A stretch of DNA of 61,337 nt from Bacteroidales bacterium (GTDB lineage: Bacteria; Bacteroidota; Bacteroidia; Bacteroidales; JBBRXJ01): NCBI GenBank assembly GCA_038248505.1, contig JBBRXJ010000005.1, forward strand, positions 1 through 61,337, read 5' to 3'. The notes below the pieces were generated by a model. That model was not told where the DNA came from. It searched no databases and saw nothing but the letters and a program-made list of their open reading frames with translations. Every line of letters starts with the position of its first letter. The first letter of the stretch is position 1. The position numbers and the translations under genes were made by a program. Positions 1 through 61,337 of the stretch are shown in pieces.

Positions 1-93
1 GATTTGTCAAATTACGCTTCAGGTTCGTATATTTTACAAATACTTAATGGTAATAAATTAGTTGTTACTAAGAGAATCATAATTGAAAAATAG
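1..93 (+). CDS. 3' end of a protein with a T9SS type-A C-terminal sorting domain (partial, truncated by window edge)
   Basis: Frame 1 reads DLSNYASGSYILQILNGNKLVVTKRIIIEK*, matching the T9SS CTD pattern (GxY ... KxIIxK). It is followed by a terminator. Confidence 0.8.
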   Translation, partial: DLSNYASGSYILQILNGNKLVVTKRIIIEK

Positions 94-110
94 ATAATTA
101 GTTATTTTGT

Positions 111-145
111 AAAAAGCCGCTGAATTGTTTCAGCGGCTTTTTTTA
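111..145 (+). terminator. Rho-independent terminator
   Basis: AAAAAGCCGCTGAA-TTGT-TTCAGCGGCTTTTT stem followed by a T-tract, 17 nt after the stop at 93. Confidence 0.9.
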
Positions 146-318
146 TTTCTCATATATTTTACCAATTTCAATATTTTGAATATATATTTCCATGAGTTTG
201 TATATATAAGTAAAACAGGTATTTACAATATGTTTTTCATAACACGAAAAAAAGTATTATCTTGTAAATATGTTTTATATTAAAAATTTCAAATGGAAAT
301 CTATTTTCAAAAATACGA

Positions 319-3300
319 GTGAATCAGAATTTTATGTCTAATGATAAAGATTATTTAAAGAGTTACGATAAAGATCAGCAAATTCAAATTTTGCAGCAAG
401 AGTTATTGGAACTTAAAAAAGCTTATGGTGAATTGCTTTCAGCTATGCGTATGAATGATAGAAAAGCAATTGAAAATAGTTTTATTGATTTCATAAAATC
501 ACATTATTCTAATTCAACAAATATTTTCCACAGTTTTATTAATCAGTCTTCTGAAGGTATATCGCTTGCTGATAGTGATGGTCGGATTATAGAGTGGAAT
601 CTTGCGATGGAACGTATGTTTGGCTTAGATAGAAAGAACGTTGTTGGTTTAAATATATGGGAATTAGAATTTCAGAGAATGCCTCTAGAGAAAAAGACAG
701 AGGAGGCACGAAATAGGATACACGGCTTGATGAAGAGTTATCTGGCAAATTTGAGTCTGATGAAACCCTTATCTTATGAAGGAGAGATGTTAGATGGTAG
801 AGGAAAGCTGATTTTTGTTCAAATCACAATTTTTCCTATTGTTTTAGATAAGGAATGTCTTATTGGTACTTTAACTCGTGATGTTTCAGAGCGACGCCAG
901 ATGATAGATTATTTAGAAGAAAAAAATATTAATCTGGAAACTTTAAATGAAGAATACCATGCCTTAAACGAGGAGAGACAGAATAAAAATGAAGATTTGA
1001 AACAAATAAATGAAAAACTAATAAGAGAAGTTAGTCAACATTTTCAAACTCAAAAATTACTTAGACAACGAGAGGAATTATTCCGTTCTTTTCTGGAGCA
1101 GTCATCTGAAGGCATTATTTTAATTAATACCGAGGGTCGAATTGTTGAATGGAATACGCAAATGGAGCGTATTTTTGATAGGTCAAGAGATGAAATGTTA
1201 TCTACTTTTATTTGGGATTTTGATTATTCAGTGATACCAAATGAGCGAAAAAAGTTTAGCTCAAAGGATCGTTTACAGTCTTCAATTTTAGAATTTTTTG
1301 AAAATCTTCAAAGTATTGAAATTGAGAGTTTAGTTTACTTTAGAAATGAGGAAAGATATATCCGCATTAATATTTTTCCTGTAAAAATTGGGACTGATTT
1401 ATTTATTGGTCGCCATATTAGTGACATTACTGATCGCAAAGAGAGTGACAAGGAGCTTGAGAATTATCGAGCGCATTTAGAAGTTATCGTTGAAAATAAA
1501 TCTCGCGAATTATTAAATACACAAGATCAATTAAAGAGGCTTAGTGATAATATTCCTGGTGGTTTTGTATTTAGAGGTTACACTAACAAAAATGGGCTTG
1601 ACGAAATAGTATATATCAGTACTACTGCTGAATTTTTATTAAATTCAAAAATCATTGAACTTAAACAAGATGGTGTTCCTCCTATATCACGAATACATGA
1701 AGGCGATAGAGATGCTTTTTGTGAAAAAATTGCATATTCAAAATTGACATGCGAATTATTTGATATGGAATTACGTTTTGAAAAAGATAAGAATATTTTT
1801 ATATGGCTTCAAATTCGTATTGATTATAGTTTGGGTGATGATCTATTATTATGGTGGGACGGACTTTTAATTGATATTACTCAAAGAAAAGAAAACGAAA
1901 TAGCCTATCTAGAAAGAGAATATTTAATAAAGAATATACAAGAAGGTATTGCTTCGGCAACGGGTGAAAAACTTTTTAATATATTATTGTCAAAATTGGC
2001 TGAAACGCTTAATGCCGATTATTCATTTGTTGGTGAAGTTAATGGAACTCAAGTTACAACTTTAAAGTTATTCTGCAAAGATGGCATTTTAGATAATTTT
2101 AGTTACGATTTAAAGGGTACTCCATGTGAGAATGTTGTAGGAAAACAATTATGTATTCATACATCAAAAGTAGCTGATAGTTTTGGTGAAGATAATTTAC
2201 TGAAGCAAATGGGTATTGAAGGATATGTTGGGGTTCCTCTTTTTGATTCTCATGGAAGCCCTGTGGGTATTATGGCTGCTCTTTTTAAAAGTTCCATAAA
2301 AGCATCCGAACTTGTAATTAAGGTAATGCAAATATTTTCTCATCGTGCTGGTGTAGAAATTGAGCGTGTTAATTATGAAAGGACTTTACGTGAACGCGAA
2401 GAACATTTTAGAACGTTGTTTGATTTTACTCCCACCTTGCAATTAATTACTACTATGGATGGTGTAGTTTTAAACGCAAATACTTCTTTTCTTAAATCAA
2501 CTGGGTATTCTCGTGAAGATGTTATTGGAAAACGAACAACTGATTTTGGATTGTGGAGTGAAAGTACTAGAAAAAGCTATATGGAAGCGATTGATACGTT
2601 TGGTTTTGTAAATGGAATTAGTACCTATTTTATTAGAAATGATAAACAAAGAAGAGATGTTTTGCTCTCGGCAACGAAAGTAAGTATTGATGGTAAGGAG
2701 TGTATTTTATCAAATGCTACTGATATAACAGAGCTTAAAAAAGCCGAAAAATATATAAAGTATTCTGAAAAACGACTAACCGATGCGCAAGCACTCGCAC
2801 ACGTTGGTCATTGGGAAATTGATCTAATGAACAGAACTATTTCAGGTTCTCTTGAGACACGTCGAATTTACGGATTGGATGAGACTATTGACACTTTTGA
2901 TTTATCTACTGTTCAAGCTCTAGTCCTTTTTGACGATCGGAAGAAAATGGATGATGCCATTACTAATTTATTATCAGGTGAGTCGGATTATGATATTCAA
3001 TTTAGATTAAAAAGAAAAAGTGATGGCATCTTAACTTATGTGCGCTCAAAAGCCGAATTAGAAAAAGATTCTGATGGATTACCTATTCGAATTATGGGCG
3101 TTATTCAGGATATTTCACAAAGTGTTTTAGCAGCAGAAAAGCTGAGAGAAAATGAAGAGCGCATGAAAAACATTCTACTTAATCTTTCTGATATTATTTG
3201 GATTATTGATGAACGTGGGCAAATTGTTTTTGAAACTCCCTCAACTAATCTTCTTTTAGGTTTTACTGAAGGTGAAATGCTTGGCAGATCCTTAAATGCA

Positions 3301-4146
3301 ATGGTACATCCCAATGATTTAGGAATTATTGTTGCTTCACTATATGATTTAAGAAAAGGTTTAACTAGCCATTCACATGCCGAATTGAAAATGAAAAAAT
3401 CGGATGGCACTTATATTTTGGCCGAATGTATTGCTGTTCTTATGCCGGAGTCATTGGTGTCTGGAAATATTATCGTTACCATTCGCGATATTACCGACAG
3501 AAAATTGGTTGAAAAGAAAATGCTCGATGGTATAATTGAAGCTGAAGAACGAGAGAGACAAAGGATGGCAGGAGATTTGCATGATGAGATTGGTCCTGTT
3601 TTATCTAGTCTAAAAATGTATATCTCTTCTTTTGCACCAAACATTCCTGAAGAAAAACAAAAGTACATTATTGATCAATCAATGAATCTTATTAAAGAAG
3701 CTATTACGAGTGTTCGCGAAATATCAAATGCCCTGAGTCCGCATGTACTTAATAATTACGGATTGGTTGCCGCTTTAAAAAATACAATGGATGGCTTTAG
3801 TGATTATATGAAAGTCGATTTTAAATGCAATCTAGAGAAAACTCGACTATCATTGACAATTGAATCGGTGTATTATCGAATTATAAAAGAACTTATTAAT
3901 AATACATTAAAACATTCAGGTGCAAATTCAATAAAAATAGAATTGTTGTTAGAAAAAGATGTGTTACGACTCTATTATTTAGATAACGGAAAAGGTTTTG
4001 ATGTTGACGAAATCATTAAAGAAAAGGGCAGGGGAATTGGTCTTTTTAATATTTTAAGTCGTGTTAAAACAATTAATGGAATTTATAAGTTTTTAGGAGG
4101 AAAAGGCGAAGGTTTTGGCTTTGAATTAGCTACCAAAATTGATTAA
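319..4146 (+). CDS. Cytoplasmic multi-PAS/GAF sensor histidine kinase (HisKA_3, NarX/DegS-like)
   Basis: Several PAS/PAC repeats (e.g. EGIILINTEGRIVEWN, DITDRK) and a GAF segment (KGTPCENVV...GYVGVPLFDSHG). H-box ERQRMAGDLHDEIG; HATPase ELINNTLKHS, DNGKGF, GIGL. No transmembrane helix seen. Confidence 0.93.
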   Translation: MNQNFMSNDKDYLKSYDKDQQIQILQQELLELKKAYGELLSAMRMNDRKAIENSFIDFIKSHYSNSTNIFHSFINQSSEGISLADSDGRIIEWNLAMERMFGLDRKNVVGLNIWELEFQRMPLEKKTEEARNRIHGLMKSYLANLSLMKPLSYEGEMLDGRGKLIFVQITIFPIVLDKECLIGTLTRDVSERRQMIDYLEEKNINLETLNEEYHALNEERQNKNEDLKQINEKLIREVSQHFQTQKLLRQREELFRSFLEQSSEGIILINTEGRIVEWNTQMERIFDRSRDEMLSTFIWDFDYSVIPNERKKFSSKDRLQSSILEFFENLQSIEIESLVYFRNEERYIRINIFPVKIGTDLFIGRHISDITDRKESDKELENYRAHLEVIVENKSRELLNTQDQLKRLSDNIPGGFVFRGYTNKNGLDEIVYISTTAEFLLNSKIIELKQDGVPPISRIHEGDRDAFCEKIAYSKLTCELFDMELRFEKDKNIFIWLQIRIDYSLGDDLLLWWDGLLIDITQRKENEIAYLEREYLIKNIQEGIASATGEKLFNILLSKLAETLNADYSFVGEVNGTQVTTLKLFCKDGILDNFSYDLKGTPCENVVGKQLCIHTSKVADSFGEDNLLKQMGIEGYVGVPLFDSHGSPVGIMAALFKSSIKASELVIKVMQIFSHRAGVEIERVNYERTLREREEHFRTLFDFTPTLQLITTMDGVVLNANTSFLKSTGYSREDVIGKRTTDFGLWSESTRKSYMEAIDTFGFVNGISTYFIRNDKQRRDVLLSATKVSIDGKECILSNATDITELKKAEKYIKYSEKRLTDAQALAHVGHWEIDLMNRTISGSLETRRIYGLDETIDTFDLSTVQALVLFDDRKKMDDAITNLLSGESDYDIQFRLKRKSDGILTYVRSKAELEKDSDGLPIRIMGVIQDISQSVLAAEKLRENEERMKNILLNLSDIIWIIDERGQIVFETPSTNLLLGFTEGEMLGRSLNAMVHPNDLGIIVASLYDLRKGLTSHSHAELKMKKSDGTYILAECIAVLMPESLVSGNIIVTIRDITDRKLVEKKMLDGIIEAEERERQRMAGDLHDEIGPVLSSLKMYISSFAPNIPEEKQKYIIDQSMNLIKEAITSVREISNALSPHVLNNYGLVAALKNTMDGFSDYMKVDFKCNLEKTRLSLTIESVYYRIIKELINNTLKHSGANSIKIELLLEKDVLRLYYLDNGKGFDVDEIIKEKGRGIGLFNILSRVKTINGIYKFLGGKGEGFGFELATKID

Positions 4147-4185
4147 GATTAATTTTATATTGTTTGCAATCATCAAATTAATTTA

Positions 4186-4306
4186 GAATACATTTTTGAT
4201 TCTGTATATATAGATTCACCAAAGACAAATTTCATACTAAAATACAAAAATAGGTGGCACCTCAGCGTCCTGCTTTCATCGATATATAAGAGATTAGGTT
4301 TCATTA
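4186..4306 (+). repeat. Dispersed non-coding repeat, copy A (inverted relative to copy B at 9011-9165)
   Basis: 4213-4257 matches the reverse complement of 9095-9139 at 39/45 nt, and 4260-4294 matches the reverse complement of 9023-9057 at 30/35 nt (manual alignment). Confidence 0.85.
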
Positions 4307-4410
4307 AAAATCAGTAAATATCTTAAATGGTCAATTATGCAGAATAGTAATACATTTTTCAGCTCTATTTTTTGCTATTGTATTTTTATAAACTATCCAT
4401 TTTTATTTTA

Positions 4411-4418
4411 TACATTTG
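4411..4418 (+). promoter_or_regulatory. Bacteroidota sigma-A -7 box (TAnnTTTG) upstream of the response regulator
   Basis: TACATTTG matches the consensus, 15 nt before the in-frame TTG at 4434. Confidence 0.6.
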
Positions 4419-4433
4419 GAAAAACCTAAAACC

Positions 4434-5060
4434 TTGAAAAATAAAATCATTATAGTTGACGATCATAATCTCTTCCGAAATGGAATTAAATTCCTTTTAA
4501 GCGAGATTCCTGATATTGAAATAGTTGCCGAAGCATCAGACGGGAAGGAATTTTTAGATATCATTAAAGTAATTACACCAGACATTGTTTTAATGGATAT
4601 TAATATGCCTGTAATGAATGGGGTAGAGGCAACGAAGAGAGCCCTTGAATTATATCCAGATTTAAAAATACTTGTTTTATCGATGTTTAGTGATGAAGAG
4701 TATTACAATACCATGATTGATTTAGGAGTAAAAGGCTTTATTCTTAAAGATGCAGATAATGAGGAACTTAAAAATGCTGTTCGTCGTGTTATTTCAGGAA
4801 ACACATATTTTTCTCAAGATTTATTGGTGAATTTGATCAAAAATAAGCATAGTGCTGATAATGTTTCAATTAGTGGAAGAGAAAAAGAAGTGCTAATTCT
4901 AATTTGTAAAGGGTATTCAACTGGAGAGATTGCAACAGAGTTGAATTTGAGTATGAGAACAGTTGAGAGACATCGTAGTAGTTTATTAGAGAAGACAAAC
5001 TCCAATAATTCAATAAAACTAGTTCTTTTTGCTATAAAGAACAATCTAGTTAAAATTTAA
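4434..5060 (+). CDS. NarL/FixJ-family DNA-binding response regulator
   Basis: REC domain (IIIVDDH, VLMDINMP, GFILKD) plus LuxR HTH (SGREKEVL...LSMRTVERHR). The ORF track starts at 4416, but that TTG lies inside the -7 box, so the in-frame TTG at 4434 is preferred. Confidence 0.93.
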   Translation: MKNKIIIVDDHNLFRNGIKFLLSEIPDIEIVAEASDGKEFLDIIKVITPDIVLMDINMPVMNGVEATKRALELYPDLKILVLSMFSDEEYYNTMIDLGVKGFILKDADNEELKNAVRRVISGNTYFSQDLLVNLIKNKHSADNVSISGREKEVLILICKGYSTGEIATELNLSMRTVERHRSSLLEKTNSNNSIKLVLFAIKNNLVKI

Positions 5061-5187
5061 TCAGGGCTTATACTTGATTAAGTTTTGTGAGTTTTTTTTA
5101 AATAGAATCTCACAACAAACTAATATCTAGCTTAATGGTAACTTCTTATTTTGATATGCTGAAAAAGACTTTTTTATATATTAGCAT

Positions 5188-5439
5188 TTGAATTGCCCCT
5201 GGCTTTATGGGATAAAATAAATAATGAAAATAGGCTTTAGCCAAATAATAAATAAGATTGGTATAACTAGTATTTTATCAAATACTTCGAACAAATTCTA
5301 TATCGGGTTAAAACCAAATAAAGCAACAGGAAGAACATCATAAGATAAAATCTTTCAAAGATGAATTTAATGAACTTCCTGAGAAACATGACTTTGAAAG
5401 GTTCATTTATTCGTTTAGCTAAAGCCAGAGGCAATTCAA
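5188..5439 (+). mobile_element. Decayed IS200/IS605-like (Y1 transposase) remnant bounded by 20-bp inverted repeats
   Basis: TTGAATTGCCCCTGGCTTTA (5188-5207) matches the reverse complement of 5420-5439 at 19/20. Internal 5318-5410 translates IKQQEEHHKIKSFKDEFNELPEKHDFERFIY, resembling the C-terminus of Bacteroidota IS200 TnpA (YIxNQEEHHxxxxFxEE). Confidence 0.65.
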
Positions 5440-5647
5440 TAGGCAATTTAGATAATTATATGAATAATATCAAATTGTTTACAAAGGTTTCTATAATAGC
5501 AAATATTTTTCCAGCACATCAAAATATGAATTTCCCAGTTTAATACGGAAACTGTCGGTAATTACGCAATGATTTTGAGTGTTAATTTCTGTTTTTTGCG
5601 TGGATATATCATTGATTCTGATATGTTCTTGTTAGTATATTTGTATC

Positions 5648-6028
5648 ATGATTAGCAGCATAATGAAAAATCTAAAAGTATGTATAGTTGATGATAATGC
5701 TCATTTTGTAAAAGCATTTCGTTTTATGCTTGAGGATACACAAAGTGAAAAGATAGATAAAATTTATGAAGCTAAGAATGGTCAAGAATGTCTTGATCTT
5801 TTAAAAGAGAAGCCAATTGATGTTGTTTTTATGGATATTGACATGCCAGTGATGAGTGGTATAGAAGCTACAAAAAAGATTGTGGATGCGTTTTGGGGAG
5901 TAAAAGTAGTGGCTATTTCTTTTCATTCAGAAATGAGTCATATTAAGGAAATGCTTGAGGCAGGTGCTAGAAATTACATTATTAAAGAAGATATAAATAA
6001 AGAGATTTTAGAGTTTTGTTTAGCATAA
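5648..6028 (+). CDS. Stand-alone receiver-domain response regulator
   Basis: VCIVDDN, VFMDIDMP, ARNYIIKE; 126 aa with no output domain. A TATATTTG -7 box lies at 5636-5643. Confidence 0.9.
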   Translation: MISSIMKNLKVCIVDDNAHFVKAFRFMLEDTQSEKIDKIYEAKNGQECLDLLKEKPIDVVFMDIDMPVMSGIEATKKIVDAFWGVKVVAISFHSEMSHIKEMLEAGARNYIIKEDINKEILEFCLA

Positions 6029-6042
6029 GGTAGTATTTTAAT

Positions 6043-6110
6043 GAATTTCTTTTCATGGTTTTAGGTTTAAGGTTAGTAAAAAGGGCTTTCGCTCCCGCGA
6101 AGCCCTTTTG
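6043..6110 (+). ncRNA. Candidate sRNA, copy 1 (seed TTCATGGTTTTAGGTTTA + terminator hairpin)
   Basis: Seed at 6052-6069, then hairpin AAAAGGGCTTTCGC-TCCC-GCGAAGCCCTTTT. Lies in the 3' region of the receiver gene. Confidence 0.55.
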
Positions 6111-6123
6111 AATAAAAGAATTA

Positions 6124-6184
6124 AATTTTTTCTCTTCATAGGTTTAGGTTTAGGTAAGGGGTTGACACGAGTCACCCCTTTTTC
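6124..6184 (+). ncRNA. Candidate sRNA, copy 2 (seed TTCATAGGTTTAGGTTTA + terminator hairpin)
   Basis: Seed at 6135-6152 (16/18 identical to copy 1), then hairpin AAGGGGTTGAC-ACGA-GTCACCCCTT and a T-tract. Confidence 0.5.
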
Positions 6185-6314
6185 AATTAAATTGTAATCT
6201 TTTATTTAAAAACTGTAAAATTATTTGCGTCGAATTCTTTAACAAAATATCTTTGCTAAATAATTTATCGCTATATTTCCAATTAGCTCAATCTAATTAT
6301 TTTGTTATTATAAT

Positions 6315-8219
6315 ATGTTTGAAAATTCAATCGATAATAAGCTAAGATCTTCTTTGATGAAAAATAATCAGGAGTTGATATTAAAGAGGATAAAAGACTT
6401 ATCGACCGATGGTATATGTATTATTGATCAGGCTGGAGTTATTCTAGATCTTAATAACGCTGCTAAAAGTATTTTGGCATTAATTACACGTGATGACGCT
6501 TTGGGTTTAAATTACGTTGATATTTTGCCATTAAATATTCGCAATAAAGCCCTTGATTTTTTTAATAGCATTATTAATAATGGAGGTTTTGAAACTACTT
6601 ATTTTTCAATTCCTTTAGTAGATAAGAGTATTCTTGAGTTAGAGATTCGTACATGTCTGCTAAATAATTTGGAGATAAAGACATCACCTATTCTTGTGAT
6701 ACTAAAAAATATTTCCAATACAAAGGCAATAGGCGAGAGAACACAAATATTAAATAAATTATTAGAAGATATTTTTATTCCTAGTTCTAGTATATTAAGT
6801 GAGAGAGAAAGAATGTATCAAATCATCATTCAGCATTTGAAAGATATGATTTGGGTGGTTGATAATGATTCAAGAATTAATTATGTTTCTCCCTCAACAA
6901 CAAAAATATTAGGATATACACCGGAAGAAGTTTATGGATTGATAGGTATGTCTTTTATTCATCCTGATGATTTATTTACCACCCAGAGTTCTTTGTTAGA
7001 ATTACTCGAAAAAAAATCAGATAAAGTTTTGTTTGAATTTCGTGTAAGACATTTGTGTGGGCATTATTTATGTTTTGAGGCCGAAGCGGAATATCTTATT
7101 GATTATCCTGGTATTGATGGTATCGTTGTAAGAGCACATGATGTGAGCATACAAAAAGAAGCCGAGTTATTATTAAGAAACAGTGAAGAGAAATTTAAAA
7201 ATATTTTTCATTCGAGCAGCGATGGAATTACTATTACAGATATTAAAGGCAATTACCTTGAAACTAATCAAATTGCAATTGAAAGAACAGGATTATCACA
7301 TGAGCAATTTTTGAAAATGAATGTACGGGATATTTTGAGAGATAAATACCCTGGCCATCTTGATAAAATGACAGATCATATTTTACGTTTTGGTAATATG
7401 GTCTTTGAAACGGATTATATTTCAAAAGAGGGCAAGTGCATTTATATTGAAATACGAAGTAAATTAATACAGTTCTCAGGTGTACCTGCTATTATGCATT
7501 TAACAAGAGATATTACGGATTGTAAAAATCTGGAAAAAGAAGTAGTAAAAACGATGATTGAAACCGAGGAGCGTGAACGTAATCGTTTTGCTCAAGACTT
7601 ACACGATGGATTGGGCGCTTTATTATCAGGAGTAAAAATGTATCTTAGTTTAATGAGGAATGTGCAGTTTTCAGAAATGGAGCGAAATAATATGCTTGAT
7701 AAAACGAGTGTTTTAATTTCAAAAGCAGCCCAAAGTGCACGCGAAATAGCAAATAACATTAAGCCGCCCGAATTAGCTCGTTTTGGCTTAATTGCAACGC
7801 TAAACTCATTTATTGATAGAATACTTGGTGAGATGAGTATAGATGTTCAGCTTAATTTTAATAACTATAACATTCGCCTGCGCGATGATATTGAGCTAGT
7901 AATTTATAGGGTCGTTTCAGAACTTATTAATAATACGATACAACATGCGGAGGCAAGCAAGATTGAGATTGAGTTATATAACGCAAATGGCATCTTATTT
8001 TTAAACTATTTGGATAATGGTAAAGGATTCGATTTTGACACTAAAAGACATGACCAAAGTAGCGGAATGGGTTTACGTAACGTAATAAATCGTATAAATA
8101 GCCTTGATGGCGAAATTTCAGTTGTAAGTCAAGCTGGGGAAGGTTTTAAATTCATTGCTGAAATTAAAATTAAAGAAAAGTTTATTCTTTTTGCAAAAGA
8201 AAAGTTATATGAAGAATAA
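6315..8219 (+). CDS. Cytoplasmic PAS-domain sensor histidine kinase (HisKA_3)
   Basis: Three PAS domains (e.g. YVSPSTTKILGY..FIHPDD). H-box ERNRFAQDLHDGLG; HATPase ELINNTIQHA, DNGKGF, GMGL. Confidence 0.93.
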   Translation: MFENSIDNKLRSSLMKNNQELILKRIKDLSTDGICIIDQAGVILDLNNAAKSILALITRDDALGLNYVDILPLNIRNKALDFFNSIINNGGFETTYFSIPLVDKSILELEIRTCLLNNLEIKTSPILVILKNISNTKAIGERTQILNKLLEDIFIPSSSILSERERMYQIIIQHLKDMIWVVDNDSRINYVSPSTTKILGYTPEEVYGLIGMSFIHPDDLFTTQSSLLELLEKKSDKVLFEFRVRHLCGHYLCFEAEAEYLIDYPGIDGIVVRAHDVSIQKEAELLLRNSEEKFKNIFHSSSDGITITDIKGNYLETNQIAIERTGLSHEQFLKMNVRDILRDKYPGHLDKMTDHILRFGNMVFETDYISKEGKCIYIEIRSKLIQFSGVPAIMHLTRDITDCKNLEKEVVKTMIETEERERNRFAQDLHDGLGALLSGVKMYLSLMRNVQFSEMERNNMLDKTSVLISKAAQSAREIANNIKPPELARFGLIATLNSFIDRILGEMSIDVQLNFNNYNIRLRDDIELVIYRVVSELINNTIQHAEASKIEIELYNANGILFLNYLDNGKGFDFDTKRHDQSSGMGLRNVINRINSLDGEISVVSQAGEGFKFIAEIKIKEKFILFAKEKLYEE

Positions 8220-8246
8220 TTAAATTAAATTTGAAAAAAATTACTT

Positions 8247-8897
8247 ATGAAATACGTAATAGCAATTGTAGACGACCACAAAATTTTTCGTGAAGGTTTT
8301 AAACTGGTTCTTAAAAGTATTGGGCTTGTAAAACAAGTGCATGAAGCATCTGGAGGCAAAGAACTGCTTGAGATTCTTTCAAAAGAAAAAGTTGATTTGG
8401 TTTTTATGGATATTAATATGCCAGGAATTGATGGTGTTGAAGCCACTCAAAAGGCATTGCAATTATATCCTGGTATTAAAATTATAGCTATTTCAGCTTA
8501 TGATAGTACCGATTATGTAAATAAAATGATACATGCAGGTGTTGAAGGTTATTTACTTAAAGATGCTGATTATGAAGAGGTTGAAGAAGCTATTAAGAAT
8601 GTGATGAATGATAAAAATTATTTCTCACAAAAAATTCTTATTAATATTACTAAAAGTAGCATTTCAAAACGCGATGATAATAGAAAGAAGTCTGATTTGC
8701 CACATTTAACAGATCGTGAGACACAAGTCGTGAAAATGCTTTGTAAAGGTGAAGGCAAAAGAGAAATTGCTGCAAAATTATTCATCAGTGAACGTACTGT
8801 TGAGAAACATAAAGAAAATCTTCTTATGAAAACTGGTGTAAATAACTCGGTTAACCTTGTTATATACGCTCTAAAGCATAAGATTGCTGAATTATAA
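8247..8897 (+). CDS. NarL/FixJ-family DNA-binding response regulator
   Basis: IAIVDDH, VFMDINMP, GYLLKD; LuxR HTH LTDRETQV...FISERTVEKHK. Confidence 0.93.
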   Translation: MKYVIAIVDDHKIFREGFKLVLKSIGLVKQVHEASGGKELLEILSKEKVDLVFMDINMPGIDGVEATQKALQLYPGIKIIAISAYDSTDYVNKMIHAGVEGYLLKDADYEEVEEAIKNVMNDKNYFSQKILINITKSSISKRDDNRKKSDLPHLTDRETQVVKMLCKGEGKREIAAKLFISERTVEKHKENLLMKTGVNNSVNLVIYALKHKIAEL

Positions 8898-8921
8898 TAG
8901 TGTCGATTATTACCGTATTAT

Positions 8922-8958
8922 AATGGGTGTTTCATACAATGAAACACCCATTTTTTTT
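8922..8958 (+). terminator. Rho-independent terminator
   Basis: AATGGGTGTTTCAT-ACA-ATGAAACACCCATT perfect 14-bp stem plus a T-tract. Confidence 0.9.
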
Positions 8959-9010
8959 GATTGTTTTTCTATAATCTATACTGTGTGTTTGATTGTGATT
9001 CATATTTTGA

Positions 9011-9165
9011 TAATTAAAGCAGATCTCATATATATCAATTAAAGCAAGACGCTTAGGCATTCGCTGCGGCGAAAAACTCAATGTGGCACCTCAACCACCT
9101 ACCTTGGTATTTTAGAATGAATTTTGTCTTTGGTGTATCATTATGCAGAATCAAATAAAGTATTC
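9011..9165 (-). repeat. Dispersed non-coding repeat, copy B (carries a ~35-nt insertion)
   Basis: Reverse-complement homologue of 4186-4306. The insertion at ~9060-9094 contains GTGGCACCTCA, identical to 4254-4264. Confidence 0.85.
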
Positions 9166-9291
9166 ATATTCGATAATAAGACGTATAAAATTACGTCTAA
9201 ATCCCATTGGCTTTTTAGAAAATGATAAATAAAAATAAGCGATATTTACATTGATTTTAATAGAGAAATTATTATCCATATTAAAATTAAT

Positions 9292-9350
9292 AATTTTCAG
9301 TTCATGGTTTTAGGTTTACTCCATCCTTTCATAGGGATGGAGTTTCTTAT
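9292..9350 (+). ncRNA. Candidate sRNA, copy 3 (seed TTCATGGTTTTAGGTTTA + terminator hairpin)
   Basis: Seed at 9301-9318 is identical (18/18) to copy 1. Hairpin ACTCCATCCTT-TCAT-AGGGATGGAGT followed by TTCTTATTTT. Confidence 0.55.
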
Positions 9351-9364
9351 TTTATATCGCAGCC

Positions 9365-10744
9365 CTATCTTCCGTAATAGCTGAATTTTTGGCTTTTGCT
9401 GGCAATTGTTCTAAATGAAACAGAGTCTCCTTCAAATTCTAATTTTGTAACCATAGTGTAGGATTTATTCCATTCATTAGAAGGTTTAATATGCAACCAA
9501 CCTTTATCCCAGTCAGAATACCCACCAATATATTTCCATTCCAGTGTTTTGCTTTTGTTGAGTTGAGTAATCCTTTTAGGGATTGAATTTGTTCCCTTTA
9601 ACACCAAGTAATTAGTTGGTATATCGTATGAAAATAGATAGAGAACGCTTCCTTTGCGTGTTACGGCACCATTAAAATATCCAGCAGCTAAAGCCGCTTT
9701 GCTACTAAAAATAGCTTCTGAATTTTCGTTTACCCACTTACCAAAGCGCTCTAAAGTATCGAGTTGGTTCTTCGGTATCGTTCCATCTGCATCAGGTGCA
9801 ACATTGAGCAGCATATTTCCTCCCATGCCAATTACATCGCAAAAAGTGCGTACTAAATAGCTTACTGGTTTTATATTTGTATTTGCTCCTGCTTTACCCC
9901 AACCGTCACCTGGAGTAATGCATAACTCCCACCAATCACCTCTATCCTGCAAGGGTACAATTTGTTCAGGTGTTCCGTAATGGCCTAAATTTTTATGTCT
10001 TAATCTATTATTTATTACTGCATCGGGTTGTAGTGAGTCAATCATTTTGGCAAGTTTTATACTCTTCCATTGCTCAGCACTGCGCTCCCAATCGCCATCA
10101 AACCAAAAGAGATCAACTTTACCATAGGCGCTACATAAATGACGAACCTCTTTGAACATTTGTTTTACAAAAAGATTCCATTTTACGGTATCCGTTTCAT
10201 TTGAGTATGCACGTTCTTTGCAATCCTTTTTACCTTCAGGACATTTAATGCTCGCATAGTTTGGGTTTGTCCAATCGGGTAAGCTGAAATAAAAACCTAC
10301 ACGTATTCCCTCAGCACGTAATGCTTCAACATATTCTATCAACAAATCGCGGCCAGCTGGTGATGCCTTAGTAGCGCTGAATTTATGACCCTCACAATCG
10401 AAGAGTGAAAAACCAATATGATGTTTAGTGGTTAGCACAACATATTTTGCTCCTGTATTTTTAAAAAGTTTGGCCCATTCTTTAGGATTGTACTTTGATG
10501 CTGTAAATAGTGAAGCTGATTTACGTGCAGATTCATTAAGGCTCATACTATCTGTTTTTTCTTTATTAGCATCGGGCAACAACCAATGAACAAAAATTCC
10601 TAATTTGGCTTCGGGAAACCATTTAACACCAACACGAGAGGTATCTGAATGAAATGTTTCTTCAGCGATCTCAACTTTTGTTGATTCTTGTTTGCAGGCT
10701 TGTAATAGGCATACAGTTATTAATAATATAAAATGTATTCTCAT
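9365..10744 (-). CDS. Alpha-L-fucosidase (GH29), probable lipoprotein
   Basis: WFPEAKLGIFVHW, GAKYVVLTTKHHIGF, LFWFDG, VINNR, GGNMLLNVAP. Signal/lipobox MRIHFILLITVCLLQAC from the ATG at 10744 (ORF track extends to 10768). Confidence 0.92.
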   Translation of the reverse strand: MRIHFILLITVCLLQACKQESTKVEIAEETFHSDTSRVGVKWFPEAKLGIFVHWLLPDANKEKTDSMSLNESARKSASLFTASKYNPKEWAKLFKNTGAKYVVLTTKHHIGFSLFDCEGHKFSATKASPAGRDLLIEYVEALRAEGIRVGFYFSLPDWTNPNYASIKCPEGKKDCKERAYSNETDTVKWNLFVKQMFKEVRHLCSAYGKVDLFWFDGDWERSAEQWKSIKLAKMIDSLQPDAVINNRLRHKNLGHYGTPEQIVPLQDRGDWWELCITPGDGWGKAGANTNIKPVSYLVRTFCDVIGMGGNMLLNVAPDADGTIPKNQLDTLERFGKWVNENSEAIFSSKAALAAGYFNGAVTRKGSVLYLFSYDIPTNYLVLKGTNSIPKRITQLNKSKTLEWKYIGGYSDWDKGWLHIKPSNEWNKSYTMVTKLEFEGDSVSFRTIASKSQKFSYYGR

Positions 10745-10751
10745 TGATTTA

Positions 10752-11579
10752 TTAATTAAAAAACTCAATTATAATTTTATTTACAATACTTGATCGTTCT
10801 TGAATGACGGAGTGCCTGGCTGAAGGAATGATACATAACTGTGCTTTTTTACCAATCATTTTATACATTTTAATTAAATGATCAATTTTTACGATATCGT
10901 GATCGCCTCCTGCAATTAAAACAGGAATTGTAATTTGTTGAAGTTTATCCATTTCAATATATGGATCGCGAAGCCACATTTCTCGTGTTTTTATTACAAA
11001 ATTATCGGCGTTTGAAACCTGTGGATTTGTTTTCTTGTATTGCTGTATAAAACTATTTTTTGATGCTGGAGACATATTTTTAGCACTCTCAATGACTGAT
11101 GGAATTAAACCATCAAGGCTTGCATTAGCACCAAATACAGCAATCTTTTTAATCTTAGTTTCAGTTGCTGCTAAATGCAATGCTAGAATACCGCCATCAC
11201 TCCATCCAAAAATATATACACTATCTAAATTCATTTTTGTGATGAGTATTCGAATATCATTTGCCATTTGATCGTAAGCATGAAAGTTGCCCGCATCAGT
11301 TGATCTGCCATGACCGCGATAGTCAATAGCAATAACTTTGTATTTTTTTGAAAGCGCTGGAATGTTAAAACGAAGATCACTGATAGATCCCATGCCTCCG
11401 TGTAATACAATTAATGGTGCCCCTGTGCCATAGATTTCACAATATAAATCAACTTCACCTGTACTAACATAAAAGGATGCATCACTATTTGATCCATAAT
11501 TTATTTGCTTCTGTGCGGATAGTTGTGTGAAGAAAGCTATTGTAGAATACAGTAAAATGAATCGTAATTTTATATACAT
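10752..11579 (-). CDS. Secreted alpha/beta-fold hydrolase
   Basis: Signal peptide; VLHGG, DYRGHGRS, GWSDGG nucleophile elbow, GGDHD. Confidence 0.9.
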   Translation of the reverse strand: MYIKLRFILLYSTIAFFTQLSAQKQINYGSNSDASFYVSTGEVDLYCEIYGTGAPLIVLHGGMGSISDLRFNIPALSKKYKVIAIDYRGHGRSTDAGNFHAYDQMANDIRILITKMNLDSVYIFGWSDGGILALHLAATETKIKKIAVFGANASLDGLIPSVIESAKNMSPASKNSFIQQYKKTNPQVSNADNFVIKTREMWLRDPYIEMDKLQQITIPVLIAGGDHDIVKIDHLIKMYKMIGKKAQLCIIPSARHSVIQERSSIVNKIIIEFFN

Positions 11580-11728
11580 CTCTTGTTATATAGTTGATTT
11601 ATGAGTAAATGTATAAAATAATTTGGTCTAATTATTTACTTATTCTTCTTTATTTATCGAAGCATATCGTATAATAAACAGCATTATTAAATCTGTAATG
11701 CACATATAATTAGACCTATATCATTTAT

Positions 11729-11759
11729 TAGTCGTTTACAAACGAATACAAAACGACTA
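11729..11759. promoter_or_regulatory. Nested palindromic operator-like site upstream of ssb
   Basis: TAGTCGTTT...AAACGACTA outer inverted repeat with inner TCGTTT-AC-AAACGA, ~40 nt upstream of the -7 box TATGTTTG (11798-11805). Confidence 0.5.
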
Positions 11760-11876
11760 CAAATATTTATTAACCGTATCCCCTTGGTTGCTGAATGTAT
11801 GTTTGCATTGTGGTTAACGACAAAGCCATTTGGCAATTTTTAAAATAAAATTTTATAACATTTAAAACAAATTATC

Positions 11877-12236
11877 ATGACAACTTTAAGAAACAGAGTA
11901 CAACTCATCGGAAACTTAGGTATGAATCCTGAAGTAAAAGAATTCGGAAACAGAAAAATGTCACGTTTTTCATTAGCAACGAATGAAAAATTTAAAGATC
12001 AAAAAGGCAATATAACAGAGCGTACCAGTTGGCATACTTTGGTTGCATGGGGTAGTGTTGCTGAACTAAGCTCTCGTTTACTTAGCAAGGGATGTGAAGT
12101 AGCTGTTGAAGGCAAATTAAATCATCGCTCATATGATAAGAACGGAGTGAAGCAATATATTACTGAAATTATTATGTCAGACTTTAAATTAATGACACGC
12201 AAAACCGTTGAACCTAGTAATGAAATGCCGTTTTAA
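11877..12236 (+). CDS. ssb: Single-stranded DNA-binding protein
   Basis: NRVQLIGNLGMNPE, FSLATNE, WHTLVAWG, KGCEVAVEGKL; C-terminal tail ends EMPF. Confidence 0.95.
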   Translation: MTTLRNRVQLIGNLGMNPEVKEFGNRKMSRFSLATNEKFKDQKGNITERTSWHTLVAWGSVAELSSRLLSKGCEVAVEGKLNHRSYDKNGVKQYITEIIMSDFKLMTRKTVEPSNEMPF

Positions 12237-12254
12237 TCTTTAAAAACATGAATG

Positions 12255-12285
12255 AAAAAGCTTAGCTAAATGCTAGGCTTTTTTT
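12255..12285 (+). terminator. Rho-independent terminator after ssb
   Basis: AAAAAGCTTAGC-TAAAT-GCTAGGCTTTTTTT. Confidence 0.85.
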
Positions 12286-12607
12286 ATTTTGATTAACCCC
12301 AATTATACTCTCCAAAAATTATAAATATTTTAAATAGGTATAATCAAATGAATTTAAATCTCATTTATACTTTAGAAGTGAAACGCAAAATTCTTGTGAC
12401 TTGTTTAAGTCCGTGGGTATTGCGATTAATCCCTATTAAACGCAGTGGACTAGGGTTAAATATTGCAGTGACTCGTAAAAATAATTTTAACTCACCCGAT
12501 TTTAACCCTTTTTTTATTGCGAATGCAAAGAGAGAGTATGGGAGTAATATTTTATATGATTAAATTTTTTTTGATACATATTTAGGCTTGTCAATTTATG
12601 TAATTGA

Positions 12608-13339
12608 TCAGAAAAATGAAAGTTGAGACGTTTCAGGCAATTTAACTTGTTGAAGTTCGTTTTTACGGAATACGTAAGTAATTCCATAGTTTTCGCAACT
12701 CTTGCGACGTTCTTCATCAGGCATATCTTTGAAAGATTGTTCCACCTCATTCCAAATACTTAAAATAATTTGATCCGCTTCTGCTCTTAATGCTGCTAGA
12801 TTATCGAGCGATCGTTTATTGTCCTTTTGAAGTGTTTTTTGAAAACGATAGGCATCAACAAATTTTTCGTATCGAACACGAACTATGGCAGCTGTTGGAT
12901 TTGTAACCGCTGGCAATCCTATATTACGACGCGCATCTTCCCCTTTAAGAATTCGTTCGCCCCATTCAATTACACTTGCTTCTGAATTTAGTAAGGGGGT
13001 TTTCATATCATTCTCGTCAATGCCAAAATAGCTTCGGTTCGATGGCTGTAACTCGCCTCGTGTTATAGCCATATTTAGCACTTGAATAAAATGAGATATA
13101 TATAAACGAATTCGCTTTAGTGCTTGAATATATTCTTTGCTTCTTTTTACTTGATTAAGATAGGTTCCTTTATATTCGATTAAGGCTTTTTCATAATTAT
13201 GTAAAAAGCCATGTATAAGGCGTAGGGTCGATTGTTCAAAAGCCAGTTTAAAAGGAGGTAGCTCACGGCCTATATCAAATGCAGTTTTCAAAGCTTTTAG
13301 TCGTGCCTGATCTGTGTTAGGTAGTCTTCTGTAAGGCAT
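12608..13339 (-). CDS. Conserved Bacteroidota hypothetical protein (MPYRRLPNTD family), helical
   Basis: 243-aa ORF from the ATG at 13339 beginning MPYRRLPNTDQARLKAL, an N-terminus I recognise from Bacteroidales hypotheticals. The ORF track extends to 13435. Confidence 0.8.
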   Translation of the reverse strand: MPYRRLPNTDQARLKALKTAFDIGRELPPFKLAFEQSTLRLIHGFLHNYEKALIEYKGTYLNQVKRSKEYIQALKRIRLYISHFIQVLNMAITRGELQPSNRSYFGIDENDMKTPLLNSEASVIEWGERILKGEDARRNIGLPAVTNPTAAIVRVRYEKFVDAYRFQKTLQKDNKRSLDNLAALRAEADQIILSIWNEVEQSFKDMPDEERRKSCENYGITYVFRKNELQQVKLPETSQLSFF

Positions 13340-13600
13340 AGGCGGCTTGTTAATTAGTTGTTGATAACTTGTTCGATTGCGAATATACATAGAAATATGA
13401 AAATACGACCACCATTCGTAGTCTTTTTTTATCACCCTATCACTCTAATTACTGTAATTGGCTTGTTGAAATCGTCTAAAAGCGTTATTTTTACTATATA
13501 AAAGTATATAACAGTTCTGCTAAAGATCAATTTAAGGGCAATTGGTTGGTCTATTGCTCTTTTATCGGGTAAAATGATAAATCGAATATATATTAAGTAC

Positions 13601-14887
13601 ATGAAATACACCAAAATAGACAGTATTTTTTTTATAAACAATCGTTTTGCTCTTATTAAAAAGATGAGAGCTAATTCAATTGCTATACTTCATTCAAATG
13701 ATGAAATGCCTCGTAATGGGGATTTAACTTTTCCGTTTCGTCAGAATTCGGATTTTTTCTATTTAACTGGCATTAATCAGGAAAAAAGTATTCTTATACT
13801 TATTCCATCTGAGGCGGATGTAAAAAAGCGATCGGTTCTTTTTATTTTGAAATCAGATAAGCATACCGAAACATGGCAAGGGCATAAACTCACTAGATCT
13901 GAAGCAGCTACTATTAGTGGTATTGATGAGGTACATTATATTGATGAATTTGATAAGTATCTTGATATTAAAATAGAAAGTTGTAGTACTATTTATTACA
14001 ATCGTAATGAAAATACCCGTTATTCATCAGATGTGCCATATAGGGATATACGGATGCAAACAGAAATTAAGAATAAATATCCGAATTTTATTTTTGAATC
14101 TATAGCGCCCTTACTCTCAGCATTGCGTATTATTAAAAGTAATATAGAAGTAGCGCTCATAAAGGAAGCATGTAATATCACACAGAAGGCATTTTTACAA
14201 GCAATAAAAGTTGTAAAGCCTGGCACATGGGAATATGAGGTGGAAGCAGAAATAGCGTCAGCCTTTATTCGAAATCGTGCTAATGGTTCTTCTTTTGAAT
14301 CCATTATTGCATCGGGGAAAAATGCCTGCGTTTTGCATTATGGCAGCAATAATTCACAATGTAAAGAGGGCGATTTGTTAATGATGGATTTTGGTGCAGA
14401 ATATGCAAACTATGCGGGTGATTGTAGCCGAACAGTTCCTATAAATGGACGATTTACAAAACGTCAGCGCGCCTTATATGATGCAACTTTACGTGTAATG
14501 AAGCATGCAATGTTATTAATAGTTTCCGGAACAACAATTAATGAGTATCATAAAAAAGTGTGTCGCTTGTGGGAAGAGGAGCATATAGGCTTGGGTTTAT
14601 ATTCGGCAGCCGAGGTAGCAAAACAAGCTCCCGAGCATCCTTTATACCAACGTTATTACATGCATGGAACTTCTCATTATATTGGTATTGATGTGCATGA
14701 TGTAGGGAGTAAAGATCAGATTTTGGAACCAGGCATGGTTGTTAGCCTTGAACCAGGTATTTATATTAAAGAGGAAGGCATTGGTATTCGGCTTGAGAAT
14801 GTAATTCTTATTGGTGAAATAGGAGCGATTAATTTGATGGAGAACATACCCATTGAAGCGGAAGAGATTGAAATTTTGATGAGGTGA
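13601..14887 (+). CDS. pepP: Xaa-Pro aminopeptidase (M24B)
   Basis: FRQNSDFFYLTGI, LHY, DFGAEYANYAGDCSRT, HGTSHYIGIDVHDVG, EPGIY, GIRLEN. ATG at 13601 preferred (ORF track 13574). Confidence 0.92.
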   Translation: MKYTKIDSIFFINNRFALIKKMRANSIAILHSNDEMPRNGDLTFPFRQNSDFFYLTGINQEKSILILIPSEADVKKRSVLFILKSDKHTETWQGHKLTRSEAATISGIDEVHYIDEFDKYLDIKIESCSTIYYNRNENTRYSSDVPYRDIRMQTEIKNKYPNFIFESIAPLLSALRIIKSNIEVALIKEACNITQKAFLQAIKVVKPGTWEYEVEAEIASAFIRNRANGSSFESIIASGKNACVLHYGSNNSQCKEGDLLMMDFGAEYANYAGDCSRTVPINGRFTKRQRALYDATLRVMKHAMLLIVSGTTINEYHKKVCRLWEEEHIGLGLYSAAEVAKQAPEHPLYQRYYMHGTSHYIGIDVHDVGSKDQILEPGMVVSLEPGIYIKEEGIGIRLENVILIGEIGAINLMENIPIEAEEIEILMR

Positions 14888-14952
14888 TTTTTACCAAAAT
14901 AATTATGAGAATATAAAGGGTTTTATTTTTTAATTTAGCCAAAAAATAAATT

Positions 14953-15759
14953 TTGATGAGTGTAATGATAAAAACAATTAATTTCAGAACAACTAGATTA
15001 CGTTACAAAACTAGTGGAAATGGTAAAGACCTAATATTACTTCATGGTTATTTGGAGAGCATTGAAATATGGGATAACATATTTGATGACCTCTCAAAAT
15101 TATATCGAGTAACGGCTATTGATTTACTCGGGCATGGTGAATCTGGAATTGTTGATGAGAAAAGCAGCATGGAACTTATGGCGGAAGCTGTGAAATCTGT
15201 TCTTGATGCGGAAGGTATTACCCATTGTATTGTTTTAGGACACAGCATGGGAGGATATGTGATGTTTGCATTGGCTGAAATGTATAAGGAACTTATGGAT
15301 GGTTTAATCATATATCATTCCATTTGTACTGCCGATCCTGAGGAGCGAAAGGCCATACGAATAAAAACTATTAATGATTTGAAAGATGGAATGAGGGAGG
15401 AGATTGTTCGTGCATTTATTCCCAAAACATTTGCAGCAGAAAATGTAATTCTTTTCACAGAAGCAATATCAATGAGCACTAAAAACTCATTACGCATGAG
15501 TGAAGAGTCTATTATTGCTACACTGCGAGGTATTATGGAGCGAGCAAATCGTTGTAGTGTTATTCAAAATTCAAGCATCCCAATTCTTTCTGTGATTGGT
15601 GTAAAAGATTTATTTATTTCATTCGAAGTCTCAAATAGTCAGGCTGAACTATCTAATAACGTTCAGAAATTGATTCTCGAAAATACAGGCCACATGGGAC
15701 ATATTGAAGAAAAGATCAATTTTTTGAACGGAATAGTTTCGTTTATAAATACTATATGA
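14953..15759 (+). CDS. Alpha/beta-fold hydrolase
   Basis: LLHGYLES, DLLGHGES, GHSMGG, GH near the C-terminus. Confidence 0.9.
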   Translation: MMSVMIKTINFRTTRLRYKTSGNGKDLILLHGYLESIEIWDNIFDDLSKLYRVTAIDLLGHGESGIVDEKSSMELMAEAVKSVLDAEGITHCIVLGHSMGGYVMFALAEMYKELMDGLIIYHSICTADPEERKAIRIKTINDLKDGMREEIVRAFIPKTFAAENVILFTEAISMSTKNSLRMSEESIIATLRGIMERANRCSVIQNSSIPILSVIGVKDLFISFEVSNSQAELSNNVQKLILENTGHMGHIEEKINFLNGIVSFINTI

Positions 15760-16106
15760 TAATCTGAGCTATAATCAATATTTGCTTAGATAAATAGTTA
15801 ATTTTATAATATTTGGCTATAATAAAACGTTTATATTTTTTATTTAATTGATAATTATACCCCCCCCCTAATTTTTTACCAAAAATGATATTGAAAAATC
15901 ATTACGCTTTATTTGTTCCGGATTGGCTGAAATTCGCAATGACATTTCTGCCGCAACAATATATACATTGTACTCTTTCCCCGAGGTTTCATATTTCGTT
16001 TTTGGATTTCGCGTCATTGGGGGCTATATGCGAGTGAGTAGCTGGTTGTATTTTTGTAGGTGTAGAATAGGCAGATTGAAATTTTATTCATCTTCATTTT
16101 AAAATT

Positions 16107-16301
16107 ATGCCAATAAAAAAAGTATGGCTCGATGAGAGTGCAGATGAGTGCATCTCTTGTGGTAATTGCGAAACAGCATGTCCCGAAGTTTTTGAAGTAC
16201 CTGACAAAATGAAGGTAAAGAATGTAGATTTTAATGATTTTGAAGCAAAAATTAAGGATGCGGTTAATATCTGTCCTACAGCAGTAATAAAATATGAGTA
16301 A
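16107..16301 (+). CDS. Ferredoxin (single Fe-S cluster type)
   Basis: CISCGNCETACPEVF ... ICPTAVI. Confidence 0.9.
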   Translation: MPIKKVWLDESADECISCGNCETACPEVFEVPDKMKVKNVDFNDFEAKIKDAVNICPTAVIKYE

Positions 16302-16632
16302 AAGAATTTATCTTCAATTTTTATTGCTTTTGCTTCCATTCTATGTAAGCGCACAAAAAGTTTTTAAGGTCGATTATGAATCACAAGCCGACTTTAATGT
16401 TTTTATTGTCGATTATGAGAGTCAAGCTGATTTGTGCGTTTATTTTGTAGAATATGAGACACAGGCAAGTGCAGCGGGTTTATGGTATAAAGTGGATTAT
16501 GAAAGTCAAGCCAAGAAAAAGATATTTTTTGTGAACTACGAATCACAAGCTGATCTTAAAATATACATTGTAGATTATGCATCACAAGCAGGATGGAAAA
16601 ATAAGGAGAAACAGCATTTGTTATTTTTTTAA
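16294..16632 (+). CDS. Secreted small repeat protein (DUF6150-like, V[D/E]YESQA repeats)
   Basis: Signal peptide, then six ~13-aa repeats containing VxYxSQA. Overlaps the ferredoxin stop. Confidence 0.8.
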   Translation: MSKRIYLQFLLLLLPFYVSAQKVFKVDYESQADFNVFIVDYESQADLCVYFVEYETQASAAGLWYKVDYESQAKKKIFFVNYESQADLKIYIVDYASQAGWKNKEKQHLLFF

Positions 16633-16686
16633 CTTAAAAACAAATGGTGAATAATTGTACAGAATAAATATTTTAATAGTATATTT

Positions 16687-18315
16687 CTATTTAATTCTCA
16701 AAATACTATTGTACCTATTTTTATCTTTTAACACTTGCAATGCCTTCTGTAAGCTATTATCTATACGGCTTATAAAAGGATAGAACCCTTCGTTATCAAG
16801 AATATCTCGAGCCACGTTTGCCTTTACTTGTGCGTCAATTAAATTAAATGATTTTGCAATGTCATTTGTATTTTTAGTTACGCCATTTGCTGCTGCGTAT
16901 TCAATAAACTTATTAGTGATTGAAATGGAGTTTAAGTATTTTTCAAGACTAATATAATCTTTATAAGGTGCTAGGTCTTTACGATTTCTATCAGCAAAAT
17001 TAAATCCAAACTTATAAATTAAGCCTTTATTTGCAATCTGGCTAAAGTATTTTGTTATCTCGCTGGTATCTTGTGCAACAAAAATATCTGGAGTAATACC
17101 CCCTCCGCCGTATACCGTGCGACCTTTGATTGTTTTATAATGGGTGGTATCAGAATGTGATAGACTATCTGCATTATATAATTCCCCCTTATTGTAGCGC
17201 TCAAATAATTCGTTGTAATATTCTTCCTCGTTCTTGTATGGCTTCTGAATGCAGCGACCGGCTGGTGTGTAATAACGAGCGATAGTTAAGCGAAGTGCAG
17301 AGCCATCGCTTAATGGTATTTGTTGTTGCACTAAGCCTTTCCCGAATGAACGGCGTCCCATAATTATTGCCCGATCATTATCTTGCAATGCACCAGCAAC
17401 AATCTCGCTGGCTGAAGCGCTAAACTCGTCTATCAAAACTATTAGTGGGAGATCTGCATAGCGGCCATTAACACGAGCAAGTTCATCGCGGCGTGGGGTT
17501 ACACGGCCTTGTGTATATACAATTAAATGGTCTTTGCACAAAAAATGATTCACCATATCTATGGCCGAATTTAACAATCCTCCACCATTACTTCGGAGGT
17601 CAAGAATTAATTCTTTCATGCCTTGTTGTTCGAGCTTTGCAAGAGCATGTGCAAATTCTTCAGATGTTTTAGCGGTGAAACTACTCACTTTAATTATTGC
17701 TGTCGTTTTATTTAACAGATACGAAACATCAACACTTGTAAGAGGTATATCACCACGAATAATATCAAATTCAATTAAATCTTTTACATCGCTTCGTGCA
17801 ATGCTAACGTGTACTTTTGTATCTCTAGGTCCTTTGAGACGTTTTACAATATAATTACTGTTAAGTTTTAATCCAGCAACCACACTGTCATTAATTTTAA
17901 TAATTCGATCGCCAGCCAATATTCCAATTTTTTCAGAAGGTCCATTTGGAATTGTTTTAATAACTATTACCGTGTCATTTTGCATATTAAACTGAACGCC
18001 AATACCGCTAAATTGACCTTCAATAGACTCATTTACGGCTGAGAGATCAACGGGAGGAATGTATACAGAATGAGGATCGAGACTATCGAGCATAGCCACA
18101 ACGGCAGCTTCTTCAAGCATTGATTGTGAAACAGAGTCAACATACTCACCCATTATATAGTTGAGCACTTCGTTTATTTTTCCTTTTCCGGCGTAAATAA
18201 AATATTTATCAGCTGGTTTTTTGCGTGATATATACGAACCAAGAAGTATTCCGATTACAAGTGCTACAGAAATAATTAGTGGCAAAAGAATTTGTGTGCG
18301 ACGATTCATAATCAA
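16687..18315 (-). CDS. S41 family C-terminal processing peptidase
   Basis: LDPHSVY, FSGIGV, PDZ domain, LDLRSNGGGLL, SASASEIVAGALQD, SFGKGLVQ, GGITPDI. Confidence 0.95.
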   Translation of the reverse strand: MIMNRRTQILLPLIISVALVIGILLGSYISRKKPADKYFIYAGKGKINEVLNYIMGEYVDSVSQSMLEEAAVVAMLDSLDPHSVYIPPVDLSAVNESIEGQFSGIGVQFNMQNDTVIVIKTIPNGPSEKIGILAGDRIIKINDSVVAGLKLNSNYIVKRLKGPRDTKVHVSIARSDVKDLIEFDIIRGDIPLTSVDVSYLLNKTTAIIKVSSFTAKTSEEFAHALAKLEQQGMKELILDLRSNGGGLLNSAIDMVNHFLCKDHLIVYTQGRVTPRRDELARVNGRYADLPLIVLIDEFSASASEIVAGALQDNDRAIIMGRRSFGKGLVQQQIPLSDGSALRLTIARYYTPAGRCIQKPYKNEEEYYNELFERYNKGELYNADSLSHSDTTHYKTIKGRTVYGGGGITPDIFVAQDTSEITKYFSQIANKGLIYKFGFNFADRNRKDLAPYKDYISLEKYLNSISITNKFIEYAAANGVTKNTNDIAKSFNLIDAQVKANVARDILDNEGFYPFISRIDNSLQKALQVLKDKNRYNSILRIK

Positions 18316-18740
18316 GGTTCAATTTTTAGTATTTCAATTCCTGCTCTCTCAAGTAAACGTATGCCGTCTTCAATATGATATAAATCGTAATATACAACGC
18401 GTTTAATTCCAGCCTGAATAATTAATTTAGCACATTCAATACAAGGTGATGTGGTGATATACAAAGTAGCACCTTCGCTGCTGTTGCTTGATTTTGCTAC
18501 CTTAGTAATTGCGTTTGCTTCGGCATGTAACACATAGGGTTTTGTTTTGCCATGCTCATCTTCACAAATATTTTCGAAGCCCGATGGTGTTCCGTTATAG
18601 CCATCAGAGATTATCATCTTATCTTTTACGATGAGTGCACCTACCTGTCGTCTTTGGCAATACGAGTTCTTAGCCCATATTTGTGCCATTTCGATATAGC
18701 GTTTGTCGAACTGAGATTGTTTGCTGCCGTAGGGGTCCAT
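18312..18740 (-). CDS. dCMP deaminase family protein
   Basis: SYCQRRQVGA, GYNGTPSG, HAEANAI, SPCIECAK. Confidence 0.93.
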   Translation of the reverse strand: MDPYGSKQSQFDKRYIEMAQIWAKNSYCQRRQVGALIVKDKMIISDGYNGTPSGFENICEDEHGKTKPYVLHAEANAITKVAKSSNSSEGATLYITTSPCIECAKLIIQAGIKRVVYYDLYHIEDGIRLLERAGIEILKIEP

Positions 18741-18777
18741 GTTTTGTTGATAAGTTGATACTTTGTTGAGATTAGAA

Positions 18778-18802
18778 GCATCTCGTATTATACACGAGAT
18801 GC
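18778..18802. terminator. Hairpin after the PfkB gene (possible terminator or processing stem)
   Basis: GCATCTCGT-ATTATAC-ACGAGATGC; the U-tract on the minus strand is weak. Confidence 0.5.
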
Positions 18803-18825
18803 CTTTATTTCCTTAAACTTTTATA

Positions 18826-19905
18826 TTATCTTTTTACGCGGGCATTACCTTCCCAAACACTCCAAACCATTTCTTCATCGGCTGGTACGGCATAGTCGGT
18901 CACAAATGTTGTAGCGAGTGCGCCACTGGCCCAACCGAACTGAATCCATTTTTCAGGATCCATCCCTTTTAAGATAGCATATAACATACCACCTACAAAA
19001 CCATCGCCCCCACCAATACGGTCGAGAACATGAATTTCGCGAGGTTCAACAATATGCCAATTTTCACCTTCAAGCATAATGCCACCCCATAAGTGTGAAT
19101 TGGTATTAATTACCTGACGTAAAGTAGTAGCAAATACTGACGCATTAGGGAATGTTTGTTTTACTCGACCAATCATTTCTTTAAAACTGTCAATATGTGA
19201 TCCAATGTCTTTTCCTCCAGCTTCGGGTCCTTTAATGCCTAAGCACAGTTGAAAATCTTCTTCATTACCCACAAGTATATCTGATACGCTAGCAATTTCT
19301 TTAAAGATAGCACTGAGTTCGGCTTCTCTGCCTTTCCAAAAGGTGGCGCGATAATTTAAGTCGAATGATATACGTGTGCCATGTTTCTTAGCAGCACGAG
19401 CTAGTTCAAGACAGAATACGCTTGTCTCAGGAGATAAAGCAGCGATTAATCCAGATAGATGAACAATCTGAACGCCTTCTTTTCCGAAGATACGTTCGAG
19501 GTCAAAATCTTTTACATTTAAAGTACGACCAACTTCACCCGCACGATCGTTCTGAACTCTCGGCCCACGTGATCCATAACCACTATCTGCTATATTAAAC
19601 TGATGACGATAACCCCATGGCCCACCTTGTGCCACCTCTTTTCCTTCGAATGACATACCACGTGAGGCTAAGTTGCTCTTTATAAAACTCGCAATCGGAC
19701 TATCTTTTACAAAGGTTGTGAGAACCTTTACGGGTAGTCCAAGTGCAGCAGAGATATTAGCTACATTAGTTTCGGCACTTGTTGCTTGCATTGTGAAGGT
19801 ATCGCTGGTGTGAACCGGCTGTCCGTTAACGGGGGTAATGCGAACGCCCATACTTGTTGGTACAATTAAAGAATACTTAAAATCTTTACGAAGCTCAATT
19901 TTCAT
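18826..19905 (-). CDS. PfkB-family sugar kinase (2-keto-3-deoxygluconate kinase-like)
   Basis: SAETNVA, SFDLNYRATFW, GNEED, DRIGGGDGFVGG. Confidence 0.9.
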   Translation of the reverse strand: MKIELRKDFKYSLIVPTSMGVRITPVNGQPVHTSDTFTMQATSAETNVANISAALGLPVKVLTTFVKDSPIASFIKSNLASRGMSFEGKEVAQGGPWGYRHQFNIADSGYGSRGPRVQNDRAGEVGRTLNVKDFDLERIFGKEGVQIVHLSGLIAALSPETSVFCLELARAAKKHGTRISFDLNYRATFWKGREAELSAIFKEIASVSDILVGNEEDFQLCLGIKGPEAGGKDIGSHIDSFKEMIGRVKQTFPNASVFATTLRQVINTNSHLWGGIMLEGENWHIVEPREIHVLDRIGGGDGFVGGMLYAILKGMDPEKWIQFGWASGALATTFVTDYAVPADEEMVWSVWEGNARVKR

Positions 19906-20415
19906 TATATTTTCCTCCTAAATATATTTTATGGTTTGTGAATAAATTATAAAATCGCATGCTTTTAATTATCAACTATATAAGTTGTTTTGAACTAGTG
20001 TAAATATAATTTATATTTCAATAATATGATGGGGAAAGTCGTTTTGACCTGGCTAAATATGATTATTAAATTCTAAAGGGTAAATTTACAGCAATTTATA
20101 TATAATTATTAAAATCATTTTTTAATAAAATGGGATCCAATGTTATGCTGTGTCATCATTTTTACTTAATTTCGACATCAAAATACTAACTTAATTTTCT
20201 CATCTTTTGTTTCGTTTTATTTTTATAAGATAGATCGCAACATCGCAAAATGCATGTGATTTTAGCTATTCACAAACTCCTGATATTACTGTTTCAATCA
20301 GCGGAAACAGTACCAGCTTATACAATAGGTGTCCAATGCTTTTATTACAAATTTTAGGTTTAAAAGTGGGTTTCAATTCAGTCTATTAAAGAAAAAAAAT
20401 TAAATAAATCAATAT

Positions 20416-21990
20416 ATGAAAGAGTTCATTTTTGCAATTATACTTGTGTCCTTATTTTCTTGTAAAAATCATGATAAAAACCATGATCGTAAAAAGCAAA
20501 AACCAATAGAAACAATTGCTATTTTAAAAACGAATAATACTGAAAACGATACTATTGCACATGCTTTTAATATTGCAATTGGAGACATTTATAGCAACAT
20601 ACGACCAATAAAACAAGGCTTGCTGAAACACGAAGCAGCAACTTTATTTGCCGGAATAGATTATTTTGGACCATGGACACGTGATGCATCGGTAAACGTT
20701 TATAATGCGGCTGGTTTTTTATTTCCGGGTATTGCAAAGAATACACTTATAGCACAAATGTATCTTGATACGGCTATTAAAAAGGTTCGTGTGAGCGGTC
20801 AGTATTGGGATTCACCTTTATGGATTATTGGAGCATGGGAGTTATATTTGAATACGGGTGAGAAGCGATGGCTTAAGATGGCCTTGGGTACTTCTATTGC
20901 GCAATTAGAGTATTTGGAGAAAACAGAATTTGATTATGATAAAGGATTGTTTAGAGGAGCCTCTTTTTTTAATGATGGCATATCAGCATATCCAGATATT
21001 TACACTAAAACAGGCGTATATAAAGGAGCAGACTGGGTGAGTGATATTACAAAATGGGTTGAAGAAAATCCGGATAAACGCATTAGCAAAGGTTTTGGTT
21101 TACCCATGATGGCGCTCTCAACCAATTGTATTTATTATAAAGCATATACTCTAATTGACTCCATGGCAAAAGCATTAGAGACGGTAGTGCCTTCTTTTAA
21201 TGCGAGTTTAAAAGCAAAAATGCTGCGCAAAAATATTAATGCACACTTTTGGGATAGTACCACACAAAAATATTTATATCTTATTGATCCTAATGGAAAT
21301 TGCAATTATCAGGAAGGTGCAGGCATTGCCATGGCTATATTATTTGGTGTAGCTGATAAAAAGCAATGTGATACTTTGTTTGCAAATACACATATAGAAC
21401 CAGCTGGAATACCCTGTTTGTATCCGTCTTTTCCACGTTATGTGAATAAACGCAAAACGAGTTATGGCCGACATTCTGGAACTATTTGGACGCAAGTAAA
21501 CGGCTTTTGGGCATTGGCTGCTGCTAAGTATGAGCGATATGACATCTTTAATTTTGAATTTTCAAATATAGCACGTTTTGCATATAGAGACAAACAGTTT
21601 AGAGAAATGTATCATCCTATTACCGGAATACCTTATGGTGGCATACAGGAGACCAATAATAATAAGATTGAAGAGTGGAAATCTGCTGAACGACAGGTGT
21701 GGGGTGCTGCATCCTATGTTGCATTGGTTGTTAAGGGTTTGTTTGGATTGATGTATTGTTCCGATGGACTTCGCTTTAAACCGCTTGTTGAGAAAGAATA
21801 CGAGAATCTTCGATTGCTTAATGTTCCTTATCATAATGCGATATTAAATATTTATATCAAAGGGACGGGTAATAAAATAAGATCTTTTAAAGTAAATGGG
21901 ATTGAGACCTCCGCTTTTATATCAAATGAGACGGAGGGTTTGCAGCATATTGAGATCGTTTTGCAGGATGATCCGCTGCGGCAGAGATGA
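20416..21990 (+). CDS. Lipoprotein glycoside hydrolase, (alpha/alpha)6 type (MGH1/GH63/GDE-like)
   Basis: Lipobox LFSC; WTRDAS, GQYWD, ALSTNC, HSGTIW, EMYHP, QVWGA. Confidence 0.8.
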   Translation: MKEFIFAIILVSLFSCKNHDKNHDRKKQKPIETIAILKTNNTENDTIAHAFNIAIGDIYSNIRPIKQGLLKHEAATLFAGIDYFGPWTRDASVNVYNAAGFLFPGIAKNTLIAQMYLDTAIKKVRVSGQYWDSPLWIIGAWELYLNTGEKRWLKMALGTSIAQLEYLEKTEFDYDKGLFRGASFFNDGISAYPDIYTKTGVYKGADWVSDITKWVEENPDKRISKGFGLPMMALSTNCIYYKAYTLIDSMAKALETVVPSFNASLKAKMLRKNINAHFWDSTTQKYLYLIDPNGNCNYQEGAGIAMAILFGVADKKQCDTLFANTHIEPAGIPCLYPSFPRYVNKRKTSYGRHSGTIWTQVNGFWALAAAKYERYDIFNFEFSNIARFAYRDKQFREMYHPITGIPYGGIQETNNNKIEEWKSAERQVWGAASYVALVVKGLFGLMYCSDGLRFKPLVEKEYENLRLLNVPYHNAILNIYIKGTGNKIRSFKVNGIETSAFISNETEGLQHIEIVLQDDPLRQR

Positions 21991-22034
21991 TAGGATGATG
22001 TGGCATTATCTCATAATTATATAAGGCTGTCATA

Positions 22035-22109
22035 CAGGTAACTGAAATATTTGCAGAATGCAGTATCGACTACGATAAAAACTCGGAAATCACGAAGAAT
22101 TTTTATGCA
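22035..22109 (+). pseudogene. Short remnant of a RhuM-family gene
   Basis: Translates QVTEIFAECSIDYDKNSEITKNFYA, resembling the RhuM core (ITDIxAECSIDYDxxSxxTxxFxA). No start and no rest of the gene. Confidence 0.6.
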
Positions 22110-22259
22110 ATCTTCGGTGTAGGTGGACATAAAGTAGCCCGAAATCCATTACTGCATATAGCCTCGACCGATATTTAAAAAAATATGTTGTTTTGTTGTG
22201 AAGAATTATATTCCTTAAGATACATTTTTGCTTGGGTGATGAAAATTAAAAAATAAAAC

Positions 22260-22267
22260 TACCTTTG
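22260..22267 (+). promoter_or_regulatory. -7 promoter box of the corA leader
   Basis: TACCTTTG matches TAnnTTTG, 24 nt upstream of the leader ATG. Confidence 0.65.
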
Positions 22268-22291
22268 CAGCATAATCAATCAATTTAACTA

Positions 22292-22348
22292 ATGGACAGT
22301 GATCCTGAGTATTGTAGTTTAATTAATACCATCGAGCCCCGTCGATAG
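22292..22348 (+). CDS. Candidate corA leader peptide (18 aa, MDSDPEYCSLINTIEPRR)
   Basis: ATG in an A/T-rich context just after the promoter. Its codons 4-6 can base-pair with 22373-22381. Confidence 0.55.
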   Translation: MDSDPEYCSLINTIEPRR

Positions 22349-22523
22349 GCGTTTCCACTGGAAGTGTGCATCCTCAGGGTCTTGCTAAAAGGAGGATGTG
22401 CGTATGACAAAAATCTTATTTAAGCCATTCAGTTTATTAACGATCTTTATGAATTCGGGTGGGTTTATTATGTATAATACCCTGAATAATTGCAGTTTAA
22501 CCCTTAATAATGTGCGGTCATGA
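22292..22523 (+). promoter_or_regulatory. Structured 5' leader / putative attenuator of corA
   Basis: Mutually exclusive helices: GATCCTGAG(22301-09) with CTCAGGGTC(22373-81), versus GTGCATCCTC(22366-75) with GAGGATGTGC(22392-401). A second uORF (22404-22523) ends in an ATGA overlap with corA. Confidence 0.6.
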
Positions 22524-23446
22524 TTAGAATGTGGAAACAAGATAAGGGTCTAAAAGAGATCACCAGCTTTGAGCGCAATTGTTGGATTGAAGTTAGCAAT
22601 CCGACCGACGAGGAAATTGAGATGATTAAAAGGGACTACCGCGTACCTGAGGATTTTATTAGTGATGCCCTTGACGTGGATGAGCGTTCACGTACTGAGC
22701 TTGATGGCCGTTGGTTATTAATTATTATGCGTGTACCTTTATATTTGCCAGATGAGGATATTCCATATATCACATTACCACTTGGGGTAATGATTTCAGT
22801 AAATAGTATAATCACCATTTGTGCGCATTCAAATGAAGTTGGAAACCCTGATTTATTGCAGCGTATAAAAGGGTTTAATATTGAGAACAAGCACAATTTT
22901 ATTCTCAACCTATTATTCCGTTCGGCTACTTATTATTTGCGTTATTTAAAAGATATTAATAAGCTAACTTCAACTATTGAGGATGAGTTGCGTCGTTCAA
23001 CTCGTAATCATGAATTAATAAAATTGCTTAAAGTAGAAAAGAGTTTGGTATATTTTATAACTTCTCTTAAATCGAATGAGATTTTGATTGCAAAATTACA
23101 GAACTCAAAAATTGTAAATGTTGATTTGATTGATCAGGGATTGCTCGAAGATGTTATTATTGAGAACCGACAAGCATCAGAAATGGCACGCATTTATAGC
23201 GATATACTTTCAGGTTTAATGGATGCTTTTGCATCGGTAATCTCAAACAATTTGAATGTGGTGATGAAACAACTTACTTCCATCACCATTATTTTGATGA
23301 TACCAACGCTTGTTGCGAGTTTATTTGGAATGAACGTTCCGAATCATTGGGAGAATAACCATTATGGATTTTTATGGGCGATTCTTATTTCGCTTGGCTT
23401 AGCCGTTGTTGGTGTTCTTTTCTTTCGCAAACGAGATATGTTTTAG
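22520..23446 (+). CDS. corA: CorA-family magnesium transporter
   Basis: DALDVDERSR, SVISNNLNVVMKQLT, PTLVASLFGMNV (GMN motif), two C-terminal TM helices. Confidence 0.93.
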   Translation: MIRMWKQDKGLKEITSFERNCWIEVSNPTDEEIEMIKRDYRVPEDFISDALDVDERSRTELDGRWLLIIMRVPLYLPDEDIPYITLPLGVMISVNSIITICAHSNEVGNPDLLQRIKGFNIENKHNFILNLLFRSATYYLRYLKDINKLTSTIEDELRRSTRNHELIKLLKVEKSLVYFITSLKSNEILIAKLQNSKIVNVDLIDQGLLEDVIIENRQASEMARIYSDILSGLMDAFASVISNNLNVVMKQLTSITIILMIPTLVASLFGMNVPNHWENNHYGFLWAILISLGLAVVGVLFFRKRDMF

Positions 23447-24277
23447 TTAGGGAAGCAATTTTGCTGATATAATACGAATGTCTTCAACGGGTCTGTCAGC
23501 TTGGCCTGTAATAGTGTTGTTGATGCGTCCAACTACATCCATACCATCAATTACTTCGCCAAAAACAGTGTATTCATTATCGAGATGAGGTGTGCCTCCA
23601 ATTGTGGTATATATTTTTGTGAGCTCAGGAGAATATTTAAAAGGAGGATTTTTTGACCAAGCCTCTTCAAATTTAGTTTGATATTCCAAATTAATTTGCT
23701 TCAGCGTTGCTGTATCGTTTTTTGTTTGTGCTTGATGTATACGGCTCATTAGGTCTGCGTTCTCAACACTATACATGAAATTTTTGTAAAAATCTTTTTT
23801 CATTTTATTTGTTACATTCTGTTCCATAACTTGCAACTTTTGCAAAGAGAAGACTTCGCCCACTACTATATAAAACTGTGAGCCAGAGCTGCGTTTCTGA
23901 GGATTCACCTGATCGCCTTGGCGTGCTGCTGCCAAGGCTCCTTTCTTATGGTAGAATTTGGGATTAATTTCGGCCTGTACGGTATAGCCAGGACCGCCTG
24001 TTCCCAGTTGTTTTCCAGCTAAAGCATGTTTTGAGTCGGGGTCGCCCGTTTGAATCATGAAATTTTTTATGACCCTATGAAAAAGCACACTATCGTATAC
24101 CCCTGTTGTGGCAAGTTTAATAAAATTGTCGCGATGTAAAGGAGTTTCGTCATAAAGCAAAACTTTTATATCGCCCAAAGTTGTTTTTATTATAAGCTTT
24201 TTACCCGAAGGTAAATTTTGTGAATAGCCATTGCATAATAGAATTGATGCAATACAAACAAGTAGTATTTTTTTCAC
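23447..24277 (-). CDS. Cyclophilin-type peptidyl-prolyl isomerase (secreted)
   Basis: ETPLHRDNF, FHRVIKNFMIQTGDP, SSGSQFYIV, GGTPHLDNEYTVFGEV. Confidence 0.95.
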   Translation of the reverse strand: MKKILLVCIASILLCNGYSQNLPSGKKLIIKTTLGDIKVLLYDETPLHRDNFIKLATTGVYDSVLFHRVIKNFMIQTGDPDSKHALAGKQLGTGGPGYTVQAEINPKFYHKKGALAAARQGDQVNPQKRSSGSQFYIVVGEVFSLQKLQVMEQNVTNKMKKDFYKNFMYSVENADLMSRIHQAQTKNDTATLKQINLEYQTKFEEAWSKNPPFKYSPELTKIYTTIGGTPHLDNEYTVFGEVIDGMDVVGRINNTITGQADRPVEDIRIISAKLLP

Positions 24278-24424
24278 AAGAATATTGTTATTATTTATTT
24301 TATGATCTAAAATACTAATTTAATAAAAAATTACTGATTCTCTATAATTATACGCTAATAACGGTATTTCAAATCAATTCTGCATAATTGTACACCACGT
24401 ATAACATTTCACCTTAACATTCAT

Positions 24425-24456
24425 AAAAAAGCCGGCCTCTTTTCAGAAACCGGCTT
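24425..24456 (-). terminator. Rho-independent terminator after trxA
   Basis: Minus strand reads AAGCCGGTTTCT-GAAA-AGAGGCCGGCTTTTTT. Confidence 0.88.
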
Positions 24457-24475
24457 CCTTTTCAAAAGAATATTC

Positions 24476-24796
24476 TTATTTCAATAGTGCTTCAAGTTTA
24501 TTTACCAATGCGCTTTTTTGTACGGCACCTACTTGTTTATCAGCAATTACACCGTCTTTAAAAAATAAAATGGTTGGTATGTTACGAATACCAAAACGCG
24601 AAGCTACTTCAGTACTTGAGTCAACATCTACTTTGCATACCAATGCTCGATCTTTAAAATCTTCGGCTATCTCATGCACTATGGGAGCTATCATACGGCA
24701 AGGACCGCACCATTCAGCCCAAAAATCAACAATAACAGGCTTATCTGACTTTAATACAATCTCGTCAAAATTCGCATCATTTACATCTATTGTCAT
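24476..24796 (-). CDS. trxA: Thioredoxin
   Basis: VDFWAEWCGPCRM, IRNIPT. Confidence 0.97.
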   Translation of the reverse strand: MTIDVNDANFDEIVLKSDKPVIVDFWAEWCGPCRMIAPIVHEIAEDFKDRALVCKVDVDSSTEVASRFGIRNIPTILFFKDGVIADKQVGAVQKSALVNKLEALLK

Positions 24797-25008
24797 AACT
24801 TTAGTTTTATATTATTACAATTTATTATTTACTTAGAATATGAACTCTTTAATCATAAAACATCATCAATTAAAACGCTCAAAATTAATAATTTAATTTC
24901 GCAGTGTCGGTTCCGTTTTCAATTTTTAAGCGGTCAACACGTAACGTCTAGTATCCATCACTCAACCTTCATCATTTCTCATTTCAGTATCGCTAATATA
25001 CAAATTTT

Positions 25009-28000
25009 TCAGTTAACCTTGTACACTATTTCTGGATTTGACTGCAAAAATTTAATTAAATCATTGGTAACATTGACCCTACGGGTTCTTGAAAACATTT
25101 CAACGAGCAAATTCTCTTCTGGGTCAAAAATGATAAATTTTAAAAGAGCCTTGCCATGTTTATCGTCAGACATTCCGTTTATAGATTCAATTAGATCATC
25201 CGATAAATCGTTAATTGAAACGCGTAAGGATATACTTTTAACCATTGCCTCTTTTACATTAGCCAATAGCTCCATAGTCTTTATTTTAAACTCCATTTCC
25301 GGATTATCAGAGTTCTCTCGACCACCCCATGTTCTCGCTTGCACCTTGCCCTTTATTAGCAAGCTATATCCCTTGGTAAGGTAGTTTTTAAAGCTCATAT
25401 AATCCTGAGAGAAGAGCATAAATTTGTAGGTATCAGTATAGTCTTCAATAATTACCGAGGCATAGGGTTTTCCGTTCTTCCCTGTAGCATGTTTTGCTTC
25501 TGTAATCATACCAGCAATGCTTAAATCGCGATTTGCTACCTTAGGCATATCGTGCATATCAGCTAAACTCACATTAGCGAAAGTGTCAATCTCAAATTTA
25601 AATTCATCTAAGGGATGTGCAGAGAGATACATGCCAATTACATCCTTCTCTTGGCTGAGTGTATAAAGTGTGTTCCATTCTTCGCTGTGCGGTATATCAG
25701 GTTTAACAACGGCTGTAGCTTTGCTATCGCCAAAAAGATTACCCCCACTACCATTTTTATCTTGCTGCATTTTTGCTCCAAAGCGCATCAAATGTTCAAT
25801 CCAACTAATCCCTTTGTCATCTTTAGCAAAATACTGATATCGTTTAACATCGGCAAAGGCATCAAAACCGCCAGCTACGGCTAATGCTTCAAACGATTTT
25901 TTATTTACTGCCTGAAGATTTACACGGGTTACAAAATCAAAAATATCTTTATACGGCCCACTTGCTTTTCGTTCTTCAATAATTTTTTCAACGGCGGCTT
26001 CGCCAACTCCTTTTACAGCACCTATTCCAAAGCGTATATTCCCTGCTTTGTTTGGCGTAAACATCATATTACTCTCATTCACATCGGGGCCTAATACTTG
26101 AATGCCCATACGACGACATTCATCCATAAAAATGGTAATCTTTTTTATATCGCTTAGGTTACGACTTAAAACGGCCGACATAAAATCGGCTGGGTAGTTT
26201 GCTTTTAAATAGCCCGTTTGATATGATACTTGAGCGTAACAAGTAGAATGTGATTTGTTAAAAGCATATTCAGCAAAAGATTCCCAATCGGTCCATATTT
26301 TGGTCACCTTCTCAACATCCATTCCTTTATTTTTGCAACCGTCAATGAATTTCGTTTTCATTTTATCCATTACATCGCGCAACTTTTTACCCATTGCCTT
26401 ACGCAACGAATCGGCTTCACCACCTGTAAAACCAGCCATTGCTTGCGATAGTAACATTACCTGTTCTTGGTAAACGGTAATACCGTAAGTCTCGGTCAAA
26501 TAATCTTCCATTACCGGAAAATCATAAACTATTTTTTCTTTCCCATGTTTACGCTTAATAAAGCTTGGTATATAATCCATAGGGCCCGGACGAAACAGAG
26601 CATTCATTGCAATAAGGTCTTCAAAACGATTCGGCTTTAAATCCTTCAAATATTTTTTCATGCCAGGCGATTCAAACTGGAATAAACCTGTAGTCTCCCC
26701 TTTGCTGTATAGCTCGTATGTTTTAGCATCATCAAGCGGAATTTTTTCCAGAACAATATCCACATCTTGCGATTGCTTTATAAAATTTACAGCATCTTTT
26801 ATAATTGATAAGGTTTTTAACCCTAAAAAGTCCATTTTGAGCATACCTACATTCTCAACAAAAGAACCCTCATATTGAGTAACGAGCATTTTCGATTCCT
26901 TAACCCGACAAACTGGAAGATATTCATTCAAATCTTCACGAGCAATAATGATGCCGCAAGGATGTGTTCCAATTTGTCGAACCGATCCTTCCAAGGTTTG
27001 TGCAAAGCGAAGAGTTTTCTTTTCGAGTTCACTACCCGCATCACGTATTTGTTTTAACTCATTCACCTCATTAAAGGCTTCTTTTAATGAAACACCGGCG
27101 CGCTCAGGAACCAATTTAGCAATTCGATCAGCATCGGGTAATGGCAAGCGTAGTACACGCGCTACGTCGCGAATTGCCATCTTTGCAGCCATAGTGCCGA
27201 AAGTAATAATCTGTGCTACACGATTCTCACCATATTTATTAATAACATATTCAATAACACGTTCACGACCGTCTTCATCAAAATCAATATCAATATCGGG
27301 CATGGATATACGATCGGGATTAAGGAAACGCTCAAACAAAAGTTTGTAATGAATAGGATCAATATCGGTAATATAATTGCAATAGGCTACTACTGAACCT
27401 GCGGCTGAACCGCGGCCTGGACCAACGGCAACCCCCAAACGTCGTGCTTCTTGCAAAAAGTCTCGCACAATTAAAAAGTAACCAGGAAACCCCATTCGTT
27501 TAATAACGCCCAACTCAAAATCTAAACGATCACGAATCGTATCTGTTATTTCTCCATATCGAACCTTAGCGCCCTCGTATGTTAAATGCGCTAAATAATC
27601 ATCGCCATCTGTAAACGTATCAGGAATTGGAAAGTGCGGCATTACCGGTTCACTCTTGAGTTGATAGAGCTCAATTTTATTTACTATTTCATTTGTATTT
27701 TCAATTGCTTGCGGAATATCAGTAAAGAGATCGTTCATCTCCTTTTGTGTCTTAAAATATTCTTGGCGCGTATAACGCATGCGACCTTCGTCATCAAAGT
27801 CTTTGCCTGTATTTAAGCAAATTAAAATATCATGCGCCTCAGCATCTTCAGCATTAATAAAGTGCACATCATTGGTAGCAATAATTTTAACATTATATTT
27901 TTGAGAAAGCTCTATTAAACCCGCATTCACCTTTACTTGGTGCTGATATACATCGCGGTCCATTTCGGGGTTTCCTGATTGATGGCGCTGCAATTCTATA

Positions 28001-28518
28001 TAAAAATCTTCGCCAAATAATTCCTTAAAAAACAAAAGCGTCTCTTCCGCTTTTTCCATCTGCTCATCTTCAATTAAACGAGGAATTTCACCTCCAAGAC
28101 AGGCGGTGCTTGCAATGATCCCTTCATGGTATTGACGCAGCAAATCTTTATCAATACGTGGCTTATAATAGAAACCATCAACCCATGAGGCCGATACCAT
28201 TTTTACAAGGTTCTGGTAGCCTTGTTTATTTTTTGCGAGTAACACTAAATGGTTTCCGCTACGGTCGTCTTTATCATTTTTATCTTTATCATGTCGGCTA
28301 TTATTGGCAACATACACTTCGCATCCAATAATTGGTTTAACACCCGCTTTTGTGGCAGCCCCAATAAAATCCATTACCCCAAACATATTCCCATGATCGG
28401 TAATTGCAACAGCCGTCATACCATCAGCTGTAACTTTAGCCATTAGGTCTTTAATGTTGCAGGCACCATCAAGTATTGAATACTGAGTATGTAAATGTAA
28501 ATGGGTAAATGGAATCAT
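25009..28518 (-). CDS. dnaE: DNA polymerase III alpha subunit
   Basis: PHP domain HLHLHTQYSILDG, GPGRGSAAGS, FERFLNPDRISMPDIDIDF, KMDFLGL, YAFNKSH. Confidence 0.98.
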   Translation of the reverse strand: MIPFTHLHLHTQYSILDGACNIKDLMAKVTADGMTAVAITDHGNMFGVMDFIGAATKAGVKPIIGCEVYVANNSRHDKDKNDKDDRSGNHLVLLAKNKQGYQNLVKMVSASWVDGFYYKPRIDKDLLRQYHEGIIASTACLGGEIPRLIEDEQMEKAEETLLFFKELFGEDFYIELQRHQSGNPEMDRDVYQHQVKVNAGLIELSQKYNVKIIATNDVHFINAEDAEAHDILICLNTGKDFDDEGRMRYTRQEYFKTQKEMNDLFTDIPQAIENTNEIVNKIELYQLKSEPVMPHFPIPDTFTDGDDYLAHLTYEGAKVRYGEITDTIRDRLDFELGVIKRMGFPGYFLIVRDFLQEARRLGVAVGPGRGSAAGSVVAYCNYITDIDPIHYKLLFERFLNPDRISMPDIDIDFDEDGRERVIEYVINKYGENRVAQIITFGTMAAKMAIRDVARVLRLPLPDADRIAKLVPERAGVSLKEAFNEVNELKQIRDAGSELEKKTLRFAQTLEGSVRQIGTHPCGIIIAREDLNEYLPVCRVKESKMLVTQYEGSFVENVGMLKMDFLGLKTLSIIKDAVNFIKQSQDVDIVLEKIPLDDAKTYELYSKGETTGLFQFESPGMKKYLKDLKPNRFEDLIAMNALFRPGPMDYIPSFIKRKHGKEKIVYDFPVMEDYLTETYGITVYQEQVMLLSQAMAGFTGGEADSLRKAMGKKLRDVMDKMKTKFIDGCKNKGMDVEKVTKIWTDWESFAEYAFNKSHSTCYAQVSYQTGYLKANYPADFMSAVLSRNLSDIKKITIFMDECRRMGIQVLGPDVNESNMMFTPNKAGNIRFGIGAVKGVGEAAVEKIIEERKASGPYKDIFDFVTRVNLQAVNKKSFEALAVAGGFDAFADVKRYQYFAKDDKGISWIEHLMRFGAKMQQDKNGSGGNLFGDSKATAVVKPDIPHSEEWNTLYTLSQEKDVIGMYLSAHPLDEFKFEIDTFANVSLADMHDMPKVANRDLSIAGMITEAKHATGKNGKPYASVIIEDYTDTYKFMLFSQDYMSFKNYLTKGYSLLIKGKVQARTWGGRENSDNPEMEFKIKTMELLANVKEAMVKSISLRVSINDLSDDLIESINGMSDDKHGKALLKFIIFDPEENLLVEMFSRTRRVNVTNDLIKFLQSNPEIVYKVN

Positions 28519-29138
28519 AATTTATAAATATATTGCGGGAAAAATAGAAAAGTAAAATTAACCATTTACAAGGGGCTATTTTTCACTGTTCAAAACTTTT
28601 GTTTTTTCATACCCTATCCTTGCAAATTCTGTAAACTTCGTTTTGTTTAAAAGTGAATACCTTTTTTGCCTATGTATATTTGATTCTGAACAATTATAAA
28701 CCATTTGATCGTTTTGTAATATTAAGTTTATGAATGTTAGCATATTGCGATCCTCGTACAGTGGAGATGTTGTATGGAGCGCTCCATATTCCATTTTTAC
28801 CATGGGCGAACAAATCTTTGCTTCGCCTGGTATTTGATGAGGCAATTATATATTCATATAATAATTAGAATGTTAGCCGAGAAATATATACTATTCATTT
28901 TAATATAAGCAAGTTAGAAGAATGTCTTCCGTAATTTTAGTATTATAATAAGGTGATCAAATGAAGCCCAATCGATCTGCCTAAACCCTCAACAATCTAT
29001 ATATCAAATACCTATTCTTAAATGTTTAAAGACATTTATTTTTATGAATATTCTTCTTTTTATACTATAAACGCCTTAAAATATGATTTTTCTCCTATAT
29101 TTGCCTTCCCTAATTTTTAAATTTAATTAAATAATACA

Positions 29139-29693
29139 ATGCCAGTTAAAATCAGATTAAGCAGAAAAGGGAAGAAGCATCAGGCGTTTTACCACATAGT
29201 AGCGACTGATAGCAGAATGCCACGTGATGGCAAGTTCATAGAGAAACTTGGCACTTACGATCCCAAATCCAATCCGGTAGCTATCGAACTTGATTTCGAG
29301 AAAACCTTACATTGGTTACAAACAGGCGCACAGCCGACCGATACCATGCGGTCAATTCTGTCAAGCAAAGGTGTAATGCTTAAAAAGCATTTATTAGAAG
29401 GCGTAAAAAAAGGCGCACTCACCAATGAGCAGGCAGAAGCAAAATTTGAAGCTTGGACCAAAGAAAAAGATTCAAAAGTTCAGGCAACAAAAAGCCATGG
29501 TACAAAAACCAAGATTGACGAGAAACGTAAGAAACTCGAAGCTGAAGTAAAAGTGAAAGAAGCAAAAGCTGCAGCAATCCTACAAAAGAGTTCAGAACTC
29601 GCAAAGGAAGCTGCTGAAGCCAAAGCTGCTCAGGAAGCTGAACAAATTGCTGCAAAAGCTGCTGAATCTCCTGCTGCTGAAGCACAAGCATAA
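29139..29693 (+). CDS. rpsP: 30S ribosomal protein S16 with Bacteroidota C-terminal extension
   Basis: MPVKIRLSRKGKK, DSRMPRDGKFIEKLGTYDP, GAQPTDT. A TATATTTG -7 box lies at 29096-29103. Confidence 0.97.
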   Translation: MPVKIRLSRKGKKHQAFYHIVATDSRMPRDGKFIEKLGTYDPKSNPVAIELDFEKTLHWLQTGAQPTDTMRSILSSKGVMLKKHLLEGVKKGALTNEQAEAKFEAWTKEKDSKVQATKSHGTKTKIDEKRKKLEAEVKVKEAKAAAILQKSSELAKEAAEAKAAQEAEQIAAKAAESPAAEAQA

Positions 29694-29711
29694 TCAGCAT
29701 CTTAAAATACT

Positions 29712-29745
29712 AAAGCCTCGCTGTATGCGGGGCTTTCTTTTTTTT
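29712..29745 (+). terminator. Terminator/attenuator hairpin between rpsP and rimM
   Basis: AAAGCCTCGC-TGTAT-GCGGGGCTTT plus a T-tract. Confidence 0.8.
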
Positions 29746-29792
29746 CCACAACTCATTTTTCAACACTACACCGCGGCAGATCACTCATTACT

Positions 29793-30317
29793 ATGATTTC
29801 AACAAATGAATGTATTTACATTGGGAGGCTCTCCAAAACGCATGGGGTAAATGGTGGTATACAGCTTCGTAATCCGGATGGAATACCCGAGTGGATTGAA
29901 AAAATAAAACTCCTCCTGCTTTTACTAGATAATCAGCCTGTACCCTTTTTCCCCGACGAAATTAATGTTCAATCACATACTTCGGTAGTAGTGCATTTTG
30001 AGGAAATTAATACCATTGATAAAGCAGAGAACTACAGAGATATTGAGGTTTATATTTTGGCTGAACACAAACCCAAAACGAAGAAAAAATTGAACTCCGA
30101 TGAGCCAGATATGATTGGCTATATTGCCTCCGATGTACATCACGGAATTATTGGTACTATTGATGGATTGCTTGACTTGAAGCGAAACCCGCTTTTTGAA
30201 ATTAATAAAGGAGAGATACTTATTCCAATCAATGAGGCATTTATAAAAGAGGTGAATCATAAGGAGAGAACCATACTGTTTGATTTACCAGAAGGATTTC
30301 TCGATATCAATAAATAA
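29793..30317 (+). CDS. rimM: Ribosome maturation factor RimM
   Basis: IGRLSKTHGVNG, PVPFF, EILIP, DLPEGFLDI; located directly after rpsP. Confidence 0.92.
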   Translation: MISTNECIYIGRLSKTHGVNGGIQLRNPDGIPEWIEKIKLLLLLLDNQPVPFFPDEINVQSHTSVVVHFEEINTIDKAENYRDIEVYILAEHKPKTKKKLNSDEPDMIGYIASDVHHGIIGTIDGLLDLKRNPLFEINKGEILIPINEAFIKEVNHKERTILFDLPEGFLDINK

Positions 30318-30318
30318 A

Positions 30319-30750
30319 CTATACTACCTCCGTATCGTATTCAAGAACGGCATTTCTCCAGACCTTAGGTATTTCAATCGTTTTATGACTAATCACATCA
30401 TAGGCAATCATAACGGCCATGGCTATCGTTTTTAATTCGCCAGTTTGAATATCAAGGACTACATGTCGCATATCAAAACTCTTATTCCCTAGTCGGCTTA
30501 CTTTTGTATAAATTCGGGTCTTGTCATGAAAAAAGATAGGTGATTTATAATCTATTTCCGTATGCGCCATTATAATAGAATCTTTATTCCAATCAATCTC
30601 ATATTTAAGTATGGACTCAAAATAATGAACCCGTGCAGTATCAAAATAATGCCCATAAATAGTGTTGTTTACGTGGCCATTCATATCAATATCTGAATAA
30701 CGTACCTGAATATCAATACAATGCCTAAATTTTAAGCCATTCGCTTCCAT
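30319..30750 (-). CDS. Acyl-CoA thioesterase (4HBT/YbgC hotdog fold)
   Basis: VRYSDIDMNGHVNNTIY, IDYKSP, RLGNKSF. Confidence 0.9.
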   Translation of the reverse strand: MEANGLKFRHCIDIQVRYSDIDMNGHVNNTIYGHYFDTARVHYFESILKYEIDWNKDSIIMAHTEIDYKSPIFFHDKTRIYTKVSRLGNKSFDMRHVVLDIQTGELKTIAMAVMIAYDVISHKTIEIPKVWRNAVLEYDTEVV

Positions 30751-30915
30751 ATTTATTGTATTTAAACTAGTCAAAGGTATTGAAAAATCGAGAAAAGATA
30801 AGAACCAATATGTAATTGAAGGTCTTTTGCACTTATAATGGTCAAAAAAAACAAGCTATTAATTGGCATTTATGAAAAGATTTCCTATTTTTAGCAGTCT
30901 TAAAAGGTATTAAAG

Positions 30916-32391
30916 ATGTCAATAATTTCTAAAGTCAAGGTATTTTTCGGGTTCATTCCTGAAACATCGTCGGTTGAGTCACGCCGTACTGCATTGCAAA
31001 AAGAGTATGATGATTATCATGCATTTGCAAAATCGCCTGAATTAGCACATTACGAAGAATTAAAAAAATTCGTCACTGATTCTGCATTTACGGAAGCTAA
31101 AAGCAAAATCATGGCACAAAAATTCAGCGATACTACTGAATATGAAAAAGAGCAAGCGTATCTTGCATTGAAGAAATCGGCAGCATTTAAAACGTATTTC
31201 AAGGTAAAGACTTCGTCTAAACTAGCTGATTTTATTCACACAGAAGGATCAAGCGAATTAGCGGAATATATTAAACTCGAAAAGAAAGTTAATACACAAG
31301 CCTTTGTTGAAAAACAAAATAGCATGCCAGCTAAAGAGTTTAAGTTAAGCGATGATTACGCCACTTTAGAAAGTTATAATCAATTAAAAAAATCGTCGGC
31401 AATAAAATTCTATTATAAATACAAGCTCGATTCAAATTATCAAGAATACTTGCATATAGAAGGATCAAAAGAATTAGATGAATATGTTGCACTTGAAAAA
31501 ATGGTTCATTCAGATGAGTTTCGTAAAGTAAAGGAATACATGCTCATAAGCTCCAAGAAAAAATGGTTGGCTTCTGATGAATATGCAAAGCAACAAGAAT
31601 ATATTCAACTTAACAAATCAGAAAAAATAGTTTGGTATTATAAATTAGAAGGCACTTTAAAATTTGATGAAATAAAAAACTGGAAAATTGTTTTTGAAGA
31701 TGATTTTGATGCAAAAACAAAAACGATTGATCAAGCAAAATGGATAACAAATTATTTTTATGCCAATAAAATGCTTAAAGATACATATTCCATTGTTATG
31801 GATAAACATTTAGTAACCGATGGTGAAAATTTGGAGTTAAAAGATAGTAATCTTAAAATTGTAACTAAAAAAGAGCATCGTAAAGGTAATGTTTGGAATC
31901 CGTATGCAGGTTTCCATCCACGCGAATTTGATTATACCTCAGGTGTTGTAAACACAGGTAAATCATTCCGCCCTCAATATGGTAAGATTGAGATTAAAGC
32001 AAAAATGAACGATCAGCAAGTTGGAACACATACGGCTTGGTTGGCAGGCGACCAAGCACTACCACAGGTGAATATTTTTAAGTACGAAAAAAACAAATTG
32101 AGCCTTGGTATTTTTTGGGGACAGCTCAGCAAAAAAGGAATACGAAAAAATGTAAATACCTTATTGAGCGGTGCTAAATACGGACAAGATTTTCATATCT
32201 TCACCTTAGAGTGGGAGCCAGGTAAAATGACTTGGTATATAAATGAACTAGAAGCAAAAACGATAACAACTGATGTGCCTGAAATGCCCATGTATATTGC
32301 ACTTAGCTCAGGTCTTTATGGTAATGTTGATGAAACAAAATTACCCGCCACATTTGATATTGATTGGGTAAAAGTATACTCGAAGAATTAA
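30916..32391 (+). CDS. GH16-fold protein with N-terminal 72-aa helical repeats
   Basis: C-terminal WKIVFEDDF, YTSG, YGKIEIKAK, FHIFTLEWEPGKMTWYIN, PMYI, DIDWVKVY. N-terminal SxEL repeats at residues 40, 112 and 184. Confidence 0.85.
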   Translation: MSIISKVKVFFGFIPETSSVESRRTALQKEYDDYHAFAKSPELAHYEELKKFVTDSAFTEAKSKIMAQKFSDTTEYEKEQAYLALKKSAAFKTYFKVKTSSKLADFIHTEGSSELAEYIKLEKKVNTQAFVEKQNSMPAKEFKLSDDYATLESYNQLKKSSAIKFYYKYKLDSNYQEYLHIEGSKELDEYVALEKMVHSDEFRKVKEYMLISSKKKWLASDEYAKQQEYIQLNKSEKIVWYYKLEGTLKFDEIKNWKIVFEDDFDAKTKTIDQAKWITNYFYANKMLKDTYSIVMDKHLVTDGENLELKDSNLKIVTKKEHRKGNVWNPYAGFHPREFDYTSGVVNTGKSFRPQYGKIEIKAKMNDQQVGTHTAWLAGDQALPQVNIFKYEKNKLSLGIFWGQLSKKGIRKNVNTLLSGAKYGQDFHIFTLEWEPGKMTWYINELEAKTITTDVPEMPMYIALSSGLYGNVDETKLPATFDIDWVKVYSKN

Positions 32392-32409
32392 TCAGAAAAA
32401 CTACAAAAT

Positions 32410-32446
32410 AAAAAAGTGCTTGGTGAAAACGAAGCACTTTTTTTTT
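32410..32446 (+). terminator. Rho-independent terminator
   Basis: AAAAAAGTGCTT...AAGCACTTTTTT. Confidence 0.85.
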
Positions 32447-32896
32447 GGTTCATTTTAAGAATCGGAATATATAGAATTGATACTGCATAATTGTGCACCT
32501 CCTATATATTATCTGAATCTATTTTATCTGTAAATGTATTAATATGTTGACCTTTAGATATACTTGAATATGCGCCGATATTTGTAGAATAATAATGCAA
32601 TGTATTCTTATATACTCCAATTTGAGTAAAAGGTTTGTGCCTACTGAAATATACTTTACAAATAATGGATTAGGAATTCTTAATTTTGATTGATGCGCTA
32701 TAACATGTGATTCAATATAATTGATATTCAGATTGAACATAAGATTTGTTATGAATTGTATTGCTGTATAATAATCTGATTTAACCTAATATTTATCACT
32801 GTACTTCGTTTAATTCTTCTCTTTGTTGATATCATTCAAATCTCTTTATTCCATTTCAGCAAAATAATATCTACTTTTGAAAATCATTATTAAAAC

Positions 32897-34630
32897 GTGC
32901 AGAAAAACTGGTACATAAAGCCTGCAGGCAATGCGGCAATAGTAAAGCATTTAAGTGAAGCACTCAATATATCAACGAGTCTTGCTAATTTACTTTCACA
33001 ACGTGGTGTTCGTAATTATGAAGAGGCACGTGCATTTTTTCGTCCTTCCTTAGACGATCTTATTGATCCTTTTTTGATGAAGGATATGGATAAGGCGATT
33101 GAACGCATTGAACGAGCGTTACAAAACAATGAAAAAATTCTGATCTATGGTGATTACGATGTTGATGGTACTACTGCTGTTGCTTTGGTTTACTCGTTCT
33201 TCACGAAAAAGTACCATGGTGGGCGTTGCAGTCATTTTTTTGGCTATTATATTCCCGATCGCTATGCTGAAGGCTATGGCATTTCTTACAAAGGGATTGA
33301 CTATGCTGCTGCTGGCAATTATACGCTCATGGTCGCTCTTGACTGCGGGATAAAATCAAATGAAAAAATATTATATGCAAGTGAAAAGGGAATTGATTTT
33401 ATTATATGCGACCATCACTTACCAGGCGAAACATTGCCCGAAGCTATTGCTGTTCTTGACCCTGAGCGTAACGACTGCCCTTACCCATACAAATTTTTAA
33501 GCGGTTGTGCGGTTGGTTTTAAATTATTGCAAGCTTTTGCTATTCATAATAACATGATTGTGGATGATCTTTACGATTTGCTCGATTTAGTTGCTGTAAG
33601 CATTTGTTCTGATATTGTACCTATTACGGGCGAAAATCGAATTCTTGTATATCATGGTTTACAGCGTTTGTCAAAAGAGCCTTCACTTGGATTACGAGCG
33701 ATAATAAAAATTGCTAATATTGAAGGGAAAGCCTTACGTGTTGAAGATGTTGTATTTCGAATTGGTCCACGCATTAATGCTGCTGGAAGGATTGGTAATG
33801 GTACTACAGCGGTTGATTTATTAACAGCATCAACATGTGAAGCGGCATTTGAAATTGCAGCACGTATTAATATTCTAAACAATGAACGCAAAGACCTTGA
33901 TAAAAATATAACCGAAGAGGCCATACAAATGATTACTGCGGATCCTCTTTATGCAAACTCACGCTCAACGGTTGTGTATAATGAAAACTGGCATAAAGGC
34001 GTGGTAGGCATTGTGGCTTCTCGTTTAATTGAGAATTGGTATAAGCCAACAATTGTTCTTACGCGCTCAAATGGTTTTGCATGTGGGTCAGCTCGTTCAA
34101 TAGCTGGATTTGATCTGTATAAGACCATTGAAGAATGTAGCTGTTTGCTTGAAACCTATGGCGGCCACAAGCACGCGGCAGGCCTTACCCTTAAAGCTGA
34201 GAATGTACCAGCTTTTCGCGAGATGTTTGAAGCAAAAGCACTTGCTTCAACAACACCTGAAATGATGGTTCCTACACTTGAAATTGACGCAGAATTATCT
34301 CTTTCAGATATTAATCCTAAATTCTTCCGAGTCCTAAAACAATTTGAACCATTCGGTCCTGAAAATATGACTCCTGTTTTTTGCTCGCTGGGAACGACCG
34401 ATATGAATAGTCTTAAAAAAGTAGGCAGTACTCAAGAGCATCTAAAATTAAATGCGTATAAAGTTGGCGATACCAAATCAAATATCTCTGGAATAGCATT
34501 TGGTTTGGCGCATTACTATGATAGTCTGAAGGAGTCAGGCAAATTCGATATTTGTTATACCATTGAGGAAAATGATTTTATGGGTAATATAAATTTACAG
34601 CTCATGGTGCGCGATTTCAGACCTATTTAA
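32897..34630 (+). CDS. recJ: Single-stranded DNA exonuclease RecJ
   Basis: YGDYDVDG, EGYG, DCG, DHH, GPRINAAGR, GSARS, GGHKHAAG, EPFGPEN. Confidence 0.97.
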   Translation: MQKNWYIKPAGNAAIVKHLSEALNISTSLANLLSQRGVRNYEEARAFFRPSLDDLIDPFLMKDMDKAIERIERALQNNEKILIYGDYDVDGTTAVALVYSFFTKKYHGGRCSHFFGYYIPDRYAEGYGISYKGIDYAAAGNYTLMVALDCGIKSNEKILYASEKGIDFIICDHHLPGETLPEAIAVLDPERNDCPYPYKFLSGCAVGFKLLQAFAIHNNMIVDDLYDLLDLVAVSICSDIVPITGENRILVYHGLQRLSKEPSLGLRAIIKIANIEGKALRVEDVVFRIGPRINAAGRIGNGTTAVDLLTASTCEAAFEIAARINILNNERKDLDKNITEEAIQMITADPLYANSRSTVVYNENWHKGVVGIVASRLIENWYKPTIVLTRSNGFACGSARSIAGFDLYKTIEECSCLLETYGGHKHAAGLTLKAENVPAFREMFEAKALASTTPEMMVPTLEIDAELSLSDINPKFFRVLKQFEPFGPENMTPVFCSLGTTDMNSLKKVGSTQEHLKLNAYKVGDTKSNISGIAFGLAHYYDSLKESGKFDICYTIEENDFMGNINLQLMVRDFRPI

Positions 34631-34633
34631 TTG

Positions 34634-35740
34634 TCATCCCTTTTGTGGTAGTAAATCTTCCTGTTGCGGATTACGATAAACGGAGAGGTAGGTTGACGTC
34701 AAAATATCCTGTGACACTAGCTTACTCGATATTATTGGAGCTTTTGTTCCTTCATCAAAATTATTTTTTCCTCTAAATACACGCGCCTCATCCCACTGAT
34801 TACTTTCAATAAATGCATGTAATAGCATGGCGCCTCCTTCTACTAATACTGACTGAATACCACGTTTGTAGAGCTGTTCAAGTACTTGATCAATAACATT
34901 TATAGTAAAATCTATTTTACAATATTCTAAATTATTTGTTGAAGACTTGTTTCTTTCGGTAAAAACGAGTGTGGGAATACTTCTATCAAATAGCGAAGAA
35001 TCAGGCTGGATACGCAGAGTACGATCAAGCACCACGCGCAAAGGATTTTTTCCTTTCCATAAACGTGCATTTAATTTAGGATTATCATTAATAGCAGTGT
35101 TCGTTCCAACCATTATAGCTTGCTCTTCGGTACGCCATTTGTGAACGAGTATCAATTCTTTTTCATCGTTTATCCATGAAGGTTTTCGCTCATTATCTGA
35201 TTTTCGTTTATGGTCAAGCAGTCCATCGGCTGATTGTGCCCATTTAAGAATGATATAAGGTCGCTTTTTTTCATGATAACAAATAAAACGTTTATTCAGC
35301 AACAAACATTCTTCTTCGAGAACGCCTATTCTTAAATTGATTCCGGCCTCTTCCATTCGAAAAATTCCGCGTCCAGATACATCTGAAAATACATCAACCA
35401 TACCAACAACAACATTGGGAATACCTTCACGTATTATCATATCGGCACATGGAGGTGTTTTGCCATGATGTGAACAAGGTTCTAGGTTTACATATATAGT
35501 GCTGCGTTTAAGCAAAGACTTTTCTTTGACGCTATTTACCGCATTTACCTCTGCATGCGCATTGCCATATTGCCTATGATAACCTTCGCCAATTATTTTA
35601 TTGTCACATACAATAATAGATCCTACCATCGGATTTGGCGATACACTTCCTTGTCCACAACGCGCCAATTCAAGACATCGGCTCATATAATTCTCGTCCA
35701 TTGACGCTTTCTCAAAACTTTCTATTCTTTCATCTTTCAT
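34634..35740 (-). CDS. ribD: Bifunctional riboflavin deaminase/reductase RibD
   Basis: PNPMVG, HAEVNA, LEPCSHHGKTPPC, KWAQSADG, VLVEGG. The true start may be the ATG at 35701. Confidence 0.96.
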   Translation of the reverse strand: MKDERIESFEKASMDENYMSRCLELARCGQGSVSPNPMVGSIIVCDNKIIGEGYHRQYGNAHAEVNAVNSVKEKSLLKRSTIYVNLEPCSHHGKTPPCADMIIREGIPNVVVGMVDVFSDVSGRGIFRMEEAGINLRIGVLEEECLLLNKRFICYHEKKRPYIILKWAQSADGLLDHKRKSDNERKPSWINDEKELILVHKWRTEEQAIMVGTNTAINDNPKLNARLWKGKNPLRVVLDRTLRIQPDSSLFDRSIPTLVFTERNKSSTNNLEYCKIDFTINVIDQVLEQLYKRGIQSVLVEGGAMLLHAFIESNQWDEARVFRGKNNFDEGTKAPIISSKLVSQDILTSTYLSVYRNPQQEDLLPQKG

Positions 35741-35769
35741 CTTTTCCGTTTTCTTCTTATTTTTGCTTT

Positions 35770-36651
35770 ATGGCAATACCTACAATAAAAACATTTAGCA
35801 CCATATTTCAAGATGAATTGAATGGTGTTTATCCTTTACAGGAAATTCAAGCATTACTTCGCATTGCGCTAGAGCATGTGTTAAAAATGTCATTTAAAGA
35901 TTTAGTGAGTTCGCCTGATACAAAGATACCTATTTCTTCTTTTAAAACGCTGAACAACATACTAAGGGAGCTAAAAAACAATAAACCAATTCAATATATA
36001 ATAGGGAAAGCCGATTTTTATGGTTTGGTATTGCATGTTAATGGCTCTGTTCTCATACCTCGTCAGGAAACAGAAGAACTTGTTCATCATATAATAAACG
36101 CAAGCAAAAAGAAGAATAGTATTTCTTTAATAGATATTGGAACAGGGAGTGGCTGTATTGCTATTAGTTTAAAAAAGAATATGCCAATGGCGAATGTTAG
36201 TGCTTTGGATATATCAGAAGAAGCACTTGTTATAGCAAAGTTAAATGCGGTAGAACAAAACACAGAAATAACATTTGTACAGGCAGATATTTTAAAATTG
36301 CCTCAGCTAAAAACCCAATACAATCTTATTGTTAGCAATCCGCCCTATATACCCCAAAACGAGCAATTAACAATGCATCCCAATGTTTTGAATTACGAAC
36401 CACATTTAGCATTATTTGTTTCAAAAAACGACCCCTTGGTATTTTATAAAGCCATAATGGAGTTTGCAATAAATCATTTTACCGATGGGGGCGAATTATG
36501 GTTTGAAATACATGAACATTTTGCGCCACATGTACAAACCATGATGATTGAATACAATTTTTCAGGCGTTGAAATTATTAAAGATATTCATGATAAAAAC
36601 CGTATTGTTAAAGGAGTTTGGATGCATCCAGCAGCGATTGGTAGGAATTAA
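35770..36651 (+). CDS. prmC: Release factor glutamine methyltransferase
   Basis: PIQYIIG, VLIPRQETEELV, DIGTGSGCIA, VSNPPY, YEPHLAL. ATG at 35770 preferred because the ORF-track extension overlaps ribD. Confidence 0.95.
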   Translation: MAIPTIKTFSTIFQDELNGVYPLQEIQALLRIALEHVLKMSFKDLVSSPDTKIPISSFKTLNNILRELKNNKPIQYIIGKADFYGLVLHVNGSVLIPRQETEELVHHIINASKKKNSISLIDIGTGSGCIAISLKKNMPMANVSALDISEEALVIAKLNAVEQNTEITFVQADILKLPQLKTQYNLIVSNPPYIPQNEQLTMHPNVLNYEPHLALFVSKNDPLVFYKAIMEFAINHFTDGGELWFEIHEHFAPHVQTMMIEYNFSGVEIIKDIHDKNRIVKGVWMHPAAIGRN

Positions 36652-36708
36652 AATAAGTGACAAGTAAAAGTAATCAGCTTCGGCAGATCACTATTTATAT
36701 AACACAGT

Positions 36709-37191
36709 ATGCTTAGAGTTAAAAAAGATATAGATAAAAATACGGCACTAAAGAAGGCTCGAGAAATATGTGGTCGCGAGGAAAAATGTGCGTATGATAT
36801 TCGTAAAAAATTTGTAGATTGGGGACTTGATGCTCAACATCACGAGGCACTTATTGATAGTTTAATTCAAGATAGTTTTATAGATGAAAGTCGTTATGCT
36901 AAATTATTTGCTGAGAGCAAAATAAAATACAGTCATTGGGGTAAATTCAAAATTTCGCTTGAACTGCAACGTAAACATATCCCCGAAAAATTAATCAAGG
37001 AGGCATTAGAGACCCTTATAGATGCTAATTATGAAGAGATTGTAAAGAGGGAGTTGACAAAGAAATTAGCTCAAATAAAACATAGTGACACCATAAAAAA
37101 GAAGGCTACACTTCTACGCTTTGCCGCATCGAGGGGTTATGATTGTGATATGGTGTATAAATATTTCAAAATATTTAATGACGACACTTAG
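36709..37191 (+). CDS. recX: RecX-family regulator
   Basis: FIDESRYA, WGKFKISLEL, RFAASRGY. Confidence 0.88.
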   Translation: MLRVKKDIDKNTALKKAREICGREEKCAYDIRKKFVDWGLDAQHHEALIDSLIQDSFIDESRYAKLFAESKIKYSHWGKFKISLELQRKHIPEKLIKEALETLIDANYEEIVKRELTKKLAQIKHSDTIKKKATLLRFAASRGYDCDMVYKYFKIFNDDT

Positions 37192-37531
37192 CGCATATTC
37201 ATATTGAGATAGACATCAAAGATGTGAATGTAGATAGTTATAAAATGGGCATACGATTTTATTTTTTTTATATTGTTGCTCTCAAACTGATAGTACAGAA
37301 AAATGCGTCAGAATATCAAAACAAGAATAATGTCCTTCATCCTATTGATTTCTTGAACCTGTGCAATGACCGAGTTTATTTTTATTCATCACTTCTCATC
37401 TCATATAGCGCTTTTATACCTTATTTTTACGGCTTTTAACAGAATATTTATCATATTTTGTTAAATTTGAACAATAACTTTTAATAGCAGTAATTATATA
37501 AGCTTTACAATCAAACTTTTAACATCTTCAA

Positions 37532-38455
37532 ATGAACTCATTGGTTGGATATACAGGATTTGTTGGCTCAAATTTGTTTAAGCAAACAGTATTTGATGGT
37601 TTTTATAATTCAAAAAATATTGAGAGTGCCTTTGATACTCAGCCCGAAATATTGGTATATTGTGGAGTACGTGCAGAGAAGTATTTAGCGAATAAAGAAC
37701 CCGAAACGGATTTGCAGAATATTAAAAATGCTTTTGCTGATATTCGGAAAATAAACCCTAAGAAAATTATTCTGATTTCGACTATTGACGTTTACAAAAC
37801 TCCTATAGACGTTAATGAAGATAGTGAAATTGAATTAGAGGATTTGCACCCTTATGGCTTGCATCGTTATTATTTAGAACAATGGGTTGAGACTCATTTT
37901 GAAGATTGTTTAATTGTTCGTTTACCTGGCTTATATGGCGAGAATATAAAAAAGAATTTTATTTATGATTATTTAAACATCATTCCTTTTATGTTAAATA
38001 ATGAAAAATATCAGGAATTATTTAATAAAAATTCAATTATAGGTAATTATTATAAAAGATTAGAAAATGGATTGTACGGCTGTAACGAATTAAGCAAAGA
38101 TGAACGTGTGTTTTTAAAGAATCATTTTCTCACAGTAGGCTTTAATGCTCTTAATTTTACCGATAGTAGGGCTTCTTTTCAGTTTTATAATTTATCGAAT
38201 TTATGGGCACATATTCAGGTTGCTGTTGAGACTAAAGTTAAAAAGATAAATTTAGCAACTGAGCCCATTATAATTTCAGAATTGTATAAACAATTAAAGG
38301 GAGTGGAATTTACTAATCATTTATCAAATACACCTCCAAAATATAATTTCAAAACGAAATACGATACACTTTTTAGTGGAAATAATGGTTACATTCTCAA
38401 TAAAGATTATATAATAAAAGACATTGTAAAATTTATTAGATCTAAAGAAGCATGA
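37532..38455 (+). CDS. NAD-dependent epimerase/dehydratase-like protein
   Basis: LVGYTGFVGSNL Rossmann motif, ISTIDVY, YGLHR, RLPGLYG. Confidence 0.85.
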   Translation: MNSLVGYTGFVGSNLFKQTVFDGFYNSKNIESAFDTQPEILVYCGVRAEKYLANKEPETDLQNIKNAFADIRKINPKKIILISTIDVYKTPIDVNEDSEIELEDLHPYGLHRYYLEQWVETHFEDCLIVRLPGLYGENIKKNFIYDYLNIIPFMLNNEKYQELFNKNSIIGNYYKRLENGLYGCNELSKDERVFLKNHFLTVGFNALNFTDSRASFQFYNLSNLWAHIQVAVETKVKKINLATEPIIISELYKQLKGVEFTNHLSNTPPKYNFKTKYDTLFSGNNGYILNKDYIIKDIVKFIRSKEA

Positions 38456-39240
38456 AGTTATCCATTTCAAATATTGCATGGTCAGAGGGGCATGATTTGG
38501 AAATATATGATTTTCTGAAATCACTTTCTTATGAAGGTCTTGAGATTGCTCCAACACGTTTTTTCCCATCTTTACCCTATGATAAACTTGCTGAAGCAAA
38601 GCAAATCTCAACTAATATATTCGATCGCTATACTTTGAGAATTGCATCGATGCAATCAATATGGTATGGTAAGACGGAGCGAATATTTGGTAGTGAACAA
38701 GAACGGATGATATTGCTCGACTATACTAAGAAGGCAATTGACTTTGCGCATGCAACGCAGTGTAAAAATATTGTTTTCGGTTGTCCAAAAAATAGAATTA
38801 TTGATAGAATGGATCAGCTTTACATAGCAATTGAATTTTTTAATGAGCTTGGAGACTATGCAAAATTGAAAAACACGATTGTGGCTATTGAACCTAATCC
38901 AACAATTTATGGCACTAATTTTATAAATACAAGTTTGGAAGCTTTTAATTTAGTAAATCAGATTGATAATGAAGGAATAAAAGTTAATATTGATTTTGGT
39001 ACTATTCTCGAGAACAATGAGGAGTTAACATTAATTGCAGATAACATTAATCTTGTAAATCATGTTCATATTAGTGAGCCAAATTTGATGCCTATTCAAT
39101 CTCGAGATATTCATAAGGAACTTGCCATTATCCTAAATAAATTAAGGTATCAGAATTTTGTTTCCATAGAGATGAAAAATCAAGAAAATATTGTTGAGTT
39201 AAAACGAATAATAGAATATATAAAGGAGATTTTCGCATGA
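38452..39240 (+). CDS. Sugar-phosphate isomerase/epimerase (xylose-isomerase-like TIM barrel)
   Basis: LSISNIAW, GLEIAP, VFGCPKNR, AIEPNP, HVHISEP, SIEMK. Confidence 0.85.
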   Translation: MKLSISNIAWSEGHDLEIYDFLKSLSYEGLEIAPTRFFPSLPYDKLAEAKQISTNIFDRYTLRIASMQSIWYGKTERIFGSEQERMILLDYTKKAIDFAHATQCKNIVFGCPKNRIIDRMDQLYIAIEFFNELGDYAKLKNTIVAIEPNPTIYGTNFINTSLEAFNLVNQIDNEGIKVNIDFGTILENNEELTLIADNINLVNHVHISEPNLMPIQSRDIHKELAIILNKLRYQNFVSIEMKNQENIVELKRIIEYIKEIFA

Positions 39241-40031
39241 TATATGAGAAAATAAACGGGGTCCCTAAGTTTGAATGCCACGAGTATGCTGCAAAAAATG
39301 CTAAATACTGTCTTCTAATTCCAATTATTAATGAAGGAGAACGGATATCTAATGAACTAAAGCGAGCACAATTACATAAAATAAATGAATTAGTTGATAT
39401 TATTATTTGTGATGGCAATTCAAACGATGGATGTACTGATGAGAAATTATTAAGAAGCTTAGGTGTAAATACACTTCTCATAAAAAAAGATACAGGAAAA
39501 CAGGCTGCCCAAATTCGAATGGGTTTTTGGTGGGCAATGCAGCGAGGGTATAAAGGAATTATTTCAATTGATGGTAATAATAAAGATAGCATTGAAAGTG
39601 TTCCGCTTTTTATTAATAAGTTAGATGAGGGATATGATTTTATTCAAGGCTCACGTTATATTCAAGGTGGCAAGGCTATAAATACCCCTTTTATTCGGCA
39701 CCTATCAGTTAAATTACTTCATGCACCAATTATATCTTTAACTGCAAAATATTACTTTACGGATACCACCAATGCTTTTAGAGGGTACTCGATGAACTAC
39801 TTAACACACCCAGATGTTCAGCCACTTCGTGAAATATTTGTTGGATACGAGTTGTTGGCATATTTATCTGTACGTGCAAGCCAATTAAAAATGAGAGTGT
39901 GTGAATTGCCTGTAATTCGTGCATATCCGAAGGGAGAAAAAACGCCAACTAAAATAAGTTTTTTTAAAGGGAATAGTGATCTGCTAAAAATACTTTTTAA
40001 CAATTTAATAGGTAAATATAAACCTGCTTAA
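39237..40031 (+). CDS. GT2 glycosyltransferase (polyprenyl-phosphate glycosyltransferase-like, no TM tail)
   Basis: LLIPIINEG, CDGNSNDG, IDGNNKD, QGSRY, TDTTNAFRGY, ELPV. Confidence 0.88.
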   Translation: MIYEKINGVPKFECHEYAAKNAKYCLLIPIINEGERISNELKRAQLHKINELVDIIICDGNSNDGCTDEKLLRSLGVNTLLIKKDTGKQAAQIRMGFWWAMQRGYKGIISIDGNNKDSIESVPLFINKLDEGYDFIQGSRYIQGGKAINTPFIRHLSVKLLHAPIISLTAKYYFTDTTNAFRGYSMNYLTHPDVQPLREIFVGYELLAYLSVRASQLKMRVCELPVIRAYPKGEKTPTKISFFKGNSDLLKILFNNLIGKYKPA

Positions 40032-40032
40032 T

Positions 40033-42021
40033 ATGAAAGAAACAATTTTTAAAATAGTAAGAAGTAATGGCCTTATTATTCTCTCAGCATTAATTATTTC
40101 ATTCGTTATTGCATTGTCATTTGGCCTTAAACAAACTGATAGAACAGCTTATCTTTATGTCGAATTCAAAAGTAATAATACTGATGCGCTGGCACAATTA
40201 TATTACGATAATGGTAAAGGTTGTAATGAAGAAAATTCAGCTCTATATTATTATAAAAAGGGGAGTGAAGTACAGCGTGTTTATTTTCCTATCCCAGCCG
40301 GGAATTATAAAGGTCTCCGTTTTGATCCAATTCTTAAAGGTGCAGCACAAATTACCATCTTTGATTTATGTTTACTTGACAATAATGGGGACAGGGTTCG
40401 AGAATTTGATATAAACAATTTGACATCCTGTTATGATATCACATCAATGACTGAAACGCTTGAAAAAAACATTCAAGTTGTGACTATTGAAAGTGCCATT
40501 GATCCTGAAATTTGCATTAATACGGGCGAATTTTCAATAATAGCAAGTTCTACAAATGCCAATTCTAAACAATTATTTTCCTTATTTATTTTGGCATTTG
40601 TTGTAATTGTATTAATCATTTCAATGATTAAAAAATTAAAGAAAGCAGTTGAGACAAAAGATTTTCATTCGATCTTATTTTTTGTTTTCATCCCAATTAT
40701 TTTTCTATTTCTCGTTTTAAGAAATATGGATTCATTTATCAATCCAGTATTATTTGCAGAAGATGCCACATGGATGTCGGTTATCATGAATAATGGTTTC
40801 TGGACAGCAATGATTAATGCTCGGCCAGATTATTTTGTTATTGGAAATATAATGTTGTTATATATCTCTAAGTTCCTTGCGTTTGCATTTTACGGATATG
40901 ACATGAGTTTATTGCCATATACTGTTTCATTTGTTTCTTTTTTATTTATTTCTTGTTTTAATGCTTCTCCTATAATTTTATTGAAAAAGTATATTTCAAT
41001 AAAATATTTGATCGTATTAGTGCTTTTATTAACTTTTATTCCGTTCGGAAATTCCTCAAATGAATTTTTTGGTCGTATTTTGAATTTGGGTTTTGTGTTT
41101 TTTCCTTTAGCTGCTATGCTTCTCCTTAAACGCATAATTATAAATAAAGAGAGCTATTCAAAAATAGTTATAATAGATATATTGTTAGTTATATGTATTT
41201 TAACAAATCCAATTACAGCTATCTTGGTGTTTAGTTATTTTAGTTATTTTATTCTTGAAAAAATCTATTTAAAAGATTTTAAAATACATAAATTAGATGT
41301 TTTTTCCGTATCATTTGCAATCGTAGTTTCTATCTCTGTTCTCTTGTTCGTTTATATAGCCTATATTAAAGCAACAGTTGTAGTGATTACTCCCTTTCAG
41401 GATCAGGCTTTAAATATGTCAAGTATAATCGAAAATCTTATATCAAGAGCTATTTTGTTCCCATTTATTTCAAACTTTTATCTTTCGTTTACTGATGGAT
41501 ACGCAATTTTTGCATTTATTCTTTTGCTGTCATTATTATATTTTGTATTCAAGTCAACTGCCATTGTATACCGAGAATATTTGCTTTTTTTCTATTCAAC
41601 TATTTTGGTAATTGGTATTACATTTATTACACGACCAAGAATCACCCACTATATTGATAGTTATGTAAATTCTTACCCCGATAGATATTTTTATGCACAG
41701 AATGTAATGTTTCTTCTTTTAATTTTTATGTCACTAGGAATTTTAGAAAAATCATCAAACACCCTACATAAATTGATTTCAAAAGTTTCAGTATTTTTGC
41801 TTTTACTGCTTTTTTCATTTGGTATTTTAAATAGTTTTGAGTTCGATAAACCAAAGTATGTGGTGAAAACAAAATTGGCATTTATTGAAACGGTTAATAA
41901 AATGTACTCTGAATTGCCTATCCAAGATTTTTATAATGTTCCCGTTTATCCTGAACCATCTATTATGATAGTTCCTAAGCGCTATATGTTCACCACTGTA
42001 GTTCAAAATAATATAAAGTAG
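40033..42021 (+). CDS. Polytopic membrane protein, probable GT-C glycosyltransferase with an N-terminal extracytoplasmic domain
   Basis: Soluble QLYYDxG...LRFDP domain, acidic PVLFAED motif after a TM helix, roughly ten or more hydrophobic segments, and a late DRYF motif. Confidence 0.65.
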   Translation: MKETIFKIVRSNGLIILSALIISFVIALSFGLKQTDRTAYLYVEFKSNNTDALAQLYYDNGKGCNEENSALYYYKKGSEVQRVYFPIPAGNYKGLRFDPILKGAAQITIFDLCLLDNNGDRVREFDINNLTSCYDITSMTETLEKNIQVVTIESAIDPEICINTGEFSIIASSTNANSKQLFSLFILAFVVIVLIISMIKKLKKAVETKDFHSILFFVFIPIIFLFLVLRNMDSFINPVLFAEDATWMSVIMNNGFWTAMINARPDYFVIGNIMLLYISKFLAFAFYGYDMSLLPYTVSFVSFLFISCFNASPIILLKKYISIKYLIVLVLLLTFIPFGNSSNEFFGRILNLGFVFFPLAAMLLLKRIIINKESYSKIVIIDILLVICILTNPITAILVFSYFSYFILEKIYLKDFKIHKLDVFSVSFAIVVSISVLLFVYIAYIKATVVVITPFQDQALNMSSIIENLISRAILFPFISNFYLSFTDGYAIFAFILLLSLLYFVFKSTAIVYREYLLFFYSTILVIGITFITRPRITHYIDSYVNSYPDRYFYAQNVMFLLLIFMSLGILEKSSNTLHKLISKVSVFLLLLLFSFGILNSFEFDKPKYVVKTKLAFIETVNKMYSELPIQDFYNVPVYPEPSIMIVPKRYMFTTVVQNNIK

Positions 42022-42025
42022 AAAT

Positions 42026-43141
42026 ATGCAGTATGATAAGATAATCATTGGTGCGGGTCTTTATGGATTATATTCAGCTCTTTATTGTGGCCGAAAAGGG
42101 GAGAAAATTCTTGTTATTGAAAAAGATAGCATGGCTTTTATGCGTGCAACCTATATAAATCAGGCTCGAGTACATATGGGTTATCATTATCCTCGTTCGT
42201 ATTCAACAGCTATTAAATCAGCTGGTTATTTTGATCGTTTTTGTGATGAATTTAGTTTGTGTATACATTCGGAATTTGATAAAATATATGCAACCACGTC
42301 TTCTTTTTCGTGGACAAATGCCCAACAATTTAAGAAGTTTTGTAGTGATGCAAATATTTTTTGTGAAGCGGTTCCTAATGACAAATATTTTAAAGATGAA
42401 CTCTGTGATGGTACATTTTTAACAAAAGAATATACATTTGATGCTCATATATTAAGAGATTATTTTCTGAATGAAATCTCGAAATACCCGAATATTACTA
42501 TTGAATATAATTGTATTATTGAAAAAATAACTAAACTTTTAGAGGTGTATGAAATTAATATTAAAAATGCAGGTATATTTCAATCATCATTTGTTTTAAA
42601 TTCTACCTATGCTTCTGTTAATCAAATTCTAAATTTAGCAGGGTTTGAACCCTTTAAAATAAAGTATGAGTTGTGTGAAATTATTCTTTGTAAGGTAAGC
42701 GATAATTTATTAAATCTCGGAATAACTGTTATGGATGGGCCTTTCTTTTCAATTATGCCATTTGGAAAAATAGGTTTACATTCATTAACTGCTGTAACTT
42801 TTACTCCTCATGTCACGAGTAAAAACTCTTTACCAACTTTTTCTTGTCAACAAAATAGCAAAGGCTTATGTTCTCCTGCTTCTTTAGCTAATTGTAATGA
42901 TTGTGCTGCTCAGCCAACATCTGCATGGAATTATATGAGCCAACTCGCTAAAAAGTTTCTAAAAGATGAATTTGCTTTTGAATATGAAAAATCTTTATAT
43001 TCAATTAAGCCCATTTTAATGGCTTCAGAGGTTGATGATTCTCGACCTACTGTAATAAAGCAACACTCACTAGAGCCTACATTCTACAGTGTTTTATCAG
43101 GAAAAATAAATACCATTTATGATTTAGATCGAATTTTGTAA
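42026..43141 (+). CDS. FAD-dependent oxidoreductase
   Basis: IIIGAGLYG, NQARVHMGYHYPRS, TVMDGPFFS, SGKI. Confidence 0.85.
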   Translation: MQYDKIIIGAGLYGLYSALYCGRKGEKILVIEKDSMAFMRATYINQARVHMGYHYPRSYSTAIKSAGYFDRFCDEFSLCIHSEFDKIYATTSSFSWTNAQQFKKFCSDANIFCEAVPNDKYFKDELCDGTFLTKEYTFDAHILRDYFLNEISKYPNITIEYNCIIEKITKLLEVYEINIKNAGIFQSSFVLNSTYASVNQILNLAGFEPFKIKYELCEIILCKVSDNLLNLGITVMDGPFFSIMPFGKIGLHSLTAVTFTPHVTSKNSLPTFSCQQNSKGLCSPASLANCNDCAAQPTSAWNYMSQLAKKFLKDEFAFEYEKSLYSIKPILMASEVDDSRPTVIKQHSLEPTFYSVLSGKINTIYDLDRIL

Positions 43142-43385
43142 CATGAAACGCGCTTATATTGGATTTTAAATCAAAATCTTTTAAATCAAAATTTTAATAC
43201 TTTTTGAATTGATGATAGGTGTATTACATTTTATATTTTAAAAAATAATTATTTACGAATGATACTTTCAAGCTACCTGAACAAAAATTAAGAAGTGAGC
43301 ATAAAAAAAAATAATTATAAATTGAAACAAGGGTCTTTAATGTATGTCCTACAAGACCAATTAAATAATTAAAAAATATATTCTT

Positions 43386-44327
43386 TTGAAAGAGATAGGA
43401 GAAAATAAAGAAAAGAATTTTGTATCAGTAGTCATACATGTTCATAATAATCAAGATGAAATTACTAATTATCTTCAAAATTTAGTAGGTATACTAGATA
43501 AAAATTTCGAAAAATATGAGATTATTTGTGTAGATGATAATTCTTCTGATTTGTCAATAGAAGTTTTAAAGAATACTTCAAAGATTCTAAAGATAAAGTC
43601 TCTTACCCTAATAAGTATGAGTGTTTTCCAAGGCGTTGAACTGATTATGACCGCAGGCGTTGATCTCTCAATTGGAGATTTTGTATTTGAATTTGATAGC
43701 CTAATGTTAGACTATCCACTGGACACCATAATGCGTGTTTATCATCGCTCTTTGGAAGGATTTGATATAGTAAGTGCGTCTCCAAATAAGAATGTTAGTT
43801 TTTCATCGCGATTGTTTTACTATCTTTTTAATCAGTTTTCATTCTCACGTAATAAAATTAAAACAGAACGATTTAGAATTTTATCGAGAAGAGCTATAAA
43901 TAGAATTCATTCCTTAAGTAAAACAATTCCTTATAGAAAGGCTTTATATGCCAATAGTGGTTTGAAATGTGATAATGTTGAATTTAATTCTGATTATAAA
44001 AAATATTCAAAACATAAACAATATCGCAGAGAATTAGCTATTGATACATTGATATTATTTACAAGTATAGGATATCGTTTTTCAATTTCCTTATCCTTGC
44101 TTTTACTTTCATTTACTCTATTTGCCGTGCTTTATACGCTTGTAATGTTTTTTACATTAGATAAGCCTGTTGAGGGATGGACCACTATGATGTTATTATT
44201 ATCGGTAGGATTATCAGGTTTATTTATGATTCTATCCATAATCATAAAGTATCTTTCTTTACTTGTTGATTTGGTTTTTAAAAAGCAAAGATATCTTATT
44301 GAGTCTGTAGAACGAATTTCGAATTAA
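43386..44327 (+). CDS. GtrB-like GT2 protein with two C-terminal TM helices (DxD motif degenerate)
   Basis: SVVI, YEIICVDDNSSD, GDFVFEFDS, EGWTT TM hairpin. Confidence 0.8.
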   Translation: MKEIGENKEKNFVSVVIHVHNNQDEITNYLQNLVGILDKNFEKYEIICVDDNSSDLSIEVLKNTSKILKIKSLTLISMSVFQGVELIMTAGVDLSIGDFVFEFDSLMLDYPLDTIMRVYHRSLEGFDIVSASPNKNVSFSSRLFYYLFNQFSFSRNKIKTERFRILSRRAINRIHSLSKTIPYRKALYANSGLKCDNVEFNSDYKKYSKHKQYRRELAIDTLILFTSIGYRFSISLSLLLLSFTLFAVLYTLVMFFTLDKPVEGWTTMMLLLSVGLSGLFMILSIIIKYLSLLVDLVFKKQRYLIESVERISN

Positions 44328-45136
44328 TTTCGGAGTAAATTATTATAGATGTAGTTTAGTAGTGACTTAGGGATGAATCGCAGAGGTAGTCTGAAGAATA
44401 TAAATTTTGAATAGTTCAGCCAATTAAAAAACCCAAGTTTTAAAGCAAGGGTGCAAAATTTTAATTCTCTTTTAGCATAGGTGAATCCATGTCTTCGGCC
44501 TATTAAATCATTACCAACTCTATAATAATTTAGAATATCTTTTAAATTTGCGGCTTTATAGTTGGCATTTAAAATACGAACCCATAAAAAATAATCTTCA
44601 TACTCCATTAATTTGTAACCACCCGATGCAATTACATGCGATTTACGATACATCACCGTTGGATGATTAAATGGACATCTATTTTTGGAGTATTTAACAA
44701 TATCATTATGTTCTAGAGGTAAAAATTTATATCGTTCTATATCGTTCGGTTCATTATAAAACTCTTTCATTGCACCACCAAGAATTGTAATTTCAGGATG
44801 CTCAGTAAAAAATTTAATTTGTTTTTCGAAACGATCTTTAACGGCAATATCATCTGTATCCATTCTTGCTACTAATTCATGGGTGCAATTTTCCAGTCCA
44901 AAGTTAAAAGCAACTCCCATACCGTAATTTTTTTCGAGCAGTACAATTTTAAATAAATGCGGATATTTCTCAACGTATACATTTATTACATCTTCAAGTT
45001 CACTAGTTAATGGCCCATCTTTTACAAGAACAATCTCATTCGGAACGAGTGTTTGAAATAGAATACTATCAAGAGAAAGTTTTAGGAATTCAGGTTTTTC
45101 CTTGTGGTAAACAGATAATAAAACAGAAAATTTCAT
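44324..45136 (-). CDS. GT2 glycosyltransferase (AmsE/WbbD-like)
   Basis: FSVLLSVY, LVKDGPL, ARMDTDD, PFNHPTVM, EDYFLW. Confidence 0.92.
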   Translation of the reverse strand: MKFSVLLSVYHKEKPEFLKLSLDSILFQTLVPNEIVLVKDGPLTSELEDVINVYVEKYPHLFKIVLLEKNYGMGVAFNFGLENCTHELVARMDTDDIAVKDRFEKQIKFFTEHPEITILGGAMKEFYNEPNDIERYKFLPLEHNDIVKYSKNRCPFNHPTVMYRKSHVIASGGYKLMEYEDYFLWVRILNANYKAANLKDILNYYRVGNDLIGRRHGFTYAKRELKFCTLALKLGFFNWLNYSKFIFFRLPLRFIPKSLLNYIYNNLLRN

Positions 45137-45145
45137 AAAACAGAA

Positions 45146-46126
45146 TTATTCGGGTAAAACATGAATTTTTCTTAAAAAACGAATAACACTTCTTATAGGC
45201 TTAAAAAACATATCATTCATAACTATATGATGCGTAAAAAAGGGAAATCGTTGAAAATACAAGGTAATTCTATTGGGTAAGTCGAGTTCAGCTGGTTCAA
45301 ATGCAGATTTATAGGCATCTAAATTTGCACTACCTTCTTTTGGTAATTTTATTGTAATATCAGAAAGTTTAATATTTTCCTTATCTAAGGCATATTTGAT
45401 ATGCTTAACTTTATTAGTATCAAATACCATTAAATTATTTGCTACTAAATCAAGTGCAATAGATGAATCGGATGCAAGAATTAGATTCATATCTTTGGGT
45501 TTGCCATTAGTTGGTCCTCGTCCTTGCATACAATGAACCGCATCCATAATTGTTAGTTGAGGTTTATATATTTTGTTTAAATCATACAATAGATAGTACA
45601 TCTTATGATGTAATAGCATTCTATCATTTCTTGGAATAGCTCCCCAAAAATTCTTTAATGCACCTGTATATAGTGTAATTGCATGAGTCTTCATCTTGCA
45701 TAGATTGATTATTAGATCAGACTCAAGCATGCTTTTTGATAATCCAAATTCATTAAAGATTTTATGATCTTCAATTTTTATAATTTCATCTTTACTAATG
45801 TTAAGAATGCGAACATCTTCTTTCTCCAATTCTAATAATCCTAGTTTTTCAAAGATCAATTCTATGGGTTCAGCAGGTCTTGGTGAATTTGCTTCTCCAA
45901 TAATAACTTTACATCCTATTTTTATTAAATATCTTGATAATGATATAATTAATTGAGGGTCGCTAACGGATATACGTTTGTCTTTATCATCAACAGGAAG
46001 TTTACATAAATTGGGTTTAATAAAAACCGTTTTTCCTTTTAATGACAAAATATCGAAGTCTGTAAAGATTTCTGAAATTATTGTTGCGTAGTTTAAACCA
46101 TCTGATTTATATAGTGAAACTTTCAT
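45146..46126 (-). CDS. DUF362-family protein
   Basis: VFIKPNL, IIGE, INLCKMKTH, TGALKNFWG, IMDA, GRGP, ALD. Confidence 0.8.
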   Translation of the reverse strand: MKVSLYKSDGLNYATIISEIFTDFDILSLKGKTVFIKPNLCKLPVDDKDKRISVSDPQLIISLSRYLIKIGCKVIIGEANSPRPAEPIELIFEKLGLLELEKEDVRILNISKDEIIKIEDHKIFNEFGLSKSMLESDLIINLCKMKTHAITLYTGALKNFWGAIPRNDRMLLHHKMYYLLYDLNKIYKPQLTIMDAVHCMQGRGPTNGKPKDMNLILASDSSIALDLVANNLMVFDTNKVKHIKYALDKENIKLSDITIKLPKEGSANLDAYKSAFEPAELDLPNRITLYFQRFPFFTHHIVMNDMFFKPIRSVIRFLRKIHVLPE

Positions 46127-46143
46127 ATAGTCTTAATATACAA

Positions 46144-46995
46144 TTATTTAACAAAATAATTTAGCCAGACCTTAAAAATGTTTTTATTCTTATTTTTAAG
46201 GCTAAGCTTAATTGATCTCATAAAAGTAAGTATAAAAATTGAAAAATAGTCTTTAGTAATAATTCTTAGTTGTTTTGCATCTTTACAATATGAAATGAAG
46301 CGATCCATTTTGAATACTTCTGTGCTATTAGCAAAACCATGAATTGCGGTCGTATTTACTAAACAAAAAATCGGATTTTCTTTTTTGTATCTTGAAATAA
46401 ACTCTATATCAGAAAAATCTAATCGGATTTTGGAATTATAACCATTGTTCTTTATGAATGATTCATGGGTAATTAACATTCCACTATTTAATACAAAATA
46501 TTTTTTAAATGTATGGAGGCCAGGTTGGATATGTTTAATTGCTATACCCTTATATTTTATGTATTTGCAGGGTGATATTATTGAATCATTTACTTTTAAG
46601 CATGGAACAAATAAGTTGTATTCAGTATATAAATTATAACTAGTGAAATATTCTTCAATCGAATTTAGTGGGAAATTTGTATCCTGATCAATAAAAAATA
46701 GTAATGATTTATTAATTTCTTTTGCATACTCTGCTGCAAAGTTATAGGCAGCGCTTATACCTGCATTCATAGGGTTGTGAAAATATTTAATATCCCATAC
46801 GGGATGGTTTTCAAATACCATTTGCGGCATAGGACTGTTATCATAAACTAAAAGCTGAAATTTATTTTTATGATTTATGATGTTTGAGCTAATAGTTTGA
46901 AATGATGCTGATACAGATATATTAAGTTTATAACTTACAATTACAAATAAAATATCATCTAAAAAGCTTTTAATAGTTGAATGTTTTTTATTCAT
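46144..46995 (-). CDS. GT2 glycosyltransferase (rhamnosyltransferase-like)
   Basis: VYDNSP, NAGISAAYN, FIDQDT, LNSG, LDFSD. Confidence 0.85.
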   Translation of the reverse strand: MNKKHSTIKSFLDDILFVIVSYKLNISVSASFQTISSNIINHKNKFQLLVYDNSPMPQMVFENHPVWDIKYFHNPMNAGISAAYNFAAEYAKEINKSLLFFIDQDTNFPLNSIEEYFTSYNLYTEYNLFVPCLKVNDSIISPCKYIKYKGIAIKHIQPGLHTFKKYFVLNSGMLITHESFIKNNGYNSKIRLDFSDIEFISRYKKENPIFCLVNTTAIHGFANSTEVFKMDRFISYCKDAKQLRIITKDYFSIFILTFMRSIKLSLKNKNKNIFKVWLNYFVK

Positions 46996-47072
46996 TGGTT
47001 TATTTGTGAAATAGTATTGTTTGGTTTATTGAAATACAAAACGTATAGTATATTGAAATGTGATTCTTTAAT

Positions 47073-47822
47073 TTATCTATTATTGAGCCTTTTATAATAG
47101 TCCCTACGTTCTTTATTAAGCGAAAGCACTCTAAGTAGTAATGGTAAAAGCAAATTTATTCTGATGGAGATCTTCTTAAAAAGGCTGTTTTTACTGGCTA
47201 ATCCAGTTGAACTTTGATTAAACTCATGTCGCCTATGGTACACTAATTTCTCAGGTATAAATCTAACATTATAGTACACTCTGGCAATATTCCCTATCCA
47301 GATATCATGTAAAGGGATCATTTGAGGAAATGGCAATACATCTTTTAAAATAGTTCTTTTAAAAGCCATACAGCATCCAACGTATTGATTGATAATTATA
47401 TTTCCGATAAATGAGCGATTTGTTTTTCTATTGTTGTAATATGAGTTATATATTATATTAAGATTTTTATCAGTAACATAACAATCACTAATAATTAAAT
47501 CATGCATTTGCAAGTATTTTGATGATATACTAATTTTATCTGAACACCAAACATCATCTTGGTCGCACAGAAAAATATAATCACCCTTGGCTTGTATTAG
47601 TGCATTTTCAATTGTTTTCTTTAAACCTATGTTAGATCTGTTTTGAGTTATTTTAATTCGTGAATCATTTAGATTATTTATCAGATTTACGGTATTGTCT
47701 GTTGAAAAATCATCATGAATTAAAATTTCATCATTTTCTGATAGTTGAATTAATATTGATTGTAATTGATCAATAATATATTTCTCGCCGTTATAGGTAG
47801 GTATGCAAACTGATACTGACAT
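47073..47822 (-). CDS. GT2 glycosyltransferase
   Basis: SVCIPTYNGEKYI, DDFSTD, FLCDQDDVW, GCCM, HDIW. Confidence 0.92.
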   Translation of the reverse strand: MSVSVCIPTYNGEKYIIDQLQSILIQLSENDEILIHDDFSTDNTVNLINNLNDSRIKITQNRSNIGLKKTIENALIQAKGDYIFLCDQDDVWCSDKISISSKYLQMHDLIISDCYVTDKNLNIIYNSYYNNRKTNRSFIGNIIINQYVGCCMAFKRTILKDVLPFPQMIPLHDIWIGNIARVYYNVRFIPEKLVYHRRHEFNQSSTGLASKNSLFKKISIRINLLLPLLLRVLSLNKERRDYYKRLNNR

Positions 47823-47851
47823 TTTTTAATTATTATAATAGATTGACATTT

Positions 47852-49021
47852 TTATAATATAATTTCTTTTCTCTCAAAGTATGACAATAAAAGCGGATAG
47901 AGTAACTGTAAACTCAAACCTGTAAAAGCCCACATATTATCAAACACACTAAACACAACCATATTAATAAGAGTAACAAATGCAGTAAAAAAATAAATGG
48001 AATTATTTTTAATGACAAACAAATATAAAATAATAAAAACATTTAATATAAAGAAAAGCAAATAAGGACCATACCAATGAAGATATATATATGAATCATT
48101 AAATGTAGTTGAAACAATAAGATTTTCATTTATCAGATAATTTTTCTCTATTCGTTCTAGCTTGAATAAATGAATAATTCTTCTTGATAATGATTCTGGT
48201 AAAGTATTTGTTATTATAGTTACTATTTTGTCTTCTGCTGTTGATGTTTCATTATTTTTATTAATATTATTTTGAAAATTGGCTAATGGTGAAGCGATAT
48301 AAATATATGTCCAGTAAAATTCTTTAGGTATAGAACTCTCCATAAATTGTTTGTTTGCGCCTGTTTCTATTGGTATAAAATATTTATTTCCATGTCCAGA
48401 ACGTATATTACCAAAAAAACCAAATAAAAAAGAGATTGTTAAAAGAAAGATGAATGTGAAAAACAGATGTTTAATCCTAAATTTATTAATCTTTATTATT
48501 AATAACATCAAACATTGAGAAATTGTAAATAATATAGAACCTCTATTTATAATTAGTAAATTAAGTAAGCATAGAATAATAATGTAATATAATAGTACTT
48601 TTTTATTTGTACTTAAGTATTGATGAAAAAGATATGTTGTATAAAAGCCACTAAAAGTTAACACTAAAACATGAAAATATTTTATACCAAATAATTTATA
48701 ATTGAATGAACCATTTAGTACCATTATTAGTGGTATTCCTTTATTATAAATAAATTCTATTATATATGCTATAACAAGAATGCTGAAAATATATACTGTT
48801 TTGTTAGATTGCGATATCGCTTTAAACTCACAAAACCATTTTTTCTGAAATTGGTATCCTAAAACAAATGAAATCAGAAATGTAATGCCAAAAAACAGAT
48901 ATACTGAAAATGTTAAATCAGGAAAAATATTTGACCAATTAAAAAAGTACACAATAATACACATTACAAATGAAAAGATGTAAAAATAGAAAGGGTTTAT
49001 TATTGAACGAGCACTAATCAT
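47852..49021 (-). CDS. wzy: Probable O-antigen/polysaccharide polymerase
   Basis: About ten TM segments, NRG and FGNIR motifs, YIYIASPLANF loop; lies between wzx and the glycosyltransferases. Confidence 0.7.
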   Translation of the reverse strand: MISARSIINPFYFYIFSFVMCIIVYFFNWSNIFPDLTFSVYLFFGITFLISFVLGYQFQKKWFCEFKAISQSNKTVYIFSILVIAYIIEFIYNKGIPLIMVLNGSFNYKLFGIKYFHVLVLTFSGFYTTYLFHQYLSTNKKVLLYYIIILCLLNLLIINRGSILFTISQCLMLLIIKINKFRIKHLFFTFIFLLTISFLFGFFGNIRSGHGNKYFIPIETGANKQFMESSIPKEFYWTYIYIASPLANFQNNINKNNETSTAEDKIVTIITNTLPESLSRRIIHLFKLERIEKNYLINENLIVSTTFNDSYIYLHWYGPYLLFFILNVFIILYLFVIKNNSIYFFTAFVTLINMVVFSVFDNMWAFTGLSLQLLYPLLLSYFERKEIIL

Positions 49022-49058
49022 TTATTTGTAATTTTTATATGTCAAGAGGCTGCTTATT

Positions 49059-50306
49059 TTATTTTGATTTTATGTTTTGCACTTTTGATTTTAGTGTTAA
49101 ATATAAACCTCCAGTAACAAATATCTCGGCTAATACAACAGCCAATGCAGTTCCGTATGCTTCCCAAATGCTACACAATAGCAAATTTAATGCGATACTC
49201 AATATTGCTCCTAGGAATAGTATTTTAAGATATTCTTTTTCAAATTTATATGCTAATAAGCTTTGATTTGCAGGTATGTTAATGAATACTATTAAAGGTA
49301 CAAAGGATAATATTCTTAATAAATTAATTGCCATTTGAATTTTTTCTCCTGATAGAAGAAATATAATTTGAGTTGAAAATATAAACATAATGGTACAAGC
49401 TGAAAATAATACGATAGCTAATGGAATCATTGTTCTTTTAAAAAACGATACTAATTTCTCAAAACTCTCTAAAGCATAACTGCAAGCTGATGGATAAATT
49501 GATTTAAAAATAATAACGGCAAATCCTCTAATTGCAAGTATAGGCTTTTCAACTAGTGCGTAATAACCAACTATAACAGGACTTGCAAACATACCTAGTA
49601 TTATAATGTTTGATGAGATGTATATAGAAACACTTAAATTTGAAAGGAAAATATTAACTCCTTGTTTTAAATTCGTTATTATTTCAAACCAAGTTGAAAT
49701 ATAAAATTGAATTTTAAATTTTTTTATTGCGACTATAAATCCAATGATTCCAATTAATATTTGAATTGAACTATTAATAATAAGATAAATAGTTATATGT
49801 TCAGGTTTTCTTATTAGTAGCAAAATGACAATAAGTGCAGCTATTTTAACGGAAGAATTAATGTAGGTAATAATATTCATCTTTTCTAAGCCTTGAAAAA
49901 GATAAATTGGAAATAGTACTTGACCAATAACCATACCAAAAGTTATATAATATACATGTTTGTGTATTGACATACTTGGAATTATCTGTACAAGAACAAA
50001 GAGCAATATCGCGCTTATTATTAACAATAGTAATTTGGTACTAATTACGGAGCTAAAAATCCTTGAAATATTTTCTGAATTTGTTTTATTAACAGATATA
50101 TCTCTTGTAGCCGCTAAATCAAAACCATAGTCCGTGATAATAATGAAATATTGTATTACTGCTTGAGCTAGGGCAATGATGCCTATTTGTTCTACTCCAA
50201 GAACTCTAAAAAGATAGGGAAGTGTGATTAGCGGAAATAAATAATTTACACCTTGTAAGATCGATAAATGAAAAAGGTTATTGATTATATTTTTAAACGA
50301 ACTCAT
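49059..50306 (-). CDS. wzx: Oligosaccharide flippase
   Basis: LQGVNYLFPLITLPYL, TDYGF, LFQGLEKM, VGYY. ATG at 50306 preferred (ORF track 50381). Confidence 0.9.
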   Translation of the reverse strand: MSSFKNIINNLFHLSILQGVNYLFPLITLPYLFRVLGVEQIGIIALAQAVIQYFIIITDYGFDLAATRDISVNKTNSENISRIFSSVISTKLLLLIISAILLFVLVQIIPSMSIHKHVYYITFGMVIGQVLFPIYLFQGLEKMNIITYINSSVKIAALIVILLLIRKPEHITIYLIINSSIQILIGIIGFIVAIKKFKIQFYISTWFEIITNLKQGVNIFLSNLSVSIYISSNIIILGMFASPVIVGYYALVEKPILAIRGFAVIIFKSIYPSACSYALESFEKLVSFFKRTMIPLAIVLFSACTIMFIFSTQIIFLLSGEKIQMAINLLRILSFVPLIVFINIPANQSLLAYKFEKEYLKILFLGAILSIALNLLLCSIWEAYGTALAVVLAEIFVTGGLYLTLKSKVQNIKSK

Positions 50307-50526
50307 CTTATACCGATTTACGATATGTGATGGGTTTAAATAATTTAAACCTTTTGAAGGCTGTATATCTTGATGACTCAATGTGTTCGTTATTTACAAT
50401 AGTTCTTAAAACTAATGAATAAAACTCAAATTTATTAGTGCTTTAGCCTCATTGTGAAAAAAAAACTATTTGATAGAATTTTAGAACTAATTTGACAGCC
50501 AATTGCGATTTTTGAGTGATTTATTT

Positions 50527-53500
50527 TCAATCAATGTCTTTACTTGGCTCAATAGGGAGGTTAAAGCTAAAAGATGTTCCTTTCCCAACTTCACTTTTTA
50601 TCTTTATTTCGCCACTGTTTCGTTGTACAAATTCAAAACACAGAAGGAGACCGATACCAGTCCCTTGTTCGCCTTCTGTACCTTGGGTGCTTTTTGATTC
50701 TCCAAAATTAAATAAACTCTTAATCTTTGCTTCATTCATTCCAACTCCCGAATCTACTATAGATACAATTAATTGATGATCGCGTTTAATGGCATTAATT
50801 GAGATACTACCACCACTGGGTGTGAATTTAATTGAGTTGGTAACTAAATTTCGAATCACAGTAGTTATCATATCTCTATCAAAATAAGCTATGAATGAGA
50901 GATCGAGAGAAGAGAGTGTGATTGTTTTATTGTGAGCATAGGGTTTGAGTAATTTTATATTATCATTAATTACATCATTGATATCGTTCATCTTAGGTTT
51001 ATAAGATATCTTATTTAAATTTGTACGTGACCAATAAAGTAGGTTTTCTAATAGTTGAGCGGCATTATGTACCGATGAATCAATGAGTTTTAATAATTCA
51101 ATTTTTTGTTCATTACTATAATCATCAAAATTATTGAGGAGTAACGTACAAAACCCTGATATTGAGTGAAATGGATTCTTTAGATCATGTGCAATAATGG
51201 AGAATAATTTATCTTTTGTGGCATTTAGTTTTTCAAGTTCTGCTTTTTGACTTTCAATATGTTCATTCTGAACACGCATTTCTTCATTCTTTTCAAGTAT
51301 CTCAATGGTTCGTATTTTAACTTGTTCGCCTAACCATTTATTTTGTTCGCGAAATTTACGATTGCGATAGTTAACATATCCACCAATAGAAAGAATTGTA
51401 ATAATTAATATACCAATAATAAACCAAGGACGTAAATATATTGGAGGTAAAATTACAATACTTACGGTAGGCCCAATGTGCCAATTGCCATTTGCATCAC
51501 GAGCTTTTGGCGTAATATTGTATTTGCCTGGACTTAGGTGACGAAGTGAAATGATATTCGACTGATTAAGATCTACAGTTTCATTCTCTTGGCCTTCCAT
51601 TATGTACGAATACTCAAAGGCTTCAGGGAATTTGTAATTTAAAAAACAGAACTCAATAATAATTGAATTTTGATTTGGTTCTAATCTTAAATTAATAACA
51701 TCATCATAATAACTACCTCTAAATGGACGATCTGAAATTGTTATTTCAGTAATTCTAAGATTGTATAAAAAAGTATCTAATTCTAAAAGTTGAGGGTTTA
51801 TTACATTTATTCCATTTCTACCGCCTATTGCCATTAGTGTATCATTTATAATTAAACTTGGCGTTAATTGAAGGCTGCTATTTGCATAATACTTATCTAT
51901 ATTGTAGTACAATAATCGCTGTATTGGTCTAACAAAACGATATAATAATTGATCATCAATAAACCAAATATTTTCATTTGCATCAATATACATTACAGGT
52001 CGTAATGGTTTGATATTCTCATGATTTATAAATTTATAAATTTGTTTTTCTTTATGATTAAAAATGCGAAGTATATTTTTATTGGTAAGAATGTAAATAG
52101 AATCATTATAGACCCCAACTGCTTTAATGATTAATGAATCAGTTTGATTTGAAAAATATTCAATGTTTAAGCTCCCATCGCTATACGAAAATAGAGTATC
52201 TCTTATAAAAAATAGTTTGTCATTAAGTATCGCAATTTTCTGATTGTTTTTACGTTCAAATTTATCGATTAATTTGCCTGTTTTTTGATTGAAAAGGTAA
52301 TGTTTTTGTTTTGAGTTTATCAGATACATATCCTTCCATAAACCAACCAACGTAGGGTATGACTCATTATTAAGGTCTAATTTAATAGGATGATTTGACT
52401 TATTATCAAGATATGCTAGTCTCCCATTAACACAGAAAACAGTTTCCCCCGAATTATTAATTTCAAACCCATTAGAAGCATATAATCTATGATAGGTATT
52501 TATTGTAGCTTTTTCATATTTTGGATCATATTCAAGAATTTGATCGCCCACCAAACGTGCAAAAATTTTATTATTGCTAGCACGAATATTTATAACATAT
52601 AAATTATTTTTAGTCTGATTATTTGCAAATTCTTTTGAGTAATGATATTTGTGTGAGGCAACGGATACCATTTTATTCAAGCCTTCTCCACGGCTACCAA
52701 ACCAAATAATTCCATCTTTGCTATAGCCAATGGAGATATGCGAAAATCCTGTATAGCCTCTTTGCAACTCCGAACCTTGTGATATTTGAATTACTTTATT
52801 ATTTTCTAAATCTATAAAAGCAAGATCTCCTGAGTTGCCAGCTATCCAAAGTCGATTTATTTTATCCAGATAAATAGTTTCAATTGAATTAGTAGGAATT
52901 TTATTACCAGTCGTACTTAAACTATTAAATGAATCAATAATTCGCCAATGTTTTGGATCAAACTTGAAGAGCCCGTTTGAAAAGGAAGATATCCACAAAA
53001 AACCGTTCTGATCTCTGATGAGATCAGAGAAATGATCTCCTTGAAAGGATTTAAATGTATAGTTCTGATTATTTGCATGGCTCATTCTTATTAAACCATC
53101 AATGCTAGCTATCCATAATATCCCCTCATTATCTTTATAAATCTTAGTTAATGATCTAATATTTTTATCAAATATGGTATCTACCAAAATAATTTTATTG
53201 TACGCAAGAGTTTTAGTATTAAATTGCAATAAACCCATACTCCCCGCAATCCAAATTATAGAATCATCACCATCTTGGTATAAATCCATGATATAAAAAA
53301 AGCTCTTTTTTTTCTGCTCATCTGTTGTATAATCAGTGTGTTTTAATGTAATGGGATCAAAGCAAATTAAGCCACCTTCTTTAGGCCCAATCCATATTTT
53401 GCCTGATGACCCACAAAGAATACTTTTTATTTTATTCTGTTTTGCTGAACTGTCAAAAACCTCATAGTATTTAAAATGTTTTCCGTCATACCGATAAAGA

Positions 53501-53685
53501 CCTTTATCAGTACCCAACCACATAAATCCTAATTGATCTTGTTTAATAGAATAAATTACTGCTTTGGCAAGAGCTTGCTCGCTCTTTAGATTGGTAAAAT
53601 AGTTATCAGATACAACCTGGCTTTGAACAATTGATGTCAGGCAGTATAATGAAATGATTATAGAACTGATTAGTTTCATGTTCAC
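50527..53685 (-). CDS. Membrane sensor histidine kinase with periplasmic beta-propeller/Y_Y_Y region (no receiver)
   Basis: Signal peptide; QDQLGFMWLGT...GLYRYDG propeller repeats; YSY..EG/LSPGKY; PPIY TM; KLFSIIAHDLKNPF; RNLVTNSIKFT; DSGVG; GTGIGL. Confidence 0.92.
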   Translation of the reverse strand: MNMKLISSIIISLYCLTSIVQSQVVSDNYFTNLKSEQALAKAVIYSIKQDQLGFMWLGTDKGLYRYDGKHFKYYEVFDSSAKQNKIKSILCGSSGKIWIGPKEGGLICFDPITLKHTDYTTDEQKKKSFFYIMDLYQDGDDSIIWIAGSMGLLQFNTKTLAYNKIILVDTIFDKNIRSLTKIYKDNEGILWIASIDGLIRMSHANNQNYTFKSFQGDHFSDLIRDQNGFLWISSFSNGLFKFDPKHWRIIDSFNSLSTTGNKIPTNSIETIYLDKINRLWIAGNSGDLAFIDLENNKVIQISQGSELQRGYTGFSHISIGYSKDGIIWFGSRGEGLNKMVSVASHKYHYSKEFANNQTKNNLYVINIRASNNKIFARLVGDQILEYDPKYEKATINTYHRLYASNGFEINNSGETVFCVNGRLAYLDNKSNHPIKLDLNNESYPTLVGLWKDMYLINSKQKHYLFNQKTGKLIDKFERKNNQKIAILNDKLFFIRDTLFSYSDGSLNIEYFSNQTDSLIIKAVGVYNDSIYILTNKNILRIFNHKEKQIYKFINHENIKPLRPVMYIDANENIWFIDDQLLYRFVRPIQRLLYYNIDKYYANSSLQLTPSLIINDTLMAIGGRNGINVINPQLLELDTFLYNLRITEITISDRPFRGSYYDDVINLRLEPNQNSIIIEFCFLNYKFPEAFEYSYIMEGQENETVDLNQSNIISLRHLSPGKYNITPKARDANGNWHIGPTVSIVILPPIYLRPWFIIGILIITILSIGGYVNYRNRKFREQNKWLGEQVKIRTIEILEKNEEMRVQNEHIESQKAELEKLNATKDKLFSIIAHDLKNPFHSISGFCTLLLNNFDDYSNEQKIELLKLIDSSVHNAAQLLENLLYWSRTNLNKISYKPKMNDINDVINDNIKLLKPYAHNKTITLSSLDLSFIAYFDRDMITTVIRNLVTNSIKFTPSGGSISINAIKRDHQLIVSIVDSGVGMNEAKIKSLFNFGESKSTQGTEGEQGTGIGLLLCFEFVQRNSGEIKIKSEVGKGTSFSFNLPIEPSKDID

Positions 53686-53750
53686 AATTTATGAAAAAAG
53701 AATAGTATTTATGATAATTTACTAAAGTAATTTTTAGCTTTTTTTTTGCA

Positions 53751-53804
53751 TGGATTAAGTATCATATATTTAGTAATTTAGCTGAATATGTGATACTTAA
53801 TCTA
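53751..53804 (+). repeat. 24-bp inverted repeat / long hairpin
   Basis: 53751-53774 pairs with 53781-53804 with 20 Watson-Crick and 4 G.U pairs on the + strand. Confidence 0.8.
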
Positions 53805-54150
53805 TTAATACTATTCATCTAAGCTACACAAATAAAGAAAAATGATTTTCATAAAAAAAACTGTGTCAGCTTAGCTGCTACGTAACTTGTTTATAAAAAT
53901 GAAATTTTGTGCTAATTAATAAAGTAATTTCCTTATTTTGCATTGCATTAAAATAGAGAGACTTTAATTCTGCTATTTGGGATTATTTTGTTAAACTTCT
54001 GGTCTTTCGGCCAGAAGGTCAACATGAACGAATCCGTCGCAGCGGACAAGGATTTCGGGCTTAAATTCTTCAAATGTTGCATCGAATAAAAAATATTATT
54101 TATAATTAATTTCTTTACAGCTATGCTGCAAGATCTTTTATTTAAACATT

Positions 54151-54657
54151 ATGTATCACATTTCTAATTTTTATTTTAAATTAATTTTGCGAATTGCAAT
54201 CATTGTATTTTGTGTATTTTCAATTTCATCTTGTTTTGCAATTGAAAGAGCATCATTTTACAATGTTTTCTCACAAGGTACAATGCCTGAAATAGATGTC
54301 AAGTTAACTGAGTATATAAATTCGGATACTTCATCTCAGATAAATGCTTATCGCGGAGCATTGTTATTAAAAAAATCAGGTTTAATTAAAATTCCTACAA
54401 AAAAAATCCAAACTGCAAGGCTTGGTATAGCTTTACTAGAAAGAGAAATTCAATTGCATCCCCAAAATATTGAATTTCGTTTTTTACGATTGGTAATCCA
54501 AGAACAAACGCCAGATATTCTAAAGTATAAAGCAAATTTAGTTCAGGATAACGAAATTATTTTAAAATATTTCAATTCTCTTGATGAAGAATTAAAATTA
54601 ATAATAAAAGATTATGCTATAAAATCTAAAGTGTTAAATTCAGCAAAATTAAATTGA
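54151..54657 (+). CDS. Exported hypothetical protein (helical/TPR-like) at the head of the dar cluster
   Basis: Hydrophobic N-terminus; PQNIEFRFLRLVIQEQTP motif. Confidence 0.7.
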   Translation: MYHISNFYFKLILRIAIIVFCVFSISSCFAIERASFYNVFSQGTMPEIDVKLTEYINSDTSSQINAYRGALLLKKSGLIKIPTKKIQTARLGIALLEREIQLHPQNIEFRFLRLVIQEQTPDILKYKANLVQDNEIILKYFNSLDEELKLIIKDYAIKSKVLNSAKLN

Positions 54658-54694
54658 TACTCATAATTTTTTTTATAATATTTAAGTCATCCTA

Positions 54695-55597
54695 ATGAAA
54701 ATTCTTGCAATTAGCTATTCGCAGACAGGTCAGCTCGATCAAATAACTAATAATTTTCTTCTACCATTAAAAGATTTTGAAATTGATAGAATACAAATTA
54801 AACCATTAAAGTCTTTCCCTTTTCCGTGGACGAGTGCTACATTTTTTAATGCTATGCCTGAAACTGTGCTTGAAGAACCAATAGAATTGGAGCCAATTTT
54901 TTATAAATACCCGAAATATGATCTAATTATCCTTGCTTATCAGCCATGGTATTTATCTCCATCATTGCCTATTAGTTCTCTACTACAAGATTCTCAGTTT
55001 AAAAAAATTGTTTCAAATACCCCTATAGTAACACTAATCGGAGCACGAAACATGTGGATTAACTCACAAAAAAGCATTGCACAGCATGTGTTGAATGCAG
55101 GAGGTCAGTTAGTAGGAAATGTCCCGCTTATAGATAAGAATTCAAATATCATTAGCGCAGTTACTATTCTTTATTGGATGCTTTCTGGTAAAAAAGAACG
55201 TTTTCTTAATATCTTACCAAAGCCTGGGGTAAGTGATTTAGATATTGATGAGGTTGTAATTTTTGGCGAAATTTTAAATAAATGTATCAAAAACAAATCG
55301 CTTTATATGTTTCAATCGCATGTGCTTGAGTTGAATATGATTAATATTGAGGACGATATTCTATTTATTGAATTACGAGCCAAAAAGTTTTTTAGGATTT
55401 GGGCTGCAATAATCAAAAAGTATGGTACAAGTGCTGTACGTCGACGGTTCTGTGTTAATGCTTATATGTATTATCTGCTTATAGCACTTTTTATTGTAGC
55501 ACCTATTGTTTTTTTATTTTATAAGATTTTACTTGTGCCATTTACTTTTAAGTCAATTAAGTTACAAAAACAGTATATTTGTAGTAATAAATTTTAA
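54695..55597 (+). CDS. darA: Dialkylresorcinol-condensing enzyme
   Basis: YSQTGQL, FPFPW, YQPWYLSPSLP, GARNMW, LPKPGVS; upstream of a KASIII gene. Confidence 0.88.
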   Translation: MKILAISYSQTGQLDQITNNFLLPLKDFEIDRIQIKPLKSFPFPWTSATFFNAMPETVLEEPIELEPIFYKYPKYDLIILAYQPWYLSPSLPISSLLQDSQFKKIVSNTPIVTLIGARNMWINSQKSIAQHVLNAGGQLVGNVPLIDKNSNIISAVTILYWMLSGKKERFLNILPKPGVSDLDIDEVVIFGEILNKCIKNKSLYMFQSHVLELNMINIEDDILFIELRAKKFFRIWAAIIKKYGTSAVRRRFCVNAYMYYLLIALFIVAPIVFLFYKILLVPFTFKSIKLQKQYICSNKF

Positions 55598-55600
55598 GAA

Positions 55601-56743
55601 ATGGATGATGTTTATATAAACAGGATTGCTGATTTCCTGCCCAATAGCCCTATACCCAACATTGAGATGGAGCATTATTTGGGTGTGATTAATGGTAAAC
55701 CTTCAAAGTCTAAAGGAATAGTTTTAAGAAATAATGGGATAGAGCAGCGTTATTATGCTCTTGATACTGAGGGTAATGCGACACATTCGAATGCAGAGAT
55801 GGTAGCATTGGCTATTCGTAAATTGTTTTCTGCAAATCCATTAGAATTAGCCGAAATCGATGTATTATCTTGCGGAACTACTACGCCCGATCAGCTATTA
55901 CCCTCGCATGCTGTAATGACTCATGGATTATTGCCTGAAACAGGAAATATTGAAGTTACTTCAAATGCTGGCTCGTGCTGCGCAGGTATGCATGCATTAA
56001 AATATGCCTACCTTGCAATAAAATCAGGAGAACGTAAAAAGGCAGTTTGTAGCGGCTCTGAGCGTTTATCTTCAATATTAAAATCAGATCTTTTTGAAGA
56101 AGAGGTAAAACATTTGATAGCTCTTGAAGAAAATCCCTATGTTGCGTTTGAAAAAGATTTTTTGCGTTGGATGCTTTCTGATGGTGCTGGTGCATTTCTT
56201 CTCGAGAATAAAAAAAATGACCATGGAATTTCATTAAAAATTGAATGGATTGAATTGTGCTCTTATGCTAATCAAATGGAAACTTGCATGTATATGGGTG
56301 CACAGAAACGTAAAGATGGTAGTTTGAAAAGCTATCACAATATCTCACCAAATGAAATCGTTAATGATTCTGTGTTGAGCATTAAGCAAGATGTTAAAAT
56401 TCTGGGTCCAAATATAGTTGCCTTAGGTTTTAATAAACTTAAAAATATTCTTGATGAAAAAGGATTTAAGATGAGTGATCTCGACTATTTATTACCTCAT
56501 ATGTCAAGTTATTTTTTTAAGAAGCAAATATATGATATCCTTGAAAATAATGGCATAAGAGTGCCATATGAAAAGTGGTTTACCAATTTAAAAACCAAAG
56601 GGAATGTTGGTGCAGGATCAATTTACATTATGTTATCAGAATTATTTAATAGTGGAAAATTGAAAAAAGGAGAACATATTTTATTAGCTGTTCCTGAGAG
56701 TTCACGTTTCTCATATGCTTTTTGTCTTTTAAAAGTTTGTTAA
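55601..56743 (+). CDS. darB: Beta-ketoacyl-ACP synthase III (DarB/StlD-like)
   Basis: NNGIEQRYYA, GSCCAGM, FLRWMLSDGAGA, LPHMSS, GNVGAGS, VPESSRF. Confidence 0.88.
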   Translation: MDDVYINRIADFLPNSPIPNIEMEHYLGVINGKPSKSKGIVLRNNGIEQRYYALDTEGNATHSNAEMVALAIRKLFSANPLELAEIDVLSCGTTTPDQLLPSHAVMTHGLLPETGNIEVTSNAGSCCAGMHALKYAYLAIKSGERKKAVCSGSERLSSILKSDLFEEEVKHLIALEENPYVAFEKDFLRWMLSDGAGAFLLENKKNDHGISLKIEWIELCSYANQMETCMYMGAQKRKDGSLKSYHNISPNEIVNDSVLSIKQDVKILGPNIVALGFNKLKNILDEKGFKMSDLDYLLPHMSSYFFKKQIYDILENNGIRVPYEKWFTNLKTKGNVGAGSIYIMLSELFNSGKLKKGEHILLAVPESSRFSYAFCLLKVC

Positions 56744-56744
56744 A

Positions 56745-57143
56745 ATGAGAGTAGACGAAATACCACAAGATAAAAGCGCATTAGAAAATATTACGCGTGA
56801 TGTTTATTATGTTAAGAATAAGGTAGGAGACTATGAAACTGCATTAAGCACGGGTTGGGAGCCAAAATCAAAAGCCTTAGAAAATGCTTGGGAGGATGTT
56901 GATTTACGAATTAAAGAATCAATACGTGCTGTTAAGGAACGACGAAAGAGCCCAATATATTATTACATGAATAAAAATTTGATGGATTTTGGCATTTTAT
57001 CGAGTTACGTTGGGATGATGCGCATTCGAGTAATACGTCACATGAACCCAAATGTTTTTTTTAAACTGAATGATAAAATTCTTAAGCGTTATGCTGATGT
57101 GTTTGAAATAACGGTTGATGAATTAAAGAGTTTTAAAGGTTAG
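56745..57143 (+). CDS. Conserved hypothetical protein of flexirubin-type clusters
   Basis: IPQD, STGWEPK, SPIYYYM, YADVF; sits between darB and the BtrH-like gene. Confidence 0.8.
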   Translation: MRVDEIPQDKSALENITRDVYYVKNKVGDYETALSTGWEPKSKALENAWEDVDLRIKESIRAVKERRKSPIYYYMNKNLMDFGILSSYVGMMRIRVIRHMNPNVFFKLNDKILKRYADVFEITVDELKSFKG

Positions 57144-58160
57144 ATGGTAGAGAATTTTAAACATTTACAAACAGCACATTGTGAGAATGGAGTAATCACA
57201 AATTTGCTTAACTTACAAGGACAAAGTTTTATTACTGAACCATTGGTATTTGGGATTGGATCTGGATTATTTTATATACATATTCCATTCATAAAAGTGA
57301 ATTATGGACCGGCTATCTCTTTCCGTACCATGCCAGGACGTATATTTAAAAATACCTGCAGCGCACTCAATATTGAGATCGAATCGCGTCGTTTTCGTAA
57401 ACCTGAAAAAGCAAAATTATATCTTGATGATAAACTTGCACAGGGCTTTGCCGTGGGCTGTCAAGTGGGTGTTTTTAATCTAAGTTATTTTCCTGTTGAG
57501 TATCGTTTTCATTTTAACGCACACAATTTAATTGTATATGGCAAGGAGGGTAATGATTATTTAATAAGTGATCCAGTAATGGAAACATTTACTAGGCTAA
57601 CAGAAGAAGAACTTCAAAAGGTACGTTTCGCTAAAGGAATGTTTGCTCCTAATGGACATATATATTATATTAAAAAAGTTGGCAGAATTGATGATGTGAT
57701 TATTAAAAATGCAATAAAAAAAGGCATACAACGTAATGTGCGTGATATGCTATATATACCTGGAAGCATTGCTGGTGTTAAGGGAATTAAATACACTTCG
57801 CGAAAAATACGAAAATGGAGAAACGAGTTTGGGGTTCGTAAAGCAGGTCAATATTTAGGCCATATTGTTCGTATGCAAGAGGAGATAGGTACAGGCGGAG
57901 GAGGCTTTCGTTATATTTATGCTGCATTTATAGAAGAGGCGGCTAAATATTTTAAAAATGACGAATTGATTAAAATCTCCGATTTATTTACAAAATCTGG
58001 TGATTTGTGGCGTTCAAGTGCCATTGAAATGGCTGGTGTATATAAAGGTCGTGCCACGGAACAAAACGATTTTAATAGAATTGCAGATATGCTTATTGAA
58101 ATTTCGGAATTAGAAAAAGTAGCCTTTCAAGAATTATCAAAAATGAAATTGATTGTATGA
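57144..58160 (+). CDS. BtrH N-terminal domain protein (papain-like Cys-His)
   Basis: AHCENG, EPLVFGIGSG, HFNAHN, ISDP, EEIGTGGGGFR. Confidence 0.85.
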   Translation: MVENFKHLQTAHCENGVITNLLNLQGQSFITEPLVFGIGSGLFYIHIPFIKVNYGPAISFRTMPGRIFKNTCSALNIEIESRRFRKPEKAKLYLDDKLAQGFAVGCQVGVFNLSYFPVEYRFHFNAHNLIVYGKEGNDYLISDPVMETFTRLTEEELQKVRFAKGMFAPNGHIYYIKKVGRIDDVIIKNAIKKGIQRNVRDMLYIPGSIAGVKGIKYTSRKIRKWRNEFGVRKAGQYLGHIVRMQEEIGTGGGGFRYIYAAFIEEAAKYFKNDELIKISDLFTKSGDLWRSSAIEMAGVYKGRATEQNDFNRIADMLIEISELEKVAFQELSKMKLIV

Positions 58161-58912
58161 AGCAAACTGCATTAATAAGTGTAAAAGCTTTAAGTAAACA
58201 ATACGATAAGACGCAAAATTTTAGTTTGTGTGATGTATCATTAGATATCCATGTGGGTGATAAGTTTGGAATTCTTGGCCCTAATGGTGCAGGCAAAACT
58301 ACTCTTATATCTATATTGTGCGGCATTTTCCCAAGTTCAATGGGTAGTGTTGCATATTATAAAAATGGCTTAGCTTTAAGTGATCATGATGTAAAAAAAA
58401 TTATTGGCTTCGTACCGCAAGACTTCGCTTTATATGACGATCTTACAGCGCGTCAAAATCTTGAGTACTTTGGTGCATTATATAATTTGTCGAAAAAAAC
58501 AATTGTTGAGAGAACAGACAATATGTTAAGTCTTTTAGGACTATTAAATGTGATAGATAAAAAAGTAGTCACCTATTCAGGTGGTATGAAGAGACGACTG
58601 AATTTGGCAATAGGTTTAATTCATAATCCCGAAATACTCTTTTTGGATGAACCAACTGTAGGGGTTGATATACAAAGTAAAAACGCTATATTGAATTTCC
58701 TTAATAAAATCAACGAGCAAGGCGCTACTATTATTTATACATCACATCATATGTCTGAAGCGCAAAAGTTTTGTGACAAAATTGCGATACTTGATTATGG
58801 AAAATTAATTGCTTTTGGTACCTTGGATGATATGCTGATAAAACATAATACAACAAATCTAATGGATGTCTTAATTCAATTAACCGGGGAGGATTATCGC
58901 GATAATGTATAA
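58157..58912 (+). CDS. ABC transporter ATP-binding protein
   Basis: GPNGAGKTT, YSGGMKRR, LFLDEPTVG, TSH. Confidence 0.95.
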   Translation: MKQTALISVKALSKQYDKTQNFSLCDVSLDIHVGDKFGILGPNGAGKTTLISILCGIFPSSMGSVAYYKNGLALSDHDVKKIIGFVPQDFALYDDLTARQNLEYFGALYNLSKKTIVERTDNMLSLLGLLNVIDKKVVTYSGGMKRRLNLAIGLIHNPEILFLDEPTVGVDIQSKNAILNFLNKINEQGATIIYTSHHMSEAQKFCDKIAILDYGKLIAFGTLDDMLIKHNTTNLMDVLIQLTGEDYRDNV

Positions 58913-60179
58913 GCTATATGTTTCTGTAAAGAAAGAATTTAGCCTCTTATTTAATGATAAGGTTGGTCTTATTTTGATGTTTTTGATGCCTTTATTATTG
59001 GTTTTTATTATTACCATAATTCAGGATAGTGCGTTTAAACTTATAAATGAAAAGAAAATATCATTACTTATAGTTAATCATGATAAAGGCCAATCAGGAG
59101 ACAAGCTAGTAAAGATGCTCGGGTACTCTGGAATGTTTGATATTATTGCTAAAGATCAACTCGATTCCGCTCAAATAAAGTATGAAATTACAAAAGGAGA
59201 TGTTCTTACGGCCTTGTATATAAGAGAAGATTTTTCCGAAAGTATTAATGATAAATCACGTCATACGAGTCAACTTATTATGAACGATCTTGGTCTTAGT
59301 GACAAAAAGAATGCGATAATTCTAAAACCATGCGCTATTTCTTTGATTCATGATCCTGTCTTACAAGATAATTATTGTTTTGCCATTATTAATATCATTT
59401 ATACTCACCTAAGTGTTATTGAAAGCTCTGATATGATGGAGAGCATTTATAATGAAGTGGGACTTGATAGTGTATCTGTAGGTTTGAAAAAGACCATTCT
59501 TGAAAATCGTATTTTAGTTAATCAAGTTCGGGCTACAGAGAGCGAGCATAATGAGATTCCGAACGCTACACAACATAATGTTCCTGCGTGGACTATTTTT
59601 GCAATGTTTTTTATGGTAGTTTCATTAGGCACCAATATTGTTAAAGAACGCACAAGTGGCAGCTTTTTAAGGTTAAAAACAATGCCTACATCTTTTTCAC
59701 TGGTTTTGTCAAGTAAACAATTTGTATATATTGTGGTAGCATTCTTTCAAGTTATATTGATATTTAGTGTGGGTATGTTTGTTTTTCCATTGTTACATTT
59801 ACCTGCGCTAAGTATGTCGCCTAATATTATTGGTACTTTTATGCTTATATTGTTAAGTGGATTTGCCGCGGTTAGCTATTCTATTATGATTGGATCATTA
59901 GTAAAGACTCATGAGCAAGCAAATGGATTGGGTGCTGTATCAATAATAATATTTGCCGCTATTGGTGGGGTGTGGGTGCCTACTTTTGTAATGCCAGAGT
60001 ATATGCAAACATTAGCTTATTTATCACCACTTCATTGGTGCATTGAAGGTTTTTATGTTCTGTTTTTAAAAGGGGGTGATTGGTATGAGTTAAGTAAGAT
60101 AATGCTTGGCATTCTAATATTTAGTTGCATTTGTCAACTCGTTACGTATTTTAAACTTAGATTAGAAAAATTAATTTGA
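58905..60179 (+). CDS. ABC-2 type transporter permease
   Basis: FLMP, QHNVPAW, VKERTSG, GGVWVP, SPLHW. Confidence 0.92.
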   Translation: MYKLYVSVKKEFSLLFNDKVGLILMFLMPLLLVFIITIIQDSAFKLINEKKISLLIVNHDKGQSGDKLVKMLGYSGMFDIIAKDQLDSAQIKYEITKGDVLTALYIREDFSESINDKSRHTSQLIMNDLGLSDKKNAIILKPCAISLIHDPVLQDNYCFAIINIIYTHLSVIESSDMMESIYNEVGLDSVSVGLKKTILENRILVNQVRATESEHNEIPNATQHNVPAWTIFAMFFMVVSLGTNIVKERTSGSFLRLKTMPTSFSLVLSSKQFVYIVVAFFQVILIFSVGMFVFPLLHLPALSMSPNIIGTFMLILLSGFAAVSYSIMIGSLVKTHEQANGLGAVSIIIFAAIGGVWVPTFVMPEYMQTLAYLSPLHWCIEGFYVLFLKGGDWYELSKIMLGILIFSCICQLVTYFKLRLEKLI

Positions 60180-60185
60180 TAGTAT

Positions 60186-60455
60186 ATGGATAGAGATCAA
60201 TTAAAACAAAACTTGAAAGAGCAAATTATTAAATATCTTAATTTGCTTGATTTTAAGCCAGAAGATATAAAGGATGACATGCCTTTTTTTTCTGATGCTG
60301 GCTTAGCTCTTGATTCTATTGATTCATTAGAACTTATTGTGATGCTTGAACGTGAATATGGTATTAAGATAACAAATCCAGCTGACGGACGTAAAATACT
60401 TGTAGATATAAATAGTATGTCGGAGTATATTTTGACTTTTAAAAAGGAAGTATAA
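60186..60455 (+). CDS. Acyl carrier protein
   Basis: LALDSIDSLELIV phosphopantetheine motif. Confidence 0.92.
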   Translation: MDRDQLKQNLKEQIIKYLNLLDFKPEDIKDDMPFFSDAGLALDSIDSLELIVMLEREYGIKITNPADGRKILVDINSMSEYILTFKKEV

Positions 60456-60460
60456 ATCTA

Positions 60461-61337
60461 ATGGAAGTGTATGTTACAGGCATTGGTTGTATTAGCTCAC
60501 TCGGAGATAATGTTACTGATAATCTTAAAAGATTAAGAAAAGGTCAGCATGGACTATCCTTAGCAACCCATTTTGAATCAAAATTTTCTACTTCATTTTA
60601 TTTTGGAGAGATAAAACGTGATAATCAATCTTTAATTGATGAGCTTAATCTCCAAGCAAATACAGGTCTAACACGCAGCGATTTACTCGCGATCAAAGCA
60701 TTTTCAGAGGCAATTATTTCTTCAGCCTTAACACATGAGCAATTAATTTCACCTGATACAGCATTTATATCTGCTAGTACTGTTGGTGGCATGTGTATTA
60801 CTGATCAATTATACCGCGATGCTAATTTACTTTCTGATTCTGTAGAATATCTCGCATCTTATTCCTGTGCTGCACATACGCTAAAGATCGCTGAATTATT
60901 AGGACTAAAAGGCTTAACGAATACTATTAATACCGCTTGCTCCTCATCAGCAAATGCAATAATGTATGGTTCGCGTTTAATACAATCAGGTCGAGCTAAA
61001 AGAGCTATTGTTGGTGGTGTTGATAGCTTGGCTAAATACACAGTTAACGGATTTAATGCCCTTCAAATTCTCTCAGCAGAGCCTTGTAAACCATTTGATT
61101 CAGAACGTACCGGATTAAACTTAGGCGAAGCGGCAGCTTATCTTATTTTAGAATCAGAGACCGAAGTGAAAGATAAAAAAATACTCGCAAAGTTGACGGG
61201 CTATGGAAATACTAATGATGCCTATCATAGTTCATCAATGTCTGATTCGGGTATAGGCGTTAAGGCTTCGATTAATGAGGCTTTAACGAAAGCAAAAATC
61301 TCCAATGATTTAATTGATTACATAAATGCACATGGTA
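60461..61337 (+). CDS. Beta-ketoacyl-ACP synthase (FabB/F-like, aryl-polyene KS type), partial
   Basis: Not in the ORF track because it runs off the edge. Reads MEVYVTGIGCISSLG...NTACSSSANA...PCKPFD..RTGLNLGEAAA...NDAYH...YINAHG. Confidence 0.92.
   Translation, partial: MEVYVTGIGCISSLGDNVTDNLKRLRKGQHGLSLATHFESKFSTSFYFGEIKRDNQSLIDELNLQANTGLTRSDLLAIKAFSEAIISSALTHEQLISPDTAFISASTVGGMCITDQLYRDANLLSDSVEYLASYSCAAHTLKIAELLGLKGLTNTINTACSSSANAIMYGSRLIQSGRAKRAIVGGVDSLAKYTVNGFNALQILSAEPCKPFDSERTGLNLGEAAAYLILESETEVKDKKILAKLTGYGNTNDAYHSSSMSDSGIGVKASINEALTKAKISNDLIDYINAHG

Follow-up and report, generated by a model that had tools for sequence, protein, structure and literature searches.

Candidate FopS-like small RNA elements behind signalling genes of a Bacteroidales bacterium

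The signalling cluster and its repeated elements

The stretch of DNA analysed here (the window, 61,337 nt), from a Bacteroidales bacterium, carries a two-component cluster on its + strand with two histidine kinases, two response regulators (RR1 and RR2), a stand-alone receiver and three short elements in which a repeated 18-mer is followed by a hairpin (Table 1). RR1 starts with TTG, and the position of its -7 box implies a leader of about 10 nt. The stop codon of the stand-alone receiver gene is separated from the 18-mer of element 1 by 23 nt, and element 3 lies between the strong terminator of RR2 and the 3' end of a fucosidase gene that converges on it.

Table 1 Features of the signalling cluster, with positions in the window.
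Feature	Position	Strand	Details and basis
PAS/GAF histidine kinase	319..4146	+	HisKA_3, HATPase_c; Pfam
-7 box of the RR1 gene	4411..4418	+	TACATTTG, Bacteroidota type; box search
Predicted target site	4421..4438	+	RR1 leader with its TTG start codon; complementary to the seed at 16 of 18 positions; minus-strand match
Response regulator RR1	4434..5060	+	receiver and GerE/LuxR HTH, TTG start; Pfam
Stand-alone receiver gene	5648..6028	+	-7 box at 5636-5643; Pfam
Element 1, FopS-like RNA (putative)	6046..6114	+	unpaired seed region ~6046-6078 (18-mer 6052-6069, then AGGTTAGTA), hairpin 6079-6109, then TTTTGAAT
Element 2, tandem second copy	6129..6190	+	seed variant TTCATAGGTTTAGGTTTA 6135-6152, hairpin 6156-6180, T-run
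PAS histidine kinase	6315..8219	+	HisKA_3, -7 box at 6248-6255; Pfam
Response regulator RR2	8247..8897	+	receiver and GerE; Pfam
Strong RR2 terminator	8922..8952	+	between RR2 and element 3; terminator scan
Element 3	9295..9352	+	exact 18-mer 9301-9318, directly joined hairpin 9318-9343, T-run

The 18-mer TTCATGGTTTTAGGTTTA is exact in elements 1 and 3 and has two mismatches in element 2; all three copies are on the + strand and preceded by an AATTT run, and about 16 nt 5' of the 18-mer are also common to them. A fourth site in the window, with two mismatches, lies on the minus strand at 4421-4438. The number of matches expected by chance in the window is 0.17, and none of 100 shuffles gave four or more. 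Across the genome assembly (3.36 Mb in 150 contigs, 96% complete) there are 30 sites with up to three mismatches, of which only those of elements 1 and 3 are exact, and most of the other near-matches are the reverse complement of gene starts. The hairpins are unrelated and could not be aligned by MAFFT; in this 96% complete, 150-contig assembly an IUPAC pattern search found four seed-plus-hairpin copies, three of them clustered. With only four copies, a genome-wide REP or MITE family is ruled out.

In RNAfold the 5' part of each element is unpaired and the hairpin lies at the 3' end. The folds of elements 1, 2 and 3 have energies of -18.6, -13.9 and -18.5 kcal/mol with z scores of -1.95, -1.59 and -4.70, and were equalled by 6, 16 and 0 of 200 shuffles, respectively; by this measure the hairpin of element 3 alone is individually unusual. 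It was also flagged on the + strand by a simple terminator scan, which passed over the two other hairpins. The AAGGTTA extension is missing from element 3.

The TAnnTTTG -7 box is in use in this genome (594 sense vs 297 antisense occurrences upstream of genes). Between 5636 and 6248 no such box was found on the + strand, nor any between 8226 and 9440, which gives the elements the look of 3'-UTR appendages to the genes that precede them and not of regulator-driven genes. An earlier note on this DNA, made from the letters alone, had reported the two exact 18-mers, the 16/18 variant, the AATTT runs, a hairpin and T-run after each copy and the lack of relation among the three hairpins, and in all of this it was accurate, although it lacked the minus-strand site. 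Its description of the hairpin as following directly on the 18-mer holds for elements 2 and 3; in element 1, 9 nt (AGGTTAGTA) intervene. The GacA/Rsm-type logic that it proposed, in which a NarL-type regulator drives the promoters of sibling small RNAs, is not supported, as no TAnnTTTG box stands ahead of the elements; nor is there support for its alternative that the RNAs titrate an RNA-binding protein.

Relation to FopS and copies in other genomes

FopS is a paralogous family of small RNAs of Bacteroides thetaiotaomicron (Rfam RF04319, gathering cut-off 56 bits), described in the available part of its report as belonging to the Bacteroidaceae and as tuning the glycan-uptake loci of gut Bacteroides (PMC11697453). 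According to the same part of that report, pairing with start-codon regions was shown experimentally in B. thetaiotaomicron, the targets are the start regions of SusC-type and PUL mRNAs, whose translation is repressed, and the RNAs are bound and antagonised by the RRM-1 protein RbpB (PMC11697453). Translation assays on FopS-10 and susC have been reported. Nearly all of the B. thetaiotaomicron FopS genes are stated there to have their own promoter box, and one member is derived from a 3' UTR, a precedent for a copy without its own transcription start (PMC11697453). The FopS copies that we found in other genomes also carry the TAnnTTTG box.

At gathering thresholds Rfam gave no match in the whole window, RF04319 had no match above its cut-off in the present genome, and none of the eight genomes of the host family searched, the present one included, had a FopS match at E <= 0.001. 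Below the cut-off, element 1 scored 31.7 bits on RF04319 (E 0.048 in the window, 0.0107 genome-wide); elements 2 and 3 were unreported by this search. A pattern search in 40 related genomes revealed loci with the same layout and a near-identical 5' stretch, and 11 of the 12 loci searched scored 59.8-86.6 bits on RF04319, above the cut-off of 56; the twelfth, the fourth copy of the present genome on contig C86, had no FopS match in the Rfam search. Aligned without gaps to the 5' 28-mer of a bona fide FopS copy (86.6 bits), element 1 matches at 25 of 28 positions and is the best site in the 3.36 Mb genome, compared with 22 for the reversed query and 20-23 for ten shuffled queries.

For a model of our own (R1) we took 24 FopS-like sequences from other genomes, of which 21 lie above the Rfam cut-off and 3 under it, and none from the present genome. 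On this model element 1 scored 40.4 bits (E 3.7e-5 in the window; E 0.002 genome-wide, where it was the top match) and element 2, the second-best match in the window, was marginal at 22.9 bits (E 0.039 in the window). Sub-threshold variants in other families, at 49.8, 37.2 and 32.5 bits, bridge the score range. The scores of element 3 (12.6 bits, E 2.3) and of the C86 copy (10.0 bits, E 0.74) were non-significant. Over the core 18 positions element 2 shares 16 and element 3 all 18 with element 1, and element 3 is linked to the group solely through this common 18-mer. The folds of the three elements agree with the FopS consensus given in the available part of PMC11697453, namely a 5' stretch that is single-stranded and then a terminator hairpin. 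Several weak FopS-model matches elsewhere in the genome were rejected as small RNA genes; by eye they are the reverse complement of start regions and may be target sites, and the ORFs opened by the C42 and C49 matches begin in a signal-peptide-like way.

A genome of another genus of the same family has the identical gene order of regulator, receiver, element, PAS kinase and regulator. Its seed-plus-hairpin element begins 21 nt past the receiver stop codon and scored 20.4 bits on model R1 (E 0.012). In a third member of the family the syntenic locus is present, with no element there. The C86 copy of the present genome begins 20 nt past the stop codon of a chemoreceptor gene, and the spacing from stop codon to element is thus near-constant, at 20-23 nt, for element 1, the C86 copy and the copy of the other genus.

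Seed complementarity to start codons

The seed was compared with 2377 start regions, defined crudely by taking as start the first ATG in each ORF that has 100 codons or more (2383 ORFs, which cover 82% of the genome), a set that leaves out genes starting with TTG or GTG, such as RR1. At -14 kcal/mol or better there were 35 start regions, against a mean of 5.8 for plain seed shuffles (maximum 17, n=60) and of 12.2 for shuffles keeping UUCAU, none of 50 of which attained 35; the corresponding counts were 14 for gene interiors and 6 for the antisense of the start regions. Likewise, among the 30 genomic sites with up to three mismatches to the seed complement, 11 supply the start codon of an ORF that is 60 codons long or longer; for shuffles in which ATGAA was kept the mean was 2.3 and the maximum 6 (0/30 attained 11). 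The complement of the seed is therefore enriched at start codons in the present genome.

The RR1 start region forms a duplex of -20.2 kcal/mol with the seed and ranks third of 2378; with the extended seeds it ranks ninth (element 1) and fourth (element 3). The start region of RR2 is without complementarity to the seed (its duplex ranks 819th or worse among 2377). The element of the other genus pairs weakly with its own RR1 start region (-13.2 kcal/mol), and covariation thus gives no support to RR1 as a target; the seed of that element is also predicted to pair with a 10-nt stretch upstream in its own UTR. The RR1-equivalent regulator gene of that genome is split across two contigs. The predicted targets in the present genome are heterogeneous. 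For the core seed against the 2377 start regions there was no clear in silico signal of SusC targeting, with no SusC-type transporter in the top 19 and ranks of 166, 692, 2304 and 253 for four SusC start regions; a single broken SusC gene comes 33rd when the longer seed of element 1 is used. The top-ranked predicted target, a HemD fragment, was set aside as its true start is doubtful: its alignment covers positions 72-229 of the Pfam profile, so the ATG probably lies inside the gene.

The earlier note had proposed a small RNA family whose 5' seed pairs with start-codon regions, to be checked by a search for the seed complement at start codons and by an Rfam search. The enrichment over controls and the resemblance to FopS both lend support to such a family as judged from sequence, and the Rfam search detects the similarity for element 1 only, at a score below the cut-off, leaving elements 2 and 3 unreported. 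The statement that the elements were not recognisable as described did not stand, as FopS, named there only as an analogy, appears to be the family of which they are a divergent form. They most likely represent a variant of FopS and not an undescribed class.

Interpretation and comparison with known systems

We consider it reasonably probable that elements 1-3 are divergent relatives of the FopS family, that is, start-codon-blocking small RNAs carried behind signalling genes without promoters of their own. We infer that the elements are transcribed and processed and that they act in trans on the targets predicted above. The RNAs would be about 55-70 nt long, their unstructured 5' seed being U/G-rich with a CAU in it and leading into an intrinsic terminator. 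They would probably be produced as the 3' end of the mRNA of the upstream signalling gene; for elements 1 and 2 this gene would be the stand-alone receiver, and element 3 would require read-through of the RR2 terminator. If the mechanism is that of FopS, pairing of the seed with an A-rich, Shine-Dalgarno-less initiation region across the start codon would block initiation, and an RRM-type RNA-binding protein, of which the genome encodes two (RRM_1), may modulate the seed's action. The RR1 gene at 4434 is the best local target candidate and would provide a feedback link within the cluster. A more specific and distinctly tentative proposal is that FopS-type seeds are built into the 3' UTRs of signalling genes (a stand-alone receiver, a chemoreceptor) and that transcription of the receiver gene releases sibling small RNAs, which shut off RR1 translation through its ~10-nt leader and TTG start. 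If so, RNA would couple two neighbouring two-component pairs to each other, and the role of FopS-type RNAs in environmental Bacteroidales would be signalling cross-talk and not control of glycan uptake.

The sequence directed against start regions could also have arisen by convergence, since start regions in this genome are low in complexity. Among the other explanations, it is rather unlikely that the elements act only in cis, as 3'-UTR or terminator modules in which the stretch before the hairpin is a protein-binding or stability determinant and no trans-acting RNA is made. The near-constant distance from the stop codon in three of the copies, the absence of promoter boxes and the predicted pairing within the UTR of the other genus would all fit such a role. 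The stretch is, however, nearly identical to the trans-acting FopS seed described in PMC11697453, and its complement is enriched at start codons; moreover, trans action is compatible with a 3'-UTR position because of the 3'-UTR-derived FopS member in the available part of that report.

Improbable too is the reading of some copies, element 3 foremost, as decaying FopS-type genes that ceased to be expressed after promoter loss. The missing boxes, the position of element 3 between a strong terminator and a convergent gene, its lack of the AAGGTTA extension and the low copy number (four, against 12-15 reported per Bacteroides genome in the part of PMC11697453 available) point in that direction. 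Decay is harder to reconcile with the 18-mer being identical in elements 1 and 3 although hairpins and flanks differ, which argues for selection on the seed or recent gene conversion, and with the common ~16 nt upstream in all three elements.

We give little credence to the motif as a DNA operator, a direct repeat GGTTT(T)A GGTTTA bound by one of the cluster's GerE/LuxR-type regulators. In its favour, a two-component cluster has four sites within 5 kb, including one that overlaps the promoter and leader of RR1, and the kinase gene -7 box at 6248 follows elements 1 and 2 at a distance of about 100-200 nt, but an operator leaves unexplained the uniform orientation, the hairpin and T-run joined to every copy, the 25/28 match to an RNA seed, the copy behind the chemoreceptor gene and the location of element 3 opposite the fucosidase 3' end. 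It is highly improbable that the motif marks minus-strand ORF starts or short + strand peptides from the seed ATG, as suggested by its start-like reverse complement with ATG and by + strand ATG ORFs of 18 and 26 codons found by eye in elements 1 and 3: the minus-strand ORFs (24, 28 and 2 codons) are mutually unrelated, which speaks against the conserved small ORFs that the earlier note had considered alongside a REP family, element 2 resembles many bona fide FopS copies in having ATA, not ATG, on the + strand, and small ORFs are excluded for FopS by its authors in the available part of PMC11697453.

The preferred reading, of FopS relatives carried on signalling mRNAs, recalls the 3'-UTR-derived small RNAs of enterobacteria that are tied to two-component systems, such as CpxQ from the cpxP mRNA, which are Hfq-dependent. 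The proposed route is alike, with a small RNA at the 3' end of a signalling-related mRNA that would share its terminator and target other mRNAs; as CpxQ has no sequence relation to the elements, comes from another phylum and depends on Hfq, the analogy is functional only. GibS (RF04182) has the R1 seed in common with FopS and gave a weak match over elements 1 and 2 (25.3 bits, E 1.6), far under its 115-bit cut-off. At ~140 nt it carries a second seed, R2 (PMC11697453, as available), of which there is no counterpart here.

The differences from FopS are several. No element attains the Rfam cut-off; the seed of element 1 has three substitutions and those of elements 2 and 3 have more; the hairpins are unrelated and differ in sequence from the FopS consensus; and there is no TAnnTTTG box ~5 nt before the 5' end. 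The four copies, three of them clustered, contrast with the 12-15 per Bacteroides genome of PMC11697453, the distance behind a receiver or chemoreceptor gene is 20-23 nt, the seed does not favour SusC start regions in silico, and the host belongs to a different family of the order. What is shared is the single-stranded 5' seed UUUUCAUGGU.UUAG.UUUAAGGUUA followed by an intrinsic terminator, a length of about 65-70 nt (here predicted), the presence of several copies per genome, complementarity of the seed to Shine-Dalgarno-less start regions, and RRM_1 proteins, the class of RbpB, in the genome. The Rfam FopS model, made from the paralogues of one species, misses divergent relatives. A seed-plus-terminator design that appears without promoters on signalling-gene mRNAs of a family far removed within the order, with the locus shared by two genera, would widen the range of FopS and suggests a second, 3'-UTR-borne use with a two-component regulator as target. 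Overall, this would be a modest extension of a known system, resting on sequence.

Seed repeats and their likeness to FopS

The 18-mer TTCATGGTTTTAGGTTTA has four matches in the window (table below), where 0.17 would be expected by chance and four were reached in none of 100 shuffles. The two exact copies and the two-mismatch copy on the + strand were described correctly in the earlier note; the minus-strand site was absent from its list. The whole assembly (3.36 Mb, 150 contigs, 34% G+C) holds 30 sites at up to three mismatches, and the only exact ones are the two in the window. Fold prediction gives all three + strand copies an unpaired 5′ part, the 18-mer and then a hairpin with a T-run, and the similarity of the three extends approximately 16 nt further upstream (TTAAT.A.TTTC..). 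The hairpins do not align to each other, as the earlier note had said. Its description of a strong hairpin and U-tract after each copy holds for their presence, but only the hairpin of element 3 is statistically unusual against shuffles, and it is the only one of the three flagged by a simple terminator scan of the + strand.

Features of the signalling cluster and the seed-bearing elements
Feature	Position	Strand	Remark
PAS/GAF histidine kinase	319-4146	+	Pfam
−7 box TACATTTG	4411-4418	+	before RR1
Seed match, two mismatches	4421-4438	−	RR1 leader and start codon read backwards
RR1, receiver-GerE regulator	4434-5060	+	Pfam; TTG start codon
−7 box TATATTTG	5636	+	before receiver
Stand-alone receiver	5648-6028	+	Pfam; followed by elements 1 and 2
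Element 1	6046-6114	+	exact seed, 6052-6069
Element 2	6129-6190	+	seed with two mismatches, 6135-6152
−7 box	6248	+	before PAS kinase
PAS histidine kinase	6315-8219	+	Pfam
−7 box	8226	+	before RR2
RR2, receiver-GerE regulator	8247-8897	+	Pfam
Strong terminator after RR2	8922-8952		terminator scan
Element 3	9295-9352	+	exact seed, 9301-9318
Alpha-L-fucosidase gene, convergent	9365-10768		downstream of element 3

A search of 40 related genomes with the 18-mer, allowing up to two mismatches, revealed a recurrent TTCATGGTATTAGATTTA in five genomes from five further families of the order. In all copies retrieved AGGT(T)AA comes next, then a hairpin with its T-run, and a TAnnTTTG box lies 9-10 nt upstream of the motif. 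Eleven of the 12 loci searched matched the Bacteroides sRNA family FopS (Rfam RF04319, BTncRNA_FopS; cut-off 56 bits) at 59.8-86.6 bits; the twelfth, a fourth seed-plus-hairpin copy of this genome on contig C86, had no RF04319 match. Element 1 scored 31.7 bits, under the cut-off (E = 0.048 when 3.6 kb were compared with every family, 0.0107 for the genome), and elements 2 and 3 were unreported by this search. Over its first 28 nt, element 1 is identical to a bona fide FopS copy at 25 positions, ungapped, the best site in the genome, compared with 22 for the reversed query and 20-23 for ten shuffled queries.

For our own RNA model, R1, 24 FopS-like sequences were used, all from other genomes (21 over the Rfam cut-off, three below), and its scores form a graded series from canonical FopS down to the elements of the window. 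By these comparisons element 1 is a well-supported relative and element 2 a marginal one, while the only tie of element 3 and the C86 copy to the family is their resemblance to element 1.

Predicted folds and R1 scores
Sequence	MFE (kcal/mol)	z-score	Equalled by shuffles	R1 (bits)	E
Element 1	−18.6	−1.95	6/200	40.4	3.7e-5 (window); 0.002 (genome, top match)
Element 2	−13.9	−1.59	16/200	22.9	0.039 (second in window)
Element 3	−18.5	−4.70	0/200	12.6	2.3
Variants from other families, outside the model				49.8, 37.2, 32.5	1.1e-7 to 1e-4
Syntenic element of another genus				20.4	0.012
C86 copy				10.0	0.74

Distribution, gene neighbourhood and promoters

Canonical FopS, over the cut-off, is present in 5 of the 41 genomes searched and matches at E <= 0.001 in nine, none of them among the eight searched from the family of the window's genome, itself included. 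FopS conservation is reported within the Bacteroidaceae (PMC11697453); the family may be wider than that. The five canonical genomes (G008, G024, G026, G027 and G036; loci L039-L049 and L079-L088) represent five different families of the order, with two to six copies each. In a divergent FopS-like element at L112:1454-1522 (−) (G029:C42), composed of TTCATAGGTTAAGGTTAGGTTAA, a hairpin and a T-run (R1 32.5 bits), no clear −7 box is seen at the expected spacing.

In one genome of another genus (G003), from the family of the window's genome, the order regulator, receiver, element, PAS kinase, regulator is conserved, and the element (TTTTCATGGCCTAAGGTTTTAAAGGGAG, hairpin and T6) lies 21 nt after the receiver stop codon. 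In this element (L002:1401-1480 (−), contig C225) the predicted pairing partner of the seed is a 10-nt stretch, CTAAAACCTTA, a little further upstream in that 3′ UTR; the two might form a self-masking hairpin. A third family member has a syntenic receiver-kinase-regulator locus without the element, and its RR1 orthologue is elsewhere. The C86 copy lies in a chemotaxis-type cluster with CheW and two methyl-accepting chemoreceptor genes (G000:C86:9687-13992). It is located between these two genes and begins 20 nt past a chemoreceptor stop codon. A looser search with TTCATRGNNTWAGGTT, keeping copies with a short opposite ORF and a strong hairpin, found four in this genome, one in the other genus and one in another family; the remaining matches were mostly the reverse complement of gene starts.

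In the 120 nt upstream of each of 2363 ORFs of this genome, TAnnTTTG was counted 594 times in sense and 297 times in antisense orientation, with a peak 21-40 nt ahead of the start; the Bacteroidota −7 box is in use here. Its TTTC variant showed no enrichment (165 sense, 224 antisense). Every gene of the signalling cluster is on the + strand, and the + strand boxes fall one before each gene; the intervals 5636-6248 and 8226-9440 contain no further one. Elements 1 and 2, the first starting 23 nt after the receiver stop codon, would accordingly form the 3′ UTR of the receiver gene and depend on its promoter, and element 3 would be transcribed only by read-through of the RR2 terminator. In the 340-350 nt between that terminator and element 3 (8953-9294), neither a + strand −7 box nor an ORF reaching 60 codons is present. 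The position of the RR1 box implies a leader of approximately 10 nt. The receiver box (5636-5643) ends 4 nt before the listed ATG at 5648, and the Pfam match begins at residue 11; either the mRNA has next to no leader or translation begins at a codon further downstream.

Predicted targets of the seed

Start regions in this genome are A-rich and lack a Shine-Dalgarno signal. When the 18-nt seed was screened in silico against 2377 of them (−30 to +15), 35 reached −14 kcal/mol or better and 10 reached −16, compared with means of 5.8 (maximum 17) and 1.15 (maximum 4) for 60 shuffled seeds. Fifty shuffles keeping UUCAU gave means of 12.2 (maximum 29, none reaching 35) and 2.4 (one reaching 10); gene interiors gave 14 and 1, and the antisense of start regions 6 and 0. 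Thirty genomic sites lie within three mismatches of the seed complement; four are the elements themselves and 11 contain a start codon opening an ORF of at least 60 codons (mean 2.3, maximum 6 and never 11 in 30 shuffles keeping ATGAA). The seed complement is thus enriched at start codons, bearing out the likeness to initiation regions noted earlier.

The RR1 start region ranks third of 2378 with the seed (predicted duplex −20.2 kcal/mol), ninth with a longer element 1 and fourth with a longer element 3; those of the receiver, kinase and RR2 are unremarkable (rank 819 or worse). The 19 best ATG-start candidates are a mixed set by Pfam, including DUF3276, a GH92 N-terminal fragment, CreD, GH3, an aminotransferase, SprB/CHU_C and PKD/CHU_C proteins, PorP/SprF, a protein with a Por secretion tail and five proteins that match nothing in Pfam. 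Of the four SusC genes in the genome, three are intact and one appears broken; with the core seed their start regions come at ranks 166, 692, 2304 and 253 of 2377, and with the longer element 1 seed the apparently broken one reaches rank 33 of 2377. This last gene (G000:C49:4220-7319) matches in three pieces, the first with two TAA stops.

The genome's best RF04319 match, opposite G000:C42:163-228, was rejected as an sRNA gene and is a candidate target site, since it is a start region read backwards (gene start C42:216, +), complementary at 23 of 28 positions to the 5′ region of canonical FopS. The gene product has 229 residues, an N-terminus that resembles a signal peptide and no match in Pfam.

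Interpretation and comparison with known FopS RNAs

The elements are probably RNAs of the FopS type, directed against start regions and carried at the 3′ ends of mRNAs from signalling genes. This reading rests on their resemblance to FopS in sequence and structure, the synteny in a second genus, the lack of promoter boxes and the enrichment of the seed complement at start codons; their transcription is inferred. Once released, the seed RNAs would act in trans on start regions, the RR1 mRNA being one putative target, and an RRM protein may take part. Against this reading stand the scores below the Rfam cut-off, the ordinary hairpins of elements 1 and 2, the doubtful expression route of element 3 and the lack of covariation between element and RR1 start in the other genus (−13.2 kcal/mol). 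Purely cis-acting 3′-UTR modules, as the positions after stop codons might suggest, are unlikely given that the seed complement is enriched at start codons. It is quite unlikely that some copies are decaying relics. A DNA operator for GerE-type regulators, such as RR1 and RR2, is very unlikely beside the FopS-like architecture. Small ORFs are highly improbable.

FopS, with 14 paralogues in B. thetaiotaomicron, blocks translation of susC-type mRNAs by pairing beside their start codons, and the RRM-1 protein RbpB binds these RNAs and counteracts them (PMC11697453). In that paper 'two-component' refers only to hybrid two-component regulators of glycan loci and to references, and titles and abstract openings of literature on FopS, GibS and two-component sRNAs tie FopS to no classical two-component locus. 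In contrast to the susC-type targets of FopS, none of the 19 best predicted targets of the window's seed is SusC-type. FopS RNAs are driven by canonical promoters of their own, whereas the window's elements have no + strand −7 box of their own; one FopS member is 3′-UTR-derived (PMC11697453).
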